Shown here: piece after piece, positions 1 through 64,000 of the stretch
Numbering within the stretch: position 1 is the stretch's first letter
Layout of the letters: each line of letters begins with the position of its first letter
NCBI GenBank assembly: GCA_036677065.1
Contig: JAKFBS010000008.1
Location: 96,001 to 160,000 of the forward strand
DNA: 64,000 nucleotides
Source: Bdellovibrio sp.
GTDB taxonomy: Bacteria; Bdellovibrionota; Bdellovibrionia; Bdellovibrionales; Bdellovibrionaceae
Direction of reading: 5' to 3'
Notes under the pieces: generated by a model
What the model saw: the letters and a program-made list of their open reading frames with translations, nothing else
Database searches by the model: none
What the model was told of the DNA's origin: nothing
Position numbers and translations under genes: made by a program

Positions 1-2
1 AA

Positions 3-3000
3 ACAGGAACCGGAACAGTTAGTAACGTCATGGTTGTGCGTGGTGATGGTCATGTGGGTATCGGAACTGCGGCTCCGGGCGGAATATTACATGTCGCAGA
101 TAATACGGCTGCAGATATTCGACTTGAAAATACCAATGCAGTATCTTCTGCGCTTCGTTTGTTAAGTCAAAATGGGATGACTTATTTTCAGTCGGGAGTT
201 AGCTTTGGTGCTGGCTCTACGGCTGACATCCGATTCACTAATATGATGGGCGCGTCGACTTGGATGACGATCCAAGCATCGTCAGGTAATGTGGGTATAG
301 GTACAACAGCGCCAACAGCGAAATTAAATTTAGCTGCAGGTACGACATCAATGGCTCCGTTTAAATTAACTTCGGGTTCTTTATTAACAGCCGCACAAGC
401 TGGTGCGATTGAGTACAATGGTTTTGATTTATACTTTACTGATGGTGCGGGAGTTCGCCGTGCTTTAGCGACGGGCTCAACTCCAAATACGATTGATGAT
501 GCTAGTTTTATTAATGCTTCAGGCAATATCACGATGACGCCGGTTGGATCAGTGGTTGTATCTAGCACGACAGCTTCAACAAATTCTTCGACGGGTGCTT
601 TGATTGTTAAGGGTGGCTTAGGTGTTGCCGGAAACATTTATTCATCAGGCACAATTGTTACTTCGTCAAATATTCAAGGGGCTTTAATCACGGCAACAAG
701 TGCAACGATTACTCCTTATATATATGGATCAGTTGTTTCAGGTGGCTCATTAAGACTTGAATCAACAACACACGTAAATAAAGGAAATACGATAATTAAT
801 GCTCTGGGTGGTAATGTCGGTATCGGTACAACAACACCTACGGCATTATTAAATCCCTATGTGAATTCTTCATTGTATTCACAGTCATTATTTCGAGCCC
901 AGCAAGGTGGCTCATTTGTAGCGATGAATGATTACGTGGCGAATTTGCAAACATACGGAAACAGATCTTCACTTGGAAACGGAACCCAACATGGCTTGTA
1001 TGTTCAAGCGGGTTGGGATACCGATATACAGGCAACAGAAATTGCTCGCTTCTCGGCTTTAAATGGTGGTTTCGTCGATGTGCCACGCATGGTTATTAGA
1101 TCTAGCGGTGAGGTCGGTATCGGTACAACAACACCAGAAGCCACATTAAATGTGATAGGTGCAATTCAAGTTGGAACGCAGTCTGGATACTCTACAAACT
1201 TAGGTTCAAACTCTTTATCATTTCAGCGTACCGCCGCATCGGGTACGTACAGTTACATCGACCAAAAAGGTATTGGCGGTGGTATCATGTTTAGAACAAG
1301 CCAAGCGACTGTTCAAGATACACAGGCGATGGCATTAACTGCTTCAGGAAGCTTAGGTATTGGTACAACTACACCGCGACAAAAATTAGACATTGTTGGT
1401 GTTGCAGAAGCTGCTTCGGGCACGGCGACTAAAGGATCTTTTGTCGTTGGTGCAGCTTCGACAAATGGAGTTCTGAATATGGGTGTGGCTAACCCAGGAA
1501 CTTTTTATTCTTGGATTCAATCGCGTCACGCTTCTTCGGCAAATTATTATAATCTAAGTTTAAATCCCGAAGGTGGTAATGTCGGTATCGGTACAAGTGC
1601 GCCTTCAGCTTTATTGACTATGAGTGCTTCGACTAACGGTGATGCTGAATTGTTAATTGAAGCAGATACTGATGATAATAATGAAGGCGACAATCCATTT
1701 ATCCATTTTAAACAAGATGGAAATCTTATTCATGGTTATCTGGGGTTTTCAGGTAATGCCAACGAAGCGTTTAATTTAACTGTTAATGATGTGGCGACTA
1801 ATTCTTTAGTTATGAATTCAGTAGCTTCACCACTATTTTTGGCAACTTCTAATACCGCAAGATTATCGATTGCAACAAGCGGTAATGTCGGTATTGGTAT
1901 CGGCAATGCATCAGCAAAATTGCATTTAGCTTCTGGAACAGCAACGGCCAATACAGCGCCGCTTAAATTTACATCTGGCACTTTAATGTCATCAGCTCAG
2001 GCCGGTGCCATGGAGTATGATGGTATTGATTTCTATATCACAGATGGAAACAGCATCCGAAGAACAATCGCAACAGCAACAACTGCAGGAACACTAGATA
2101 ACATTTCAGTAGTATCTTCGACAGGTGGAATCGCTTTATGGCCTGCCGCAGGTAATAGCGTAACTGTTTCTGCAACAACAGCTTCAACAAATTCAGCAAC
2201 GGGTGCCTTGATTGTTAAAGGCGGCTTAGGTGTAGCCGGAAATATTTATTCATCAGGCACAATTATTACTTCTTCAAATATTCAAGGGGCTTCGATCACA
2301 GCAACAACTGGAATGATTACGCCGTATGTGTACGGATCGATCGTATCGGGTGGCTCATTACGATTAGAGGCAACAACTCACGCTTCAAAAGGCAGTGTGC
2401 TATTAGCCAGCGGTGGTGGCAATGTCGGTATTCGCACGGCGATCCCGTCGGCAAATTTAGATATTGGTGGCGGTGAAGCGGCTGATGAAAAACGTTTAGC
2501 TTTTTCAGCTTCTGATAATTCAGACCGTTTTTATATTGAAACTGATTTGGAAGCATCAACGAATTCGGATCGATTAGGTTTTAGATCACTAACAACAGAT
2601 AATATTTTACTTATGACCGGCGCAGGTAATGTCGGTTTAGGAACAGCTTCACCACAGGTTATGTTAACTGTTGATGATTCAAACGGAACTGTTTCGTCGC
2701 CTTATGTAACATCGACTGATAAACTAGCTGTTATAGGTACAGGTAATGCGGTCGTTCAGGTGACAACGCCAAATAACCAATCAGGCGCGATTTATTTCTC
2801 GGATCCAGAAAGTCGTGATCCTGGCGGCGTTGCTTATAGTCATTTATTAGATGCTATGGTTTTTAGAGCCAACGGTGCAACACGAATGACTATAACCGCG
2901 TCCGGTAATGTCGGTGTCGGTACAGGAAGCCCAGCGACTAATTTGCATGTTTTTGCACCTGACAATGCTATTGCCGAGCTTGCAGTGACTGGTTCTGCCC

Positions 3001-4514
3001 AGGGATCTGGTGTGATTTTTGTCGGGCAATCAGCTACTTTTGGCGCCGGCATGTTATACAACGGTGACGATGCTCCTGATCAGTTAGGCACAAGTGACGA
3101 TGTAGTTTTCTTTCGTCGTGATGCGGGAGTCGATCACGAAGTTTTTAAATATAGATATAATTCAAGTAATGTTACTTTTGCAGGTAATATCGGTCTCGGC
3201 ACATCATCTCCAGTAGTGCGATTCGATTTAGGAACGGCTTCTGCAAATACAACCACGGCGATATTTGCGCGTGCAGCTGACCCGAATTTTCGCATGGAAG
3301 CCGTAACTGGTGTTGCGACGAATGTTAACGGAGACCTTATCGGTAAACTAGGTATGCGCTATGCAACATCTGGCGCAGATACGGCACTGTTAAAATTTTA
3401 TCGTGGTACGACTTCTTATGACGGCGCTGTTGCTATTACGACTTCAGGCACAGATCGATTCATAGTTAAAGGTGATGGTAATGTCGGTATCGGTACTGCT
3501 GCACCAACGCAAGTATTTGATGTCGTTAAAACAACAGGTGATGCAAACATTCGAATGAAAACTGATGCAGGCGATTCAGATGCCGGTTTAATTTTACAAA
3601 ATGATGCAAGAACTTGGAAAATTAATAATAAAGCCGGCTATTCGGATGCATTAGCTTTTGAAGATGTGAACTCAGGTGTGACAGCAATGGTTATGGAAAA
3701 AGTTACTGGTTATGTAGGTATTGGAACTGTAGATCCTGCATACAAGTTAGATGTATCTGGCGGTATTCGTGTGCTTGCAGGCAATGGATCAAATTTTTGG
3801 TCAGAGCGTTCTGATTCTGAATACGATATTCAGCAGGCGGCGGGCTCAGTAAAACGTGGCTTCACAGTTCATCCTTCTACAACAGGTGGAGACGTTGTTA
3901 ACTTTTATGCGAACAATGCAGGTTCATATGTGCAAGCATTAACAATTAGAAATGTGACCGGCAGAGTTGGTATCCAAAATGCAAATCCACTTTATCCACT
4001 AGAGGTTGGCGGAGATATAAGCATCGCTACGGGTTCAAGTTTGCGTTTCGGTGCAACAGTAGTTTGTACGAGTGCAGGTTGCACATCATCTTCTGATAAA
4101 CGGTTAAAAGAAAATATTCAGCCGTTAGATTTTTCATTAGAGAAATTATTATCGTTAAATGCAGTTCAGTACGACTGGAAAGATAAAGCTAAATTTGGTG
4201 ATAAACATCAAATTGGTCTTATCGCCCAAGATTTAGAAAAAGTTTATCCAGAAGTGGTGTATACAGATAAAGACTCAGGTTTTAAAGCTGTAGCCTACGA
4301 TAAATTGGTAGCTCCAATCATCGAAGCATTAAAAGTTTTTAATAAGCGCATCGCTCAGCTGTTTGACCGCACAGAAAAAAATGCGCGTGAAATTGCTTCT
4401 GTTAAAGAAGAAAACGCCGAATTAAAAGCGCGCGTCGAAAAATCAGAAAAAGAAAATGCTGAACTGAAAAAACGTTTAGAACGTATTGAAAAAGCTTTAT
4501 TAAACACAAAGTAA
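3..4514 (+). CDS. MAT-like trimeric fibre adhesin with C-terminal peptidase S74 intramolecular chaperone and coiled coil; 5'-truncated by the window edge
   Basis: The frame is open from position 3. Many GNVGIGTxxP repeats. C-terminal SSDKRLKENI...IGLIAQDLEKVYPEVV...YDKLVAPIIEALK matches the S74 chaperone, followed by a heptad coiled coil. Confidence 0.9.
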   Translation, partial: TGTGTVSNVMVVRGDGHVGIGTAAPGGILHVADNTAADIRLENTNAVSSALRLLSQNGMTYFQSGVSFGAGSTADIRFTNMMGASTWMTIQASSGNVGIGTTAPTAKLNLAAGTTSMAPFKLTSGSLLTAAQAGAIEYNGFDLYFTDGAGVRRALATGSTPNTIDDASFINASGNITMTPVGSVVVSSTTASTNSSTGALIVKGGLGVAGNIYSSGTIVTSSNIQGALITATSATITPYIYGSVVSGGSLRLESTTHVNKGNTIINALGGNVGIGTTTPTALLNPYVNSSLYSQSLFRAQQGGSFVAMNDYVANLQTYGNRSSLGNGTQHGLYVQAGWDTDIQATEIARFSALNGGFVDVPRMVIRSSGEVGIGTTTPEATLNVIGAIQVGTQSGYSTNLGSNSLSFQRTAASGTYSYIDQKGIGGGIMFRTSQATVQDTQAMALTASGSLGIGTTTPRQKLDIVGVAEAASGTATKGSFVVGAASTNGVLNMGVANPGTFYSWIQSRHASSANYYNLSLNPEGGNVGIGTSAPSALLTMSASTNGDAELLIEADTDDNNEGDNPFIHFKQDGNLIHGYLGFSGNANEAFNLTVNDVATNSLVMNSVASPLFLATSNTARLSIATSGNVGIGIGNASAKLHLASGTATANTAPLKFTSGTLMSSAQAGAMEYDGIDFYITDGNSIRRTIATATTAGTLDNISVVSSTGGIALWPAAGNSVTVSATTASTNSATGALIVKGGLGVAGNIYSSGTIITSSNIQGASITATTGMITPYVYGSIVSGGSLRLEATTHASKGSVLLASGGGNVGIRTAIPSANLDIGGGEAADEKRLAFSASDNSDRFYIETDLEASTNSDRLGFRSLTTDNILLMTGAGNVGLGTASPQVMLTVDDSNGTVSSPYVTSTDKLAVIGTGNAVVQVTTPNNQSGAIYFSDPESRDPGGVAYSHLLDAMVFRANGATRMTITASGNVGVGTGSPATNLHVFAPDNAIAELAVTGSAQGSGVIFVGQSATFGAGMLYNGDDAPDQLGTSDDVVFFRRDAGVDHEVFKYRYNSSNVTFAGNIGLGTSSPVVRFDLGTASANTTTAIFARAADPNFRMEAVTGVATNVNGDLIGKLGMRYATSGADTALLKFYRGTTSYDGAVAITTSGTDRFIVKGDGNVGIGTAAPTQVFDVVKTTGDANIRMKTDAGDSDAGLILQNDARTWKINNKAGYSDALAFEDVNSGVTAMVMEKVTGYVGIGTVDPAYKLDVSGGIRVLAGNGSNFWSERSDSEYDIQQAAGSVKRGFTVHPSTTGGDVVNFYANNAGSYVQALTIRNVTGRVGIQNANPLYPLEVGGDISIATGSSLRFGATVVCTSAGCTSSSDKRLKENIQPLDFSLEKLLSLNAVQYDWKDKAKFGDKHQIGLIAQDLEKVYPEVVYTDKDSGFKAVAYDKLVAPIIEALKVFNKRIAQLFDRTEKNAREIASVKEENAELKARVEKSEKENAELKKRLERIEKALLNTK

Positions 4515-4528
4515 TGTCATATTAGATA

Positions 4529-4543
4529 GTCTCAAAGTGAGAC
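4529..4543. promoter_or_regulatory. Perfect palindrome GTCTCA-AAG-TGAGAC, putative regulator binding site
   Basis: Seen directly; related copies at 7335, 22630, 42687 and 52393, all upstream of exported-protein genes. Confidence 0.6.
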
Positions 4544-4608
4544 TTCGTTCTCAGTCCTAATCTGCGGTTAAATTCTAGATAAATTATAAAGAGCTTCTTA
4601 ATATACGC

Positions 4609-4636
4609 TCAACTAAAGTCTTAATTCTGTCGATTA
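4609..4636 (+). promoter_or_regulatory. Putative sigma28 (FliA)-type promoter
   Basis: TCAAC-N15-GTCGATTA, ending 8 nt before ATG 4645. Confidence 0.55.
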
Positions 4637-4644
4637 GTTATACG

Positions 4645-7258
4645 ATGTTTAAGAAGCCGTACATTTTATCACGAACATTTATTTTATTTCAGCTTTGTTA
4701 AGCTTAAATATTTCACATGCAGCTGACATGGGTGTTCCGATTCAATTAAAATTACGTCGCCAGATTTAAGTTATCCATCAGATACGGGTTTATCAGTTAA
4801 AGTTCACATTCTTACAAGTGCCGGTTGTGTTTTGCGCGAAGAAGATTTTACTAACCGCACAATCAGTGAAGGTAACATTTCATTAATGTTAGGTTCAGGT
4901 ATCCCGACAGTAGGTAATGACCCCGGATTAACTCTAAATGCTGTCTATAATAATACCGTCACAAAAACTGGTCTAAATTGTATTAATGCAGCTAATGTGG
5001 TCACTTTAACAAATCAAACTTATATACCATCTGCAACTGATGGTCGCATTATGCGTGTGACGACAACAATTAATACCGATGAAATCATTGCTAATTTTAA
5101 TATGAAATCTTTGCCTTACGCGATTCAAGCAGAATCAGTGGGCGGTAAAGAAGGCGCTGATATTTTAATTAGAAATACCGGCACCCAATTAAGCCAGGCT
5201 AATCTAGAAAATTTATTAGGTGATGCGACTAAATTAACTAATCTTTTAAATATCGCAAACAGCGGTCAGGCGATCACTGCAGCAACTGCAACAAGCGCAA
5301 CTAATGCCACAAACGCCACAAATGCAGCAACAGCAGTTGATTTTTCTGGAAGTTTAGCAGGCGATGTAACAGGAATTCAATCCGCTACGGTGGTTAGTAA
5401 ACTGCGTGGTGTAAATTTATCAGCGACAGCGCCGACATCAGGACAAGTTTTAGCTTATGATGGCAGTCAGTATATTCCAACGACGCCAGCGGCAGCTGCT
5501 GTAACCAGTGTTAACGGGCAAACAGGTGCTGTTGTATTAAATGCTTCACATATCGCTGGCGCTTTAACAAGCGCCTCAGCGTTAACAGGTGATGTGACCG
5601 GAAATATTTCTGCAACAGTGGTATCCAGTGTTGGCGGAAAATCTGCAGCCGCTGTTGCAACAACAGTTAATGATGTGGCATCGGCCACAGCGAATGCTAC
5701 AGCAAGCACATTAGTAAAGCGTGATGCTTCAGGAAATATTACCGCCAGTACAATGTCGGCAACAAATAATTCAACCCAAAATATTTATCTTTATGAAGTG
5801 ACAAACACGAATTACGTTCGCATTAAAGCCCCAAATATTTTTTCAAATTATATTTTAACTTTACCAACAGATGATGGTGCTAATGGCCAGATGTTACAAA
5901 CTGATGGCAGTGGTAATTTATCTTGGGCAGCACCGGGCGGTGTTACAAGTGCTTCAATCATTACAGCCTTAGGTTATACTCCGGCTGATAATGCAGCTCT
6001 TGCAAATTATCCAACTAAAGCCAATAACTTATCTGATTTAGCATCAGCAACAGTAGCGCGCACAAATTTAGGTTTAGGCGATGCAGCTATGTTAAATGTT
6101 GGTGCAATCGGTAGTACAGTAGCCGCAGGTGATGATGTAAGAATCACGGGCGCCTTATCACAAACTAGTTTTAATGCCTATGTCGCTTCAGCAAGTTGTA
6201 CGACGGCACAAACAATGTATTGGAACAGCGTAAGCAGCACTTTTTCATGTCAAAGCATAGCGCTATCATCTGGAACTGTTATTGCAGCTTTAGGCTATAC
6301 ACCCGCAAATAGTGCGACGGCCTTATCAACTTCGACAAGTTTTTCTGGTGATGTTTCAGGAAATTACAATTCAACCGTTTTAGCAAATTCTGGTGTAGCT
6401 GCCGGAACATACGCAATGGTAACAGTTGATGCTAAAGGCCGTGTTACAAGCGGCAATGCCTTAACTAATACTAATATAACAACGGCATTAGGTTTTACAC
6501 CAATTTCAAATTCATTAACTAGTGCGCAAATGTATTTAGGTAACGGATCAAATGTCGCAGCAGCAGTAACGATGTCAGGTGATGCTACAATCGCAAATAC
6601 AGGTGCTGTAACGTTAAAAAATACAGGTACAGCTGGAACATACGGTGCTTCGAATACGGCCCTTACGGTGACTACAGATGCTCAAGGCCGCGTTACCGCG
6701 GTCAGTTCAAATCCAGTCACGATTGTTGCATCACAAGTCACTAACTTTGCGGCCACTGTTATTGCGACTGTATTGCCGGGCTTCTCGACAGGAACAGTCG
6801 CCGCAGTCACTGCAGCAGATTCAATTTTAGTGGCCATCGGTAAATTACAAGCGCAGCTAAACACCATATTAAATCCAGCGACCACAATGGTGACAGGTGC
6901 TGGAAGTAATGTCACGACGACGTCCACAACTGATGTATTGATGACAGGGATGACGATTACTCCTGCAGCGGGAACATATCAAGTGAACTTCGTAACCTCA
7001 GTTACACACGGCACTGCTGATGCGAGTGTTTCTATTTCAATTTATTCAGGTGGTTCGATTTTAGCAGCATCAACAATGCTGGCAATTCCGAAAGTTTCTT
7101 CAAGCTTTGGAGCGCCGGTCGCAGCGACTTTAAATCACACGACAATGGGTGAAGTTACTGTAAACGGTGCCCAGGCCATCGAAATTCGCTGGAAAACTTC
7201 GGCAGGAACAGCGACATCAGTCAGTAACCGAATGCTGTTAATTCACAGAATTCGCTAG
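4645..7258 (+). CDS. MAT-like fibre adhesin whose 5' end is split by two apparent 1-bp homopolymer deletions (sequencing error or pseudogene); the intact downstream frame is 4832-7258
   Basis: Adding one T to T4 (4682-4685) and one A to A4 (4748-4751) gives MFKKPYILSRTFIFISALLSLNISHA-ADMGVPIQLKITSPD...GCVLREE, collinear with the 7692 paralogue. Contains LGYTP, NNLSDL-ARTNLGL and VTVDAKGRVT fibre repeats. Confidence 0.8.
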
Positions 7259-7444
7259 TGCTCTAAATTAGAGTCACGACTCTAGACAATAAATCAAAGC
7301 TGCAAAATCTACCTAGACGCTACCCTGGTCGCGTGTCTCATAATGAAAATCCATGACCATTGTATGAGTTGTTAATTAATGTCAGTGAAATAGCTTTAAA
7401 TATATAAACTGATTCGCTAGAATTTATATATAGGACGTTGCCTG

Positions 7445-7699
7445 ATGAAGACTGTTTTAACATTATTTCCAATTTTATTTTTAGTTGCGTGTACCGGGCC
7501 GGGTGCAGACTCTGGATTTGCTCCAGGAGCTGTTCAAGCGCCTGTGTCTGCCACACCAACTACAACTGCAGAGGGTAGTGTTAAATACGGAGAAACCGTA
7601 ACGACTTCAAATAACTGGCAGGTTTCTCATGATAATGCTGATCCGGTAGAACAAAAGACCTTATCGAATGGTTGGACTGTGGAAGTAAAATATGAATAG
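7445..7699 (+). CDS. Small lipoprotein (84 aa), overlapping and probably translationally coupled to the fibre gene
   Basis: Lipobox LVAC; AGGA RBS; 8-nt overlap with ATG 7692. Confidence 0.75.
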   Translation: MKTVLTLFPILFLVACTGPGADSGFAPGAVQAPVSATPTTTAEGSVKYGETVTTSNNWQVSHDNADPVEQKTLSNGWTVEVKYE

Positions 7700-10600
7700 G
7701 TTCTTAAGTATTGTTTTTTTAGTTTTATTCGCAGCTGTTTCTCACGCCGTTGAGATGGGTGTACCGATTCAATTAAAATTAAAAGATCCATCTGGTGTTT
7801 ATCCTGATGCATCCGGTGTTACTTTTACTGTTCGAATTTTAACTCCAAATGATGGCTGTGTTTTACGTGAAGAGGCTTTTTCAAATCAAACCGTAGTTAG
7901 CGGTACAGTTTCTTTAGCTTTAGGTACCGGTTCACGCGCGGGTGATGATCCAAATCTTACGCTTACACAGGTATATGATAATTCGACTAATAAAAGTGGT
8001 TTAGATTGTGTGGATATAAATAATAATCCAGGGCTTTTAAATCAAACTTATATTCCGGCAGCAACAGACACGCGCGTTATCCGCGTAAGCACTACAGATC
8101 TTGGTACTCCGATTATTGTTGATTTTATCCAGCGTGCAACGCCATATGCAATTCACGCTGAATCAGTAGGTGGCAAAGTCGCCGCTGATATCTTAGTGCA
8201 AAATGGTTCAACGGCTTTAACTCAAGCTAATTTAGAAGACATCTTTGCTAACCCAACAAAATTTAATAAACTAAAAAATATCGCTGCTAATGGTATGGCT
8301 GATAATGCCGTAACAGCAACTACTGCAACGAATGCTGCTAACTTTACCGGAAATTTAACCGGCGATGTCACTGGCACAATGTCAGCAACAGTTGTTGGTT
8401 CTATTCGCGGCGTTGTTGTTGCCGCAACGGCTCCGGCCTCTGGTCAGGTACTAGCTTATAATGGCTCGCAGTACGTGCCGATGACTTTTTCAGCAAGCGC
8501 TCCGGTAAGCAGTGTGAATGGTCAAACAGGTGCCGTCGTTTTAAATGCAGCGACGATCGGAGCAGTAACAAGTGCAACGTCATTATTAGGTGATGTAACA
8601 GGTAATGTTTCTGCGACAGTGGTATCTAGTGTTGGTGGAAAATCTGCAGCAGCAGTAGCAACGGCAGTAACTGATGTAACTTCATCTACAACTCTGCCAA
8701 CAGCCAGCACGATCGCAAGACGTGATGCCAGCGGAAGTTTAGCCGCAATTAATTTATTAGCGACAAACAACTCAACACAAAATATTTATTTATTCGAAGG
8801 ATCAAACACCAACAGTGTTCGTCTTAAAGCTCCAAATAGCTTTGCAGATTATATGTTAGTTCTGCCAACTACAGATGGTAATGTCGGCGAAGTTTTACAA
8901 ACAGATGGTAATGGTAATTTATCCTGGATTCCTGGCGCCGGAAGCGTAACCAGTGCGGCGATTGTTACAGCTTTAGGATATACGCCAGCCGACGGCGCTA
9001 TTGTACTTACAAAAAGTAATAATTTAGGTGATTTAGTTTCTGCCACTGTGGCGCGTACAAATTTAGGTTTAAGCGCAGCAGCAACTATGAATGTCGGAAC
9101 AACAGCAGGTACTTTAGCTGCCGGTGACGATGCCCGTATTACCGGAGCTTTACAACAAACCGCTTTTGATGCCTACGTGGCACCAGCGAGTTGTACCGCA
9201 GGTCAATCCATGTACTGGAATAGTGTAAGCAGTGAGTTTACCTGCCAAAATATTTTAGTTTCAGGTGATATTTCAGGAATCGTTTCAAATGCTACAGTAA
9301 CAAAAGTACAAGGTGTGGGCGTAAGCTTTGCGGCTTTAGCAAATAATCACATCATGCAGTACAACGGTTCAAATTTTGTGAACCGCGCAATTCCAACTTG
9401 CGGCGTCGGTGAATATTTAACTTTTAATGGAACAGCTTGGTCATGCGCAGTCGATGCAGGTGGTGGCGGAGCCGTTACTAGTATCAACGTCAATGCACCG
9501 ATTTCTTCAACGGGTGGTTCAACGCCAACTTTATCAATTGTGCAGGCTAATGGTTCAACTAACGGTTACTTAGCAAGTGCTGATTGGACAACATTTAATA
9601 ATAAAGTTTCTGCAACCAGTGCCGCAGTGATTGCAGCCTTAGGTTATACACCAGCTGATAATGCAGCTTCAGGATCTTACGTAGTTAAAGCTAATAACTT
9701 ATCAGATTTAACATCAGCAACTGCTGCACGCACAAATTTAGGTTTAGGCGGAGCAGCGATTCTTAATGTCGGTGCCGCAGCAGGTACAGTAGCCGCAGGT
9801 GATGACGCGCGTATTGCCGATTCCTTATCGCAAACAAATTTTAATACTTACGTAGCTGGTGCAAGTTGTACCGCAGGTCAATCGATGTACTGGAATAGCG
9901 TAAGTTCATTATTTGCCTGTCAAAATATTTTAGTTTCAGGTGATATTTCTGGAATCGTTTCAAACGCTACAGTCACAAAAATTCAAGGCGTAGGCGCAAG
10001 CTTTTCAGCGATCGCCAGTAATCATATTTTGCAATACAACGGCACAAATATTATCAATCGTGCAGTTCCAACCTGTACAGCGACTCAGTATTTAACATTT
10101 AACGGAACAATTTGGTCATGTGCGACTGATATCGGTTCGGCAGGAGTCGTATCTAGTATAGCCGTAACTGCGCCGTTACAAACAACGGGTGGCAATGCTC
10201 CAACATTATCAATGCCGCAAGCTAATGGTTCGACAAACGGTTATTTGGCAAGTGCTGATTGGACAACGTTTAATAATAAAATCACTTCATCGGCTGCAAG
10301 TGTTGCGCAAGTGTTAGGTTTTTCTCCGGCAAATAGCGCAACGATATTAGTTAAATCTAATAACTTATCTGATTTAACAAATGTGGTAACAGCGCGTTCT
10401 AATTTAGGTCTTGGTGGTTTTGCACTCGTATCAAGTTTAGATTTAGGTTCAGCGAGCGCAACCGGAACTTTAGCAACAGCACGTTTACCAGCTTTGACGG
10501 GTGATGTGACTTCAACTGTCGGCACTAATTCGTTAACTGTGACTAAAATTCAAAGTGTGGCTGTGAATGCGGCCGCGCCTGAAGTGGGTGATGCTTTGGT

Positions 10601-11069
10601 TTATAATGGCAGTGAGTGGATTCCGACGCCAGGTCCTCGGTCAAATCGTGTAACAGCCAATCAAAATATCAATGGCACAACATATGTTGACGTTACCAGT
10701 ATGAATTTTCCAGTAGTTAGCGGCAGAACTTATAAATTTAAATTTAATATTCTCTATGCAACAAGTAGTACAACCAGAGGTTTACGTTTAAGAATCAATC
10801 ATGGTGGATCTACGGCGTATTCTGTGTTGTACAGTGTTCCGGCGTCGACAACTTACGGGACTGGCTATATTGCAGCCGGTAGTTACGATGCTTCGGGCGA
10901 TACCTTTACAGCGGCAACAGCAACTCCTGCAGGAATTCAGTTTGCGACTGCCGAAGGTATTATTGTTGCGAGTGCTGATGGAACAGTTCAGTTAGTGGCT
11001 TCGCAAAGTAGTACCGGAAATTTAACTATCTATGCGGGTTCAGTTGTTGAGTTCAGAGAAATTCCATAA
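7692..11069 (+). CDS. MAT-like fibre adhesin (1125 aa) with a 225-aa internal duplication and a beta-rich tip domain (BclA/C1q-like by pattern)
   Basis: Sec signal ending VSHA; PYA motif; Cys-pair modules; LGYTP and NNLSDL-ARTNLGL repeats. Confidence 0.88.
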   Translation: MNRFLSIVFLVLFAAVSHAVEMGVPIQLKLKDPSGVYPDASGVTFTVRILTPNDGCVLREEAFSNQTVVSGTVSLALGTGSRAGDDPNLTLTQVYDNSTNKSGLDCVDINNNPGLLNQTYIPAATDTRVIRVSTTDLGTPIIVDFIQRATPYAIHAESVGGKVAADILVQNGSTALTQANLEDIFANPTKFNKLKNIAANGMADNAVTATTATNAANFTGNLTGDVTGTMSATVVGSIRGVVVAATAPASGQVLAYNGSQYVPMTFSASAPVSSVNGQTGAVVLNAATIGAVTSATSLLGDVTGNVSATVVSSVGGKSAAAVATAVTDVTSSTTLPTASTIARRDASGSLAAINLLATNNSTQNIYLFEGSNTNSVRLKAPNSFADYMLVLPTTDGNVGEVLQTDGNGNLSWIPGAGSVTSAAIVTALGYTPADGAIVLTKSNNLGDLVSATVARTNLGLSAAATMNVGTTAGTLAAGDDARITGALQQTAFDAYVAPASCTAGQSMYWNSVSSEFTCQNILVSGDISGIVSNATVTKVQGVGVSFAALANNHIMQYNGSNFVNRAIPTCGVGEYLTFNGTAWSCAVDAGGGGAVTSINVNAPISSTGGSTPTLSIVQANGSTNGYLASADWTTFNNKVSATSAAVIAALGYTPADNAASGSYVVKANNLSDLTSATAARTNLGLGGAAILNVGAAAGTVAAGDDARIADSLSQTNFNTYVAGASCTAGQSMYWNSVSSLFACQNILVSGDISGIVSNATVTKIQGVGASFSAIASNHILQYNGTNIINRAVPTCTATQYLTFNGTIWSCATDIGSAGVVSSIAVTAPLQTTGGNAPTLSMPQANGSTNGYLASADWTTFNNKITSSAASVAQVLGFSPANSATILVKSNNLSDLTNVVTARSNLGLGGFALVSSLDLGSASATGTLATARLPALTGDVTSTVGTNSLTVTKIQSVAVNAAAPEVGDALVYNGSEWIPTPGPRSNRVTANQNINGTTYVDVTSMNFPVVSGRTYKFKFNILYATSSTTRGLRLRINHGGSTAYSVLYSVPASTTYGTGYIAAGSYDASGDTFTAATATPAGIQFATAEGIIVASADGTVQLVASQSSTGNLTIYAGSVVEFREIP

Positions 11070-11194
11070 TTAAAATAAAATCTGAAAAAATAATTTCACT
11101 TTTTCATAAATGAAAATGTCTTACAAATGCCGTAACATAATAGTTGCGGTTTCTTCATATAAATAATTCAGTGTCCTTTTGACCTCATTAAGTT

Positions 11195-11210
11195 TGGCAG
11201 ACCCTTTGCT
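11195..11210 (+). promoter_or_regulatory. Putative sigma54 promoter
   Basis: TGGCAGACCCTTTGCT has GG-N10-GC spacing. Confidence 0.6.
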
Positions 11211-11288
11211 TTAGTGTTCTTCGTCGATGACATTTGTCGTCCAAAAACACTAACAATCGCGGGAGCGCGATTTCAAAAGGGGAATTAC

Positions 11289-11894
11289 ATGAACGCATTC
11301 AAATCATTGCTAGTATTATCAGCAATCCTTATGGCTACTGCATCTGCAGAGGCTTCAAGAATCAGCCTTGGCGAACCAGCTTACGGCGGTAACGGTTGTC
11401 CAGCTGGATCTGCTTCAATCACTGTAACTGGTGATGGTCAAACTATGTCAGTATTATTCGACAGTTTCGCAGCTGAAGCGGGTAACACTACAGGTCGCCG
11501 CGTAGACCGTAAATCTTGTAACTTACGCGTTCCAGTACGTGTTCCAAACGGATACTCTGTAGCATTAATTGGTGTTGATTACCGTGGCTTCAATGCGATT
11601 CCAGGTGCTGGCGCATACAATGATTTCCGTGCTGAATACTTCTACGCTGGTTCTCGTGGTCCAGTTTTCAACAAACGTTTTAAAGGTCCACAAGCTGATT
11701 CTTTCCAAATCACTAATAACTTAATCGCAACTAACTTAATTTGGTCTGCATGTTCTAAAGAAGTGATCTTCTCGATCAATGCTTCTGCGACATCTATGTC
11801 AAATTCAAGAATGGAACAAACTATGATGATCGTTGATTCTATCGACATCAGCGCTGGTATGTTATACCACTTCCAATTACGTCGTTGTAACTAA
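11289..11894 (+). CDS. DUF4360-family secreted protein
   Basis: AAGGGG RBS before ATG 11289; signal peptide; GNGCPAGS...LFDSF...RKSCNLRVPVRVPNGY...DYRGF pattern. Confidence 0.8.
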   Translation: MNAFKSLLVLSAILMATASAEASRISLGEPAYGGNGCPAGSASITVTGDGQTMSVLFDSFAAEAGNTTGRRVDRKSCNLRVPVRVPNGYSVALIGVDYRGFNAIPGAGAYNDFRAEYFYAGSRGPVFNKRFKGPQADSFQITNNLIATNLIWSACSKEVIFSINASATSMSNSRMEQTMMIVDSIDISAGMLYHFQLRRCN

Positions 11895-11931
11895 TTTGCC
11901 TCTGGCAGATTGAAGTTAAAACTTCTTAATG

Positions 11932-11962
11932 AAAAAGGTCAGTCTTCGGACTGGCCTTTTTT
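11932..11962. terminator. Bidirectional intrinsic terminator
   Basis: AAAAAGGTCAGTC-TTCG-GACTGGCCTTTTTT between convergent genes. Confidence 0.85.
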
Positions 11963-12543
11963 TATTTTCTGTTGATATATAGTCGAATAAAAAACATTTC
12001 AGCGATCATATAAACAATCATCGAAACAAAAAGACCGATACCTTTTAGATAAGCCCAGGCTTCAGTCGACCAATAGAAGGCGGCATATGTGGCAATAATC
12101 GCATGTGCTAAAAAGAAAAACGATAAACGTAACGTAATGCCACTCAGATTATTTTTTAACAGTGGTGGCATATGAGGATTTTGTTTTTCGGCCATAATTT
12201 GTAAGAACGGTTTTTTTAAAGCCCATGACCCCAATAAGAAACCAAACATTCCAAATTCCATCATGGCTGGTTGCAGTTTGAACCAGATGCCATCGTTAAA
12301 AAATAGTGAAATTGAACCTAATCCTAAAAGTAAACCGTTTCCGATCCAGGTGGTTGTACTTACTTTTTTATGGCGCACAAGTTCATAGATTATTTCGCCA
12401 CCACCTAAAACAAGGCCGGCGATAAGGCCATATTTTGGCCCGTACTTTTCTTCGATCACAGTATAAGCAATGACCGGAAGTAAACCACCAAAAAGCAATG
12501 AAAGAGCTTGCGCCTTCGGAGTTTGCTTAGACGTTGAAGTCAC
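11962..12543 (-). CDS. YciB/IspZ-family (intracellular septation protein A) membrane protein
   Basis: Multiple TM segments; LGSISLFFNDGIWFKLQPA...KKPFLQ...YWSTEAWAYLKG pattern. Confidence 0.75.
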   Translation of the reverse strand: MTSTSKQTPKAQALSLLFGGLLPVIAYTVIEEKYGPKYGLIAGLVLGGGEIIYELVRHKKVSTTTWIGNGLLLGLGSISLFFNDGIWFKLQPAMMEFGMFGFLLGSWALKKPFLQIMAEKQNPHMPPLLKNNLSGITLRLSFFFLAHAIIATYAAFYWSTEAWAYLKGIGLFVSMIVYMIAEMFFIRLYINRK

Positions 12544-13864
12544 AAGCTTTGCCTTGGCGTGGTTTTAATAAAGTTTGTTCTTCAACAACAACTTCACCAT
12601 TTAACAAAGCCATTACAGGCCAGCCGGTAAAAGACATGCCTTCAAACGGAGACCAACCAGTTTTAGAAGCAAGCCATTTTTTTTCTACGGTTTGAGTTCT
12701 GTTTAAATCCACAATCGTAAAATCAGCATCATAACCAACTTGAATACGGCCTTTATTTTTTAGATTAAAAACTTTGCGCGGATTTTCAGTCACAAGTTCT
12801 ACAAATTTTTTCAAAGGAAGTTTTTTCTGATGAACCTGATCTAACATCAGCGGTACTAAAGTTTGTACTCCCGGGACTCCTGACGGAGAACTTGGATACG
12901 GTTTTGCTTTTTCTTCTAATGTGTGGGGCGCATGATCTGACCCGATCACATCCACGGTTCCGTCTAATAAAGCTTTCCATAAAAATTCCATATGGCGTTT
13001 ATCGCGAATCGGCGGATTTTGCTGCCATAATGATCCTAAACGTTCGTAACATTCAGGGGCTGATAAGGTTAAATACTGTGGCAATATTTCAACTGTAGTA
13101 CAGCGTTTGTGTTCACGTAAAAAAGCCATTTCTTCGCTAGATGAAATATGCAAGATATGAATTAAGCGATTATATTTTTCAGCAAAGTGCACAGATTTTT
13201 TAGTAGCGATCAGCGCACTTTCTTCATCGCGCCAGATGTGATGCACATTTGCATTGGCTGCATCAATGGCAATTTGTTTGCGTTCTTTTAAGCGCGCTTC
13301 GTCTTCAGCGTGGATTACAAGGCGGCGTTTTCCGTTTTTAATAATTTTTTCGAACAATTCGTCTTGGTCAATTAAAAGATTTCCGAAAGAACTGCCTAAG
13401 AATATTTTAATACCTGAACAGTGCGGAAGATTTTCTAGTGCAGGCAACTGATCAACGTTTTCAGAACTGCCACCGATAAAAAAAGCGTAATTGGCTGAAG
13501 ATTTTTCGGCAGCGATTTTTAGTTTATCTTCAAACAATTCTTTAGTTGTTGTCGGGGGATTCGTGTTCGGCATTTCAAAGTAAGTTGTGACTCCACCTAA
13601 AATAGCGGCGCGCGATCCAGACTCGATATCTTCTTTATGTGTTAAGCCCGGTTCACGAAAATGCACCTGTGAATCGATGACTCCGGGTAATACCGTAAGA
13701 TGAGTGGCATCAATTGTTTTTTTAGCAGCCTGATTTGCCAATATTCCTAAGCTTGCGATTTTTCCATTTGTTACAGCGATGTCGGTACGCTCTTGAATCA
13801 TTTGGTTTTGTGTTTCAGAAAAAGTCACAATTTCTGCATTTTTAATAATAAGATCGTATGTCAT
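12527..13864 (-). CDS. pyrC: Dihydroorotase (amidohydrolase family)
   Basis: LPGVIDSQVHFREPG, GGVTTYFEMPNTNP, HAED, NPPIR, GSDHAPH motifs. Confidence 0.85.
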   Translation of the reverse strand: MTYDLIIKNAEIVTFSETQNQMIQERTDIAVTNGKIASLGILANQAAKKTIDATHLTVLPGVIDSQVHFREPGLTHKEDIESGSRAAILGGVTTYFEMPNTNPPTTTKELFEDKLKIAAEKSSANYAFFIGGSSENVDQLPALENLPHCSGIKIFLGSSFGNLLIDQDELFEKIIKNGKRRLVIHAEDEARLKERKQIAIDAANANVHHIWRDEESALIATKKSVHFAEKYNRLIHILHISSSEEMAFLREHKRCTTVEILPQYLTLSAPECYERLGSLWQQNPPIRDKRHMEFLWKALLDGTVDVIGSDHAPHTLEEKAKPYPSSPSGVPGVQTLVPLMLDQVHQKKLPLKKFVELVTENPRKVFNLKNKGRIQVGYDADFTIVDLNRTQTVEKKWLASKTGWSPFEGMSFTGWPVMALLNGEVVVEEQTLLKPRQGKACDFNV

Positions 13865-13978
13865 TAAATGGTTATAACACTAACCCTGGCTGTGGGTCTA
13901 GCTAGACCAGAGTCATATTTCAATCAAGTGATGATGGGCTTCATTGCAATCAGATTCGCCTTACTTGATGATATAAAT

Positions 13979-15034
13979 ATGGCCATTTTCTTAGACTGGT
14001 TTGCGTCGCATAATACACTGGTAATTCAGTCACTCGCTGCTGTTGTAGCGTTGCTGATCGTATTTCTTATTTTTCGTCTGTTGTTCGCTGCCGAAGCTGC
14101 GGCTGATGGCGTTAGCGCTAAAAACGTGACCTATGCCCAATTAGAAGAAAAATTAAATAAACTTTTAGAACAGCAATCGCAAATGAAGGTTTCTATTAAT
14201 GCCGCCACTGATGGCGCAGGTATGGGAGACGTCTTAGGCGAAGATGCCTTGGCGGCACTTTCGGGTGACCCGGCAACGGCAGCGGCCGCTGTGACCGACG
14301 GTGCTACAGCGGCGCCTGCGGGTGGAGCTGTAAGTAATGAACAGGCGGCCGAATTAAGCCGTTTGCGCGCGGAAATTTCAACTTTAAAAGATTCTTTAAA
14401 GCGCAAAGAAAATGAAATCATCGATGCAAAAGACCAAGCGCAAAAAAGTGTTAATACAGATCAACAAGACGCTAAACTTAATGATTTAAACGGCAAAATC
14501 ACTGATTACGAAAATGAAATCGATGCTCTTAAAAATCGTTTGTCTGATTACGAAATTATCGCAGAAGATATTGCTGATCTTCAACAGTACAAAAAAGAAA
14601 ATGTCGACCTTAGAAATCTATTAGCAAAACAACCTACGCAAACAGCACCAGTTGCGGCCGTTGAAGTGGTCGAAGAAGAAAAATCTGATTTAGATGATTT
14701 ATTACCTGAAGCAACAGAAGAAGTAGCGGTAGCACCTGCTGAAGTGCCCGAAGAGACGGTAGCAGAACAACCTGCAGCAGCAGCAGAAGAAGAAGTCGTT
14801 GCGGCAACTCCAGTTGAAGAGCCACATGTTCCAAATGATATCTTTGCTGCGGCAAATGAAATGATGAATGAAAGTGTAGCGGATTCAGTCGTAGAAGATG
14901 AAACAATGCCAGAAGCAACTGCGACAGGAGACCTAGATAATGACGAGGCCCGTGAAGTTTCTAAAGATGTAAAAAAAGAAGAAAAGATTTTATTAGACGA
15001 ATTTGAAAAACATTTCGCAAAGGATGATGATTAG
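13979..15034 (+). CDS. Membrane-anchored coiled-coil protein with acidic C-terminal region
   Basis: One N-terminal TM segment, long heptad region, E/A/V-rich tail. Start moved from 13868 to ATG 13979 (inferred). Confidence 0.7.
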   Translation: MAIFLDWFASHNTLVIQSLAAVVALLIVFLIFRLLFAAEAAADGVSAKNVTYAQLEEKLNKLLEQQSQMKVSINAATDGAGMGDVLGEDALAALSGDPATAAAAVTDGATAAPAGGAVSNEQAAELSRLRAEISTLKDSLKRKENEIIDAKDQAQKSVNTDQQDAKLNDLNGKITDYENEIDALKNRLSDYEIIAEDIADLQQYKKENVDLRNLLAKQPTQTAPVAAVEVVEEEKSDLDDLLPEATEEVAVAPAEVPEETVAEQPAAAAEEEVVAATPVEEPHVPNDIFAAANEMMNESVADSVVEDETMPEATATGDLDNDEAREVSKDVKKEEKILLDEFEKHFAKDDD

Positions 15035-15035
15035 T

Positions 15036-15665
15036 ATGAAAGCATTAAGTATTTTAGTGTTTCTTTTTTCTGTGAATGTTTGGTCTTATGTGCAAAACGA
15101 AAACGAACAAAATTTTTCAACTCAGATTGCCCGCGCAAAAAATCAAGCATTACCTATGGCTCAACGTTGGGACGCCCTGATCAAATCGGCAGAGGCCGCA
15201 GATGGCAAACAAATCCAGCAAGTTCTTGAATTTGCTAAAAGCAAAGACTGGTACATGCGTAATGCTTTGCTAGTTGCCTTAGATAAAATGGGAACTGATT
15301 TAGTTTATGATAAAGCGAAAGTCTTAGTGTCAGACAAGGCCTTAGTTGTGCGTTCGGCAGCGGTTGATATTTTAACCCGCTTAGAAAGCCAGGAAGTTCG
15401 TGATCTTTTAGCTAAAGAACTAAATCGCAATTACAACTTTGTCGGTAAAAAAAGTTTATGGATTCGCGCTCAGATTATGAAAAACTTAGTAAAAAAGCCT
15501 TATCAATCTGAAAGAGAATACTTTGCAAAATTATTATTTGATAATGATCCTGAAATTTCTTTAATGAGCATGCAAGCTTTAGAAAAAATTTCCCAAGTGC
15601 ACTTCGATGGTGAAAACGCCCTCGGTTCATGGAAAAAATTCGTCAAAGACCAAAAGTGGTTCTAA
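15036..15665 (+). CDS. Exported HEAT-repeat protein
   Basis: Signal peptide; DWYMRNA, DKALVVRSAAV and DNDPEI HEAT-like units. Confidence 0.7.
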   Translation: MKALSILVFLFSVNVWSYVQNENEQNFSTQIARAKNQALPMAQRWDALIKSAEAADGKQIQQVLEFAKSKDWYMRNALLVALDKMGTDLVYDKAKVLVSDKALVVRSAAVDILTRLESQEVRDLLAKELNRNYNFVGKKSLWIRAQIMKNLVKKPYQSEREYFAKLLFDNDPEISLMSMQALEKISQVHFDGENALGSWKKFVKDQKWF

Positions 15666-15690
15666 ACACCGCTGACAAATTATAAAACGT

Positions 15691-15719
15691 AAAAAGCAGC
15701 TATAAAGCTGCTTTTTTTT
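15691..15719. terminator. Intrinsic terminator
   Basis: AAAAAGCAGCT-ATAA-AGCTGCTTTTTTTT. Confidence 0.8.
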
Positions 15720-15742
15720 ATTTCAGAATCAGTTTTAATTAT

Positions 15743-15809
15743 GCTTGTTTTTCGACGCTCAGGGTTTGGGTTTACATTGTAAACCGAAATACAGAGCGAG
15801 AAAAAAGGC
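15743..15809. repeat. Palindromic REP-like element, copy 1
   Basis: Aligns without gaps to the reverse complement of 32634-32691; hairpin centred on ACATTGT. Confidence 0.75.
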
Positions 15810-15820
15810 TGTAAGAATCT

Positions 15821-16270
15821 TTATCTCCAGCAAGCAACTTTTAGAATAGGATTGGATTTTGTTATCTTTCTAACTATAGCAACTGAGTTCTTGTTACTAA
15901 CAGGCATTTCTTTTCCAAATATGTCATATCTATTTTTTTCTAACTCATTATAGAACTCATCGTAACCAGTTTCGTCGCAACCCATTCGCATCGCAAAAAC
16001 CTTTACAGCAGCCTTCTTTTGACTGTCGTCTAAATCTTCTATTACACGGTCCCTAATGTGATCTAATTCCCATCCGATCTCGACTCTTAATGGTTCAATC
16101 GAAGTGCAAGGGCTTAGTTGAAAAAGATTTCCCGAAATTTGGTATGCAAAAGGAAGGGGGTAGGTAGCTGATGGTGTCATTCTACAAGCGGCAGGATTGC
16201 TTGCAAAGCTAGCGCAACCTAATTGTAGAAGAATAACTAAAGCTACAATCAGTATTGCGGTGAATTTCAT
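15821..16270 (-). CDS. Hypothetical lipoprotein
   Basis: Hydrophobic N-terminus ending QLGC; several Cys. Confidence 0.65.
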   Translation of the reverse strand: MKFTAILIVALVILLQLGCASFASNPAACRMTPSATYPLPFAYQISGNLFQLSPCTSIEPLRVEIGWELDHIRDRVIEDLDDSQKKAAVKVFAMRMGCDETGYDEFYNELEKNRYDIFGKEMPVSNKNSVAIVRKITKSNPILKVACWR

Positions 16271-16275
16271 AAATC

Positions 16276-16791
16276 CTAGTTTGGATTCTCAGACGCTTTT
16301 CTTAAAGCTTTAGCGATAATTAATTCGCGCTCGATCCGGTAGAAAATAGTTTTCTCTTCAAAACCATCGCTCGGAACAGTTTTTACTTCTGAAATAAAGT
16401 CTTTAAAAACTTCGATTTTCTTTTCAATCGTGAGGCGCACGGTTTCTTGGGCTTCGCCTTTTTTACCGCGGGCAAAACTTAGAACTAATTTATAACGTGA
16501 ACTTGGAAACTGCGGTCTTGTGCGAAACGGGGGGAGCCAGCCATCAACAGCTTTGATGTAGTCTGTTTCAATGACCCCGAAATCCTGATTTTCCGCGGCA
16601 ATCGTGTATTTAAGAACAGAATGCGCGGCTTTCCAAACTTCGTCGTAGGGAGCAAAATAGATTTTTTGTTGAGAAGAGCGTTCGATGATCGCATCTGTAG
16701 TTTCAGGCTGCAGAACTTGTGATCCGCAACCAGAAAATAGGCCTGTAAGTAATAATCCGATAACAATAAAACTTAAAAACTTCATACCCAT
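16276..16791 (-). CDS. Lipoprotein, possibly with a BamC-like helix-grip domain
   Basis: Lipobox FSGC; YDEVWKAA...GVIETDY pattern. The fold assignment is inferred. Confidence 0.6.
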   Translation of the reverse strand: MGMKFLSFIVIGLLLTGLFSGCGSQVLQPETTDAIIERSSQQKIYFAPYDEVWKAAHSVLKYTIAAENQDFGVIETDYIKAVDGWLPPFRTRPQFPSSRYKLVLSFARGKKGEAQETVRLTIEKKIEVFKDFISEVKTVPSDGFEEKTIFYRIERELIIAKALRKASENPN

Positions 16792-16807
16792 AAGTATAAA
16801 CTAAACA

Positions 16808-18340
16808 TTACAAATCGGCAGCACCTTTAGTCACGTGCGTAGCAGCTTTGACTAAATCATCACCTAAGTCTGTTTGTTTTGAAGTCTGACTGCCAATTAA
16901 ATTTACTTCAAATTTACGTTTCACGGCGACAGTGTCTTCAGAGTCTTCTAAAGGCCAAACCGGTAAATTGATTTCGTCTGGCCAGCCTGTGCCGATCACT
17001 TCCCATTTGCGGTCAAGGATTTCAACTTGCAGCTGTCCATCCTGAACCATATTCATATTTGAAATTGCAACAGATACCGCTAATTCGTTAACAGCCTGGG
17101 CATCTAAAGTTTTATTTGAAGATTGCGGAATCGTGATTTTGTAAGCGCCATCAACATCAGTCACTATCGGCCCCGCAGGTAATAGTGGAAGTAAGCTTGA
17201 TTGCATTCCAGCTTTATAAGCAACCATCGAAGCGCTTGAACGGTTTGCTGCATCCTGAGTTGCAGAATCAAAGTCAGTCGCTTTTTTTAATAAACTCACG
17301 ATATAAGTCGGTTTACCGGCGATCGTTTTTAGCGTCGCTGCTTGATTTGCTTCTAAACGTTTTACATCTGAAGGAACAAATCTTCCGCCAGATAAATCAT
17401 TTAATGATAATAACATCACGACTTCGTCAGGAAGAATTGATGCACCTTTAACGTTAGCTTGCACGCCGTCGAATTTAATTTCTCCGCTCGGTATATTTAA
17501 GGCTGTCGCTGGCCCGGCCACAGTCACTTCGCGAATACTGCCATTCGTGAACTGAAACGAATTCAACACTTCATAAAATTGTTTGTCTTCATTTAACTGT
17601 TCCATGACTTCTTTAAACGGAAATTTTCCTGAAAAAGCATAGAAAGTTTTTTGCCCGTAGGTGTTCGCATACACACGGTGTTCGGGTTTAGATAATGTTA
17701 AAGAAATTAAAAAATTATATTTTTCTTTTTGTGTAGGCAGCGAAACATTACTTGGTAACTGAGCTTTTTTGCCAAAGATGATATCGATTTCATCGTCAAA
17801 TGGGCTTACGATTGAATCTAAATCAAAACTCATCAAATCACCTTTAGTGATGGTTGGAATCACCAAAGAAAAATCCATCATTTTATCGCCGTCTTTAACC
17901 GGCAAACCAGTGACTTGGCCTTTAATCACCGGGCGCGTCGTCATGTAAGCTGGATTTAACTTAATTTGAAAAACACCGGGTTTTTGATTTAATAAAGTTT
18001 GGCGAATGTAACCTTGCGCATTCACAGTAACATGAGTGGTCTGAGTCCAATCAGCTAAAGAAACAAAACCATTTTTATCTGTGATTTTTAAATTATCTTT
18101 AAAGGGGTTGCCAACGGCCTTACCAATTAACACTTGCGCATTAGCTACCGGTTGATTGGCTTGATTAAAAACTTGAATCGTCGGCGTTGATGCCGGCGTC
18201 ACTAAATTAAACCTACGTGAAATCTTAAAATCTGCAGCACTATGAAGTGCCTGTGAATTATCTTGGTTATCAGCGCAACCGATAAAAGAAAATGTAACTA
18301 GAGTAGAAAGCAAAGCAGTAACAAATAAGCCGTGTTTCAT
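16808..18340 (-). CDS. Hypothetical lipoprotein with an N-terminal carboxypeptidase-regulatory-like beta-sandwich
   Basis: AAAGG RBS before ATG 18340; lipobox FIGC; QPVANAQVLI...TDKNGFV...VNAQGY pattern. Confidence 0.7.
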   Translation of the reverse strand: MKHGLFVTALLSTLVTFSFIGCADNQDNSQALHSAADFKISRRFNLVTPASTPTIQVFNQANQPVANAQVLIGKAVGNPFKDNLKITDKNGFVSLADWTQTTHVTVNAQGYIRQTLLNQKPGVFQIKLNPAYMTTRPVIKGQVTGLPVKDGDKMMDFSLVIPTITKGDLMSFDLDSIVSPFDDEIDIIFGKKAQLPSNVSLPTQKEKYNFLISLTLSKPEHRVYANTYGQKTFYAFSGKFPFKEVMEQLNEDKQFYEVLNSFQFTNGSIREVTVAGPATALNIPSGEIKFDGVQANVKGASILPDEVVMLLSLNDLSGGRFVPSDVKRLEANQAATLKTIAGKPTYIVSLLKKATDFDSATQDAANRSSASMVAYKAGMQSSLLPLLPAGPIVTDVDGAYKITIPQSSNKTLDAQAVNELAVSVAISNMNMVQDGQLQVEILDRKWEVIGTGWPDEINLPVWPLEDSEDTVAVKRKFEVNLIGSQTSKQTDLGDDLVKAATHVTKGAADL

Positions 18341-18477
18341 AAAAACCTTTCTTGGTTTGTTTAGCACATGCTTATTGCAGCCAATACCAAGAGGTTGGTC
18401 AAGTGATTGCGTAATCTTGCACAGCGAAACACTCACTGGGCGAGGCAAATTTGGAGCGTAATTTTAATTATCTAAAA

Positions 18478-19377
18478 TTATCTTGCAACGAATTCTGAGT
18501 ACACGGTCATACGCGCTTTGCGGGCATGACTTAACAGGCGGTCTATCGTTGTCTGTTCACGACGGGCGATATGACGGTTAAGACTGGCTTGGTACACCAC
18601 TAATTGTTCGCCAATACGCTCTACGATCGCGATATGGCCTGGTTGTGGCGCCGAGCGCTCCCATTGGATAATAAACGGCGTACGCTGAGGATAAGACCAA
18701 ATATGGCGTTTTAAACGAGCACGCTCAGATTCAAGATTACTTGTATTAAAAATTTCATTTTTGTAACTTGAAAAATTTTTGCGCGCATAAATATCAAAAT
18801 CATTCGCGCGAAAGCTATCTTTACTAAAACCAGTTAAAACTAAAACACGCGAAACATAAAAGTTGCACGGAGTTCCGATTTTACGAGCTTCATTTTGCAC
18901 GACCCAAAAAGCCGCTTTAATAAAAAGCGAAGCTTCGCCAACACCGGCAGCGACTGGCGATTTTGGATCTTGTTTAGCCGGCGTTGTTGGCTTAGGAGCC
19001 GGTTTAACAATGATCGGCTCGGGTACATCAGGAATATCATTAACAACTGGTTCATCTGGCGCAGGCACGGGCAGCGCTGGTGTAACCAGTTCAGGTTCAA
19101 TTGGTGGCGGTGGTTCTTCGCCTTCGCGTGATCTGCGTGGAGCTTTTGGTGTATCTAAATCAACGATAATTTTATCATCATCAACCTGATCAATCGCTTC
19201 ATCAGGAATTGGATCTTCTGGATTCTCCATTTGAATGGGAACCAAATTGATATCGCTTCTATTGTTATCATAAAATGATTTACGGTTTTCACAACCAAAC
19301 ACTAAAGTAGCCGCTAGAATATGTACCGTAAGGTATATAACGACTGTTAAATTAGATCTTCTTTTTAGTGTAAACAT
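18478..19377 (-). CDS. Lipoprotein with Pro-rich linker and CHAP/NlpC-P60-like C-terminal domain
   Basis: Lipobox VFGC; PCNFYVS (Cys) and PGHIAIVE (His) motifs. Confidence 0.65.
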   Translation of the reverse strand: MFTLKRRSNLTVVIYLTVHILAATLVFGCENRKSFYDNNRSDINLVPIQMENPEDPIPDEAIDQVDDDKIIVDLDTPKAPRRSREGEEPPPPIEPELVTPALPVPAPDEPVVNDIPDVPEPIIVKPAPKPTTPAKQDPKSPVAAGVGEASLFIKAAFWVVQNEARKIGTPCNFYVSRVLVLTGFSKDSFRANDFDIYARKNFSSYKNEIFNTSNLESERARLKRHIWSYPQRTPFIIQWERSAPQPGHIAIVERIGEQLVVYQASLNRHIARREQTTIDRLLSHARKARMTVYSEFVAR

Positions 19378-19548
19378 ATATTATGCCCCCGCATATGAAG
19401 GCCTAAAATAACAAACTTTCGGGGTTCTCACAGAGGTAAAATGCGTTCAGAGTAAAACATTCTGAACTGTAACGAATATTGACACCACAATGTGCGTTAA
19501 TCGCGTATATGCGCTATGAGATCAAAATAGCTAGCTAGCTGGCGGCGC

Positions 19549-21399
19549 CTAGCTTTTGACTTTAGCTTCTAATTCTTGCCAACGCGAATACATCTTAGCG
19601 ATTTCGGCTTCTAGAGAAGCTGACATCGAACTTAGTTCTTGAAGCTTTACGTGATTCACCTGATTTTCAGACTTATCAAGATCTGCTTGCACCTTAGTTA
19701 ATTCAGCTTCTTTGACGGCGATGTTTTTTTCGATATTTTCGTATTCAGTTGTTTCTTTATTAGAAAGCTTTTTATTCGAAGAACCCGATTTAGCCGGAGC
19801 ATTTGCAGCGGCTTTAGCGGCAGCTTCGGCAGCAGCGATACCTGCTTTTTTGGCTTCGATACCTTCGTTGCGGTACCAAGATTCCCACTGGTAATAATCT
19901 GCAAATTTAATAATTTCGCCTTTAGGATTTTCAGTAAAGGCCCAAAGCTCAGTTGTATTTTGATCTAAGAAAAAGCGATCATGCGATACTAGAATCAATG
20001 CGCCCGGAAAGTCATTTAAACATTCTGAAAGCGTATCAAGTGTTTCAACGTCTAAGTCATTGGTTGGCTCATCCAGAATTAAAACATGTGCTGAAGTTAA
20101 CATAAGTTTCGCTAGTAACAGGCGGCTTTGTTCTCCGCCTGAAAGTTTTGAAACCGGCATGTCCATTTGAAAATTATTAAAATGAAAGCGGCTTAAGTAA
20201 CTGCGCGCATACACAGGGTTTCCTTGAAGATGCACATAATCACCTTCAGGAGCCACGATTTTAATAACCGGAACATTTTGATTAAGTGTTTCTTTGCCTT
20301 GTTCGAAGTAATTAATCTGAATATCAGGATTTACAAAAACTTCGCCACTTGTGGGTTGTTCCAAACCTAACATCATTTTAATTAGGGTAGACTTTCCGCA
20401 ACCGTTCGTGCCAAGTAAACCGATACGCGCTTTCGGGCGAACCATTCCTGATAAATCAGAGAATAGTGTTCTTGGGCCAAAACTTTTACTGGCCTTAGTT
20501 AATTCAACTAATTTCTTCGGTGAATTACCAGTTGTCGAAAAATCGAAATCAGATTTGCGTAAAGTATTTTTATTTTCTAACTTATCAACAGAATCAATTA
20601 ATTCATGGGCGCGATTTTGACGAGCTTGTTGTTTTTTTAAACGTGCCTGAGGGCCACGGGCTAACCAGGCTTTTTCGATCAACATCGTATTACGAGTTTT
20701 TTCTTCTAAGCGGCGTTGGCTATCCATGATCATTTGTTTTGTTTCTAGATACTGGCCGTAATCACCGATAGACTTGATAAGCCCGTCTGGATTGCGCGGA
20801 TCTAAATCGTAAATCGCGGTACACGTGTTTTGTAAAAACGCACGGTCATGGGTTACGATAAAAAATGAAATTTGATTTTGAGTTGCGATAAAATCTTCAA
20901 GCCATAAAATACTTTGAATGTCTAAGTGATTTGTCGGCTCATCTAATAGAAGCAGGGTCGGTTGTTTCATTAATTCGCGCGCTAAAGCCACGCGTTTTTG
21001 CCAACCACCAGATAATTTACCGACATCTGTGTTTTCAGCTTCAGCAGTTTCATCTAATGAAAGACGCTTAATTAATTCAAACGCTAAACTGATATTGATT
21101 CCATCATAAGGATCATCAGTTACTTCAACTAAAGTTTCATAAATTGATTTACCAGCTTCTAAAACTGGTTTTTGTTCTAAGTACCCTAAGCGTAAACTAT
21201 TCGACGTCGATAATTGGCCAGAATCTGGCTTCATAGCTCCACTGAGAATTTTTAAGAGAGTCGATTTACCTGCGCCGTTGGGGCCTACTAGTCCGATTTT
21301 TTGTTCGGTATCAATTGCAAAAGAAATTGATTTGAAGAGTTCTTTAGAAGCGAAAGACTTTGATAATTGGAATGCTGATATTAATGTTGCCACAATCAA
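19549..21399 (-). CDS. uup: ABC-F family ATP-binding protein (Uup-like)
   Basis: Two ABC cassettes (GPNGAGKST/LSGGW/LLLDEPTNHLD; GTNGCGKST/LSGGE/ILDEPTNDLD), EKAWLARGPQAR linker and C-terminal coiled coil ending YSRWQELE. Confidence 0.88.
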   Translation of the reverse strand: MIVATLISAFQLSKSFASKELFKSISFAIDTEQKIGLVGPNGAGKSTLLKILSGAMKPDSGQLSTSNSLRLGYLEQKPVLEAGKSIYETLVEVTDDPYDGINISLAFELIKRLSLDETAEAENTDVGKLSGGWQKRVALARELMKQPTLLLLDEPTNHLDIQSILWLEDFIATQNQISFFIVTHDRAFLQNTCTAIYDLDPRNPDGLIKSIGDYGQYLETKQMIMDSQRRLEEKTRNTMLIEKAWLARGPQARLKKQQARQNRAHELIDSVDKLENKNTLRKSDFDFSTTGNSPKKLVELTKASKSFGPRTLFSDLSGMVRPKARIGLLGTNGCGKSTLIKMMLGLEQPTSGEVFVNPDIQINYFEQGKETLNQNVPVIKIVAPEGDYVHLQGNPVYARSYLSRFHFNNFQMDMPVSKLSGGEQSRLLLAKLMLTSAHVLILDEPTNDLDVETLDTLSECLNDFPGALILVSHDRFFLDQNTTELWAFTENPKGEIIKFADYYQWESWYRNEGIEAKKAGIAAAEAAAKAAANAPAKSGSSNKKLSNKETTEYENIEKNIAVKEAELTKVQADLDKSENQVNHVKLQELSSMSASLEAEIAKMYSRWQELEAKVKS

Positions 21400-21656
21400 A
21401 AAAGTTTATCAGTAAACGCTAGAGCTAGCATGCAAATAATCTGTTCAACAAATTATAGTTAAAACTAGACCTTAAAAATCTCCTTTCCAGTGCAGAATCT
21501 TACATATGCTGCAGAATTAAACATAAATTTTTTAATGAAATTAAAAAAAATGACATGTTGGGATTTCTTTAAACCAATTCCCAATCATTACAAAAATCGT
21601 ATGGCCTAATAATTTTCATCTATTTAAGTAAGTTTCAGAAATACAAGGAGGGCTGT

Positions 21657-22184
21657 ATGGGTGAACTGGATTATCTTCACTATATTGAGAATGAGTCGTT
21701 ATTAGAGGCGGGTGCACCGTTTAACAAAAAGGTCGATGAAAACTTTATGAGCGTTTCACCTCATAAACAAAAACTCAGCGTGTTAATCGTTGAGGATGAT
21801 TTCGCGATGCAACCAATCTGGGAAAGCATCTTGCGTGATGTTTCTCCAAACGTTTCGATCAAGTGGTCAAAATCAGAAGAAGGGGCCGAGATTTTGATGA
21901 ATCAAAAGATCACCCAAGATCAGGATTTTGATTTAGTGATCGCTGATATTTATTTATCAGGCTTTAAAACGGGAATTGATTTATGGGAGAAATACCGTTT
22001 TAGCGATTCATTATTTTTGTTTACGAGTTCAATGGGCATTAAAGAATTCGCGAATGTTATTAAAAAATATGAAAACGACTACGTTCCGTTTTTTATGAAA
22101 AAACCTATTAAAAAAGCTGTGGCTGTTGAAACCATTAAAGCCATGCTTTCATTCAAAAAGTTTCTAATCTATAAATCACACTAG
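21657..22184 (+). CDS. Single-domain response regulator
   Basis: IVEDD, DLVIADIYL and KKP receiver motifs; GGAGG RBS. Confidence 0.8.
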   Translation: MGELDYLHYIENESLLEAGAPFNKKVDENFMSVSPHKQKLSVLIVEDDFAMQPIWESILRDVSPNVSIKWSKSEEGAEILMNQKITQDQDFDLVIADIYLSGFKTGIDLWEKYRFSDSLFLFTSSMGIKEFANVIKKYENDYVPFFMKKPIKKAVAVETIKAMLSFKKFLIYKSH

Positions 22185-22221
22185 ATAAGTGAATGAGTTG
22201 CACATTCTAAAAGGAGTTATA

Positions 22222-22527
22222 ATGTTCGAAGATATTGCTTATAGTAAGTTTTCAGTAAGTATGGAAATGGACGAATGCGCCCAGCGCCTGGTTCATTATA
22301 TCAAACAGCATACAACTCCTGAATGTAAAGTAAGTCTTTCCATCGAAAAACATCTTGGAGAATTCACAGCTGTAACCTTTATTCGGGGGTTGCAGTTTGA
22401 AGCCATCATTGACGAAAAAGCGGTTAGCTTTTTTGAAGTGTTAGATAAAATCAAAAATGATTTTAATCACCGTATTGAACGTCCGTCGCATGGTGCGGGC
22501 GGGATGTGCCCGAGCGTTTCGTTTTAG
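22222..22527 (+). CDS. Hypothetical protein, possibly HPF/RaiA-like fold
   Basis: AAGGAG RBS before ATG 22222; fold guessed from the helix/strand pattern only. Confidence 0.5.
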   Translation: MFEDIAYSKFSVSMEMDECAQRLVHYIKQHTTPECKVSLSIEKHLGEFTAVTFIRGLQFEAIIDEKAVSFFEVLDKIKNDFNHRIERPSHGAGGMCPSVSF

Positions 22528-22689
22528 AGTTACGTTCTGATCACTGTCTACAAAAGTTGTCGCTATTAAAAACCCATCAAAAACAAAGGTAACTTTGTTT
22601 AACCAAAACTAATTACAGTCGATTACGGCGTCTCGTTTTGAGATCGTCTCAGAATGGTTTTGGCACTTATTTCGTATCTGTTAAAGGAT

Positions 22690-25600
22690 ATGAAAAAATC
22701 AATTCAAAATTCGATCGGTCTTTTAATTGCGTTAACAGTGTTCTCTGGGTCTTTATGGGCTCAAAACCACTCGAAGCTAACGCCTGAGCATAATCATGCT
22801 GCAGAACGCTTTACCGCCCAGAATTTGAAAAGCAACGGGGCTTTTGATTTAGCTAAGATCAATCAGTTTTTAGAGCGTTTAGCTGTCGAAAAAAAATCGT
22901 TAGCCAGTGATATGTATGAAACTAAAATCATTGAAAAACTTGAACTAGAAATCGAATCACACAAAGATGCGATTAAATCTGCTAAAAAAGAATTAGATGC
23001 AAATAAGTCAAAATACATCCTGGCTTACGATCAATATTTAATTCCTAAGATGCAACAACTTAAAGAGTGCGTGGCCCTTGCGCGTCCGCAATTTAGCTGC
23101 GAAGGCCTGATGGATGATTTTATCACGGCTTATGCTGGATTTTATCTTCCAGAAGCACCACGTAATATTCTTCACCAAGATTTAGATGTTTTATTTATCG
23201 GTAAAAGTTTTTTAGGCTTTAAATACAAGAAAAATGAACAAAAAGTTGAAGCCGTTAACTTATTGGTAGAATCAGAGAATTTAGCGCGCACCAAGGCTTG
23301 TGTTCCTGAAGTTAAAGCCGGTGATATCTTAGAACAGACTCAAATTCAAAAATTAAAAGCCTGTGGCGTCGATATTTCGGTTTATAATCCGGCCGATGCA
23401 ACACTTTGGAGAAAACACACGCGTGAATCTTATGCTGAAGCGCAAAATCTGCATCAGGATTGGTTTCCTCGTGATAACGAAATCATTTATTTTAAAAAAG
23501 TAAAGTTCTCGTCTGCAGGTTCTCCTAAAATGGAAGGCGAATTCGAGCGCGACGGCGAAGACGTTGAAGTTAAAATCAAAATGGGCCACGAAACACACGT
23601 TGAGATCACGACCTCTTTATTAGGTAAAATGATTGGTATGTACCAAGATACATCGGTGATGCGTAAAACATTACGCGTGTATTTTAAAGGTGATATGGAT
23701 TATGAGGCTTTCAAAGCTCAATGGAAGCGCAAATACACAGGCCTTAATAAAGAGCTCTCGTCATTTCTTTTAAATCACGGCGAAGACAGTCACGGCAAAT
23801 ATGTAACTTTACAAGATGTGCAATTATCTATTAATGACCCTAAGTTTTTAAGAATTGCCGGTTATGATCCAGCAGGGTGGGATCTGCAAAATCGCCGTGA
23901 ACATCGCGCCCAGGTTTTATGGTTTGGTTTAGTGAATATGATCGACTCTAAAACAGGTAATCATATGTTGATGTTTGAAAAAACCGACAAAGGTTTAGTG
24001 CCACGTATGTCGATGCAAGATGTGGGTTATTCATTACAATTTCAAATCAATCCATTTCGCCCATTTCAAATTTTAAAATCAGCCTTGTCGTGGGGTGTAA
24101 ACACATACGATTATACATTTTTAAGCTGGGATAATGACGGGGTTAAAATTCACTGGGCAGATATTTTCTTTACGCGTAACCGCTATGAGACAACGACTTT
24201 TTCTGATTTAAAATGGATGGCCCGTCAAATTGCTAAACTTAGCCATGATGATATTAAGTACGCCGTAAAAAGTGCAGAGTTTCCGGCAGATATCGAAGAT
24301 CTATATATTCATAAAATTTCAAATCGCCGTAACGAAATCGTGCGCGCATTTGATTTGGTGGGTGAATTTTCGATTTATCCAGTTGTCGATTTTAAAACTT
24401 ACAGCCCAAATAAGAATGTGAAAAACGGTGATGTGGTCGTAAGCCATTACGAGGGTTACGTCAGTTATGAACTTCCGCGTAATACATTGCTGCCGATCAT
24501 TCTTCAAGGTGCTGCATCATTTGCAAAATTGAACGCTTTAAATAATCAATTGCAAGTAAAAGTGTCTAACGAGATTTCATTATCAGCGACGCAAGATCTT
24601 GGAAAAATTTTAAATGTTAAAGACATCGCAGGTGGTATCGGTTTAGAGCTTACTCGCAGTGTAGATAGCAACAGCCAATACGTGATGCGTGGTGATCAGT
24701 CGCAAGCCTTCGTGGTGCGCGATCGTTTAGCCGTAGAAATCAATGTCGGCTCTTCGTTGTTTTCAACTTTGAAAGGGTTGTTTCCGGATAAATTATCTGT
24801 TAGCGGCAACATCAAAGTGTGGCGCCGTGAATTTGAATTCATCCATTTTGCCAATACCTGGAAAGAGGGCTACACCAGCAAAGTTAAATTATTTAACTTT
24901 ATCCCTAACTGGAAAAACTGCATCGTTGAATGCCTTGATCGCAGCGAAGTTTTAAAAATCTCTGATAGCTACGGTGTTTCGGTTGGCGCAAAAGTGCCCG
25001 TAGGTGCTGTGGCCGGCGTGCCACTTACTTTAGGGGCGAGTGTGTTCTGGCAAAATTCTAAGCCGACATATTTTTCGCGTGATCAGTTTAACCAATTAGT
25101 GATTTATGAAGCCGAAAATTCAATGTTTGGTTATTCACAATCAGTGGGTGTTGATGCGGGCTTAGATTTAATCTTATTCAATCTACCATTCTTAGAATTT
25201 AGCAAAACCAGTTATTTCTATGATCACAAAAGTGCTTTATACCGCTTTTCGGCGCCAAAATCTGTTGCAAACTTTAATATGATAGAACAAATGCGCGCTA
25301 AAGAAGAACAAGAATTACTAAGCCGTTATTTAGAATCAGGCGACAGTGATCCATTAGTTTTAGCTAAAAAAGATTTAGATATTAAAGCCAAAGGCCAAAC
25401 AAAAAAATCGGCACTCAGTTTCTTATTCTTATTTAAAAAAGAAAAAGCTACGGGTTATTCAAAAGCGACAGTTAAAACTTCGGGTAAAGAAGTTAGAAAC
25501 TTTCAGCGCTACAGCAGCGAACAAACAAGCTTATTTGGCGCTGACAAAAGCATTTTAGTGATCGATAAGATGGCGACCGTGGTTTATAAAGACACGACGA

Positions 25601-26358
25601 AAATTTCAATTGAACTTGATGAAGCTGAGCCAGATAAAATGGTGGCTTACCTTGAAGTGTGGAACTATGAAAGAAAATTGAACCGTAAAAACTTAGTTGA
25701 ATACATCACTGATTTAAATAAATTCTATTCAAAAGATAAGAATACTCCGTTTTATTCAGATTATTTCTTGCCGCCCAAAGAACAAGTCGACAAGTACCGT
25801 AAGATTTACGGCCACACGCGAATTTATTTCTACGGTGATACTTTATTAAATACCTTGAAATCATACACGCCAAAGCAGCTAGAGGGTTTATTTGCGAACA
25901 CTTATAAAGGGGATACGTCTTGCGCATATGGTATTGAGAAAAACAGTAATAACTGCCCGTATAAATATGATTTAAATCGTTTCTTAGGTGCGGTTAAAGA
26001 TATGAAAAAATACACGGTGAAAGACCAGAAATTTCTTAAACAGTACTATAAAGTGTTAGATTCAATCCGTATCCGTGAAAACGGCGTTGATTTAGTAAAA
26101 TACATTTTATCAGAACAAGATATGTTTGTGATGGGCGAAATTTACGGCGTGCACCCAAGTTATTCAAGTTTGCAAACCGATGAACAGTACGCTGGTCGCA
26201 GGTTCGCGGCAAAAAGCTGGGGAAGCTATAAAATACCGCCATTAAGAAAGTTTTTAAATAAACATTCGATCACGCATGAAAGTATTTATATCAACGGCGA
26301 GATCAATTTCGACGACATCTTTGGCCCTATGCCAACAGGTAATATCGATTATTACTAG
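22690..26358 (+). CDS. Large secreted protein with an atypical protein-kinase-like domain
   Basis: AAAGGA RBS and signal peptide (SLWA); SAGSPK, KIKMGHE, NMIDSKTGN and QDVG motifs. Confidence 0.7.
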   Translation: MKKSIQNSIGLLIALTVFSGSLWAQNHSKLTPEHNHAAERFTAQNLKSNGAFDLAKINQFLERLAVEKKSLASDMYETKIIEKLELEIESHKDAIKSAKKELDANKSKYILAYDQYLIPKMQQLKECVALARPQFSCEGLMDDFITAYAGFYLPEAPRNILHQDLDVLFIGKSFLGFKYKKNEQKVEAVNLLVESENLARTKACVPEVKAGDILEQTQIQKLKACGVDISVYNPADATLWRKHTRESYAEAQNLHQDWFPRDNEIIYFKKVKFSSAGSPKMEGEFERDGEDVEVKIKMGHETHVEITTSLLGKMIGMYQDTSVMRKTLRVYFKGDMDYEAFKAQWKRKYTGLNKELSSFLLNHGEDSHGKYVTLQDVQLSINDPKFLRIAGYDPAGWDLQNRREHRAQVLWFGLVNMIDSKTGNHMLMFEKTDKGLVPRMSMQDVGYSLQFQINPFRPFQILKSALSWGVNTYDYTFLSWDNDGVKIHWADIFFTRNRYETTTFSDLKWMARQIAKLSHDDIKYAVKSAEFPADIEDLYIHKISNRRNEIVRAFDLVGEFSIYPVVDFKTYSPNKNVKNGDVVVSHYEGYVSYELPRNTLLPIILQGAASFAKLNALNNQLQVKVSNEISLSATQDLGKILNVKDIAGGIGLELTRSVDSNSQYVMRGDQSQAFVVRDRLAVEINVGSSLFSTLKGLFPDKLSVSGNIKVWRREFEFIHFANTWKEGYTSKVKLFNFIPNWKNCIVECLDRSEVLKISDSYGVSVGAKVPVGAVAGVPLTLGASVFWQNSKPTYFSRDQFNQLVIYEAENSMFGYSQSVGVDAGLDLILFNLPFLEFSKTSYFYDHKSALYRFSAPKSVANFNMIEQMRAKEEQELLSRYLESGDSDPLVLAKKDLDIKAKGQTKKSALSFLFLFKKEKATGYSKATVKTSGKEVRNFQRYSSEQTSLFGADKSILVIDKMATVVYKDTTKISIELDEAEPDKMVAYLEVWNYERKLNRKNLVEYITDLNKFYSKDKNTPFYSDYFLPPKEQVDKYRKIYGHTRIYFYGDTLLNTLKSYTPKQLEGLFANTYKGDTSCAYGIEKNSNNCPYKYDLNRFLGAVKDMKKYTVKDQKFLKQYYKVLDSIRIRENGVDLVKYILSEQDMFVMGEIYGVHPSYSSLQTDEQYAGRRFAAKSWGSYKIPPLRKFLNKHSITHESIYINGEINFDDIFGPMPTGNIDYY

Positions 26359-26359
26359 T

Positions 26360-28036
26360 TTACAATGTTTGTAGAAATTTAATTAAAGCTTTTTTATCAG
26401 CTGACGTCAGGATTTCCTGGCCGTCTTTAATAAAAATGTCTGTGTCATGACCGCGATTACTCATGCCTTTGCGAGCGGTATCATAAAAGAAGACCTCTTG
26501 TTTCCAGTTGGTTGGCGTGTGTTCTGCGGTAGGATAGCCGTTGCAGTCAGGGTCAAAATCAGTGGCTGTGTTAATGGCATCACCTGCGTAATAAGTTTTC
26601 GGGCGTAATTCAGATGGTGTTAGTATCGCACATAGCGATGGTACCGAGTTATTATGAAAGTACGGCCAGCGCGCCCAGATACCAACCAGAGGTGGCGGCA
26701 CATAACCTTTTTGTTCTTTGATCACAATTTTGTTCGCTTTAGAAATTGATAAATTATTTAATTGTTCTAATGATTTCATACCTTGTCTGCGGTACGGATC
26801 AGTGCCGACATCAATTACCGGTGTTTTAGTTTTTGGAATCACCAGTGTCGTCGCTAATTTTTCGACGTGTGTAAGTTGGTCAGCGTTTGGCAAGTTCCAG
26901 GCTTTTTCGTAATTGCCATGGCATTTAGAACACGTTTGGTTAAAAATCTTTTCGCCTTGTTTTGCAGTATCAATATCGATTAATTCTGCAGGGTAAAAAT
27001 CAGTAAACCTTGGAGCTTCAGAAGAAAATACAGCCGTTGTTAATTCATCGATAACTTTTTGATTGTCTTTAAGCCATTGTTCTAAAACTTTTAAATCAAC
27101 GCCGCGGCCGATTTCATTCCAGATGATATTTGTGTAAATCGGGTTACCGCTTAGAATACTTCCGTCAGATAACCAACGGTTTTTGTATTTTAGATTCCAC
27201 CACACCATAGGTTTTGAATCAGCCGGATTATGATCTAAGATCGCATCTGCGCGGGGAAATAACTCATTCCAATTAGAAGGTGTTGCATAAGCGTCTTGGT
27301 TACGATGATTTAATGATAGCGCCACTTGTGCAAGTGAAGTGTCTAAGCCCAGTTGAATCGGAGCTTTGGCGCCAACACGCTGAATGTTGGTTTTAAGTTC
27401 TTTCATTAATTGCGTTTCAGCGTCGTTGGCGCCTGATACAGATTTAAATAACCAAAGATCTACAGCGGGAGCCATTTTTTTAGCTTTAACAAAAAAATCA
27501 TTTGCTGTCGGAAAACGATTGGTCATACCTAAGACTGTTTTTCCGAAGAGTTGACTTGAATGGCAAGCGGCACATGAAAATGTAAAACCAGTGGCGCCGT
27601 TGCGTTCAATTAAACCAAAACCCATGCGGTGTTCTGGGCGAATGCCGCGCGGGTACGGCACTTGATAGATTCCTGTATCGCTAACAAGTGGGTAGTGGTG
27701 TAAACCAAGATTTGCCATGACCTGATCAAAGCTGGTAATTCCTGAAACACCCTGAACGATACCATTTAAAATTTCTTTTAAAGGGTTGCCTGAATCATCT
27801 TCAATCACGTTAACAATGGGTTGGTAGGGCGGAAGCGCACCAGTGACAGAGACAGGATAAATCTGCGCATGGATTTTTCCGTTATCACGATAGGTTGAAA
27901 AATCCTGGGCTGAATAATTATGAATATTTGTGCGGCCACCGGCAGGAACCGCAACGCCTTCGTCCCAAAGGCTTTGAGCGAAAACCGAAGTTGATACTAA
28001 AAATATAAAAGCGATTATTCTTAAGTGATTCTTCAT
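26360..28036 (-). CDS. Exported diheme c-type cytochrome, RoxA/MauG-related
   Basis: Signal peptide; CAACH and CSKCH; GYVPPPLVGIWARWPYFHNNSVP; SNRGH. Confidence 0.82.
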   Translation of the reverse strand: MKNHLRIIAFIFLVSTSVFAQSLWDEGVAVPAGGRTNIHNYSAQDFSTYRDNGKIHAQIYPVSVTGALPPYQPIVNVIEDDSGNPLKEILNGIVQGVSGITSFDQVMANLGLHHYPLVSDTGIYQVPYPRGIRPEHRMGFGLIERNGATGFTFSCAACHSSQLFGKTVLGMTNRFPTANDFFVKAKKMAPAVDLWLFKSVSGANDAETQLMKELKTNIQRVGAKAPIQLGLDTSLAQVALSLNHRNQDAYATPSNWNELFPRADAILDHNPADSKPMVWWNLKYKNRWLSDGSILSGNPIYTNIIWNEIGRGVDLKVLEQWLKDNQKVIDELTTAVFSSEAPRFTDFYPAELIDIDTAKQGEKIFNQTCSKCHGNYEKAWNLPNADQLTHVEKLATTLVIPKTKTPVIDVGTDPYRRQGMKSLEQLNNLSISKANKIVIKEQKGYVPPPLVGIWARWPYFHNNSVPSLCAILTPSELRPKTYYAGDAINTATDFDPDCNGYPTAEHTPTNWKQEVFFYDTARKGMSNRGHDTDIFIKDGQEILTSADKKALIKFLQTL

Positions 28037-28136
28037 GAAAAAATCATAGCTAAATCGAGATTAAAGAATCACTCTAAAAATGCTTGTCGCAGTGGGTAAA
28101 GCCGCTATTTTGTGCCCTATCTGCCTCATTTCACAA

Positions 28137-28152
28137 TGGCTGTGCCTTTGCA
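28137..28152 (+). promoter_or_regulatory. Putative sigma54 promoter
   Basis: TGGCTGTGCCTTTGCA has GG-N10-GC spacing. Confidence 0.55.
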
Positions 28153-28195
28153 AATTAACGGAACATAAATTCTAACTCAACTTAGGAGATTCACT

Positions 28196-29149
28196 ATGAA
28201 AATTATGACCCAATTAATGATGACTTTAACTGTAATTTTATCAGCAAATGCTTTTGCTGCCGATGTGGAAAAAGGCATAACTAAAGCAAAACCATCAGCT
28301 GCTTACACGGCCGCAATGGAAGACATTAAATCAAGCTTAGGCATGGTTCCAACGATGTTCAAAATGTATCCGCCAGAAGGTCTTCCTGGTGCGTGGGAAG
28401 AAATGAAAGCCGTGCAAATGAATCCGAACACACAAATTCCCGGAAAGTATAAAGAACTTCTTGGTCTGGCCGTTTCAGCACAAATCCCGTGTAAGTACTG
28501 CGTGTACTTTCATAAAAAATTTGCTGCACTTCAGGGGGCGACAGAGGCTGAAATTAACGAAGCTATGGCGATTTCAAGTCTTGTGCGAAAGTGGAGTACT
28601 TACGCGTATGGTGCAAATTTAAATATGGATACATTTAAAAAAGATGTCAGCCAGCTCATTAGCAACACGAAATCACAAATGCAGAAAAACACGCCAGCAC
28701 CTGTGGCTATGGAAGCTGCAAATATCACAACGGCAGATCTGGCGATGAAAGACATTCAAAGTATGTATGGTTTTACGCCAAACTTTTTAAGTGAATACCA
28801 TAAACCAGCGCTACCTGGCGCCTGGAAAAGTTTGCGTGATTTTCACTTCAGTCCAAATACAGCTCTGCCTTTGAAATATAAAAACATGATTGGTTTAGCC
28901 GTGGGTGCGCAAATGCCTTGCGATTACTGCACGCATATTGATGGTGAATTTGCCAAACTTAACGGAGCCTCTGCCGATGAGCTTAAAGAAGCCGTTCTTG
29001 TTGCGGCCACCGTACGCCACTGGAGTACCTACTTAAATGGTTTATCGATGGACGACGGTAAATTTCGTCGTGAAGTCGACCAAATGGTCTCTATGATGAA
29101 AAAGAAAATGGATGCGGTTAAAACTGATCGCCAAGCCGCAAATCATTAA
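28196..29149 (+). CDS. Exported tandem AhpD/carboxymuconolactone decarboxylase-family protein
   Basis: Signal peptide ending AFA; two repeats KYKELLGLAVSAQIPCKYC and KYKNMIGLAVGAQMPCDYC; AGGAG RBS. Confidence 0.85.
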   Translation: MKIMTQLMMTLTVILSANAFAADVEKGITKAKPSAAYTAAMEDIKSSLGMVPTMFKMYPPEGLPGAWEEMKAVQMNPNTQIPGKYKELLGLAVSAQIPCKYCVYFHKKFAALQGATEAEINEAMAISSLVRKWSTYAYGANLNMDTFKKDVSQLISNTKSQMQKNTPAPVAMEAANITTADLAMKDIQSMYGFTPNFLSEYHKPALPGAWKSLRDFHFSPNTALPLKYKNMIGLAVGAQMPCDYCTHIDGEFAKLNGASADELKEAVLVAATVRHWSTYLNGLSMDDGKFRREVDQMVSMMKKKMDAVKTDRQAANH

Positions 29150-29206
29150 GTTATAATCTAGCTAAATAGCCTGCGCGAACGACCGAAAAGTTCTGCAGGC
29201 TAGTAA

Positions 29207-29893
29207 TTATTTCTTTTCCTGAATTAATTTATTTCTGATCCACGTTCTGATATGTGAAAGTTCTATTTCAGATAATCCCACATAATTGGCAGAAACCAGG
29301 TAGTGATCTTTTTGAATTTCAGAAGTGTTCACACGAATTGAAACTGTCGTTTTTTCAAACAAGCTAAAAAAATCCGAGCTGATTTTATAAATTTGCCCAG
29401 GAATAAACCCCACATCAGAAGAAAACTTTATGCTGATCTCAGAAGTCGAAGTGATGTTGAGTTTCATCGGAACCGACGCTGGTTTATTCACACTAGCGCT
29501 GACGAAATCATCTTGTTCGTTAGACTGTACTAAAAGCTTTTTTAATTTCTGCATTAATACATCAGGATCAATCGGCTTAATCATGTAATCATTAGCACCG
29601 ACCGCAATTGCTTTTTCAACGTCAGCAGGGTCGCGTTTGCCGGTTAACATAAGAATTGGAACTTTAGAGTTGATGTTTGGCTGTGAACGAACCGTTGAAA
29701 TTAAGCTAAAGCCGCTTGTTCCCATGGGCATCACAGCATCAGTGATAACCACATCGAATTTTTCACGTTGAAGATGCTCAAAAGCATCTAATGAATTTGT
29801 GCATGAAATTACAATGAAGCCCTCTTTTTTCAAGATAGCATCTAAAGTTAACAACACGCTATTTTGATCATCTACAATAAGAACGGTTTTCAT
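29207..29893 (-). CDS. Response regulator with possible degenerate PilZ-like C-terminal domain
   Basis: IVDD, VITDAVMP, MLT and IKP motifs; ATGA overlap with the kinase gene. Confidence 0.85.
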   Translation of the reverse strand: MKTVLIVDDQNSVLLTLDAILKKEGFIVISCTNSLDAFEHLQREKFDVVITDAVMPMGTSGFSLISTVRSQPNINSKVPILMLTGKRDPADVEKAIAVGANDYMIKPIDPDVLMQKLKKLLVQSNEQDDFVSASVNKPASVPMKLNITSTSEISIKFSSDVGFIPGQIYKISSDFFSLFEKTTVSIRVNTSEIQKDHYLVSANYVGLSEIELSHIRTWIRNKLIQEKK

Positions 29894-32409
29894 GAGGCCT
29901 TCCTTTGACTCGCTTTAATATCATCAATGCGTTCATTGATTCCCGCAATAGCTAATGCATAACAAAGTTGAGCTTTGCTAATTTCACTAGCCAGGGCATT
30001 CGTCAGTGAGGGGTTGTTCTCGTCAGCTAATTTTTCAACAGTTGTTAAAATTTGGTGTAGCTCGTGTGCATCAAGTTCAGCGGCCGCTGATTTTAAGCTA
30101 TGTGCCGTCTGGTAAAGTTCTGCATAATTATTTGCAGCCAGTAATTCACTTAACTTGGCAATTTGATCTGGCGCCGTTTCAGAGAAGTCTTGTAACAGCA
30201 CTTCGATAAGTAATTTATCGCCCACTGTTAAATGTTTAATCTTTTCTATTTGGCTGGCAGTCGCAATCGTTGCCGTGAAATAAGTTTTAAGTAAGTTAAC
30301 TAATTTGTTTAACTCGATAGGTTTAGTTAGAAACGCCGCCATACCGGCTTTAATGTTATCATCAAAGTTAGCTTGTCTAACATCAGCGGATAAACCAACA
30401 ATCGGTGTCTTTTTAAAATCAGGATTGTTTTGCTGTAAAGCCACAATCTTTTTTGTCGCTTCCAGGCCGTTCATCACCGGCATATTAGAATCCATCAAAA
30501 TTAAATCAGGATGGTGGCTTTGGTAAATCTTAATAGCTTCTTCACCGTTATTTGCAATGATTGATTGTAGACCAAGCTTAGATAGGTAATTCGTGATCAC
30601 TTTTTGATTTACGGTGCTGTCTTCAGCAATCAATACAAGCCCTTGAAACTGATTCGTGAATAGCAGTGATTCAGCATCCATTTCAGCAGTGTCAGCGATT
30701 GTCAGATTACAAGCTTCAAGCGGAAGGCTGAACCAAAACTGTGTGCCTTTGCCTAATTCGCTGCTAACACCAATTTCACCTTTTAAAAGATCGACTAATT
30801 GTTTACAGATATTTAAACCAAGCCCCGTGCCGCCGACCGTTTGGCCATTTTTAGTTTGAAAGTATTTTTGAAACAGATGGCTAACTTCAACCGGTGTCAT
30901 CCCGCTGCCAGTGTCTTTAACGATCACTTTTGTGTTAAGCCCTTCCGAGATAAATTGCAATTCAACCGAGCCAACTTTAGTAAATTTAATCGCATTACCG
31001 ATCAGATTAATCATAATCTGACGAATACGATTGGCATCAGAATTAAATGACTCTTGTTTTAACTCTGAGAAATTTAATTTTAGCTCGATATTTTTTTCCA
31101 TCACCAGAGGTTTAAAGTTATCAGCGATCTCGTGAGCCAATGCTTTTAGACTAAACGGGGCATTGGTAATATCTAATTTACCAGCTTCGATTTTTGAATG
31201 ATCCAGAATATCGTTAATTAGTGTTAATAGCGATTTAGCCGAGCGCTGAATCGTGACCACGTAATCTTTTTGGTCTTCGTTAAGCTTTGTCTCTTTAAGC
31301 AGGGTAGTTAAGCCTAGCACTGCATTCATCGGTGTTCTAATTTCATGCGACATCGAAGCTAAAAAGTCTGATTTTAATTTTGAATGTTCTACGGCACGCT
31401 CTTTTTCAGATTGCCAGAATTGTTCAAGCTGTTTTTTAGTCGTAATATTTTTTAATACCACTACCGAGCCCGAGGTTAAACCTTTGTCATCGACATAATA
31501 GCCGTTAGAACAAGATACAAAAATTCCTTCAGGGTGAAGTGGATTTTTAATCACAAATTCTTGTTCGGTCACCATGTGCTTTTTAAGCGCGGTGTACATC
31601 GGAAGTTCTTCTTTAGCCAGCTTGCGACCATCAGCAGATTGAAAACCCATCACATCAATCGAACTTGAATAAAAAATATCATTAACTACAGGGCCGATAA
31701 TGTTTTTGGCAGATTCATTGGTGAATGTGAAAAAGCCGTACTTATCAGTCACGATCACGCCTTCTGACATATTGCTGATGACTTTTTTAAAGGTATCAAC
31801 TTGCGAGTTCAGCATAATGTTTTCTTTGCGGGTCGTGCTGAATATGAACAGTAAGTGAAGCACAGACAAGGCTAACGAAAGTAAGCTAATCGCTAAAAAT
31901 GTTGATTCGTTATTAAATTTAAGTTCGCCGACATTCTTTTTGAATAGATCCATCGGCTCAACTACAAGTTTTGTGTGAACCGTGGCACCCGAAGCGATAA
32001 AGTTTTTAACAGATTCAAAGTAGTCGGCATAATTCAGTGATCGCTGGGCTAAAGTATTGTGAACAGAGGCCTTCTTAGCTTGTGCTGAAGATAAAGCCTG
32101 AGTCATCAGCGAGTTATTGCGTGTTGAAAAATTATTGTACTTGTTTGAGCGTGCGACTTTTTGATCGGCTGTGTATTCAGGGCTTTCAATGTAGCTTTTA
32201 AGCGACACGATGTTTTCTTGCCAAGCATTGACGATTTCATACAAAGCTTTTTCTTCTTTAGTCAGCTGCTCTTGAGTCACAAAAAGTGAATTTAGGTTCT
32301 GACTTAAACCTGATTGATAAGAAAAAGCCAGCATCAGAAAAAATGCAAAATTAGCTAATCCAAAAATATAAAAATGGCGTTTTAAAAATGCCGTAAGCAG
32401 CTTCGTCAT
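29890..32409 (-). CDS. Hybrid sensor histidine kinase (TM-PAS-HisKA-HATPase-REC-Hpt)
   Basis: [45 protein letters not shown] and AHSLKSAA motifs. Confidence 0.92.
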
Positions 32410-32633
32410 GACTGATTACTTATCGTCATTTTGAGAGCGAATTTAGAGTCAGGTCAGAGTGAAAACTTAGTTTTTAAAGGTCTTTTTTTGATTTTTTTTC
32501 TGACTTTTTATGTCGTGGTCCAGGTGGCAGGAGAAATCAGAATGGTCCTGTAAAAAAGATAGTCAAATTAAACATATTTAAAGTCAAAAACTCGTGCGAA
32601 AACAATGAGTAGATAAAATCATGACGCGGTAAA

Positions 32634-32691
32634 TTCGCTCAGGGTTTCAGTCAACAATGTTAACTGAAACCCCGAGCGTCGGAAAATAGGC
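32634..32691. repeat. Palindromic REP-like element, copy 2
   Basis: CGCTCAGGGTTTCAGTCAACAATGTTAACTGAAACCCCGAGCG hairpin; homologous to 15743-15809. Confidence 0.75.
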
Positions 32692-32734
32692 AAGAAATTT
32701 CTTAAGAAGTGTTCTGCTAGTAAAAAGTATTTTA

Positions 32735-34102
32735 CTAAATTAGCGTTTTAGCGTGTTGAATTTGTACGGCAACAGCTTTTGGAGAAGTTCCGCCAGCAGA
32801 AGTTCTGGCTTGCATGACCGCTAAGTGCGGAAGAGTTTTTAAGCTCTCTTCGTCAAACAACGTATGCAAAGTTTTAAGTTCTGGTAACGTGATGTTCTCT
32901 AAAGCTAACTGTTTTTTATTACAGTACTGCACAACATGGCCAATCACTTCGTGGGCTTCGCGGAATGGTAAACCTTTTTTTACTAAGTCATCGGCAAGAT
33001 CGGTCGCGTTTGAGAAATCACCGGCTAATGATTTTTTCATGTTTTCGGGTTTCCAAGTGGCTTCTTCAAGCATCACTAACATTAAACGCGTGCAGCCTTT
33101 AACTGTATCAAGGCCTGTGAATACATGAAATTTATCCTCTTGCAGATCGCGATTGTAAGCTAATGGTAATGCTTTAAGCGTAGTAAGTAATCCAATAAGT
33201 GCGCCATTAACACGGCCGACTTTTCCGCGGATAAGTTCTGCCACATCTGGATTTTTCTTTTGTGGCATGATGCTAGAACCCGTTGTCACACGGTCTGACA
33301 GCTCTACGAATTTAAATTCTGGCATTGACCATAATACTAATTCTTCACTTAAACGTGAAAGATGCATCATGATTGTTGCGGAATCTGATAGAAATTCAAT
33401 CGCGTAATCACGGTCAGAAACCGCGTCTAATGAATTTTCACTTACAGAATTAAAATTTAAATCTTTGGCTACTTGGGCGCGGTTTAACGGAAAACCAGTA
33501 CCTGCAAGTGCCGCAGATCCTAGTGGTAAATTTAAAACTCTTTTTTGTGTTTCTTCTAGGCGATCAACGTCGCGCTGAAACATCCAAAAGTAAGCCATCA
33601 AATGATGCGCAAGACTTACGGGTTGCGCATGTTGCATATGCGTAAGGCCCGGCAAAATAGTTTCAAAATGCTTTTCAGCCGTTTTTACTAGGTAATTTTG
33701 CAGCGCTTTAAGGCTTGTTGTTAAATATGAGATTTCTTGTGCTAAATAAAGACGGGTGTCAGTCGCAACCTGATCGTTACGACTGCGTGCTGTGTGTAGC
33801 TTTCCAGCTACAGCGCCGATTTTAGCGTACAGTTTTTTCTCGATATCAGAGTGAATATCCTCTGAGGTCGGATCAATTGCGATTTTAGCTGTTTTAAAAT
33901 CTTCATGCATTTGCTGTAAAGCTAAAATAATAACGCCAGCTTCTGCTTTAGGAATAATACCCACATCCCCAAGCATTTTAGCATGTGCAATTGATCCAAA
34001 TATGTCGACTTCCCATAACCTAGCATCAACTTCTAATGAAGAAGAAAAAGTTTCTACCTCTTGATGTGTCGGCTCCTGAAATAATCCACCCCAAAGTTTC
34101 AT
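32735..34102 (-). CDS. argH: Argininosuccinate lyase
   Basis: KLWGG, HTARSRNDQVATD and TGSSIMPQKKNPD motifs. Confidence 0.97.
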   Translation of the reverse strand: MKLWGGLFQEPTHQEVETFSSSLEVDARLWEVDIFGSIAHAKMLGDVGIIPKAEAGVIILALQQMHEDFKTAKIAIDPTSEDIHSDIEKKLYAKIGAVAGKLHTARSRNDQVATDTRLYLAQEISYLTTSLKALQNYLVKTAEKHFETILPGLTHMQHAQPVSLAHHLMAYFWMFQRDVDRLEETQKRVLNLPLGSAALAGTGFPLNRAQVAKDLNFNSVSENSLDAVSDRDYAIEFLSDSATIMMHLSRLSEELVLWSMPEFKFVELSDRVTTGSSIMPQKKNPDVAELIRGKVGRVNGALIGLLTTLKALPLAYNRDLQEDKFHVFTGLDTVKGCTRLMLVMLEEATWKPENMKKSLAGDFSNATDLADDLVKKGLPFREAHEVIGHVVQYCNKKQLALENITLPELKTLHTLFDEESLKTLPHLAVMQARTSAGGTSPKAVAVQIQHAKTLI

Positions 34103-34104
34103 TT

Positions 34105-35316
34105 TTATTGTCCTTGTAAAGCTAATTTATCTTTAATGCTGAAGAACATGCGTGGTTGTAAACCGAAGTTTTTAACTGCGCCTGTGCTTTCAGATTGAAT
34201 AAATGTAGTCGTGTCAAAACTTGCAAGATCTTCTGAATAAAGTGCCCAATCAGAAGTTCTGCCAGTAACAACGACGTTACCTTTGTAAAGTTTTAGTTTA
34301 ACAGTTCCGTTAACGCGAGTTTGCGTAGCGCCAATGAAAGCTTCAAGATCAGTTTTGAACGGATCCCACCAAAGACCTTCGTAAGCTAACTTGCTCCACT
34401 CAAGATCGATTGTAGATTTGAAACGAATTTCATCTCTTGTTAAAACTAAGTTTTCTAAAGCTTTATGCGCCTTTAATAATACTGTCGATGCCGGGCATTC
34501 GTAGTTTTCTCGAACTTTTAAACCCATCATGCGATCTTCCATAATATCGATACGGCCAATACCGTGATCACCCGCAATTTTATTTAAGTGAATCACTAAT
34601 TGCCCAGGTGTAAATGCAGTATTGTTAATGTGCGTAGGCATTCCGTTTTCAAAAGTTAAAACGATTTCTTCGGCTTTAGCATTTGCGTTCTCTAAAGATT
34701 TTGTCCACATGAAGATTTCTTCTGGTGGTGCGAAATCTGGCTCTTCAAGGCGTCCGCCCTCGATTGAACGACCCCATAAGTTTTCATCAATGCTCCAGAT
34801 TTTTTCTAAAGATTGCTGAATAGGTACATTATTTTGTAAGGCGTATTCGATTTCCCAAGAACGAGTCATGTTACGTTCACGAATAGGGGCGTGGATGACA
34901 GCGTCTTGAATTAAAGAGCGTAAACCAAACTCGATACGAAATTGATCATTACCTTTGCCAGTACATCCGTGAGCAAAGTGATTTACATTTAATTTTTTAG
35001 CCACTTCAGCCGCTTTAGCAGCGATTAAGGGGCGGGCGATAGATGTCGACATCGGGTAACCTTGATAGTCGCCATTGGCTTGCAAAGCTTTAAAGCAATA
35101 TTCTTTAATGAACTCTTCTTTAGCATCAACTGTGTAATGCGTAGTTCCTAAAACTTTGGCTTTATCTTGAGCTTGAATAATATCAGCCGGATCTTGGCCC
35201 ACATCAACAGTTACAGTGATCACTTCTTCGTAACCGTACTCTTGTTTCATCAATGGAATACAAATAGAGGTGTCTAAGCCGCCTGAATAAACTAATAGAA
35301 CCTTTTTATTGTTCAT
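34105..35316 (-). CDS. argG: Argininosuccinate synthase
   Basis: YSGGLDTS, HGCTGKGNDQFR and SIDENLWGRS; AAGGAGA RBS before ATG 35316. Confidence 0.96.
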   Translation of the reverse strand: MNNKKVLLVYSGGLDTSICIPLMKQEYGYEEVITVTVDVGQDPADIIQAQDKAKVLGTTHYTVDAKEEFIKEYCFKALQANGDYQGYPMSTSIARPLIAAKAAEVAKKLNVNHFAHGCTGKGNDQFRIEFGLRSLIQDAVIHAPIRERNMTRSWEIEYALQNNVPIQQSLEKIWSIDENLWGRSIEGGRLEEPDFAPPEEIFMWTKSLENANAKAEEIVLTFENGMPTHINNTAFTPGQLVIHLNKIAGDHGIGRIDIMEDRMMGLKVRENYECPASTVLLKAHKALENLVLTRDEIRFKSTIDLEWSKLAYEGLWWDPFKTDLEAFIGATQTRVNGTVKLKLYKGNVVVTGRTSDWALYSEDLASFDTTTFIQSESTGAVKNFGLQPRMFFSIKDKLALQGQ

Positions 35317-35369
35317 TTCTATCTCCTTTAAAGCCTTGTTAGGGCGTTTATGCATACAACTGGTTTATA

Positions 35370-35387
35370 TAGGAATAATTATGCAGT
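35370..35387. promoter_or_regulatory. ARG box over the argG promoter
   Basis: Minus strand acTGCATAATTATTCCta, overlapping a TTGACT -35 element. Confidence 0.7.
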
Positions 35388-35428
35388 CAACGAGAATATA
35401 TAAATTAATGGTTGACATATGCAACATA

Positions 35429-35467
35429 AATCCATAATTATGCATACATGGTGCATAATTATTCACG
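35429..35467. promoter_or_regulatory. Tandem ARG boxes (ArgR operator) at the argC promoter
   Basis: aaTCCATAATTATGCAta, 3-bp spacer, ggTGCATAATTATTCAcg; TTGACA at 35412-35417. Confidence 0.85.
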
Positions 35468-36515
35468 TCCGGCAGCGCAAATGCCGGCACAATCTATCTC
35501 AGTTTCAGTCGTCGGGGCACGTGGTTACACAGGTCTTGAGACGGTGAAACAACTATTACGTCATCCGTTTGCAAAGCTTACGCATTGTTTTGCTACGAGT
35601 GAATTTTCATTAACTGATTACTTTCAAAGTAAAAAAGCGAGTGAAGTCATTTGTTTGGCTGAAAAAGATTTAATGAAAAATTTAACTGATGTGGTGTTCT
35701 TAGCAACGCCTGCAGAAGCTTCATTAAAATTAGCGCCCGAGATTTTAAAACAAGGTAAATCAGTGATCGATTTATCTGGCGCGTTCCGTTTGAAAAAAAG
35801 CGACTATAATAAATGGTACGGCTTTACGCATGAACAAAATGAATTGTTGCAATCGGCTACCTATGGATTGGTGCCTTTTGCACAACCTTCTGAATCAAAG
35901 CTTATTGCAAACCCTGGTTGTTATGCATCGAGTGTATTAATGGCGTTAATTCCATTAATCAAAAATAACTTAGTTGAAGCAGATACTATTGTTATCGATG
36001 CAAAATCAGGTTCAACAGGAGCCGGTAAAAAAGCTTCTGAGAATTTATTGTTCACTGAAGTTGATGGCGAATGTTTACCGTATAAAATCGGCAAACATCA
36101 GCATTTACCTGAAATCATCGAAGCGGTAGAACAATTTACTGGCGTTAGTATTAATCCATTTTTTACGACGCATTTATTACCAACTCGTCGCGGGATTTTA
36201 TCTTCGCTATATATGAAGGTTAAATCTGGCGTTACTAAAGAACAGATCCAAAAGGCTTATGCAGATTCTTACGAGCAAAATGCTTTAGTGTTTTACGGCG
36301 AGAGCGCGAAGCAACCTCAACTTTTATCTTTGAAAAAAGTTGTTGGAACGGCTCACACGCACATTAGTTACGAACTTGTGGACGGGAAACTTTTTGTTTT
36401 CTCGACGATCGACAACCTTATGAAGGGGGCAGCCAGCCAAGCGATTGAAAATTTCAACCGCATGAATGACTTCTCTCAAGATGCAGGGCTTGCAGATATG
36501 GAGGCTATGATATGA
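35448..36515 (+). CDS. argC: N-acetyl-gamma-glutamyl-phosphate reductase (start 35448 or 35481)
   Basis: GARGYTG, IDLSGAFRL, IANPGCY and DNLMKGAASQA motifs. Confidence 0.95.
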   Translation: MVHNYSRPAAQMPAQSISVSVVGARGYTGLETVKQLLRHPFAKLTHCFATSEFSLTDYFQSKKASEVICLAEKDLMKNLTDVVFLATPAEASLKLAPEILKQGKSVIDLSGAFRLKKSDYNKWYGFTHEQNELLQSATYGLVPFAQPSESKLIANPGCYASSVLMALIPLIKNNLVEADTIVIDAKSGSTGAGKKASENLLFTEVDGECLPYKIGKHQHLPEIIEAVEQFTGVSINPFFTTHLLPTRRGILSSLYMKVKSGVTKEQIQKAYADSYEQNALVFYGESAKQPQLLSLKKVVGTAHTHISYELVDGKLFVFSTIDNLMKGAASQAIENFNRMNDFSQDAGLADMEAMI

Positions 36516-37708
36516 CACCAGGACCAGGATTACACAGAACACCATTACCTAAAGGGTTTTTAACGAGCGGAACAAACTGCGGCGTGCGTAGATACCGTCC
36601 GGACATTGGCGTAATTATTTCTGAAGTTGATGCAGTAGCAGCCGGGGTTTTTACATTAAATGAATGTAAAGCGGCTCCTGTTTTACATTGTGCAAAAGTT
36701 TTACCAGCTGATAACATCCGCGCTATTTTTACAAATTCAGGACAAGCAAATGCTGCGACTGGAGCTGAAGGTTTTAAGCGTAACCAAGAAGTTATCACAG
36801 GTATGGCAGAAGCCTTAAACGTAACTCCAGATCAAGTGTTGATTGCTTCAACTGGCGTGATCGGCGTGCAAATGGCGACGGATAAAATTATTCCGGCGTT
36901 ACCTGATTTAGTAGAGCGTGCGCAAGAAAATGCTGAAAGTTTTGCTTTAGCCATTCTTACAACTGATCTTGTTCCGAAAACTGTAACTACCGTTGTGAAA
37001 CTTTCGACTGGTGAAATTCGCATTACCGGAATCTGCAAAGGTTCAGGCATGATTCACCCGAATATGGCAACAATGCTTGGTTACATTTTAACTGATGCAA
37101 AAATCACTAAAGATGTAGCGCACACAGTTTTAAAAACAGCGACTGATGTTAGTTTTAACATGATCAGTGTTGATGGTGATTCTTCAACGAATGACTGCGC
37201 ATTTATTATGGCAAACGGCGAAAGCGGAGTTGAGTTAAAAAATGATGCTGACTATCACGCGTTTCAAAAAGCGGTGATTGAAGTTTCTATTTACTTAGCG
37301 AAATCTATTGCCGCCGACGGCGAAGGCGCGACTAAATTAATTGAAGTTGCACTTACTGGTTCGCCTGAAGATGCTTTAGCTAAATCAGCCGCTCGGGGTG
37401 TGACACTATCGCCATTAATTAAAACAGCTGTTCACGGTGAAGATCCAAATTGGGGAAGAATTTTAGCACGTCTTGGAGCAGAGAAAGTTCCGGCGGCAAG
37501 TTTAGCCAAAATGGATTTAACTTTACAAGGCGTAAGACTATTCACAAATGGTGAACCGATCGCTTTTAATAAAGAAGAAGTAAAAGGCCTTTTAAAACAA
37601 TCAAATGTTAAAATCGAGATTGATTTAAAATCGGGTCCTTACCAAGCCACAGCATGGGGTTGTGACTTGTCTAAAAAATACGTTGAAATCAACACAGAAT
37701 ACTCTTGA
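36512..37708 (+). CDS. argJ: Ornithine acetyltransferase / N-acetylglutamate synthase
   Basis: NSGQANAATG, STGVIG, KGSGMIHPNMATML, DGEGATK and WGCDLS motifs. Confidence 0.96.
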   Translation: MTPGPGLHRTPLPKGFLTSGTNCGVRRYRPDIGVIISEVDAVAAGVFTLNECKAAPVLHCAKVLPADNIRAIFTNSGQANAATGAEGFKRNQEVITGMAEALNVTPDQVLIASTGVIGVQMATDKIIPALPDLVERAQENAESFALAILTTDLVPKTVTTVVKLSTGEIRITGICKGSGMIHPNMATMLGYILTDAKITKDVAHTVLKTATDVSFNMISVDGDSSTNDCAFIMANGESGVELKNDADYHAFQKAVIEVSIYLAKSIAADGEGATKLIEVALTGSPEDALAKSAARGVTLSPLIKTAVHGEDPNWGRILARLGAEKVPAASLAKMDLTLQGVRLFTNGEPIAFNKEEVKGLLKQSNVKIEIDLKSGPYQATAWGCDLSKKYVEINTEYS

Positions 37709-37719
37709 GGAGCTAAACT

Positions 37720-38523
37720 ATGAGAACAGATTTAGTAGTCATCAAATTAGGTGGGGCTTCGTTACTTGATCCGGCAACTCGTGATCAGGTGGTTAAAACT
37801 GTGCGCGATTACCGTCGTTATGATTATGACGTGGTCCTTGTGCACGGTGGTGGACCTGCAATTAATGCAGAATTAACAAAAAGAAATATTTCTTGGAGTT
37901 TCGTTAACGGCCAACGTGTAACGAGCACAGAAATGATTAATGTTATTGAAAATGTTTTATTTGGCCAAATTAATGCTGAACTTGTTTCAGCTTTAAATGA
38001 AGGCGGAGTGCCGGCTATTGGTTTGTCTGGTGCAAAAAATAATTTATTATTCTGCAGTCAGGCGCAAAAAGACTTAGGCCAAGTTGGTTTAGTAGAAGCT
38101 GTGAACACAGAAATGATTCATGCACTGCTTACGCCAGAAAAAAATGTTGTTCCTGTGATTGCGCCGATTGGTATTGGCGAAAATGCAGAGCTATATAACA
38201 TTAACGCTGACTGGGCTGCGGCTAAAATTGCTTCGGCGTTAAAAGCTAAAAAATTAATTTTCTTAACTGATCAAAACGGAATCCTTGATCAGAACCAAAA
38301 ATTAATTGAACAAACGACGAACAATGATCTACAAAAATTGATCACTGACGGCACTGTCAGTGGTGGCATGTACACTAAAGTGTTAACTGTGGTGGATGCG
38401 CTTGTTCACGGTGTTTCGCAAGTTAGAATTCTACGTGGCACAGAAGCTTACAACGGCTTATGGAGCGACTACGTCGGCACTATGTGTAAATCATCTGATA
38501 TTTCGGGGGCTCACTATGTTTAA
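37720..38523 (+). CDS. argB: Acetylglutamate kinase
   Basis: VIKLGG, VHGGGPAIN, GQRVT, NINADWAA and GGMYTK motifs. Confidence 0.95.
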   Translation: MRTDLVVIKLGGASLLDPATRDQVVKTVRDYRRYDYDVVLVHGGGPAINAELTKRNISWSFVNGQRVTSTEMINVIENVLFGQINAELVSALNEGGVPAIGLSGAKNNLLFCSQAQKDLGQVGLVEAVNTEMIHALLTPEKNVVPVIAPIGIGENAELYNINADWAAAKIASALKAKKLIFLTDQNGILDQNQKLIEQTTNNDLQKLITDGTVSGGMYTKVLTVVDALVHGVSQVRILRGTEAYNGLWSDYVGTMCKSSDISGAHYV

Positions 38524-39502
38524 CATTACTTCTCCTCATTTTTTAACGGGTGAAGAATTAAGCCAAGCTGAATTAATGAATTTACTTCATTGCGCGGTTT
38601 ATCTTAAAGCCAATAAAAAACAAAGTATTTTGCAAAATAAAACCATCGCTTTGCTTTTTGAAAAATCGTCTTTACGTACGCGCATGAGCTTTACTGTGGG
38701 CATTGAACAGCTTTCTGGCAGCGTTATTGAAATCACTTCAACGCAGCGTAAAAAAGAAACTCCCGCTGACACGATTCGTGTCATGCAAGGGTATGTTGAC
38801 GGTTTAATGATTCGAACGTTTGAGCATGAAATTTTAGAAGAGATGGTGAAGTTTGCTAGAATTCCGATTATTAACGGACTTTCTGATTTACATCACCCAT
38901 GCCAAGCGCTTGCTGATCTTCAAACTTTGCTTGAATGTTTTGGTAAACTTAAAGGTTTAAAACTTTGTTATGTCGGTGACGGTAATAACGTACTTCATAG
39001 CTTACTATTGTTGGCTCCATATGTCGGAGTTGATGTTCATTATGCATGTCCAGAGGGCTACAAACCGGATTCTAAAATCTTAGCGCGCGCCAAAGTGCGT
39101 GCGCAGGCTGGAGGGGCTGAGATCAAAGAATTTAAAACGCCGCAAGAAGCGGTTACCGGGGTGAATGCGATATACACGGATGTATGGACATCTATGGGGC
39201 AAGAAGAAGAACAAGCCGAACGCTTAAAAGCTTTTGCGGGATACCAAGTAAACCGTGAACTTCATGATTTGGCTGATTCAAAGGCAATTATCATGCATTG
39301 CATGCCAATTCACGAAGACCAAGAGATCACTCGCGAAATGATTGAGCATTCGAACTCAGTTTTATTTCAACAGAGCGAAAATCGCATGCATGCGCAAAAA
39401 GCTTTGTTGACTGGACTATATTCATTTGAGGAAATGAGACCATGGCAGCCACAACGCAAGCCGACGCACGCGCCAGATTACAAACCCTTCGTAAACTTCT
39501 AG
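38516..39502 (+). CDS. argF: Ornithine carbamoyltransferase
   Basis: FEKSSLRTR, HPCQALAD, GDGNNV, DVWTSMG and HCMP motifs; ATG 38516 overlaps the end of argB. Confidence 0.93.
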   Translation: MFNITSPHFLTGEELSQAELMNLLHCAVYLKANKKQSILQNKTIALLFEKSSLRTRMSFTVGIEQLSGSVIEITSTQRKKETPADTIRVMQGYVDGLMIRTFEHEILEEMVKFARIPIINGLSDLHHPCQALADLQTLLECFGKLKGLKLCYVGDGNNVLHSLLLLAPYVGVDVHYACPEGYKPDSKILARAKVRAQAGGAEIKEFKTPQEAVTGVNAIYTDVWTSMGQEEEQAERLKAFAGYQVNRELHDLADSKAIIMHCMPIHEDQEITREMIEHSNSVLFQQSENRMHAQKALLTGLYSFEEMRPWQPQRKPTHAPDYKPFVNF

Positions 39503-39915
39503 AAGAAGGAACGGTTAGTACTCAAGAAGAGCTGTGCGAAGCTTTAGAAAAGAAAAATTTTTCAGTCACGCAAAGTACCATCTCGCGTGACCTACGCCGT
39601 ATCGGTGCGGTTAAGACTATTTCGCCTGTGGGTGAAGTGGTTTACCGTTTACCTGATGAATTGTTATTGCCATCAGCGCCTCCTGTATTAACTTCGGGAA
39701 TCAAAGGTTTACTTTTAAGTATCGAACATAACGGTTCAATGATCGTTATTAAAACTCCACCAGGGTCTGCAAGTCTTGTAGCCCATCATTTAGATTTAAC
39801 TAAACCTGACGGTATTTTAGGTACCATTGCCGGCGACGACACAATATTTGTGGCCCCAGCATCAGTTAAAAAAATCGAATCGACTATGGAAGCCATTGTT
39901 GACGAACTAAGCTAA
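39442..39915 (+). CDS. argR: Arginine repressor
   Basis: TQEEL, VTQSTISRDL and GTIAGDDTIF motifs. Confidence 0.96.
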   Translation: MAATTQADARARLQTLRKLLEEGTVSTQEELCEALEKKNFSVTQSTISRDLRRIGAVKTISPVGEVVYRLPDELLLPSAPPVLTSGIKGLLLSIEHNGSMIVIKTPPGSASLVAHHLDLTKPDGILGTIAGDDTIFVAPASVKKIESTMEAIVDELS

Positions 39916-39933
39916 CAGCGCTGAAATATCAGT

Positions 39934-40686
39934 ATGACAAAGATTTTGCGCCTAAGTGTTCTCATCATCAGTTTAATTTCATCTTTTGCTTTTGCTCAAG
40001 AAGAACAACTTGGTCCGCATCAAGGGCAAGTTAAGTCAGCGGGCTCATTTTTAGTCGAAGTCTTAGTTAATAAAGACGGCTCGTTTGATGTTTACTTATT
40101 AGATGCTGAAACTAAAAAATCTACTGTTCGATATTCTTATGTGACTGGTTCTACTGAAGGGCCATCGCAATCAAAACAAGAAATTCTATGTGTGGCGCAA
40201 AAAGAATACTTCGAATGTTACCCCCGCGCCGGAAATATTAAAAAAGCTAAAAAATTAACTTTAAATTTAGCACGTGCAAATGTAAGCGGAAAAGACGTGG
40301 TGTATTCACTGCCGATTTTTAACCCACAGGATTTAAAAACAGCGAAAGCGCGCATTCAGGCGTTGCAAGTCGGTAAAACACAAAAACTTATTAGCTTTCG
40401 TAATGGCAAAAGAGCCACTGCTAATATTACAGATCTAGAAGCTAACGGAACTTACTGCGCTTTAGAAAATATCAAATTGCAAAATTTAAAAATTAAGACG
40501 ACTAAGAAGGCGAATCTGAAAATCGAAAAATTAGAATTTCCGAATAAAGACATAGTTCGTTATTCGGTTTTAGAAAACAGTAACTATTCAATTTACTGTG
40601 ATTTCACAGGCGATAAAGATTTTAAAGTTGCCGCACTGATCGAAAAGATAAACCAGCACATGGCTGGTTTTCTTCGTATTTTGTAA
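39934..40686 (+). CDS. Exported hypothetical protein
   Basis: Signal peptide ending AFA; N-terminal GPHQG motif. Confidence 0.65.
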   Translation: MTKILRLSVLIISLISSFAFAQEEQLGPHQGQVKSAGSFLVEVLVNKDGSFDVYLLDAETKKSTVRYSYVTGSTEGPSQSKQEILCVAQKEYFECYPRAGNIKKAKKLTLNLARANVSGKDVVYSLPIFNPQDLKTAKARIQALQVGKTQKLISFRNGKRATANITDLEANGTYCALENIKLQNLKIKTTKKANLKIEKLEFPNKDIVRYSVLENSNYSIYCDFTGDKDFKVAALIEKINQHMAGFLRIL

Positions 40687-40704
40687 GTAAGAAATTTAGA
40701 TTAA

Positions 40705-41409
40705 CTACCAATAAGTTAAAGTAAAGCCATATGAGCTCGGAAATGTAGTTCCACCTGGAAACCATACTGTTTGACCAGCGCTATTTCCAAGACTGAATGA
40801 TCCGCCGCCTGGGTTGTAACCAATATTGTTGAGGACGTCGTTTACGTCTGGTATGTCAACAGCAGCGTATTGTCCGCTCCCGCCGCAAGAAATACCTGCA
40901 ACACTTTTTGTTTCATCGGCAGCATTATTAAACGCTGGACTTGGTGTACACGAGTTTAGCCAATCTGCTAATGGTTGTGCGGTTGCCGCATAAGTAGCAG
41001 AACGCACGATCATATTTGCAGATCCAACAACAAATACAATTTTGGTCGATGTGCTAGGTGTTGTGTTGGTGCCAGCAACAGTCCAAACACCAGCAGTGTA
41101 TAAAGTTGCGATATTATTACCGCCAGTGGCAAAAGTAGTAGCACAGGTTGCAGAGTTTGAGAAAAACACATTATATGTATATGTGCCGTTCGCATTTAAT
41201 GTTAATTGTTTAAGCGCAGCATAAGTTCCGCCAACAGTTGTTTCGTCATCACAACGTAAACCGCCAAGACTGGCGCCGCCGGCAAGCTGAGCCGCAGACT
41301 GACTACCATCAGTTGGAGTTGCACCTTCAGCAATGGCTGCAAGCTCTTCTTTAGTGCAAGACATGTTTAAGAATAGCGACAGAACAAGAAGTGGCTTTAG
41401 TATTTTCAT
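40705..41409 (-). CDS. Hypothetical lipoprotein
   Basis: Lipobox-like NMSC; Thr/Gly/Ala-rich beta protein with Cys pairs. Confidence 0.7.
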   Translation of the reverse strand: MKILKPLLVLSLFLNMSCTKEELAAIAEGATPTDGSQSAAQLAGGASLGGLRCDDETTVGGTYAALKQLTLNANGTYTYNVFFSNSATCATTFATGGNNIATLYTAGVWTVAGTNTTPSTSTKIVFVVGSANMIVRSATYAATAQPLADWLNSCTPSPAFNNAADETKSVAGISCGGSGQYAAVDIPDVNDVLNNIGYNPGGGSFSLGNSAGQTVWFPGGTTFPSSYGFTLTYW

Positions 41410-41416
41410 GGACTAC

Positions 41417-41444
41417 AGATCGGTAATTTTCGTAAAAAAGTTAA
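41417..41444 (-). promoter_or_regulatory. Putative sigma28 promoter
   Basis: TTAAC-N15-ACCGATCT, ending 7 nt before ATG 41409. Confidence 0.6.
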
Positions 41445-41524
41445 ACAAAAAATTGAAACTGCCTCTTGTTGGGAAATTTAGGTGTGGTTTTTGTTTTCAC
41501 GTAACATAGTAATGGTAATGGCGA

Positions 41525-42583
41525 CTATTTAAGTGGTGTAGTCTTTAAATAATTTGTAATCGCCTCTTCAAAATAATTAACATACCAGCCCATAAAATTC
41601 ACCTGTGGGTCGCCGCCGCGAACTGTGTTCATGTAAGCTCTTTGGTATTCATCACCTAAATTGTAAAGGGTAGTGCTAAGGCCTGGGTTCTGACTGATAT
41701 CAACGCCGGCAACTTGTTTGTAAACTGTAATTGAAGTGTGTGCCATAGCGGCGATGTAGGCTAACATTTCTTTATTGTTAAAAATAACTTGAAATGGTTT
41801 TTTCAGATTCGTGACATCATAAGTTTTATAGTCGTAACCAAGGGGTTTTGTTTTTTCAGCAACTAGATCTGCGACACTCCATAATAAAAATGGCTGGGCT
41901 TGGCCTAAGCCAAAGGTGCCTTGGCCTTTATTTGAAATTTGATAGAACCAAAAAACAAAGTCGCGGTTACTGCCATTGGCTAAATAACTTGTTTTATTAA
42001 GTAAGCAGCGCCATTTCCAGTAATTTGAAATTTTTAAATCAAGACAGCCCTGTGTGTTCGGGTCTTTGGTGATGATCTGCATACGTGCAGACATGGTTGT
42101 AAAATCAGACTCTTTAAACATTTTTGCAAAACTATTTTGAATCGTGTTGTCGATAGCTCCATTAAAAGAATTTTCGCCAATGATTGGTCCAAGAATATGA
42201 AGCGGGTGAATATTAAATGCTTTTGCTAATCTTAAAGTTTCAGATAAAAGACCTTCTTCATTTAAAGCATCTAAAATTTTCGGAATTTTATTTTTACCCA
42301 GGGTTAAGGCAAATTCAGTTTCGCGGCCCGAATTTAACAGGGCTTCCCATTCACCACTTAAGATAGCCCGTGAATACACGCGCAGCTTGGCGACTTCGGG
42401 GATTGTTTTAAGTTTGCCGTTGCCTTTGGGAATCATGCGCACTTTTTGCGTTTCGCTTTTTTTAAAGTTGTGATCAAGCTCGGTATACAGTGAAAGGGGA
42501 GCTCCCCCAGCTACTGCTGTTGTGGTTACTAAGCTTGTAAGAGTTAACAGAATTAATGGTAAGGCGTGAAGGCGTTTGCTCAT
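41525..42583 (-). CDS. DUF1402-family exported protein
   Basis: IHPLHILGPIIGENSFN, TFGLGQ and DISQNPGLSTTLYNLG motifs; signal peptide. Confidence 0.75.
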   Translation of the reverse strand: MSKRLHALPLILLTLTSLVTTTAVAGGAPLSLYTELDHNFKKSETQKVRMIPKGNGKLKTIPEVAKLRVYSRAILSGEWEALLNSGRETEFALTLGKNKIPKILDALNEEGLLSETLRLAKAFNIHPLHILGPIIGENSFNGAIDNTIQNSFAKMFKESDFTTMSARMQIITKDPNTQGCLDLKISNYWKWRCLLNKTSYLANGSNRDFVFWFYQISNKGQGTFGLGQAQPFLLWSVADLVAEKTKPLGYDYKTYDVTNLKKPFQVIFNNKEMLAYIAAMAHTSITVYKQVAGVDISQNPGLSTTLYNLGDEYQRAYMNTVRGGDPQVNFMGWYVNYFEEAITNYLKTTPLK

Positions 42584-42753
42584 GGCTTTTTACATAGCCA
42601 TTGTTATGCCACAGGCGAAAACTATCCTGAGCTTCTAGTTCTTTGTCATCGCGTCGAAGCTTTTGACAGATCACATTTAGGGGCATTGCTCAAGATGAGA
42701 CACTGTCTGCCACTTCATTTGTATTTGAAGCCCAGACTCATATCGATATTCGT

Positions 42754-42781
42754 TTAAGTTCACTCCAGAAAACACCGATAA
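42754..42781 (+). promoter_or_regulatory. Putative sigma28 promoter
   Basis: TTAAG-N15-ACCGATAA, ending 7 nt before GTG 42789. Confidence 0.7.
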
Positions 42782-42788
42782 GACCTAA

Positions 42789-45700
42789 GTGAAGCATCGT
42801 CTGCAGTACGTTTATTCTATCCTGCTTTTGGTAGGCCTAATTGTATATTCGGCCTCGGCGTATGCCGTTAATGGTCGCACAACTTATCAAGCTAAAATCT
42901 ACAAACCCGACGGCCAGCCTTTAGAGGCGGTCAGTGTTAATTTTCGTTTTACTGTTTTAGATCCATCATCATCATGCGTACTTTTTATTGAAGACTACGC
43001 AGCCGTTAACATGATCGGCAGTGGTGGATTAACTTCGTTTAGCTTAGGTATGGGAACAAGAACATACCCAGCAAGTGGGCCGACAACATTTGCCACAGTC
43101 TTTGATAACTCAGTCCCGTCATTTGTTTGTCAAACGCCAGGCGTGTACAATCCGGTGCCAACAGATAATAGAAAAGTCGTGATGCAATTTAATGAAGGCT
43201 CGGGTTGGCAAACATTGCCGGCAATGCCGATCAATTCGGTGCCGTATGCGATGTATTCTGCGAAAGCACAAAATTCAACATTACTAAATGGTAAAGCTGA
43301 TTCTGAATTTGTTGAAGTTTCAACATTAGCTGCATTAAATTGCCAGGTAAATGAAGCGATTCATTTTAATGGCGCAACTTTTAGTTGTATCGCGGTCGGC
43401 GTTGCCAGTAGCGGAATTTCAAGCGTCACAACCAGCGGCACAGTTTTATCAACAGGTGGTACAGCCAGCGCGCCAGTGATCTCAATCACAGCCGCCACAA
43501 TGTCGAGTGATGGTTATTTAACGTCGTTAGATTACGCTGAATTTAAAGCAAAACTTTCTGCCAGTAGTACCCAGATTATAAGTACCTTAGGTTATGCGCC
43601 AGTGAGTGGATCTGCGGTAAATACGCAAATTCAAGCTTCAAACTTGGCCGGTGATGTCAGCGGAACAATTGCTGCAAACTTTGTTCAAAGTGTTGGTGGT
43701 AAAACTTCAGCGCAAGTGGCAACAAGTGTCGATGATACGCTAGCTGCAACGTCGTCTTCGACGGCTGATACTATTGTAAAGCGTAATTCTTCAGGCAATT
43801 TTACCGCCAATGATATTTACGCCAATGCTGCAAAATTAAATTACGTCGATATTTATAGACCAAGCACAAGTTTTAATATTCGCTTACAAGCGCCAACCAG
43901 TTTAGCTGCAAATTACACTTTAAATTTACCAACCAGCAGCGGGACCGTGGGCCAAGTGTTATCAACAGATGGTTCAGGAAATTTATCTTGGATCAGTGCT
44001 GCAACCGGTAGCGTAACAAGTGTCAGTGCGACAGCACCGTTGGTTTCAACGGGTGGATCAACGCCGACTATTTCAATCACGCAATCGACGTCTTCAACGA
44101 ATGGTTATTTGTCGTCGGCAGATTGGAATACTTTTAATAATAAACAACAAGCTACACAAGCTGCCATTATTGCAACACTTGGGTACACTCCGGCGAATGC
44201 AACAAGTGCAACGCAATGGACGACTAACGGTGCAGATATTTCTTACAGCACTGGCAATGTCGGTGTTGGCACATCGACTCCGACAGAGCGATTAACAGTT
44301 GGTGCGGGAAAGCTTGCGATTATTAACACAGCCGCTTGGGATCATTTATCTTTTTATCATGCGGGCGCAAATGCTTACTATGATGTCGGTGGTGCCGAAA
44401 ACGGATTAATTATTCGAGTTGATGGTTCTGGTGGCGCAGGATACCCAGCAGTTTCATACACCGAAGTTATGCGTTTAATGCCAAGTGGTAACGTCGGGAT
44501 TGGTACGGCGACTCCTGCATTTTTACTTGATGTTTCTGGAAGCGCCCGCACGGGTAGCGTAAGTAATGGTTCAGTCGTTATGGGAAATGACAACAATGCC
44601 TTTATCGAAATGCGTGAAAATGACAGTGCCGGAACTCCTTATATAGACTTTGTAAATGATCCATCAACTGATTTTGATTTTAGATTAATTTTAAATAGTG
44701 ATGATAGTTTTAGTCTGATGGGTGGTTCTGTCGGCATCGGCACACAAGCGCCATCAGCGTTATTAAATTTAGCCGCGGGCTCAGCCAGTAATGCTCCACT
44801 TAAATTTACTTCAGGAACTTTATTATCGGCGCCGCAATCTGGCACGATGGAGTACGACGGTAATTATTTTTATTTAACTGACAGCGCAAACATTCGCCGA
44901 ACGATTGCTACAGGTTCTGTTGCAGGATCAATTGATAATGCATCTAATATTAATTCGTCAGGTAACATTACGCTGTCGCCAACAGGCTCAGTGATAGTTT
45001 CAAGCACAACGGCTTCAACAGATTCTAGCACCGGTGCTTTGATTGTAAAAGGTGGCTTAGGTGTTGCGGGTGATGCTAACTTCGGAAGTGACGTCAATGT
45101 TGCCGGGCGTGTGGGTATCGGAACATCTGCACCGCAAGCAGCACTTGATGTTTCAGGTGCTATTCGTATTGGTAACAATAACTCGGTTCAGGGTTCAGAT
45201 TTAATTTATGCACGTTACGGAGCGACTTCAGAAACTACAGCCGTGGTCGGAACAAGATATTCTTCAGGTGGATTATTTTTAGGTTACGGCATCAAAGCCG
45301 GGCCTGGGCCTACAGCAGCTGATTATTATCAATCTTCATACGCGGCCAACCTCGGGCGTTCGGTTGTACAACTTGGTCAAGATATCGATTTTTTAACAGC
45401 GTCAAATCAAGCGGCAGCCATTGGTAGTTCTGTCGCAATGACTTCAAGATTTTTTATTTCAAATGCGGGTAATGTAGGTGTGGCAACATCTGCTCCGCGC
45501 CAATTAATTGATGTCGCGCCCGGAAGTGGAAATTCAGTTGTTCGCGCAACAACAGTTGATTCATCAGCCGCGATTCAATTGTATAAAAAAACCGGCGCAG
45601 CTTACAAAGGCCATGCCCTGACCACTCAGGGTAATGATTTATATTTTAATTATGATGCCGTCGAAAATTCTGGCGCAATTCTAATGACTTTATCTGCAAG

Positions 45701-47330
45701 CGGAAGTTTAGGCATCGGCTCAACACCAGGTGAAAAATTAGATGTCTTAGGTAATATGCGTATCGGGGCAACTGATTCAAACTACATTGCCTTTCGCGGA
45801 ACCACTGGCGATGGTGCAGGATCTTACAATCATACTTATATTGGTGAAAGACTGTATAGCGGGGTTGAAGCTTCAGAATTATTATTATTTAAAGGTAATG
45901 ATTCAGACAATGCTTCTGGTCCTGACCGAATCAGAATGGCCGCAGGTAATATCGTGTTTGACACTTACGCTTCACCTGATGCGCCAAGCGGAACTTTTGA
46001 AGCCGTGGCCTCGTCGCCGATGATTACAACAAAAATGATTATTAAAGGTAACGGCGATGTGGGCATTGGAACTTCAGCACCTGTAACTCGATTAGATATT
46101 CGTGGCCCTAATGGTAGCCCATCGTCTTATGCGAGTGGCACTTTAGCTATTAACGGTGGAGGAGTTGCGGCTTTGCTGTTTGGTACAGACGATACAACAG
46201 CAAGTGCTGAGTATGCATGGATTCAGTCGCACGGAACACGGCCGTTACATATTAATAAAGTTGGAAACAGCACGGTGTTAAATGCAAATGGTGGCTACGT
46301 CGGTATTGGTGTGCCATCGCCATCAGAAAAACTTGATGTTGCTGGAAATATTAAAGTGCGTGGGCCGGCGTGGGCTGTCAGCGGAGATAAAGCGATAGTT
46401 CAGTTAGGTAATTCGGGACTTGATTATATCGAAGCCGAACTGAATGGCCCTTTAAAAATGCGATCAGCACAGCCGATTACTTTTGGTCATGACTTAGCTG
46501 GCGGTGAACAAGTTCGTATTACGAATCTTGGTTATGTCGGGATTGGTACTTCTGCGCCAACAACAAAATTAGAAGTTGTCGGTGGTAATATTAATGTGCC
46601 AACAGGCAGAGTTAGTTTTAATGCGGGTACAACAGCAGGTAGCTCAGGTGTTGCAAGCTCTGATACCGGATCTATTTTTGGTGAACATGATCTTGCTTCT
46701 GAAACAAGTCGTTTAGTTTTAGAAATTTATGACAACGTTAATGATCAAATCATAATGCGTACAAATGCTTTATCGGGTGGAGCAAATGTAGATATGGTTA
46801 AAGTGCAATACAATCAAGTATCACTTGCGCCAACGACCGGTAATGTCGGTGTGGGCGTAGAAACGCCAACTTCAAAATTACAGGTTAATGGTGGTATCAA
46901 GCAGCCAAATCACGGGCAAATATGGTTTTCGTGGGATGGCGTAACACGAATTGCTTCAATGCCGACATTCTTAACTGATGCTTACATGAATACACATCAA
47001 GACGAAGTTTTCACATGGCGTGCTCCTGCGCCGAGTTTGAAAGATACTGTAGGTTGTGGTGCTGGGCCTTCAGCAGGGTACATGTTTTCGAATGCTGGAG
47101 ACTCAACCTGGGGCGGAACTTATCGCTTAGTTATCGGTAAAGCCGGCGCAACAAACATCGTGGATATTCAGTATGCTGGTTGGGGTGCGCAACTTCTGGA
47201 TGCCAGTTTTGGAACTGTAACTGGTATATCAAACGGATCTGTTAACGCGACAATGACATTTTCTGGTGGTGTTTGGACGGTTGAACACATGCAAGGTCAG
47301 GTCGAGACAACCCCATTTTCTTGTCATTAA
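42789..47330 (+). CDS. MAT-like fibre adhesin (1513 aa), no S74 chaperone
   Basis: Signal peptide ending AYA; NGRTTYQAKI-KPDG N-terminal domain; SVPYA motif; many GNVGIGT repeats; modules shared with the other fibres. Confidence 0.9.
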   Translation: MKHRLQYVYSILLLVGLIVYSASAYAVNGRTTYQAKIYKPDGQPLEAVSVNFRFTVLDPSSSCVLFIEDYAAVNMIGSGGLTSFSLGMGTRTYPASGPTTFATVFDNSVPSFVCQTPGVYNPVPTDNRKVVMQFNEGSGWQTLPAMPINSVPYAMYSAKAQNSTLLNGKADSEFVEVSTLAALNCQVNEAIHFNGATFSCIAVGVASSGISSVTTSGTVLSTGGTASAPVISITAATMSSDGYLTSLDYAEFKAKLSASSTQIISTLGYAPVSGSAVNTQIQASNLAGDVSGTIAANFVQSVGGKTSAQVATSVDDTLAATSSSTADTIVKRNSSGNFTANDIYANAAKLNYVDIYRPSTSFNIRLQAPTSLAANYTLNLPTSSGTVGQVLSTDGSGNLSWISAATGSVTSVSATAPLVSTGGSTPTISITQSTSSTNGYLSSADWNTFNNKQQATQAAIIATLGYTPANATSATQWTTNGADISYSTGNVGVGTSTPTERLTVGAGKLAIINTAAWDHLSFYHAGANAYYDVGGAENGLIIRVDGSGGAGYPAVSYTEVMRLMPSGNVGIGTATPAFLLDVSGSARTGSVSNGSVVMGNDNNAFIEMRENDSAGTPYIDFVNDPSTDFDFRLILNSDDSFSLMGGSVGIGTQAPSALLNLAAGSASNAPLKFTSGTLLSAPQSGTMEYDGNYFYLTDSANIRRTIATGSVAGSIDNASNINSSGNITLSPTGSVIVSSTTASTDSSTGALIVKGGLGVAGDANFGSDVNVAGRVGIGTSAPQAALDVSGAIRIGNNNSVQGSDLIYARYGATSETTAVVGTRYSSGGLFLGYGIKAGPGPTAADYYQSSYAANLGRSVVQLGQDIDFLTASNQAAAIGSSVAMTSRFFISNAGNVGVATSAPRQLIDVAPGSGNSVVRATTVDSSAAIQLYKKTGAAYKGHALTTQGNDLYFNYDAVENSGAILMTLSASGSLGIGSTPGEKLDVLGNMRIGATDSNYIAFRGTTGDGAGSYNHTYIGERLYSGVEASELLLFKGNDSDNASGPDRIRMAAGNIVFDTYASPDAPSGTFEAVASSPMITTKMIIKGNGDVGIGTSAPVTRLDIRGPNGSPSSYASGTLAINGGGVAALLFGTDDTTASAEYAWIQSHGTRPLHINKVGNSTVLNANGGYVGIGVPSPSEKLDVAGNIKVRGPAWAVSGDKAIVQLGNSGLDYIEAELNGPLKMRSAQPITFGHDLAGGEQVRITNLGYVGIGTSAPTTKLEVVGGNINVPTGRVSFNAGTTAGSSGVASSDTGSIFGEHDLASETSRLVLEIYDNVNDQIIMRTNALSGGANVDMVKVQYNQVSLAPTTGNVGVGVETPTSKLQVNGGIKQPNHGQIWFSWDGVTRIASMPTFLTDAYMNTHQDEVFTWRAPAPSLKDTVGCGAGPSAGYMFSNAGDSTWGGTYRLVIGKAGATNIVDIQYAGWGAQLLDASFGTVTGISNGSVNATMTFSGGVWTVEHMQGQVETTPFSCH

Positions 47331-48079
47331 CTTTGTTTTTTACGTTTGCTAAAAGCTTTAGTGAACGGCGATTCCCACGGGCGTAAGCCAATCACTAAAC
47401 CAAAATCTTTCGTGTTCGGATGATTTCTGTGGCTGTCAGATTCGGCCATAAGTTCTTTGCTGATCTGTAAAAGTTTTTGTCTTAATTTTTGTGGGCCACC
47501 GGGCACAAAATTTAAATTTAAAAACGTGAAAAAATCATCATTTTCATTAAATTTGGTTTCAAAAAATTTTGTTTTCATCAGGGTTTCTAAATGCTGGCCA
47601 AGGGGGCCTTCTTTACGAAAGCGTAACTGACCATCGAATTTACGTTTGATGCGGTTCTTAGTTTGAACTTCTAATAAACCCCATTTTTCTAATTGATTAA
47701 GAATGCGAATGTTTTTTTCTGCTGACACTGTATAGTCACGTAAAATTTCTGTCGGACTGAAACCCTCTAGAATCAGTAAAAAATAATGAAGTGCTTCGGG
47801 ATCTTTAACTAAACGATTTTCTTGCTCGGGCGTTAAATAAAAAAGTTCAGTGCTTTTTTCAAAAGGAATGCGCTGTAAAAATTCGCCCACAGAAATATTC
47901 ATTAATTCGCAGGCCGTTTCTATTTTTGAAAGACTAATATCTTCTGAAGCCATGATTCGCTTGGTGCTTGATACTGATAGCTTCCAGGTCTTGGCAAGAT
48001 CTGAGTAACTTAGACCGCGCAGCTTAAGGTGTGATTTTAAGTTTTCTATAATTAAAGTCGTGTTTGATCCTGTACTCAT
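47327..48079 (-). CDS. XRE/Cro-CI family HTH transcriptional regulator
   Basis: LKSHLKLRGLSYSDLAKTWKLSVSSTKRIM...ISLSKIETAC N-terminal HTH; C-terminal GLRPW. Confidence 0.8.
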   Translation of the reverse strand: MSTGSNTTLIIENLKSHLKLRGLSYSDLAKTWKLSVSSTKRIMASEDISLSKIETACELMNISVGEFLQRIPFEKSTELFYLTPEQENRLVKDPEALHYFLLILEGFSPTEILRDYTVSAEKNIRILNQLEKWGLLEVQTKNRIKRKFDGQLRFRKEGPLGQHLETLMKTKFFETKFNENDDFFTFLNLNFVPGGPQKLRQKLLQISKELMAESDSHRNHPNTKDFGLVIGLRPWESPFTKAFSKRKKQS

Positions 48080-48121
48080 TACATAGATTCTGCATTAATC
48101 CGAGACGGCGAGCAAGTCAAA

Positions 48122-48160
48122 GTATCACAATATAATACTTATGGTACTAATAAGTAATAC
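48122..48160. promoter_or_regulatory. Tandem inverted-repeat operator
   Basis: GTATCA-N5-TAATAC (48122-48138) and GTACTA-N5-TAATAC (48144-48160), 22 bp apart. Confidence 0.6.
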
Positions 48161-48222
48161 CTTGAAACACGCTCTTTATTTCGGGTCTAGGATTGTCGAT
48201 ACTTAGAAGTAAGGAGATTGTT

Positions 48223-48369
48223 ATGAAAAAATGGTTCACCCTATTAAAACAAGCTTTCTTTAAATCAAGCGCCCCTGAATTTTACTACTTAGATGAGATG
48301 AAGAATTTCGAAGTTCAAGAAGACCTGCGAAGAAGTGAATACCTAAGAGCTTTTTCTAAAGCAGCTTAG
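48223..48369 (+). CDS. Small protein (48 aa), absent from the ORF track
   Basis: AAGGAG RBS; MKKWFTLLKQAFFKSSAPEFYYLDEMKNFEVQEDLRRSEYLRAFSKAA*; followed by a terminator. Confidence 0.65.
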   Translation: MKKWFTLLKQAFFKSSAPEFYYLDEMKNFEVQEDLRRSEYLRAFSKAA

Positions 48370-48376
48370 AGTTAAG

Positions 48377-48408
48377 AAAAGAATGCAGCCTAAGCTGCAT
48401 TCTTTTTT
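48377..48408. terminator. Bidirectional intrinsic terminator
   Basis: AAAAGAATGCAGC-CTAA-GCTGCATTCTTTTTT, overlapping the permease stop codon. Confidence 0.75.
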
Positions 48409-49205
48409 AAAATCATGACGGGTATACATAAAATCGGTAAGCTCGTAAGAATTACGACCAGAACTGCGCCAACCGGCAGATCCAGTTTATAACTGACGAT
48501 CATTCCAATAAGACTTACAATCGCTCCTAAGCCCCAGCCAAACAGTAATCTTTTTCCAATTGTATTTGCAAAAAGTGAACTTAAGACTGAAGGCACTATT
48601 AAGAACGAAAACACTAACAGCACGCCGGCAATCGAAGTAGATGAAGTAATCACTACACCAAATAAAGCGTAAAAAAGAAAATCCCAAAACCAATGGCCCT
48701 GCTGATTTTCAAAAGAGTTACGCATAAATTTATCTCTGAAATACCAGTGAATAAAACCAACACCCGAATAGATCAGAAAAGTTTTTAAAACATCATCCCA
48801 GCTGACCCAAAGAATTTGCCCAACCAGGGCTTCTTTAAGATGTTCAGCACCGTGAGCTAATCGATCAATGACAAGCACGACTGCTGCAGAGGCAAAAGCA
48901 TAGGTAATGCCGATCAATGCTTCTTGCGGAATCTTTTTTTCAAATCGTCTGGCCATTGCAAATATCGCAGCAGCAATAAAGGTTGCGCCCAGTGAAATAA
49001 AATATCCAGAGGCAGAAGTGTGTTCAGGGTCCCAAATTAAAGCTAAGGTCGCCCCAAATGAGGCGACCTGTGCAAGACTTAAATCAACAAATACTACACC
49101 GCGAGCTAAAACGTGAATTCCTAAATAGCAGTGAATCACGACTAGTAAAAGACACATCACAAACGGGGCTAGTAAAAATTGAATAGCATCCATATTATTT
49201 GGCAC
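48390..49205 (-). CDS. Metal ABC transporter permease (ABC-3/ZnuB-like)
   Basis: YLGIHVLARGVVFVDLSLAQ, EALIGITY and AGVLLVFSFLIVP motifs. Confidence 0.85.
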   Translation of the reverse strand: MPNNMDAIQFLLAPFVMCLLLVVIHCYLGIHVLARGVVFVDLSLAQVASFGATLALIWDPEHTSASGYFISLGATFIAAAIFAMARRFEKKIPQEALIGITYAFASAAVVLVIDRLAHGAEHLKEALVGQILWVSWDDVLKTFLIYSGVGFIHWYFRDKFMRNSFENQQGHWFWDFLFYALFGVVITSSTSIAGVLLVFSFLIVPSVLSSLFANTIGKRLLFGWGLGAIVSLIGMIVSYKLDLPVGAVLVVILTSLPILCIPVMILKKNAA

Positions 49206-50094
49206 TCTCTAGGGCTTTAACCAGTTGCTCAGTCACATCTTCAAGTTTGTTTAAACCAGGTTGTGCTTCAACTGAAATACCTACCGATATCACTTTAGCT
49301 TTGGGCACATCTTTAATAATACGTTCAGCAATTTTGGTGTCAAAAAAACTATCTACCAAAATTAATTTGATGTTTTGTTTTTTCATCGTGTTAATCACTG
49401 AAAGCACATGCTGCGCTGAAGGCGGAACACCGGGTTTAGCTTCTAAATAAATGGGTGCTTTTAACCCGAATCGATCCAAGAAATAATTAAGTGACGGGTG
49501 ATAAGTCACCAGTTCTTTAATTTCAGTTTTTTGAATACGCATAGTCCAGTCAGCCATTTTTTTAGAAACAGATTCTTGAAACAGCTTAGCATTAGCTGCA
49601 TAAATTAGTTTATTGGCGCTATCTAATTCAGAAAGTTTTTCTGCGATTTTTACTGCCAGCTCGCTTAAACGAACCGGATCAAGCATAAAGTGCGGATTAC
49701 CTTCAGGATGAACATCACCCATCGCTCGTGTTACATTCACAGTGGGCTTATCAAGAGGAGTAATCAAAGAACCTAGTTCCATATACCCTGACGAAGCCGC
49801 TGAGATTTTTGGATTACGCGCACCTTTTAGTAAAGTCGGAAGCCAGCCAATTTCTAGTGATAAACCATTTGATACGATTAAATCTGCATCACGCATTTTT
49901 ACCATATACGAAGGTTTAGCTTCGATATAGTGGGGGTCTTGCGACCCCTTGGCGATTTGTGAAAGATTCACGGTATCACCAGCCACCACTTTAACAAGGG
50001 CTGCGATATCTGCAGTTGTTGCCACGACATTTAATTTAGCCTGTGCTATCGATGTCATTGCAATCATGAAAAAACATATTAAATAAATTTTCAT
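49195..50094 (-). CDS. Metal ABC transporter substrate-binding protein (ZnuA/TroA-like)
   Basis: QDPHYIEAKPS, GDVHPEGNPHFMLDP and VTYH motifs; signal peptide. Confidence 0.9.
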   Translation of the reverse strand: MKIYLICFFMIAMTSIAQAKLNVVATTADIAALVKVVAGDTVNLSQIAKGSQDPHYIEAKPSYMVKMRDADLIVSNGLSLEIGWLPTLLKGARNPKISAASSGYMELGSLITPLDKPTVNVTRAMGDVHPEGNPHFMLDPVRLSELAVKIAEKLSELDSANKLIYAANAKLFQESVSKKMADWTMRIQKTEIKELVTYHPSLNYFLDRFGLKAPIYLEAKPGVPPSAQHVLSVINTMKKQNIKLILVDSFFDTKIAERIIKDVPKAKVISVGISVEAQPGLNKLEDVTEQLVKALESAK

Positions 50095-50104
50095 AAGCTA
50101 ACCT

Positions 50105-51193
50105 TTAGTAGGCATGGGCGGGATGAGCACCGATGCTGTAATTAAATTGCACTAGCACACGTTTTTCATCGTCGGTAGCACCATCTTTTAATTGATCATA
50201 CTGTAGTCTGATTCCAGAAAACTCTGAAGGAATATATCCAATTAACAAAGATTGTTTTTTTTGTTTTTCAGGTAACGGTTCAGTTAAAGAGGGATCTTGT
50301 TCTTTAAATGTTAGCTCTTCACCGCGTACTTGTAACCACCAGCGGCGTGCAAATTGATATTGAATCCAAGTAGCAAAGCCTTCGGCTTTTTCTGTAAAAG
50401 CGGTTCTGTTTTGCTTACGTTGCAGAAGTTCTGTTGACCAGCTTGCCGAGCGCGATTCATTAGCGCGCCATTTGAAAGTTAAGTCAGCGCCTGCAAGATT
50501 TGTTTTTTCTTCATCGATGTTTTTACCATTTGCTCCTGAAAGTCCAAGTTCAAAAGTTAAATCAGCATTGATATCCCACAGGTTTTTAAGATGCGCTAAG
50601 GCTACAGTGCTGTTAGCAGCTGATGAGTTAAAATAATCTAACCCTTCAGAGCGGCCAGAAATACCTTGTAGTGTTAACTCAGAAAACCAAGAAGTCGGAA
50701 ACAACACAGAAGCTGATAAGCCCACATCATTTAAGCCTTCGTCACCCAGTAAATATTGATTAGCTAAAGGCGCATCAATAAAAGGAAAGGCATGTGTGTG
50801 AAGTGCATTGTGTTTTCCGAAAGCAGTTTTGAATTTACCGATTTTTAGAGTCACAAAAGGTAAATCTAAACTTTCAGCGAAGGCCTCTTCGGGTTCAAAC
50901 ACAAATTCTCTTTCGGGCGGTACAACACTATCGTCATACTCTTGGTGTAAGGCAAAAGTACTGGTAAAACGCCAGTAAGGATCTACATCGGCAGAAAACT
51001 GCAGCTCAGCTTCTTGCACAGCTAGTCCATTCGGATTTTCAACATTGGCATCATTGCCGCGGTTTGAATTTTGATAAAGAAATAAAGTGTTGATCCCAAT
51101 GTCTGGGTTAAAAGAATTGCCGCGCGATTTTATGGTTTGGGCAAATACTTGAGTCGAAAATAATATAATAAAAAAATAACTGAACAGTTTCAT
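50105..51193 (-). CDS. Outer-membrane beta-barrel protein associated with metal uptake
   Basis: Signal peptide; FNPDIG, EAELQFSADVDPY, HNALHTHAFPFIDAP and terminal IGAHPAHAY; alternating beta-strand pattern. Confidence 0.8.
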   Translation of the reverse strand: MKLFSYFFIILFSTQVFAQTIKSRGNSFNPDIGINTLFLYQNSNRGNDANVENPNGLAVQEAELQFSADVDPYWRFTSTFALHQEYDDSVVPPEREFVFEPEEAFAESLDLPFVTLKIGKFKTAFGKHNALHTHAFPFIDAPLANQYLLGDEGLNDVGLSASVLFPTSWFSELTLQGISGRSEGLDYFNSSAANSTVALAHLKNLWDINADLTFELGLSGANGKNIDEEKTNLAGADLTFKWRANESRSASWSTELLQRKQNRTAFTEKAEGFATWIQYQFARRWWLQVRGEELTFKEQDPSLTEPLPEKQKKQSLLIGYIPSEFSGIRLQYDQLKDGATDDEKRVLVQFNYSIGAHPAHAY

Positions 51194-51247
51194 AAAAACT
51201 CCGTTGTATAAAATTAATAGGTCAAAATTTAAATAGATTGTTTAAAC

Positions 51248-51598
51248 TTAGACTACGGGCGGAGCACGGGCTTGATGATAGTTGCTGTCACTGTAAGAAA
51301 TCCAGTAGGGGATTAGGGTAGGCCTGATGTTTTGAATGGCTAAAACGTGAACTTGGGGGCTTGAGTCTAAAACTACAAACGGCTGTGGGTGCTGATTAGC
51401 AATAAGTTGTAAAAACTTACAGTGTTTGTGTAGTTCTTGAAGTGAAGCCGTTGCCGAGCCATTGACCGCGTGTAAAGCTTCAATTTCAGGTTCGCTCTCA
51501 TTCGAAAGTAAATGCGTTAATTCATGAAGTTGCTGCATGAAAAACTGCGCAACGATAAAGCTAAAGATAAGAAAAAATCTGACAGCGTGAATTCTCAT
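51248..51598 (-). CDS. DUF2946-like leader protein with C-terminal RAPP motif (putative ribosome-arrest metal sensor)
   Basis: N-terminal hydrophobic segment, LHELTH and HKHC, ends QARAPPVV; first ORF of the metal-uptake operon. Confidence 0.75.
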   Translation of the reverse strand: MRIHAVRFFLIFSFIVAQFFMQQLHELTHLLSNESEPEIEALHAVNGSATASLQELHKHCKFLQLIANQHPQPFVVLDSSPQVHVLAIQNIRPTLIPYWISYSDSNYHQARAPPVV

Positions 51599-51701
51599 TT
51601 ACCCAATCAACCTATAAAGAAATAACTAGGAAGTAAACTGAATAGCTTGACGCGAATGGCATAATTGACTCCAAAGCCAGTAAAGCAGAAATTAATAGCA
51701 A

Positions 51702-52295
51702 ATGGAAAAACCAATAGATTTTACTCAAATCAAAGAATTCACCGATCATGTATTTCAAAATCTGGATTTGCGTCAGCAAGTTATCGAAGGCTGTAGTTTT
51801 GATGCCTGCACCTTTAATCAAAGTTCTTTTAGTGGCGCCACGCTAAAAAACTGCCGCTTCGTCGATTGTATCTTTGAACATTGTGATCTAAGTAATACGC
51901 AATTAACCAGTTCGACTTTACGCTCGGTTAAATTTCAAAATTCAAAATTAGTCGGCATTAATTGGACAGCAGCTTCTGAAGTCATGCATTTAGCTTGGTA
52001 TGAATGTATTTTAAATTACGGAAACTTTTCTGGCCTAGATTTGCGCAAATGTGTTTTATTTCAGTGCATGGCTATTGAAGCTGACTTTATTCAAACTAAT
52101 TTCAGCGAAGCCAATTTGGGCGCAACCGATTTCGCCTCGGCAAGATTTGCTTCAACTAATTTAATAAAAGCTGATTTTCGCCAAGCCAGAAATTATTCGA
52201 TTCGCCCCGACAGCAATAAAATTAAAAATGCGAAATTTTCACTGCCAGAAGCTACACTTTTACTTTACGGCTTAGATATTATTTTAGAGCAGTAA
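51702..52295 (+). CDS. Pentapeptide repeat protein
   Basis: Regular 5-residue periodicity (CSFDA, CTFNQ, SSFSG, ATLKN, CRFVD...). Confidence 0.9.
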   Translation: MEKPIDFTQIKEFTDHVFQNLDLRQQVIEGCSFDACTFNQSSFSGATLKNCRFVDCIFEHCDLSNTQLTSSTLRSVKFQNSKLVGINWTAASEVMHLAWYECILNYGNFSGLDLRKCVLFQCMAIEADFIQTNFSEANLGATDFASARFASTNLIKADFRQARNYSIRPDSNKIKNAKFSLPEATLLLYGLDIILEQ

Positions 52296-52415
52296 GACCG
52301 CTTTTAATCGAGATAATAGCGATTTAAAGCGGGGTTCGTTTAATTAGATCTCAGCTAGCTCTTAATCGCGTAAATAAAATATTGCTTAGAATGTCTCATT
52401 CTGAATCAAAGTAAG

Positions 52416-52443
52416 TTAAGTTAACTGCAGTAAACGTCGATAT
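52416..52443 (+). promoter_or_regulatory. Putative sigma28 promoter
   Basis: TTAAG-N15-GTCGATAT, ending 7 nt before ATG 52451. Confidence 0.68.
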
Positions 52444-52450
52444 AGTAGTC

Positions 52451-54865
52451 ATGTGGAACGTGAACGCTGCAAAATTCTTAATTCTATTAAGCATTTATTT
52501 GTTTGCTCTTCCTGTTTTTGCAATGAACGGACGAACGACTTATCAAGCGAAAATTTCAAAGCCTGATGGTTACCCACTGGAATCTGCCAGCGTAAATTTC
52601 AGATTCACCGTTTTAGATACCGTCGGCAGTTGTATTCTTTATGTCGAAGACTATGCGGCGATCAACATGCAAGATACCGGCGGTTTAGTATCGTTTGCAT
52701 TAGGTAATGGATCGCGTGCGTTTCCAACCAGTGGAACTTCGCAAACATTTCAAAATATTTTTGACAACTCAGTAGCTTCTTTTCCCTGCCAAAATTTAGG
52801 AATTTATAATCCGGGCCCTAATGATACGCGCCGTGTGGTGATGCAATTTAACGAAGGTGTCGGTTGGCAAACGCTTCCAGCGATGACGATCAATTCTGTT
52901 CCGTATTCGATGTTTGCAAATACGGCGAATATAGCAAAAACATTAAATGGTAAAGCTGATACAGATTTTGTTGAATACACAGCTCTTACAGGCTTGAACT
53001 GTCAAAGTAACGAAGCCATTAAATTTAATGGTGTAAGTTTTAGTTGTATTCCGGTATCAGGAATTTCTGTCAGCGGTTCAGTTTTAGCTATTGGCGGAAC
53101 AGCTTCAGCACCAGTTATTTCTATGAGTGCAGTTTCAATGTCGAGTGATGGTTATTTAACATCATCAGATTATGCCGAATTTAAAGCTCAAGTCAGTAAT
53201 GTGAGTGCAACAGCACCGTTAGCCTCGACGGGTGGATCAACACCAACAATTTCAATCACTCAAGCGACATCTGCGTCGAATGGTTATTTATCTGCAGCAG
53301 ATTTCGTAACATTTAATAGTAAACAAAATGCCTTAGGTTATATTCCGTTAGATAGCGCCGTCTCTGGAACTTTTGCCGTCAAAGCTAATAACTTATCTGA
53401 TTTAACAAATGTCGCAACCGCCAGAACTAATTTAGGACTTGGAACTTTTGCGGTAGCAAACAGTATTGATTTAGGTTCAGCCAGTGCAACCGGAATCATT
53501 AATGAAGCCCGCTTCGCTAATCGCAGTGGGGTAACATCAGGAACGCAATACACAAAAGTCACGGTCGATGGAAAAGGTTTTGTAACTAACGGAAGCCAAA
53601 TTTCATCAGGTGATGTGACCACGGCTTTAGGTTATACACCGGCCAGCGCCTCAGCCAGTACACAGTGGAACACCAGTGGCACAACTATTAATTATACAAA
53701 TGGTTTTGTCGGTCTTGGAACCGCGGCGCCACAAGCCGCCTTAGATATTTTTAGTGGTTCATTAAGATTTTCAAATCTTTTAAGTGGCCAAGGAATTTCT
53801 GGATACTCTGGTGGTGGCGTGAATGTCATGAATCTAATCAGAGAAGATGCTATTAGTACGGGTGGATTAACTATGACTGCCTACGGCGGCATCGGTTTTG
53901 CGACTGGTGAAACTGCACCGACAACAAATTATGATTTTTTCATTAATAATACAGGTCGGGTGGGTATCGGAACAAATACGCCAACTGCGCAACTTGAAGT
54001 TAAAAACACATCGGCTACGATTAAAATCACATCGAGTGATGGAGTTAGCCCAAGTTATTTAAGAACAAATTTAAACGGGGTTTTTAATAGTTTTTTTGGA
54101 ACTGAAGGCCTTGCCGGCACGCTGTTTACCAATAGTTTAACTTTTGCTACGGTTCTTGGTTCACAATCAAATGTGCCTGTGCAAATCGCCACAAATGGGT
54201 CTGTTAAAACATCCATACTTGCTAATGGTAATATGGGTGTAGGCACGATTAGCCCCTCTGAAAAATTAGTCGTTGGTGATGATCTTGGCGATCTGACTGC
54301 TGGAAATGGTATTGTCGTTGGTGATGCTACAGGCGGTGGTTCTGTTTTTGTCGGAAAAGATGCTAGTAATTGGGGGCGAATTTCTTTTCAAAATGACAAG
54401 TTTGCAATTCAGCACAATGATGCCGGAACAACCAGTTCTATTTACATGGATGCGGGTAATGTCGGCATCGGAACAACAGCTCCGGCTGCAAAACTGGATG
54501 TTCAAGGTCAGGTTAAAACTTCAATGGGTACTCCGTTAGTAAATCCGGCCAGCGAAGCCGTTGATTTTGCTTCTGGTAATACTCAGTATGTTACCTTTAG
54601 TACGTGTCCTGGTAATGTGTTAACAGTGAATTTATTTTCGATACACGAAGGCAGTAGTTATTCGATTGTTATCGTTGCGCCGAATGGCTGTCTGGTTGAT
54701 TTTACCGGTATCTCGCATGCGATTGGTGGTTCTGGTGGAACCGCAGTGACAGCTTTTAAATATCCGGCAGGTCAAAAGTTTTCATCAACGGGTAACCCGA
54801 TGGTGTATTCTTTCTTGCGCGCAAACAATTTTGTATTCGTGGCACAAGTCGTAGATTTTCAATGA
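52451..54865 (+). CDS. MAT-like fibre adhesin (804 aa)
   Basis: N-terminal domain paralogous to 42789 (NGRTTYQAKISKPDG, QFNEG-GWQTLPAM-INSVPY); NNLSDL-ARTNLGL, VTVDGKG and GNVGIGT modules. Confidence 0.9.
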   Translation: MWNVNAAKFLILLSIYLFALPVFAMNGRTTYQAKISKPDGYPLESASVNFRFTVLDTVGSCILYVEDYAAINMQDTGGLVSFALGNGSRAFPTSGTSQTFQNIFDNSVASFPCQNLGIYNPGPNDTRRVVMQFNEGVGWQTLPAMTINSVPYSMFANTANIAKTLNGKADTDFVEYTALTGLNCQSNEAIKFNGVSFSCIPVSGISVSGSVLAIGGTASAPVISMSAVSMSSDGYLTSSDYAEFKAQVSNVSATAPLASTGGSTPTISITQATSASNGYLSAADFVTFNSKQNALGYIPLDSAVSGTFAVKANNLSDLTNVATARTNLGLGTFAVANSIDLGSASATGIINEARFANRSGVTSGTQYTKVTVDGKGFVTNGSQISSGDVTTALGYTPASASASTQWNTSGTTINYTNGFVGLGTAAPQAALDIFSGSLRFSNLLSGQGISGYSGGGVNVMNLIREDAISTGGLTMTAYGGIGFATGETAPTTNYDFFINNTGRVGIGTNTPTAQLEVKNTSATIKITSSDGVSPSYLRTNLNGVFNSFFGTEGLAGTLFTNSLTFATVLGSQSNVPVQIATNGSVKTSILANGNMGVGTISPSEKLVVGDDLGDLTAGNGIVVGDATGGGSVFVGKDASNWGRISFQNDKFAIQHNDAGTTSSIYMDAGNVGIGTTAPAAKLDVQGQVKTSMGTPLVNPASEAVDFASGNTQYVTFSTCPGNVLTVNLFSIHEGSSYSIVIVAPNGCLVDFTGISHAIGGSGGTAVTAFKYPAGQKFSSTGNPMVYSFLRANNFVFVAQVVDFQ

Positions 54866-57800
54866 TGAAGATAAGTTTAATTATTCTTTTTATATTTTAC
54901 GGTTTTTTCGGAAATGCGTTTTTTCCGAATATGGCCTTTTGGAAAAGATCAATTTATCCAGTCTTTGCCTCAGTTAGTTCAACCGGAATCGGTACAACCC
55001 CAAGTAATGATACCAGCCAGCGCTATATTACTGTCGGCGGGCCGGGAATTCTTTCATATAAAGCAGTGCTGATTACTTCAGGCACATGTAACAGTGCCGG
55101 AGTAGCTGCTAATTTACTTGCGGCGACTGAAGAAACTATTGCCACTAATTTTTATTTTACTCCGCCGGTGAATACCGTCGATGATTTTTTCACTGTCTGT
55201 GTGATCGGTAAAAACTTTGTGGGTGCCTGGCAGAATGAAAATTTACCCACAGCCAGTATTACCTTACGTGTGAATACGATTAAACCTGTCGTGCAAACTC
55301 TTTCTGCCGACGGTGGAGCAACCGCAACAGATTCTAATGTGGTGCAAATTGCGCTGACAGCAAATCACACGAATTTAAAAATTAATCAGTTTTGTTTAAA
55401 ATCACAAATCGGAACTCCTGCACCTGATGATCCACCTAAAAACGATGCGTGCTGGAAAACCCTGGATGGGATTAACCCGGCGATATTGCCAGCAACAGCC
55501 ATTAATTTTTCTGGATTTAATTTTAGTATTGGTTATGTGCAAGCGACCTATTCAATCTATGCCTGGGCCAAAAGCGAAGCGGGCGCAATTTCTTCACTTT
55601 CTAATACGGCCTCGGGCACCATCGGCATTGATAAATTTGATACCACGTACACACCGCCACAAGCCCCTGAAATTACCAATGTACTGGCTTTAAATTCTGA
55701 TACTCCCGGAAGCCCGATTTCAGAAGCGGATTTATTTATTCCGGCAGGGCAATCAGTTTTTATCAAATGGGCAGCAACTGACGATATTGCGTTGCCTGCT
55801 GATGCGATCACGATTTCTTTTACCGCTGATGAAGAAATTTTTAATTCTGTGGTCAGTGGTATTCCGAATGTGGCCGGAGCAGGGTGCACTATTGATGGTA
55901 ATGCCACCGGCTGCTACAGATGGACTAACGGGTCACCATTTTCAACATACTTTAAAGTTCGGGTGGGCGTTGCAGATACAACGGGTTTAATCAGCTACGC
56001 CTCGGCTCCGCCAAATAACACTACACCTTTTTCTATTATTGCCGGCAATACTGATTTAGGTTTAAACGGCAGTGCGGCCTCAGCTATTTTTAAAACACGC
56101 AACGCTGCAGGTACTAATAATTCTGGACAAGGCCGCTTCGTTGTCCGCAGTGATGGTAATGTTTATATTTTAGATGAACGTGGGTTATTGCAAATTAATC
56201 CCTATGATGGCTTATTAAAATTATATATGCCGATCAATGGCACTGCGGTAAATGGCAATGTTGCTAGCGCTAGCTTAAAAAATCCAATCAAAATGGCGCT
56301 CGATGCTTCAGAAAATTTAATAATTTATGACTACGATCTAATTCGAAAAATTAATTTTACAACAGGACAAATCACGACTTTAATTGGTGGGGGTAATAGC
56401 AACGCCAATGCAACTTTAGCCAGTGATTTTCAAATTAATCCCATCGGTGGCAGTTTTGAATATGTATTATTTACGATTTTGCCGAATGGAAATATCTGGT
56501 TTCAAATTAATGATGACTTTATGCGCTCACGTAATGCCGGCGCAAAAGTTCGTTATTACAATGCCGCTGATCAAAAAGTTTATATTATCACTCCGTCAGG
56601 AACAGGTTCTCTTGAAGATGCTGGTTTTGATCCAAGCACGTACTCAATTTATAATTTCGGAATCACTTTTGATCCGGACACCTCAACTGTAACAAAAATT
56701 CGTTCGCGCTCGATTATTCCAACCACCGGTGGTCATAATCCGCGAAGTGTAAGTTATAATCCAACTCACGGGGGTGTTGAAGCTCCACATATTCCATTTG
56801 TTAATTATTGGGCTGATGATAATACCTTCACCGCTATGAGTGGTGTGATGTACAACGTGGATCACTTCGATAGGCAGGGAATTCACCGCTATAATCCACT
56901 GACGAACTCGTGGGTTCGCCTATTAGGTACGGGCACCAAAGGGCAATGTCTTGATGGCGTGGATGCGCTTTCGTGCAATACAGATTTAACTGATGTTTAT
57001 GTAAGTCCGGTCGGGCAAGTTTATTTCATGGATAGAAACCGCATTCGTGTGATCGATGCGGCAAACCAAGTACAAACTTTATTCGGGCAATCATTAGCTT
57101 TCGGAGACGGCTCAAAAGCGACTTCGGCTCGTCTATCGCGAGTGCTGTGGATTGACCGTGCAAGTGATGGGCGAATTATGGTAGCTGATAATAATGAATT
57201 TCGAATTCGCGAATTTATCGCTGGCGGAACCATGTCACTTGTTGCCGGTAACGGATCTGATAGTGCACCCAACACCGTAAGCCCTGCTGTTAGCCAACCG
57301 ATCACGGTCAAATACTGGGGAGCCACATATCCATTTGCAGTCGATGCGCCCACCGGTGATATTTTCTATGCGCGAGGTGGTTCATATCTTTCACGCTTAA
57401 CGCGTGCCACAGGTTTGTGGTCTGATATTGCCGGCGGTGGTGCAACTGATTACACGGCAGGTGATGCATTGATTGGAAATCAAATTTCAATCTCAGGTTA
57501 TCCACAAGGGCCAATGGGTTATAACGGTTCACAAATCATGCGTTCATTCCATCAATGGAACGGCACAACCCAGGTTAATTCAATGATTAAACTTTATAGC
57601 ACGGCTGATGGCACCCAGACTCACTTTGCCGGGCTGCTTGGTGTTAATGTCGGTTCACTTGATAGCTGTGCGGTCAGCAGTACGCTGGCTACTTGTAAAG
57701 CTCCGACAAATTTTAATTCTTTTTCAAAAGCGCAGTGGGATTCTGTGAATAGCTATTGGTTAATTCACCATATCGGCAGTTCAATTATTCACACCGCCGT

Positions 57801-58077
57801 CGAAGGCGGAGAAATCGGCAATCTAGTCAGTCTTCCGCGCGGGGCTCAATCTTTTTATTACGTCGTGAAAACTGGCATTCCGCATGTGTATTATTGCTCT
57901 GGTGGTAAAGTGTATAAATATAATCTGAACACATCGAGCGAGACGGCGTTATTCTGGCCTAGTGAAACGATCAGTTGTGATGGCTATTCGATGACTTGGG
58001 ATCCCGTGCAAAATTCAATTATTTTTCCGATTTTACAAAATGGCATAGGCGGGGTAGCTAGGATTTTAGATCCTTAA
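54862..58077 (+). CDS. Exported protein with Ig-like and NHL/teneurin-like beta-propeller repeats, coupled to the fibre gene
   Basis: ATGA overlap with the fibre gene; hydrophobic N-terminus; IIAGN, TTLIGGG, GDGSKATSARL and IMVADNNEFRIR NHL-like blades. Confidence 0.75.
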   Translation: MMKISLIILFIFYGFFGNAFFPNMAFWKRSIYPVFASVSSTGIGTTPSNDTSQRYITVGGPGILSYKAVLITSGTCNSAGVAANLLAATEETIATNFYFTPPVNTVDDFFTVCVIGKNFVGAWQNENLPTASITLRVNTIKPVVQTLSADGGATATDSNVVQIALTANHTNLKINQFCLKSQIGTPAPDDPPKNDACWKTLDGINPAILPATAINFSGFNFSIGYVQATYSIYAWAKSEAGAISSLSNTASGTIGIDKFDTTYTPPQAPEITNVLALNSDTPGSPISEADLFIPAGQSVFIKWAATDDIALPADAITISFTADEEIFNSVVSGIPNVAGAGCTIDGNATGCYRWTNGSPFSTYFKVRVGVADTTGLISYASAPPNNTTPFSIIAGNTDLGLNGSAASAIFKTRNAAGTNNSGQGRFVVRSDGNVYILDERGLLQINPYDGLLKLYMPINGTAVNGNVASASLKNPIKMALDASENLIIYDYDLIRKINFTTGQITTLIGGGNSNANATLASDFQINPIGGSFEYVLFTILPNGNIWFQINDDFMRSRNAGAKVRYYNAADQKVYIITPSGTGSLEDAGFDPSTYSIYNFGITFDPDTSTVTKIRSRSIIPTTGGHNPRSVSYNPTHGGVEAPHIPFVNYWADDNTFTAMSGVMYNVDHFDRQGIHRYNPLTNSWVRLLGTGTKGQCLDGVDALSCNTDLTDVYVSPVGQVYFMDRNRIRVIDAANQVQTLFGQSLAFGDGSKATSARLSRVLWIDRASDGRIMVADNNEFRIREFIAGGTMSLVAGNGSDSAPNTVSPAVSQPITVKYWGATYPFAVDAPTGDIFYARGGSYLSRLTRATGLWSDIAGGGATDYTAGDALIGNQISISGYPQGPMGYNGSQIMRSFHQWNGTTQVNSMIKLYSTADGTQTHFAGLLGVNVGSLDSCAVSSTLATCKAPTNFNSFSKAQWDSVNSYWLIHHIGSSIIHTAVEGGEIGNLVSLPRGAQSFYYVVKTGIPHVYYCSGGKVYKYNLNTSSETALFWPSETISCDGYSMTWDPVQNSIIFPILQNGIGGVARILDP

Positions 58078-58140
58078 CGCAGCCTCTCGGGTCTCCATAT
58101 TGCATATCTTCTGAATATATACACGTAAGGAGATTTATCT

Positions 58141-59727
58141 ATGGAAACCAAATCAGTTTGGCAAGCAACCGCATCAATGCCAAAATTTTCTCCGCTCGCA
58201 GATAATTTAAATGTTGAAGTTTGTATTGTCGGTGGCGGTATCGCTGGTCTTACGACAGCTTATCTTTTAATGAAAGAAGGTTTGAAGGTCTGCGTCTTAG
58301 AAGCCCTTGACCTTGCAAGTGGTCAGACGGGCAAAACAACAGCTCATTTTGTAACAGCACTTGATGATCGCTTTTTTGCAATCGAAAAAATTCACGGTGA
58401 AGATGGGGCGAAGATTGCGGCAGATAGTCACCGCATGGCGATCGAGAAAGTTGAAAAAATTGTTCGCGATGAAAAAATTGAGTGCGATCTTGAAAGACTG
58501 GATGGTTATCTTTTTTCTAAAGGGGATTCTCGGGTAAATGTTTTAGAAAAAGAACTTGAAGCTGCTCGTCGTGCAGGCCTTGCAGATGTCGAACTCATCG
58601 CGAATTCTACAATAGGTTCATTTAATACTGGCCAATGTCTTAGGTTTCCGAATCAGCTGCAACTGCATCCGTTAAAATATTTAGCAGCTCTGGCTAAAAT
58701 AATTACTGAGCGTGGCGGTCTGATTTACACAAACACTCGAGTTAAAGAATTTCAGGGCGGAGATTTAGCCTTTGTAAAAACCGAAAGTGGCCATAAAGTG
58801 ACGGCCCGGTCAATTGTCGTAGCTACGAATAGTCCTGTGAATGATCTTTTTGCAATTCATACAAAACAAGCGCCCTACAGAACTTATGTTCTCGGATTTA
58901 AAGTTCCGAAAGGAAGTCTTTCAAAAGGTCTTTATTGGGATACCTTAGATCCATATCATTATCTTCGCCTTGAAAAAGGTGATGATACGCATGAAGTGTT
59001 AATTGTCGGTGGTGAAGATCATAAAACAGGTCAAGATGATCATCCTGAAAATAGATTTGAAAGTTTAGAACGCTGGACACGCGATCGCTTTCTGATGACA
59101 TCAGATATTCTTTATAAGTGGTCAGGACAAGTGATGGAGCCTGTGGATGGCATGGCTTTTCTTGGTCGCAATCCTATGGATAGAAATAATGTCTATGTCA
59201 TTACCGGAGACTCTGGCAACGGCATGACCCATTGTACGATCGGCGCTATGCTGGTCAGTGATCAAATCATGGGTCGCGAAAACCGCTGGGAAAAACTTTA
59301 TAATCCTTCACGAATTTCGCTGCGTGCAACACCAGAATTCTTAAAAGAAAATCTGAATGTGGCGGCTCAGTACGGTGATTGGTTAGCCGTCAAAGCAAAA
59401 CCGAATTTTGCAGATTTACCGGCAGGTGAGGGCACTGTTTTTCGTGATGGTTTGAAAATGGTCGCAGCTTTTAAAAATGAATCGGGAGACATAGAATTAA
59501 TGTCGGCATCATGCCCGCATTTAGCTGGAGTTGTAGCGTGGAATGATGTTGAAAAATCCTGGGATTGTCCTTGTCATGGTTCGCGCTTCGATGCGCATGG
59601 CAAAGTGATCGAAGGACCAGCCTTCAGTGATTTAAAAAAATTAAAAGGTCTTGGGGATGAGGTCGTTGCTGATCTTAAAGCACAGCCGAAAAATAAAGAG
59701 CGCAAAAAACCTGAAGTTCATCCTTAA
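58141..59727 (+). CDS. FAD-dependent oxidoreductase (DAO family) with C-terminal Rieske 2Fe-2S domain (YhfW-like)
   Basis: IVGGGIAG FAD-binding motif; CPHLAG...WDCPCHGSRF Rieske motif; AAGGAG RBS. Confidence 0.9.
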   Translation: METKSVWQATASMPKFSPLADNLNVEVCIVGGGIAGLTTAYLLMKEGLKVCVLEALDLASGQTGKTTAHFVTALDDRFFAIEKIHGEDGAKIAADSHRMAIEKVEKIVRDEKIECDLERLDGYLFSKGDSRVNVLEKELEAARRAGLADVELIANSTIGSFNTGQCLRFPNQLQLHPLKYLAALAKIITERGGLIYTNTRVKEFQGGDLAFVKTESGHKVTARSIVVATNSPVNDLFAIHTKQAPYRTYVLGFKVPKGSLSKGLYWDTLDPYHYLRLEKGDDTHEVLIVGGEDHKTGQDDHPENRFESLERWTRDRFLMTSDILYKWSGQVMEPVDGMAFLGRNPMDRNNVYVITGDSGNGMTHCTIGAMLVSDQIMGRENRWEKLYNPSRISLRATPEFLKENLNVAAQYGDWLAVKAKPNFADLPAGEGTVFRDGLKMVAAFKNESGDIELMSASCPHLAGVVAWNDVEKSWDCPCHGSRFDAHGKVIEGPAFSDLKKLKGLGDEVVADLKAQPKNKERKKPEVHP

Positions 59728-59737
59728 GCAGATGTAG

Positions 59738-61015
59738 CTAATCAGCTTTTAACGCATTTAAAATAGACGTGTGATCTTTTTGAAAAATACGGCTAATTTC
59801 AGCAACCGTTAATTTTAATTCATCACGTAAACGCACAATAGCTTCTTTGCGTGCCGAAAAAATCAGTTTTGTTCTGGATTTGCCTTTTAAGTCAGAGACT
59901 TTTAATTTGTGCTTCAGTGCAGTTTCTTCAATAATTGAATCCACTGAAAGGTTTTTAATTTTTTCTTTCGATTGCACCGGAAACATTTTTTCAACAGCTT
60001 GTATGTCAAGATGGCCATTGATTTTTTTAAGCATAATTAAACGGTTAACAATGCCTTCAACGCTGCGATAACAGCTGCCAAAGTGTTGGCTGGTGTTTGT
60101 TTGTAAATCTGCATTTAAACTTAATTGATGATTATCAAGCTGCGCCCGAAAGTATTTCATTTTTGAATCATAACAGGGGGCTTCAAGGTGAAGCTGTAAA
60201 CCTGACTGAAAGCGTGATTTCAGGCGTTCTTCAATAGTATCAATCGCCATTAAGTCACTATCTGAGGTGAAAAATATTTTCTTACCTGCAAGGCTATAAT
60301 CATTCATTAAATTGAATAATTCTAATTGTGTGGCTTTGGCTCTGGCAATGGCCTGAATATCATCAATTAACAGTAAGTCTGTTTTTAAACGGTACTTATC
60401 ACGAAATGCACCAGTCGTTTTGGTAAAAATCGCGGTTTGAAAATCATTAATAAATTCATCACCGCTGATCACTTTAACGCGTAGGTTAGGATATTGAGAA
60501 AGAGCTAACCAGCCAGCGGCATGCAACATATGACTTTTGCCTGCGCCTGATGGCCCCTTAATAAGAGCAAAAGGCATGGTGATTGATTTATCAGTAACTA
60601 TCGCCTGTAGTGATTGCGCCGAAAAAGTATTTTCTAAAGTCGGAATCAAGGTATCAAAACTATATTGTCTTGAAAGCTCATATTTATTTTTAAATTGAAA
60701 CGTTGGTGCAGCAACGGGTACTTGAATAGAAGCTGCAACGGGTGCGGCTTCTGACTCTGTTGAGTAATCCAATAATGATTGTTGGCGACTTTCAATAATA
60801 AATTCGATCAACGCAGGTTTATTGTAAAGTTTTTCGTACTTGTCCTGAATTTGACTCGTTAAATGTCTTACCGTCATCTCTTTAACTATTAAGCTTTCAA
60901 CGCTTAATACGACTTTTGTAAAATCAGAAGATTCTGTGACTTCTGCAATTTTCACAGAATTCATCAGATAGCTGACTACAGGAGAATGAGACAAATTAAG
61001 TTCAGGGAGGTTCAA
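59738..61015 (-). CDS. Divergent DnaA-family AAA+ protein with domain IV; no dnaN next to it
   Basis: GPSGAGKSH (Walker A), LLLIDDIQ (Walker B), TQLELFNLMN, RLKSRFQSGL, YRSVEG and FQKDHTSILNA. Confidence 0.85.
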   Translation of the reverse strand: MNLPELNLSHSPVVSYLMNSVKIAEVTESSDFTKVVLSVESLIVKEMTVRHLTSQIQDKYEKLYNKPALIEFIIESRQQSLLDYSTESEAAPVAASIQVPVAAPTFQFKNKYELSRQYSFDTLIPTLENTFSAQSLQAIVTDKSITMPFALIKGPSGAGKSHMLHAAGWLALSQYPNLRVKVISGDEFINDFQTAIFTKTTGAFRDKYRLKTDLLLIDDIQAIARAKATQLELFNLMNDYSLAGKKIFFTSDSDLMAIDTIEERLKSRFQSGLQLHLEAPCYDSKMKYFRAQLDNHQLSLNADLQTNTSQHFGSCYRSVEGIVNRLIMLKKINGHLDIQAVEKMFPVQSKEKIKNLSVDSIIEETALKHKLKVSDLKGKSRTKLIFSARKEAIVRLRDELKLTVAEISRIFQKDHTSILNALKAD

Positions 61016-61210
61016 AGCAGAGTTCCTTTTTTAAAGAGCTGCTATGCTTGATCGAATTTTTTTTTGATTCAATCTAATAATTTTTTAAGAATTGCGTGAC
61101 GAAAATACACTCAAATTTAATGGCACTTTTATCTATTTTGCGGAAAAAATAGTGCGTTAATTTTGTAAAATAAATTGTAATTAAATTTTTTATTTAAAAA
61201 TGAAAAAAAC

Positions 61211-61243
61211 TAAAACGCCTTTTCGAGATTAAAAGACGTTTTT
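61211..61243. terminator. Probable terminator of the L,D-transpeptidase-family gene
   Basis: AAAACGCCTTTT-N7-AAAAGACGTTTT inverted repeat just after the stop codon. Confidence 0.55.
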
Positions 61244-61266
61244 GCTTAAATTAAGCGCTATAGCGA

Positions 61267-61998
61267 CTACTTAGAAAGATTGGCGTAAAGTAAGCTTCCG
61301 TTTTTGATCTTAGCAACCACTGAAGAGTGATATTTCGGATCTAGAACAAAACAGCCCCAGCTGCGGCCGGCTTTTTTCTTTTCTTCGCTGACATAACTTG
61401 CGCTGTGAACAACAACAGCTCTGGCGCGAGCTTTTGAGTTTGTTGAAGATAAGCCGTCTAAGCGAATAGAAAGGCCATGTTTACCATGATAAGTTTCAGC
61501 TACACGAAAGTAGCCCAGTGAAGACATCTCGCTGCCTGATACATTGCTATAGCGTTCTGCGTAGCCATCATTGTTCGTATCAGAACCTTTACCGTGTGAA
61601 GTGTGTAAGGCTGAAACTTTTCCGGTCGTCATATCAACTAAGTAAAAACGCGATTTAGATGAATGTGCCGAAAAATCAACAATTGAAAGATATTTTTGAT
61701 TCGCAAAATTTTTCTTATTCACATCAAAATAGGCAAGTGCTGCGTCACGCAGTTTTTTTGGAATCACGCGACTAGGGTCAACATAGTCATAGTTTGTACC
61801 AGATTGGGCAATATCTTCAGCTGTGATGTCTTCAGTTAAAGTATGAGGTACATTATTCTTAAAATCTAAACGATCTTGAACGGCTTTTGGTAAAACAACT
61901 TCGCGCGTTGTTTCTTCTGCTGCGCCAGTCGTTTGCGCCAATGAAGTGATTGGGCTTAATGATAAAAATAGGGCTAAAGACAATTTTTTTGCCGACAT
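61267..61998 (-). CDS. Murein L,D-transpeptidase catalytic-domain protein (YkuD_2-like), exported
   Basis: IVDFSAHSSKSRF, HGKGSD, SSLGYF, VVVHSA (His) and GRSWGC (Cys) motifs; GGAGG RBS. Confidence 0.88.
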   Translation of the reverse strand: MSAKKLSLALFLSLSPITSLAQTTGAAEETTREVVLPKAVQDRLDFKNNVPHTLTEDITAEDIAQSGTNYDYVDPSRVIPKKLRDAALAYFDVNKKNFANQKYLSIVDFSAHSSKSRFYLVDMTTGKVSALHTSHGKGSDTNNDGYAERYSNVSGSEMSSLGYFRVAETYHGKHGLSIRLDGLSSTNSKARARAVVVHSASYVSEEKKKAGRSWGCFVLDPKYHSSVVAKIKNGSLLYANLSK

Positions 61999-62209
61999 GA
62001 AAATCCTCCGAAGTTATGTAGAGATTTTCGGATGTTTTTCGTGCAAGAGTTAATCCAGTTTTTACCAGAAGTGGATAAAGGCGAGATAAAATTTTTGTGT
62101 AACGATAAATTGCGTCACGTTAGGACCTAAGGCGTAGGATTTTGCTTAAGCCAAAAGAAAACGCCGACGGTAAAGTCGGCGATTCTATATGGTATTTACC
62201 TAAATAAAA

Positions 62210-62509
62210 TTATTTAGATAAAAAACGGCAGTGTTGACCGATTAGGTTAGCAGAAATGCCAGAACCTACAGTCACAGTTTCGCCAACAGCAGCTGAAGCA
62301 TCGATTCTTTGTTGAACAACAACTTCACGCTCTTTACCAGCGCGACGTTCCATGTTGTACACAACATATTTGTAAGTTTTAGCAGATCCACCGTTAGTTA
62401 CAGAACAGTGATATTCGCCACCAGAGAAAGATAGTTTTCCGTACGTGCTCGATAGAGCATGTGCAGATAAAGAAGCCACAGTAGCCAATAATACGATAAC
62501 AGTTTTCAT
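62210..62509 (-). CDS. Small secreted protein
   Basis: GGAGG RBS before ATG 62509; signal peptide ending AHA; one Cys pair; hairpin at about 62161-62181 downstream. Confidence 0.7.
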   Translation of the reverse strand: MKTVIVLLATVASLSAHALSSTYGKLSFSGGEYHCSVTNGGSAKTYKYVVYNMERRAGKEREVVVQQRIDASAAVGETVTVGSGISANLIGQHCRFLSK

Positions 62510-62675
62510 AGAAACCTCCATTTGTGCGATCGTTATAGGTAAACAAAAAAATCTCGTCAAATGGCATGAGCGATGAAAACCACGTCGCGTTGTTAAATAA
62601 CGTTAGCCATCGAGAACGTTATTCGCGGCTAACACTTTTTATTAATTACCTTTCATCTACGAAGGTCCAGTCAAG

Positions 62676-62703
62676 TTTAGTAGCTCTTTGAAATCGCCGA
62701 TAA
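62676..62703 (+). promoter_or_regulatory. Putative sigma28 promoter
   Basis: TTTAG-N15-GCCGATAA (perfect -10), ending 9 nt before ATG 62713. Confidence 0.65.
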
Positions 62704-62712
62704 TTCGATCGT

Positions 62713-64000
62713 ATGACGACATGGATTTCAACATTTTTGATTGCTCTATTTTTTGTTTTTTCTGCATTCGCTGCAGAAAATTGCGGTCTCAGATCAGAAT
62801 CTCTTACAGATCTTGTAAAGATCAGCTGTGAAGAAACGAAAACTTCAAATCAATGTCAAAAAGTGTATCAAGAAATTAATGCAGCAGGTGGCGTGGCCTC
62901 AGAACGATCGTTAGTTTGTGATGGTGACCAAAATCAAAGTTGGTTATCAGCTTCTGCTGATTGGACCACGGGCTGCATGATCGGTGTCGGCGATTATTTT
63001 ATAAATATAGGTAAAACTATTGGTGAAACGGCCGCGCAAATTATGTTAAACCGCGAAGAAAAAGCTGCAGAGCTAGCTGCTTGTAACAAAGACATCAAAC
63101 AGAAAAAAATTCTTTACGAAGATTATAACGCTAGAATGCCAACAATTTTACAGGTTGCTGAACCGGCTGAATCACAGTTGCAAGATTTAACCTGTGAAAA
63201 AATTCATACAGATCTGACTATGCAACAGCGAAAGCTTTCAATGCGTGCGTTTAAAAAAGTGCGTGCCCGTTTAAATGATCGCACAGCAACGTATACTCCT
63301 GAAGAGCAACAATTCGTTGATTGGACAATTCAAACTAATAAACCAAAATTAGAAGCCAACGTAATTGATCTTGCAAAAGCACATTTAAAAAAAATGGGCG
63401 TGCTGTATGACTGTTATAACAGTAAATATCAAAAAGCTTTAATCTGTGAAGCTCTGGCCGAAGTCGCTCCGACACTATGGGGCGCAGCCAAAGCCGGTGC
63501 TGCCGCAGTAAAAGCTGCACGCGCGCAACGATTAGCAAAATTAGCAGGAGTTAAAAAAGTTGATGATTTCGTAGCTGACATTAAGGCTGCAGAACGCGCA
63601 ACCGATGGGCCTGGTGGGCGTATTATAAATCCTGCCGATAGAGAACGAATTCTTGCCACGGCGGCGGGTTTAACTCTCGAAGAGCGCATTATGGCTTTAG
63701 AAAAATTAAGAGGAAGCCCGCTATCAAAACGTGAAGCTGAGCAATGGATCAAAATGCATGACGTCGGAACCAAAGACGGTCGCGGTTTTGATACTTATAC
63801 AAAAGCCGACATTGATGCTAAACAAAAACTGGCCGCAGAAATTAATCCAGACACTGGTAAACCGTATTTTTCTAATGAAGAAACTAAAATCGGACTTCGC
63901 AATGGGATTACGGGTGGTTTGGCTAAAGTTCAAAAAGGCACCGCCCGCGAAATTTATGCGGCCAAAGCCGCCCAGCAAGATTATTCGCAATATCACCGGT
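62713..64000 (+). CDS. Secreted Cys-rich protein, 3'-truncated by the window edge (not in the ORF track)
   Basis: Translated by hand: MTTWISTFLIALFFVFSAFA-AENCGLRS..., with no stop codon before 64000. Confidence 0.85.
   Translation, partial: MTTWISTFLIALFFVFSAFAAENCGLRSESLTDLVKISCEETKTSNQCQKVYQEINAAGGVASERSLVCDGDQNQSWLSASADWTTGCMIGVGDYFINIGKTIGETAAQIMLNREEKAAELAACNKDIKQKKILYEDYNARMPTILQVAEPAESQLQDLTCEKIHTDLTMQQRKLSMRAFKKVRARLNDRTATYTPEEQQFVDWTIQTNKPKLEANVIDLAKAHLKKMGVLYDCYNSKYQKALICEALAEVAPTLWGAAKAGAAAVKAARAQRLAKLAGVKKVDDFVADIKAAERATDGPGGRIINPADRERILATAAGLTLEERIMALEKLRGSPLSKREAEQWIKMHDVGTKDGRGFDTYTKADIDAKQKLAAEINPDTGKPYFSNEETKIGLRNGITGGLAKVQKGTAREIYAAKAAQQDYSQYHR

Follow-up and report, generated by a model that had tools for sequence, protein, structure and literature searches.

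What does a short open reading frame (ORF) ending in RAPP do at the head of an operon for metal uptake and, if it senses a metal, which one? The question is raised by a locus in a 64,000 nucleotide (nt) stretch of a Bdellovibrio sp. contig, referred to here as the window. In Bordetella pertussis, CruR (Bp2923) senses copper through a CxxC motif and mediates a Rho-dependent shut-off (PMC9426467). The RAPP motif of CruR arrests translation in vitro, and upstream ORFs with RAPP are enriched before genes for TonB-dependent receptors and before other metal-related genes (PMC12992588). Arrest peptides of this type (ApdA, ApdP, CruR) are characterised by a stall with residues three and four of the motif at the P and A sites and by loss of arrest when RAPP becomes AAPP. 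In its Discussion of 2022 the CruR paper pointed to the lack of any known riboswitch for copper or zinc, a gap for which it suggested peptide-based sensors (PMC9426467); zinc terms gave no match in three of its supplementary files. Our literature search, with subscription papers mostly outside its scope, met only copper cases and no description of a zinc-sensing arrest peptide. Nine rows in the source data of PMC12992588 appear to hold the arrangement of leader and cassette described here, and the main text of that paper does not contain the word zinc; the arrangement thus appears to be present in public data but not to be discussed as zinc sensing. An earlier note on this DNA had read the locus as a CruR-like RAPP leader heading a metal-uptake operon, and layout, spacing and synteny agree with that reading.

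The leader ORF and the genes that follow it

The elements that had been read from the letters of this locus, an ORF with a hydrophobic N-terminus, the clusters LHELTH and HKHC and a terminal RAPP, are all present in the sequence (Table 1). The proposed order, from the leader across a spacer to a barrel, a ZnuA-type protein and a permease, is borne out by the coordinates and by Pfam.

Table 1 Features of the leader and of the downstream operon, in positions of the window.
Feature	Position	Strand	Remarks
Leader ORF, 116 aa	51248..51598	minus	CruR/DUF2946-like candidate arrest peptide
Hydrophobic N-terminal segment, ~residues 6-21	51536..51583	minus	Predicted signal anchor or signal peptide
H25-x3-H29 (LHELTH)	51512..51526	minus	H25 invariant in 66 leaders; putative metal ligands
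H57-K-H59-C60 (HKHC)	51419..51430	minus	C60 is invariant; the arrest Arg is 51 residues on
RAPP arrest motif, R111-A-P-P114	51257..51268	minus	Codons CGT GCT CCG CCC; 2 residues before the stop
54-nt spacer	51194..51247	minus	Holds the barrel Shine-Dalgarno sequence ACGGAG at 51204-51199
Outer-membrane barrel, 362 aa	50105..51193	minus	Model of 16 strands without a plug; fold like that of OprP/OprO
ZnuA-type solute-binding protein	49195..50094	minus	PF01297, E 4e-49; three conserved His
ABC-3 (ZnuB-type) permease	48390..49205	minus	PF00950, E 7e-22

The leader starts with ATG, is without a clear Shine-Dalgarno sequence of its own and ends in QARAPPVV followed by the stop codon (51250-51248). 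Its N-terminal segment has a 13-residue mean hydropathy of 2.41, and such a segment is found in 66/66 of the distinct leaders described below (1.9-3.3). The AlphaFold model has a confident helix at residues 2-32, on which one turn separates H25 from H29, then a short helix (56-68) and a long tail without structure; its tertiary fold is not confident (pTM 0.34). No paralogous leader better than E 0.084 was found in this genome. In two of the collected loci (L082 and L083) a TTGACA-17 nt-TAAAGT sequence lies 5' of the leader and ends, by eye, 6 nt before the likely GTG start, a spacing that hints at a leaderless mRNA.

The three genes after the leader overlap or nearly touch on one strand. Against PF07642 the barrel protein scores 20.4 bits, below the cut-off, and its model (pLDDT 89), which is closest to the folds of OprP, OmpT, chitoporin and OprO, is not that of a 22-stranded barrel with an N-terminal plug. 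Its His motifs, H132/H134 in an HNxLHTH region and H357/H360 in a C-terminal GxHxxH, are invariant down to homologues of 23-27% identity, and the nearest named relatives, from Pseudobdellovibrio, are 84% identical. The three His residues of the binding protein are conserved in 54, 55 and 55 of 55 sequences. Its closest solved relatives are Synechocystis ZnuA and the streptococcal Lmb/AdcA-type proteins, and its NCBIfam matches, with Mn/Fe proteins among them, are all below the cut-offs. It is the sole PF01297 gene found in the genome, as the permease is the sole PF00950 gene found.

The target of the leader had been described as a barrel plus ABC components. The barrel, the binding protein and the permease stand, but no ATPase adjoins the cassette (0/56 loci, by a Walker A pattern that can miss variants, on the same strand over at least 3 kb downstream). 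The best match to the ZnuC profile in this genome reaches 101 bits against a cut-off of 306, and an ATPase may be borrowed from elsewhere. In the metagenome set described below, an ATPase lies within 3 kb at 1/80 loci, upstream. A distant and mostly leaderless barrel subfamily of Bdellovibrionota (L108-L127) has an ATPase in 14/20 loci; within it, L119 carries a RAPP leader and L118 an NSPP form, and a Fur-family gene is found next to the operon in 4/20 (L111, L115, L117 and L121).

On the other side of the leader, 103 nt away and divergent from it, is a gene for a pentapeptide-repeat protein (51702-52295, plus strand), which is far under the Qnr family cut-offs and was not seen as a conserved neighbour. 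A Cro/C1-type HTH protein (PF13443; 47327-48079, minus strand) is encoded 310 nt past the permease. Two large paralogous exported proteins (42789-47330 and 52451-54865, both plus strand) have N-termini that are almost the same and G[IV]GT motifs in repeated copies, and presumably resemble the phage-tail-like fibre proteins of predatory bacteria.

Conservation of the motif and of the putative ligands

We collected 97 barrel loci (17 + 80, some genomes being represented twice) and dropped five with less than 500 nt upstream. A leader was scored where a same-strand frame ended no more than 400 nt upstream and held [RK]xPP within its last 25 residues. By this rule a leader precedes 72 of the 92 barrels, mostly from Bdellovibrionota (64/82 once duplicates are removed), and the RAPP-type leader is thus conserved among orthologues. 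Sixty-six of the leaders are distinct. The same rule scores 19/2,253 control genes of this genome. RAPP occurs once in the genome, in the leader (3,322 ORFs, 1.07 million residues), and RGPP not at all among these ORFs, as against 12 AAPP and 10 KAPP. Since RAPP is unique and RGPP nil while AAPP and KAPP are not rare, and since the leader rule is seldom satisfied at control genes, the RAPP of the leader is not there by chance.

The C-terminal motif is RAPP in 29 of the 66 leaders, RGPP in 17, RKPP in 10, RRPP in 4, KKPP and RDPP in 2 each and KAPP and KRPP in 1 each, at 1-9 residues from the stop. All four Ala codons occur at the motif (GCT 11, GCG 9, GCA 7, GCC 3), as do all four Gly codons, which argues for selection on the peptide; selection on the Ala codon for an anti-Shine-Dalgarno sequence is not supported, all four codons being in use. 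No [RK]xPP leader was found at 20/92 barrel loci, one of which has a degenerate NSPP leader. These 20 loci, and the 17/66 leaders with RKPP, RRPP, KKPP or KRPP, weaken the arrest reading. Bulky substitutions at the second place of the motif break arrest in both ApdA and ApdP, and RKPP is absent from the main text of the paper that reports this (PMC12992588). In a clade of 17 leaders with HxH (L047, L007, L008, L057, L082 and others), a single Cys precedes the motif by 46-47 residues, and EPxRKPPR/K stands where others have RAPP; the motif of this clade is possibly another stalling core.

Leaders are also found in phyla other than Bdellovibrionota, and the leader profile matches 1,076 representatives at E ≤ 0.001. 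A second phylum-level draw, from the group of the FCPU426 record L078, gave a leader at 19/20 loci, two of the 20 repeating earlier loci and the single miss having 248 nt upstream. Its motifs are RAPP, RGPP, RSPP, RDPP, HGPP and KAPP; RGPP, RSPP, RDPP and HGPP are reported as arrest-permissive or avoided motifs (PMC12992588). In Sulfurovum mangrovi (L129:3177-3533) a 118-aa leader with a His cluster, CxxC and a C-terminal HAPP, about 69 residues apart when counted by eye from CxxC, stands before the same three-gene cassette. A second barrel copy in one genome (L045) has a RAPP leader and other genes downstream, without a binding protein or permease. On a quick barrel tree, which gives no order of events, the single-Cys RAPP/RGPP leaders cluster, and so do the RKPP leaders.

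Across the alignment of the 66 leaders the mean column identity is 14%; H25, C60, P113 and P114 are invariant and R111 is nearly so. The window leader and its two nearest relatives are 46-50% identical with YHQARAPPV unchanged, and their barrels 84% identical. CxxC is kept by 36/66 leaders, 43-48 residues before the Arg. The window leader has one Cys only, in C60-K-F-L and without CxxC, and belongs to a clade of 13 single-Cys RAPP/RGPP leaders whose Cys lies 51-52 residues before the Arg; a further Cys follows soon after HxxxH in 8/13 of them. The proposal that HxHC replaces CxxC here did not hold. C60 is aligned with the first Cys of the CxxC of relatives, and HxHC occurs in 3/13 leaders of the window clade and 0/53 others, so that with 3/66 leaders it was rejected as a conserved site. 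HxxxH, in contrast, directly follows the membrane segment in 13/13 window-clade leaders and 34/36 CxxC leaders. As judged from the alignment, the putative common ligand set is His-x3-His plus Cys(-x2-Cys).

Membership of the DUF2946 family, to which CruR had been assigned in that note, was not borne out for the window protein, which has no PF11162 match at E ≤ 1 (curated cut-off 23.7 bits); 21/66 leaders match weakly, at E ≤ 0.1 (best 4.1e-5). The cut-off is reached by 2 of 100 leader-profile matches scanned, out of 150 listed, and a DUF2946 profile search of this genome gave no match. With a profile built from the 36 CxxC leaders alone, in turn, the window leader scores E 1e-4 in a set of 9,294 sequences, the best unrelated match in the genome being 0.022. 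A language-model atlas, used as a lead only, places the leader near unnamed clusters (0.96) and near a cluster with 36% DUF2946 members (0.95). We do not file the leader under DUF2946, because both the profile match and CxxC fail for the window protein; by analogy, it would nonetheless work like CruR.

Metal specificity and a proposed switch

By tblastn, Vibrio campbellii has a homologous three-gene cassette (barrel 27%, binding protein 30% and permease 28% identical), with two exact TGTTAT-n3-A[TC]AACA boxes 18-66 nt before the start and no leader upstream. The V. campbellii barrel shares 85% identity with a protein of V. parahaemolyticus, and from sequence we infer that the cassette corresponds to VP_RS21420-21430 (omr-znuAII-znuBII). 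In V. parahaemolyticus this operon of the Zur regulon rises under zinc limitation, omr 1034-, znuAII 543- and znuBII 283-fold (PMC9817125, Table 1), and Vpa1307 as well as its His residues help cells to grow when the medium is poor in zinc (PMC3794297). Shewanella homologues of the barrel carry the label 'Zinc-regulated TonB-dependent...', under which omr is also entered in Table 1 of PMC9817125.

A metagenome set of 80 loci was gathered through a gamma-proteobacterial alignment, and 12 loci were dropped as duplicates or for having less than 600 nt upstream. A leader was scored at 41 of the remaining 68, and one (L205) was removed as spurious. The set thus holds 40 loci with a leader, 11 with a Zur box and no leader, and 17 with neither; one of the 40 leaders has a one-mismatch Zur box before it. 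Leader and Zur box, by a box pattern that is gamma-proteobacterial, are almost mutually exclusive (Fisher p = 1e-4, overstated because the loci are related). At the window operon no box of the gamma type is present, in line with the absence of a Zur/Fur-like box noted earlier, although a Zur/Fur box with a different consensus may exist there. No palindrome or operator is shared upstream of the 66 leaders (best 5/66). This genome has two Fur-family genes. Both rank at or near the bottom on the Zur model, and their identity to the operon-linked Fur-family proteins of relatives does not exceed 33%; one of them could be a divergent Zur. At the leaderless locus L044 a Fur-like His/Cys motif lies upstream.

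The metal had been proposed to be one other than copper. This is supported as the most likely case, and the Vibrio Zur boxes together with the three-His binding protein narrow it to zinc. HxxxH with CxxC makes a His2Cys2 ligand set, which is typical of zinc.

Taken together, we hold it very likely that the ORF encodes a regulatory arrest leader, and likely that this leader senses a metal. That it is a zinc-released arrest switch for the porin, ZnuA-type protein and permease operon is probable. Slightly favoured is the wider view that arrest peptides with HxxxH, Cys or CxxC, and RAPP form a family which extends across phyla and senses zinc, and that the leader is a member. This family would stand in for Zur in the control of a plug-less, His-lined zinc porin and a ZnuA/ZnuB pair lacking an ATPase, with ZrgD/DUF2607 as a parallel. 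Motif, spacing, synteny and alternation with Zur boxes are matters of observation. From the stalling onwards, the switch that we infer would work as follows. At low zinc, the ribosome would stall at RAPP with P113 in the P site and keep the porin, ZnuA-type protein and permease genes on. In such a stall C60 would already have left the tunnel, 53 residues away from the peptidyl-transferase centre, and H25 and H29 would lie further out. Available zinc would then be bound by the emerged nascent chain through His25, His29, Cys60 and a fourth, variable ligand, which would be the second Cys in CxxC relatives and probably a nearby His in the window leader. Binding would fold this emerged part, pull the chain and free the stall. 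The operon would then be turned off either by pairing of the freed A110-R111 codons with the barrel Shine-Dalgarno sequence or by access of Rho, as in CruR. Zinc may be sensed in the cytoplasm or in the periplasm.

The barrel Shine-Dalgarno sequence is predicted to pair with codons A110-R111 (probability 0.7-0.8), and, once a stalled ribosome is placed on the leader in the model, opening it costs 4.6 instead of 7.6 kcal/mol. A drop of at least 1 kcal/mol was obtained for 27/66 leaders, against 7/66 for a shifted block and 19/150 control gene pairs; in the model, the effect is modest across the family and partly due to the C-rich Pro codons. The local fold of the spacer region is no better than that of shuffles (z-score -1.27). 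As for Rho, whose gene is present in this genome, the spacers of the 66 leaders (26-140 nt) are pyrimidine-rich (0.61 against 0.52 ± 0.07), with C>G in 52/66, and C also exceeds G at the leader 3' end in 64/66. The skew is gone at synonymous sites, where the C share is 0.564 against 0.544 in the barrel and higher in 35/66, and selection for a Rho site at the nucleotide level was therefore not found. A consensus scan detected no intrinsic terminator between leader and barrel, and an Rfam search gave three chance-level matches, none of them at the leader.

It is unlikely that the same arrest switch answers to copper, to Ni, Co, Mn or Fe, or to several metals alike. Copper is what both characterised relatives, CruR and CutF, sense, but the operon holds no copper genes and the window peptide has one Cys only. 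In some relatives Ala-x-Ala precedes the first His, so that cleavage could expose an N-terminal His, a ligand of the kind that takes copper or nickel. Binding proteins with three His ligands may be promiscuous, and the sub-cut-off NCBIfam matches of the one encoded here include Mn/Fe proteins. Against another metal stand the Zur boxes and the zinc induction of the leaderless homologous cassette. Against Mn in particular, the third ligand of the binding protein is His and not the Glu that Mn-type binding proteins (PsaA/MntC) have at this place.

The leader might instead be a secretion monitor of the SecM/ApdP kind, in which Sec pulling frees the stall, the synthesis of the porin is thereby adjusted to export capacity, and the His and Cys residues are no sensor. 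An export-type N-terminus with a C-terminal RAPP is indeed the layout of a Sec monitor, and each of the three genes downstream encodes an exported or a membrane protein. We nevertheless consider this quite improbable, as the His and Cys residues are invariant and at a fixed distance from the Arg, no sec gene lies downstream, the leader alternates with Zur boxes, and the signal region of CruR is dispensable (PMC9426467). More improbable still is a role of the product as an accessory of the transporter, binding metal in the periplasm or while anchored in the membrane, with RAPP incidental or only lowering its own expression. An exported His/Cys protein within a metal-uptake operon would fit this role, and an earlier proposal had DUF2946 itself taking part in the uptake of copper (10.1101/072470). 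The model of two short helices and an unstructured tail, the low identity of the alignment outside H, C and RxPP, the occurrence of the cassette without a leader and the absence of RAPP from the rest of the proteome speak against it. It is least to be expected that metal promotes the stall and that the operon rises with metal, for buffering or export. Copper does induce stalling and downstream translation in CutF (bioRxiv 10.1101/2025.02.05.636593); however, the genes here are of the importer type, and in Vibrio their homologues go up when zinc is limiting.

Relation to known systems

If the zinc-released switch is correct, the leader would carry over to zinc a type of switch that has so far been demonstrated for copper only. 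On the wider view of a family, it would be the first post-transcriptional zinc sensor made of a nascent peptide. The presence of the same cassette under Zur boxes or under a leader in different bacteria would allow a direct test of zinc, and the natural variants (CxxC, single Cys, RKPP) would map the ligands and the arrest core that are needed. The locus also draws attention to two features of transport that are uncharacterised: a porin with His motifs and, by prediction, no plug, which databases label as TonB-dependent, and a ZnuA/ZnuB pair without an adjoining ATPase.

Like CruR, the leader is the first gene of a metal-uptake operon, has an export-type N-terminus and is followed by the gene of an outer-membrane transporter. 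Both have a Cys about 50 residues before RAPP (51 from C60 to R111, and 49 from C90 to R139 in CruR) and RAPP 2-3 residues from the stop. The distance between CxxC and RAPP in CruR, 45 residues, tolerates changes of ±2 but not of +5 (PMC9426467). The window clade differs from CruR in having one Cys instead of CxxC and, in addition, a conserved HxxxH. The spacer is 54 nt long as compared with 162 nt, and the genes downstream encode a plug-less porin, a ZnuA-type protein and a permease rather than a TonB-dependent transporter and a PepSY protein. Zinc is the putative ligand, whereas CruR senses copper and is described as responding little to zinc, which counts against the zinc reading. CutF of Rhodobacter capsulatus is likewise an exported metal-sensing leader whose stalling controls a downstream ribosome-binding site; it differs in using CxxxC and PPP, in its dependence on EF-P, in stalling with copper and in driving a detoxifying oxidase (bioRxiv 10.1101/2025.02.05.636593). 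ApdA, ApdP and SecM have the same arrest core and, like the leader, are small exported proteins with this core close to the C-terminus (PMC12992588), but monitor Sec-dependent export, precede sec genes and are without a metal-ligand motif.

The Vibrio omr-znuAII-znuBII operon (VP_RS21430-21420, Vpa1307) has the same gene order and presumably the same families, also without an ATPase; it differs in its control by Zur boxes and, in the V. campbellii copy, in the absence of a leader ORF. A parallel to the leader itself may be found in ZrgD (DUF2607/PF10795), which heads the list of genes in zrgABCDE, a zinc operon of Vibrionaceae under Zur, and whose function is described as unknown. PF10795 matched neither the window protein nor its 66 relatives nor the genome, in a search that matched no control genome either and thus shows little. 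At least 40 occurrences of the DUF2607 name are found in source file 8 (Fig. 4B) of PMC12992588. In two rows of these source data ZrgD ends in RAPP and resembles the leader in its hydrophobic N-terminus, its His cluster, a Cys 45 residues (by eye) before RAPP and its place ahead of DUF2796/ZrgA. It differs in serving another transporter and in being also under Zur; it is possible that DUF2607/ZrgD is a second arrest leader of a zinc operon.
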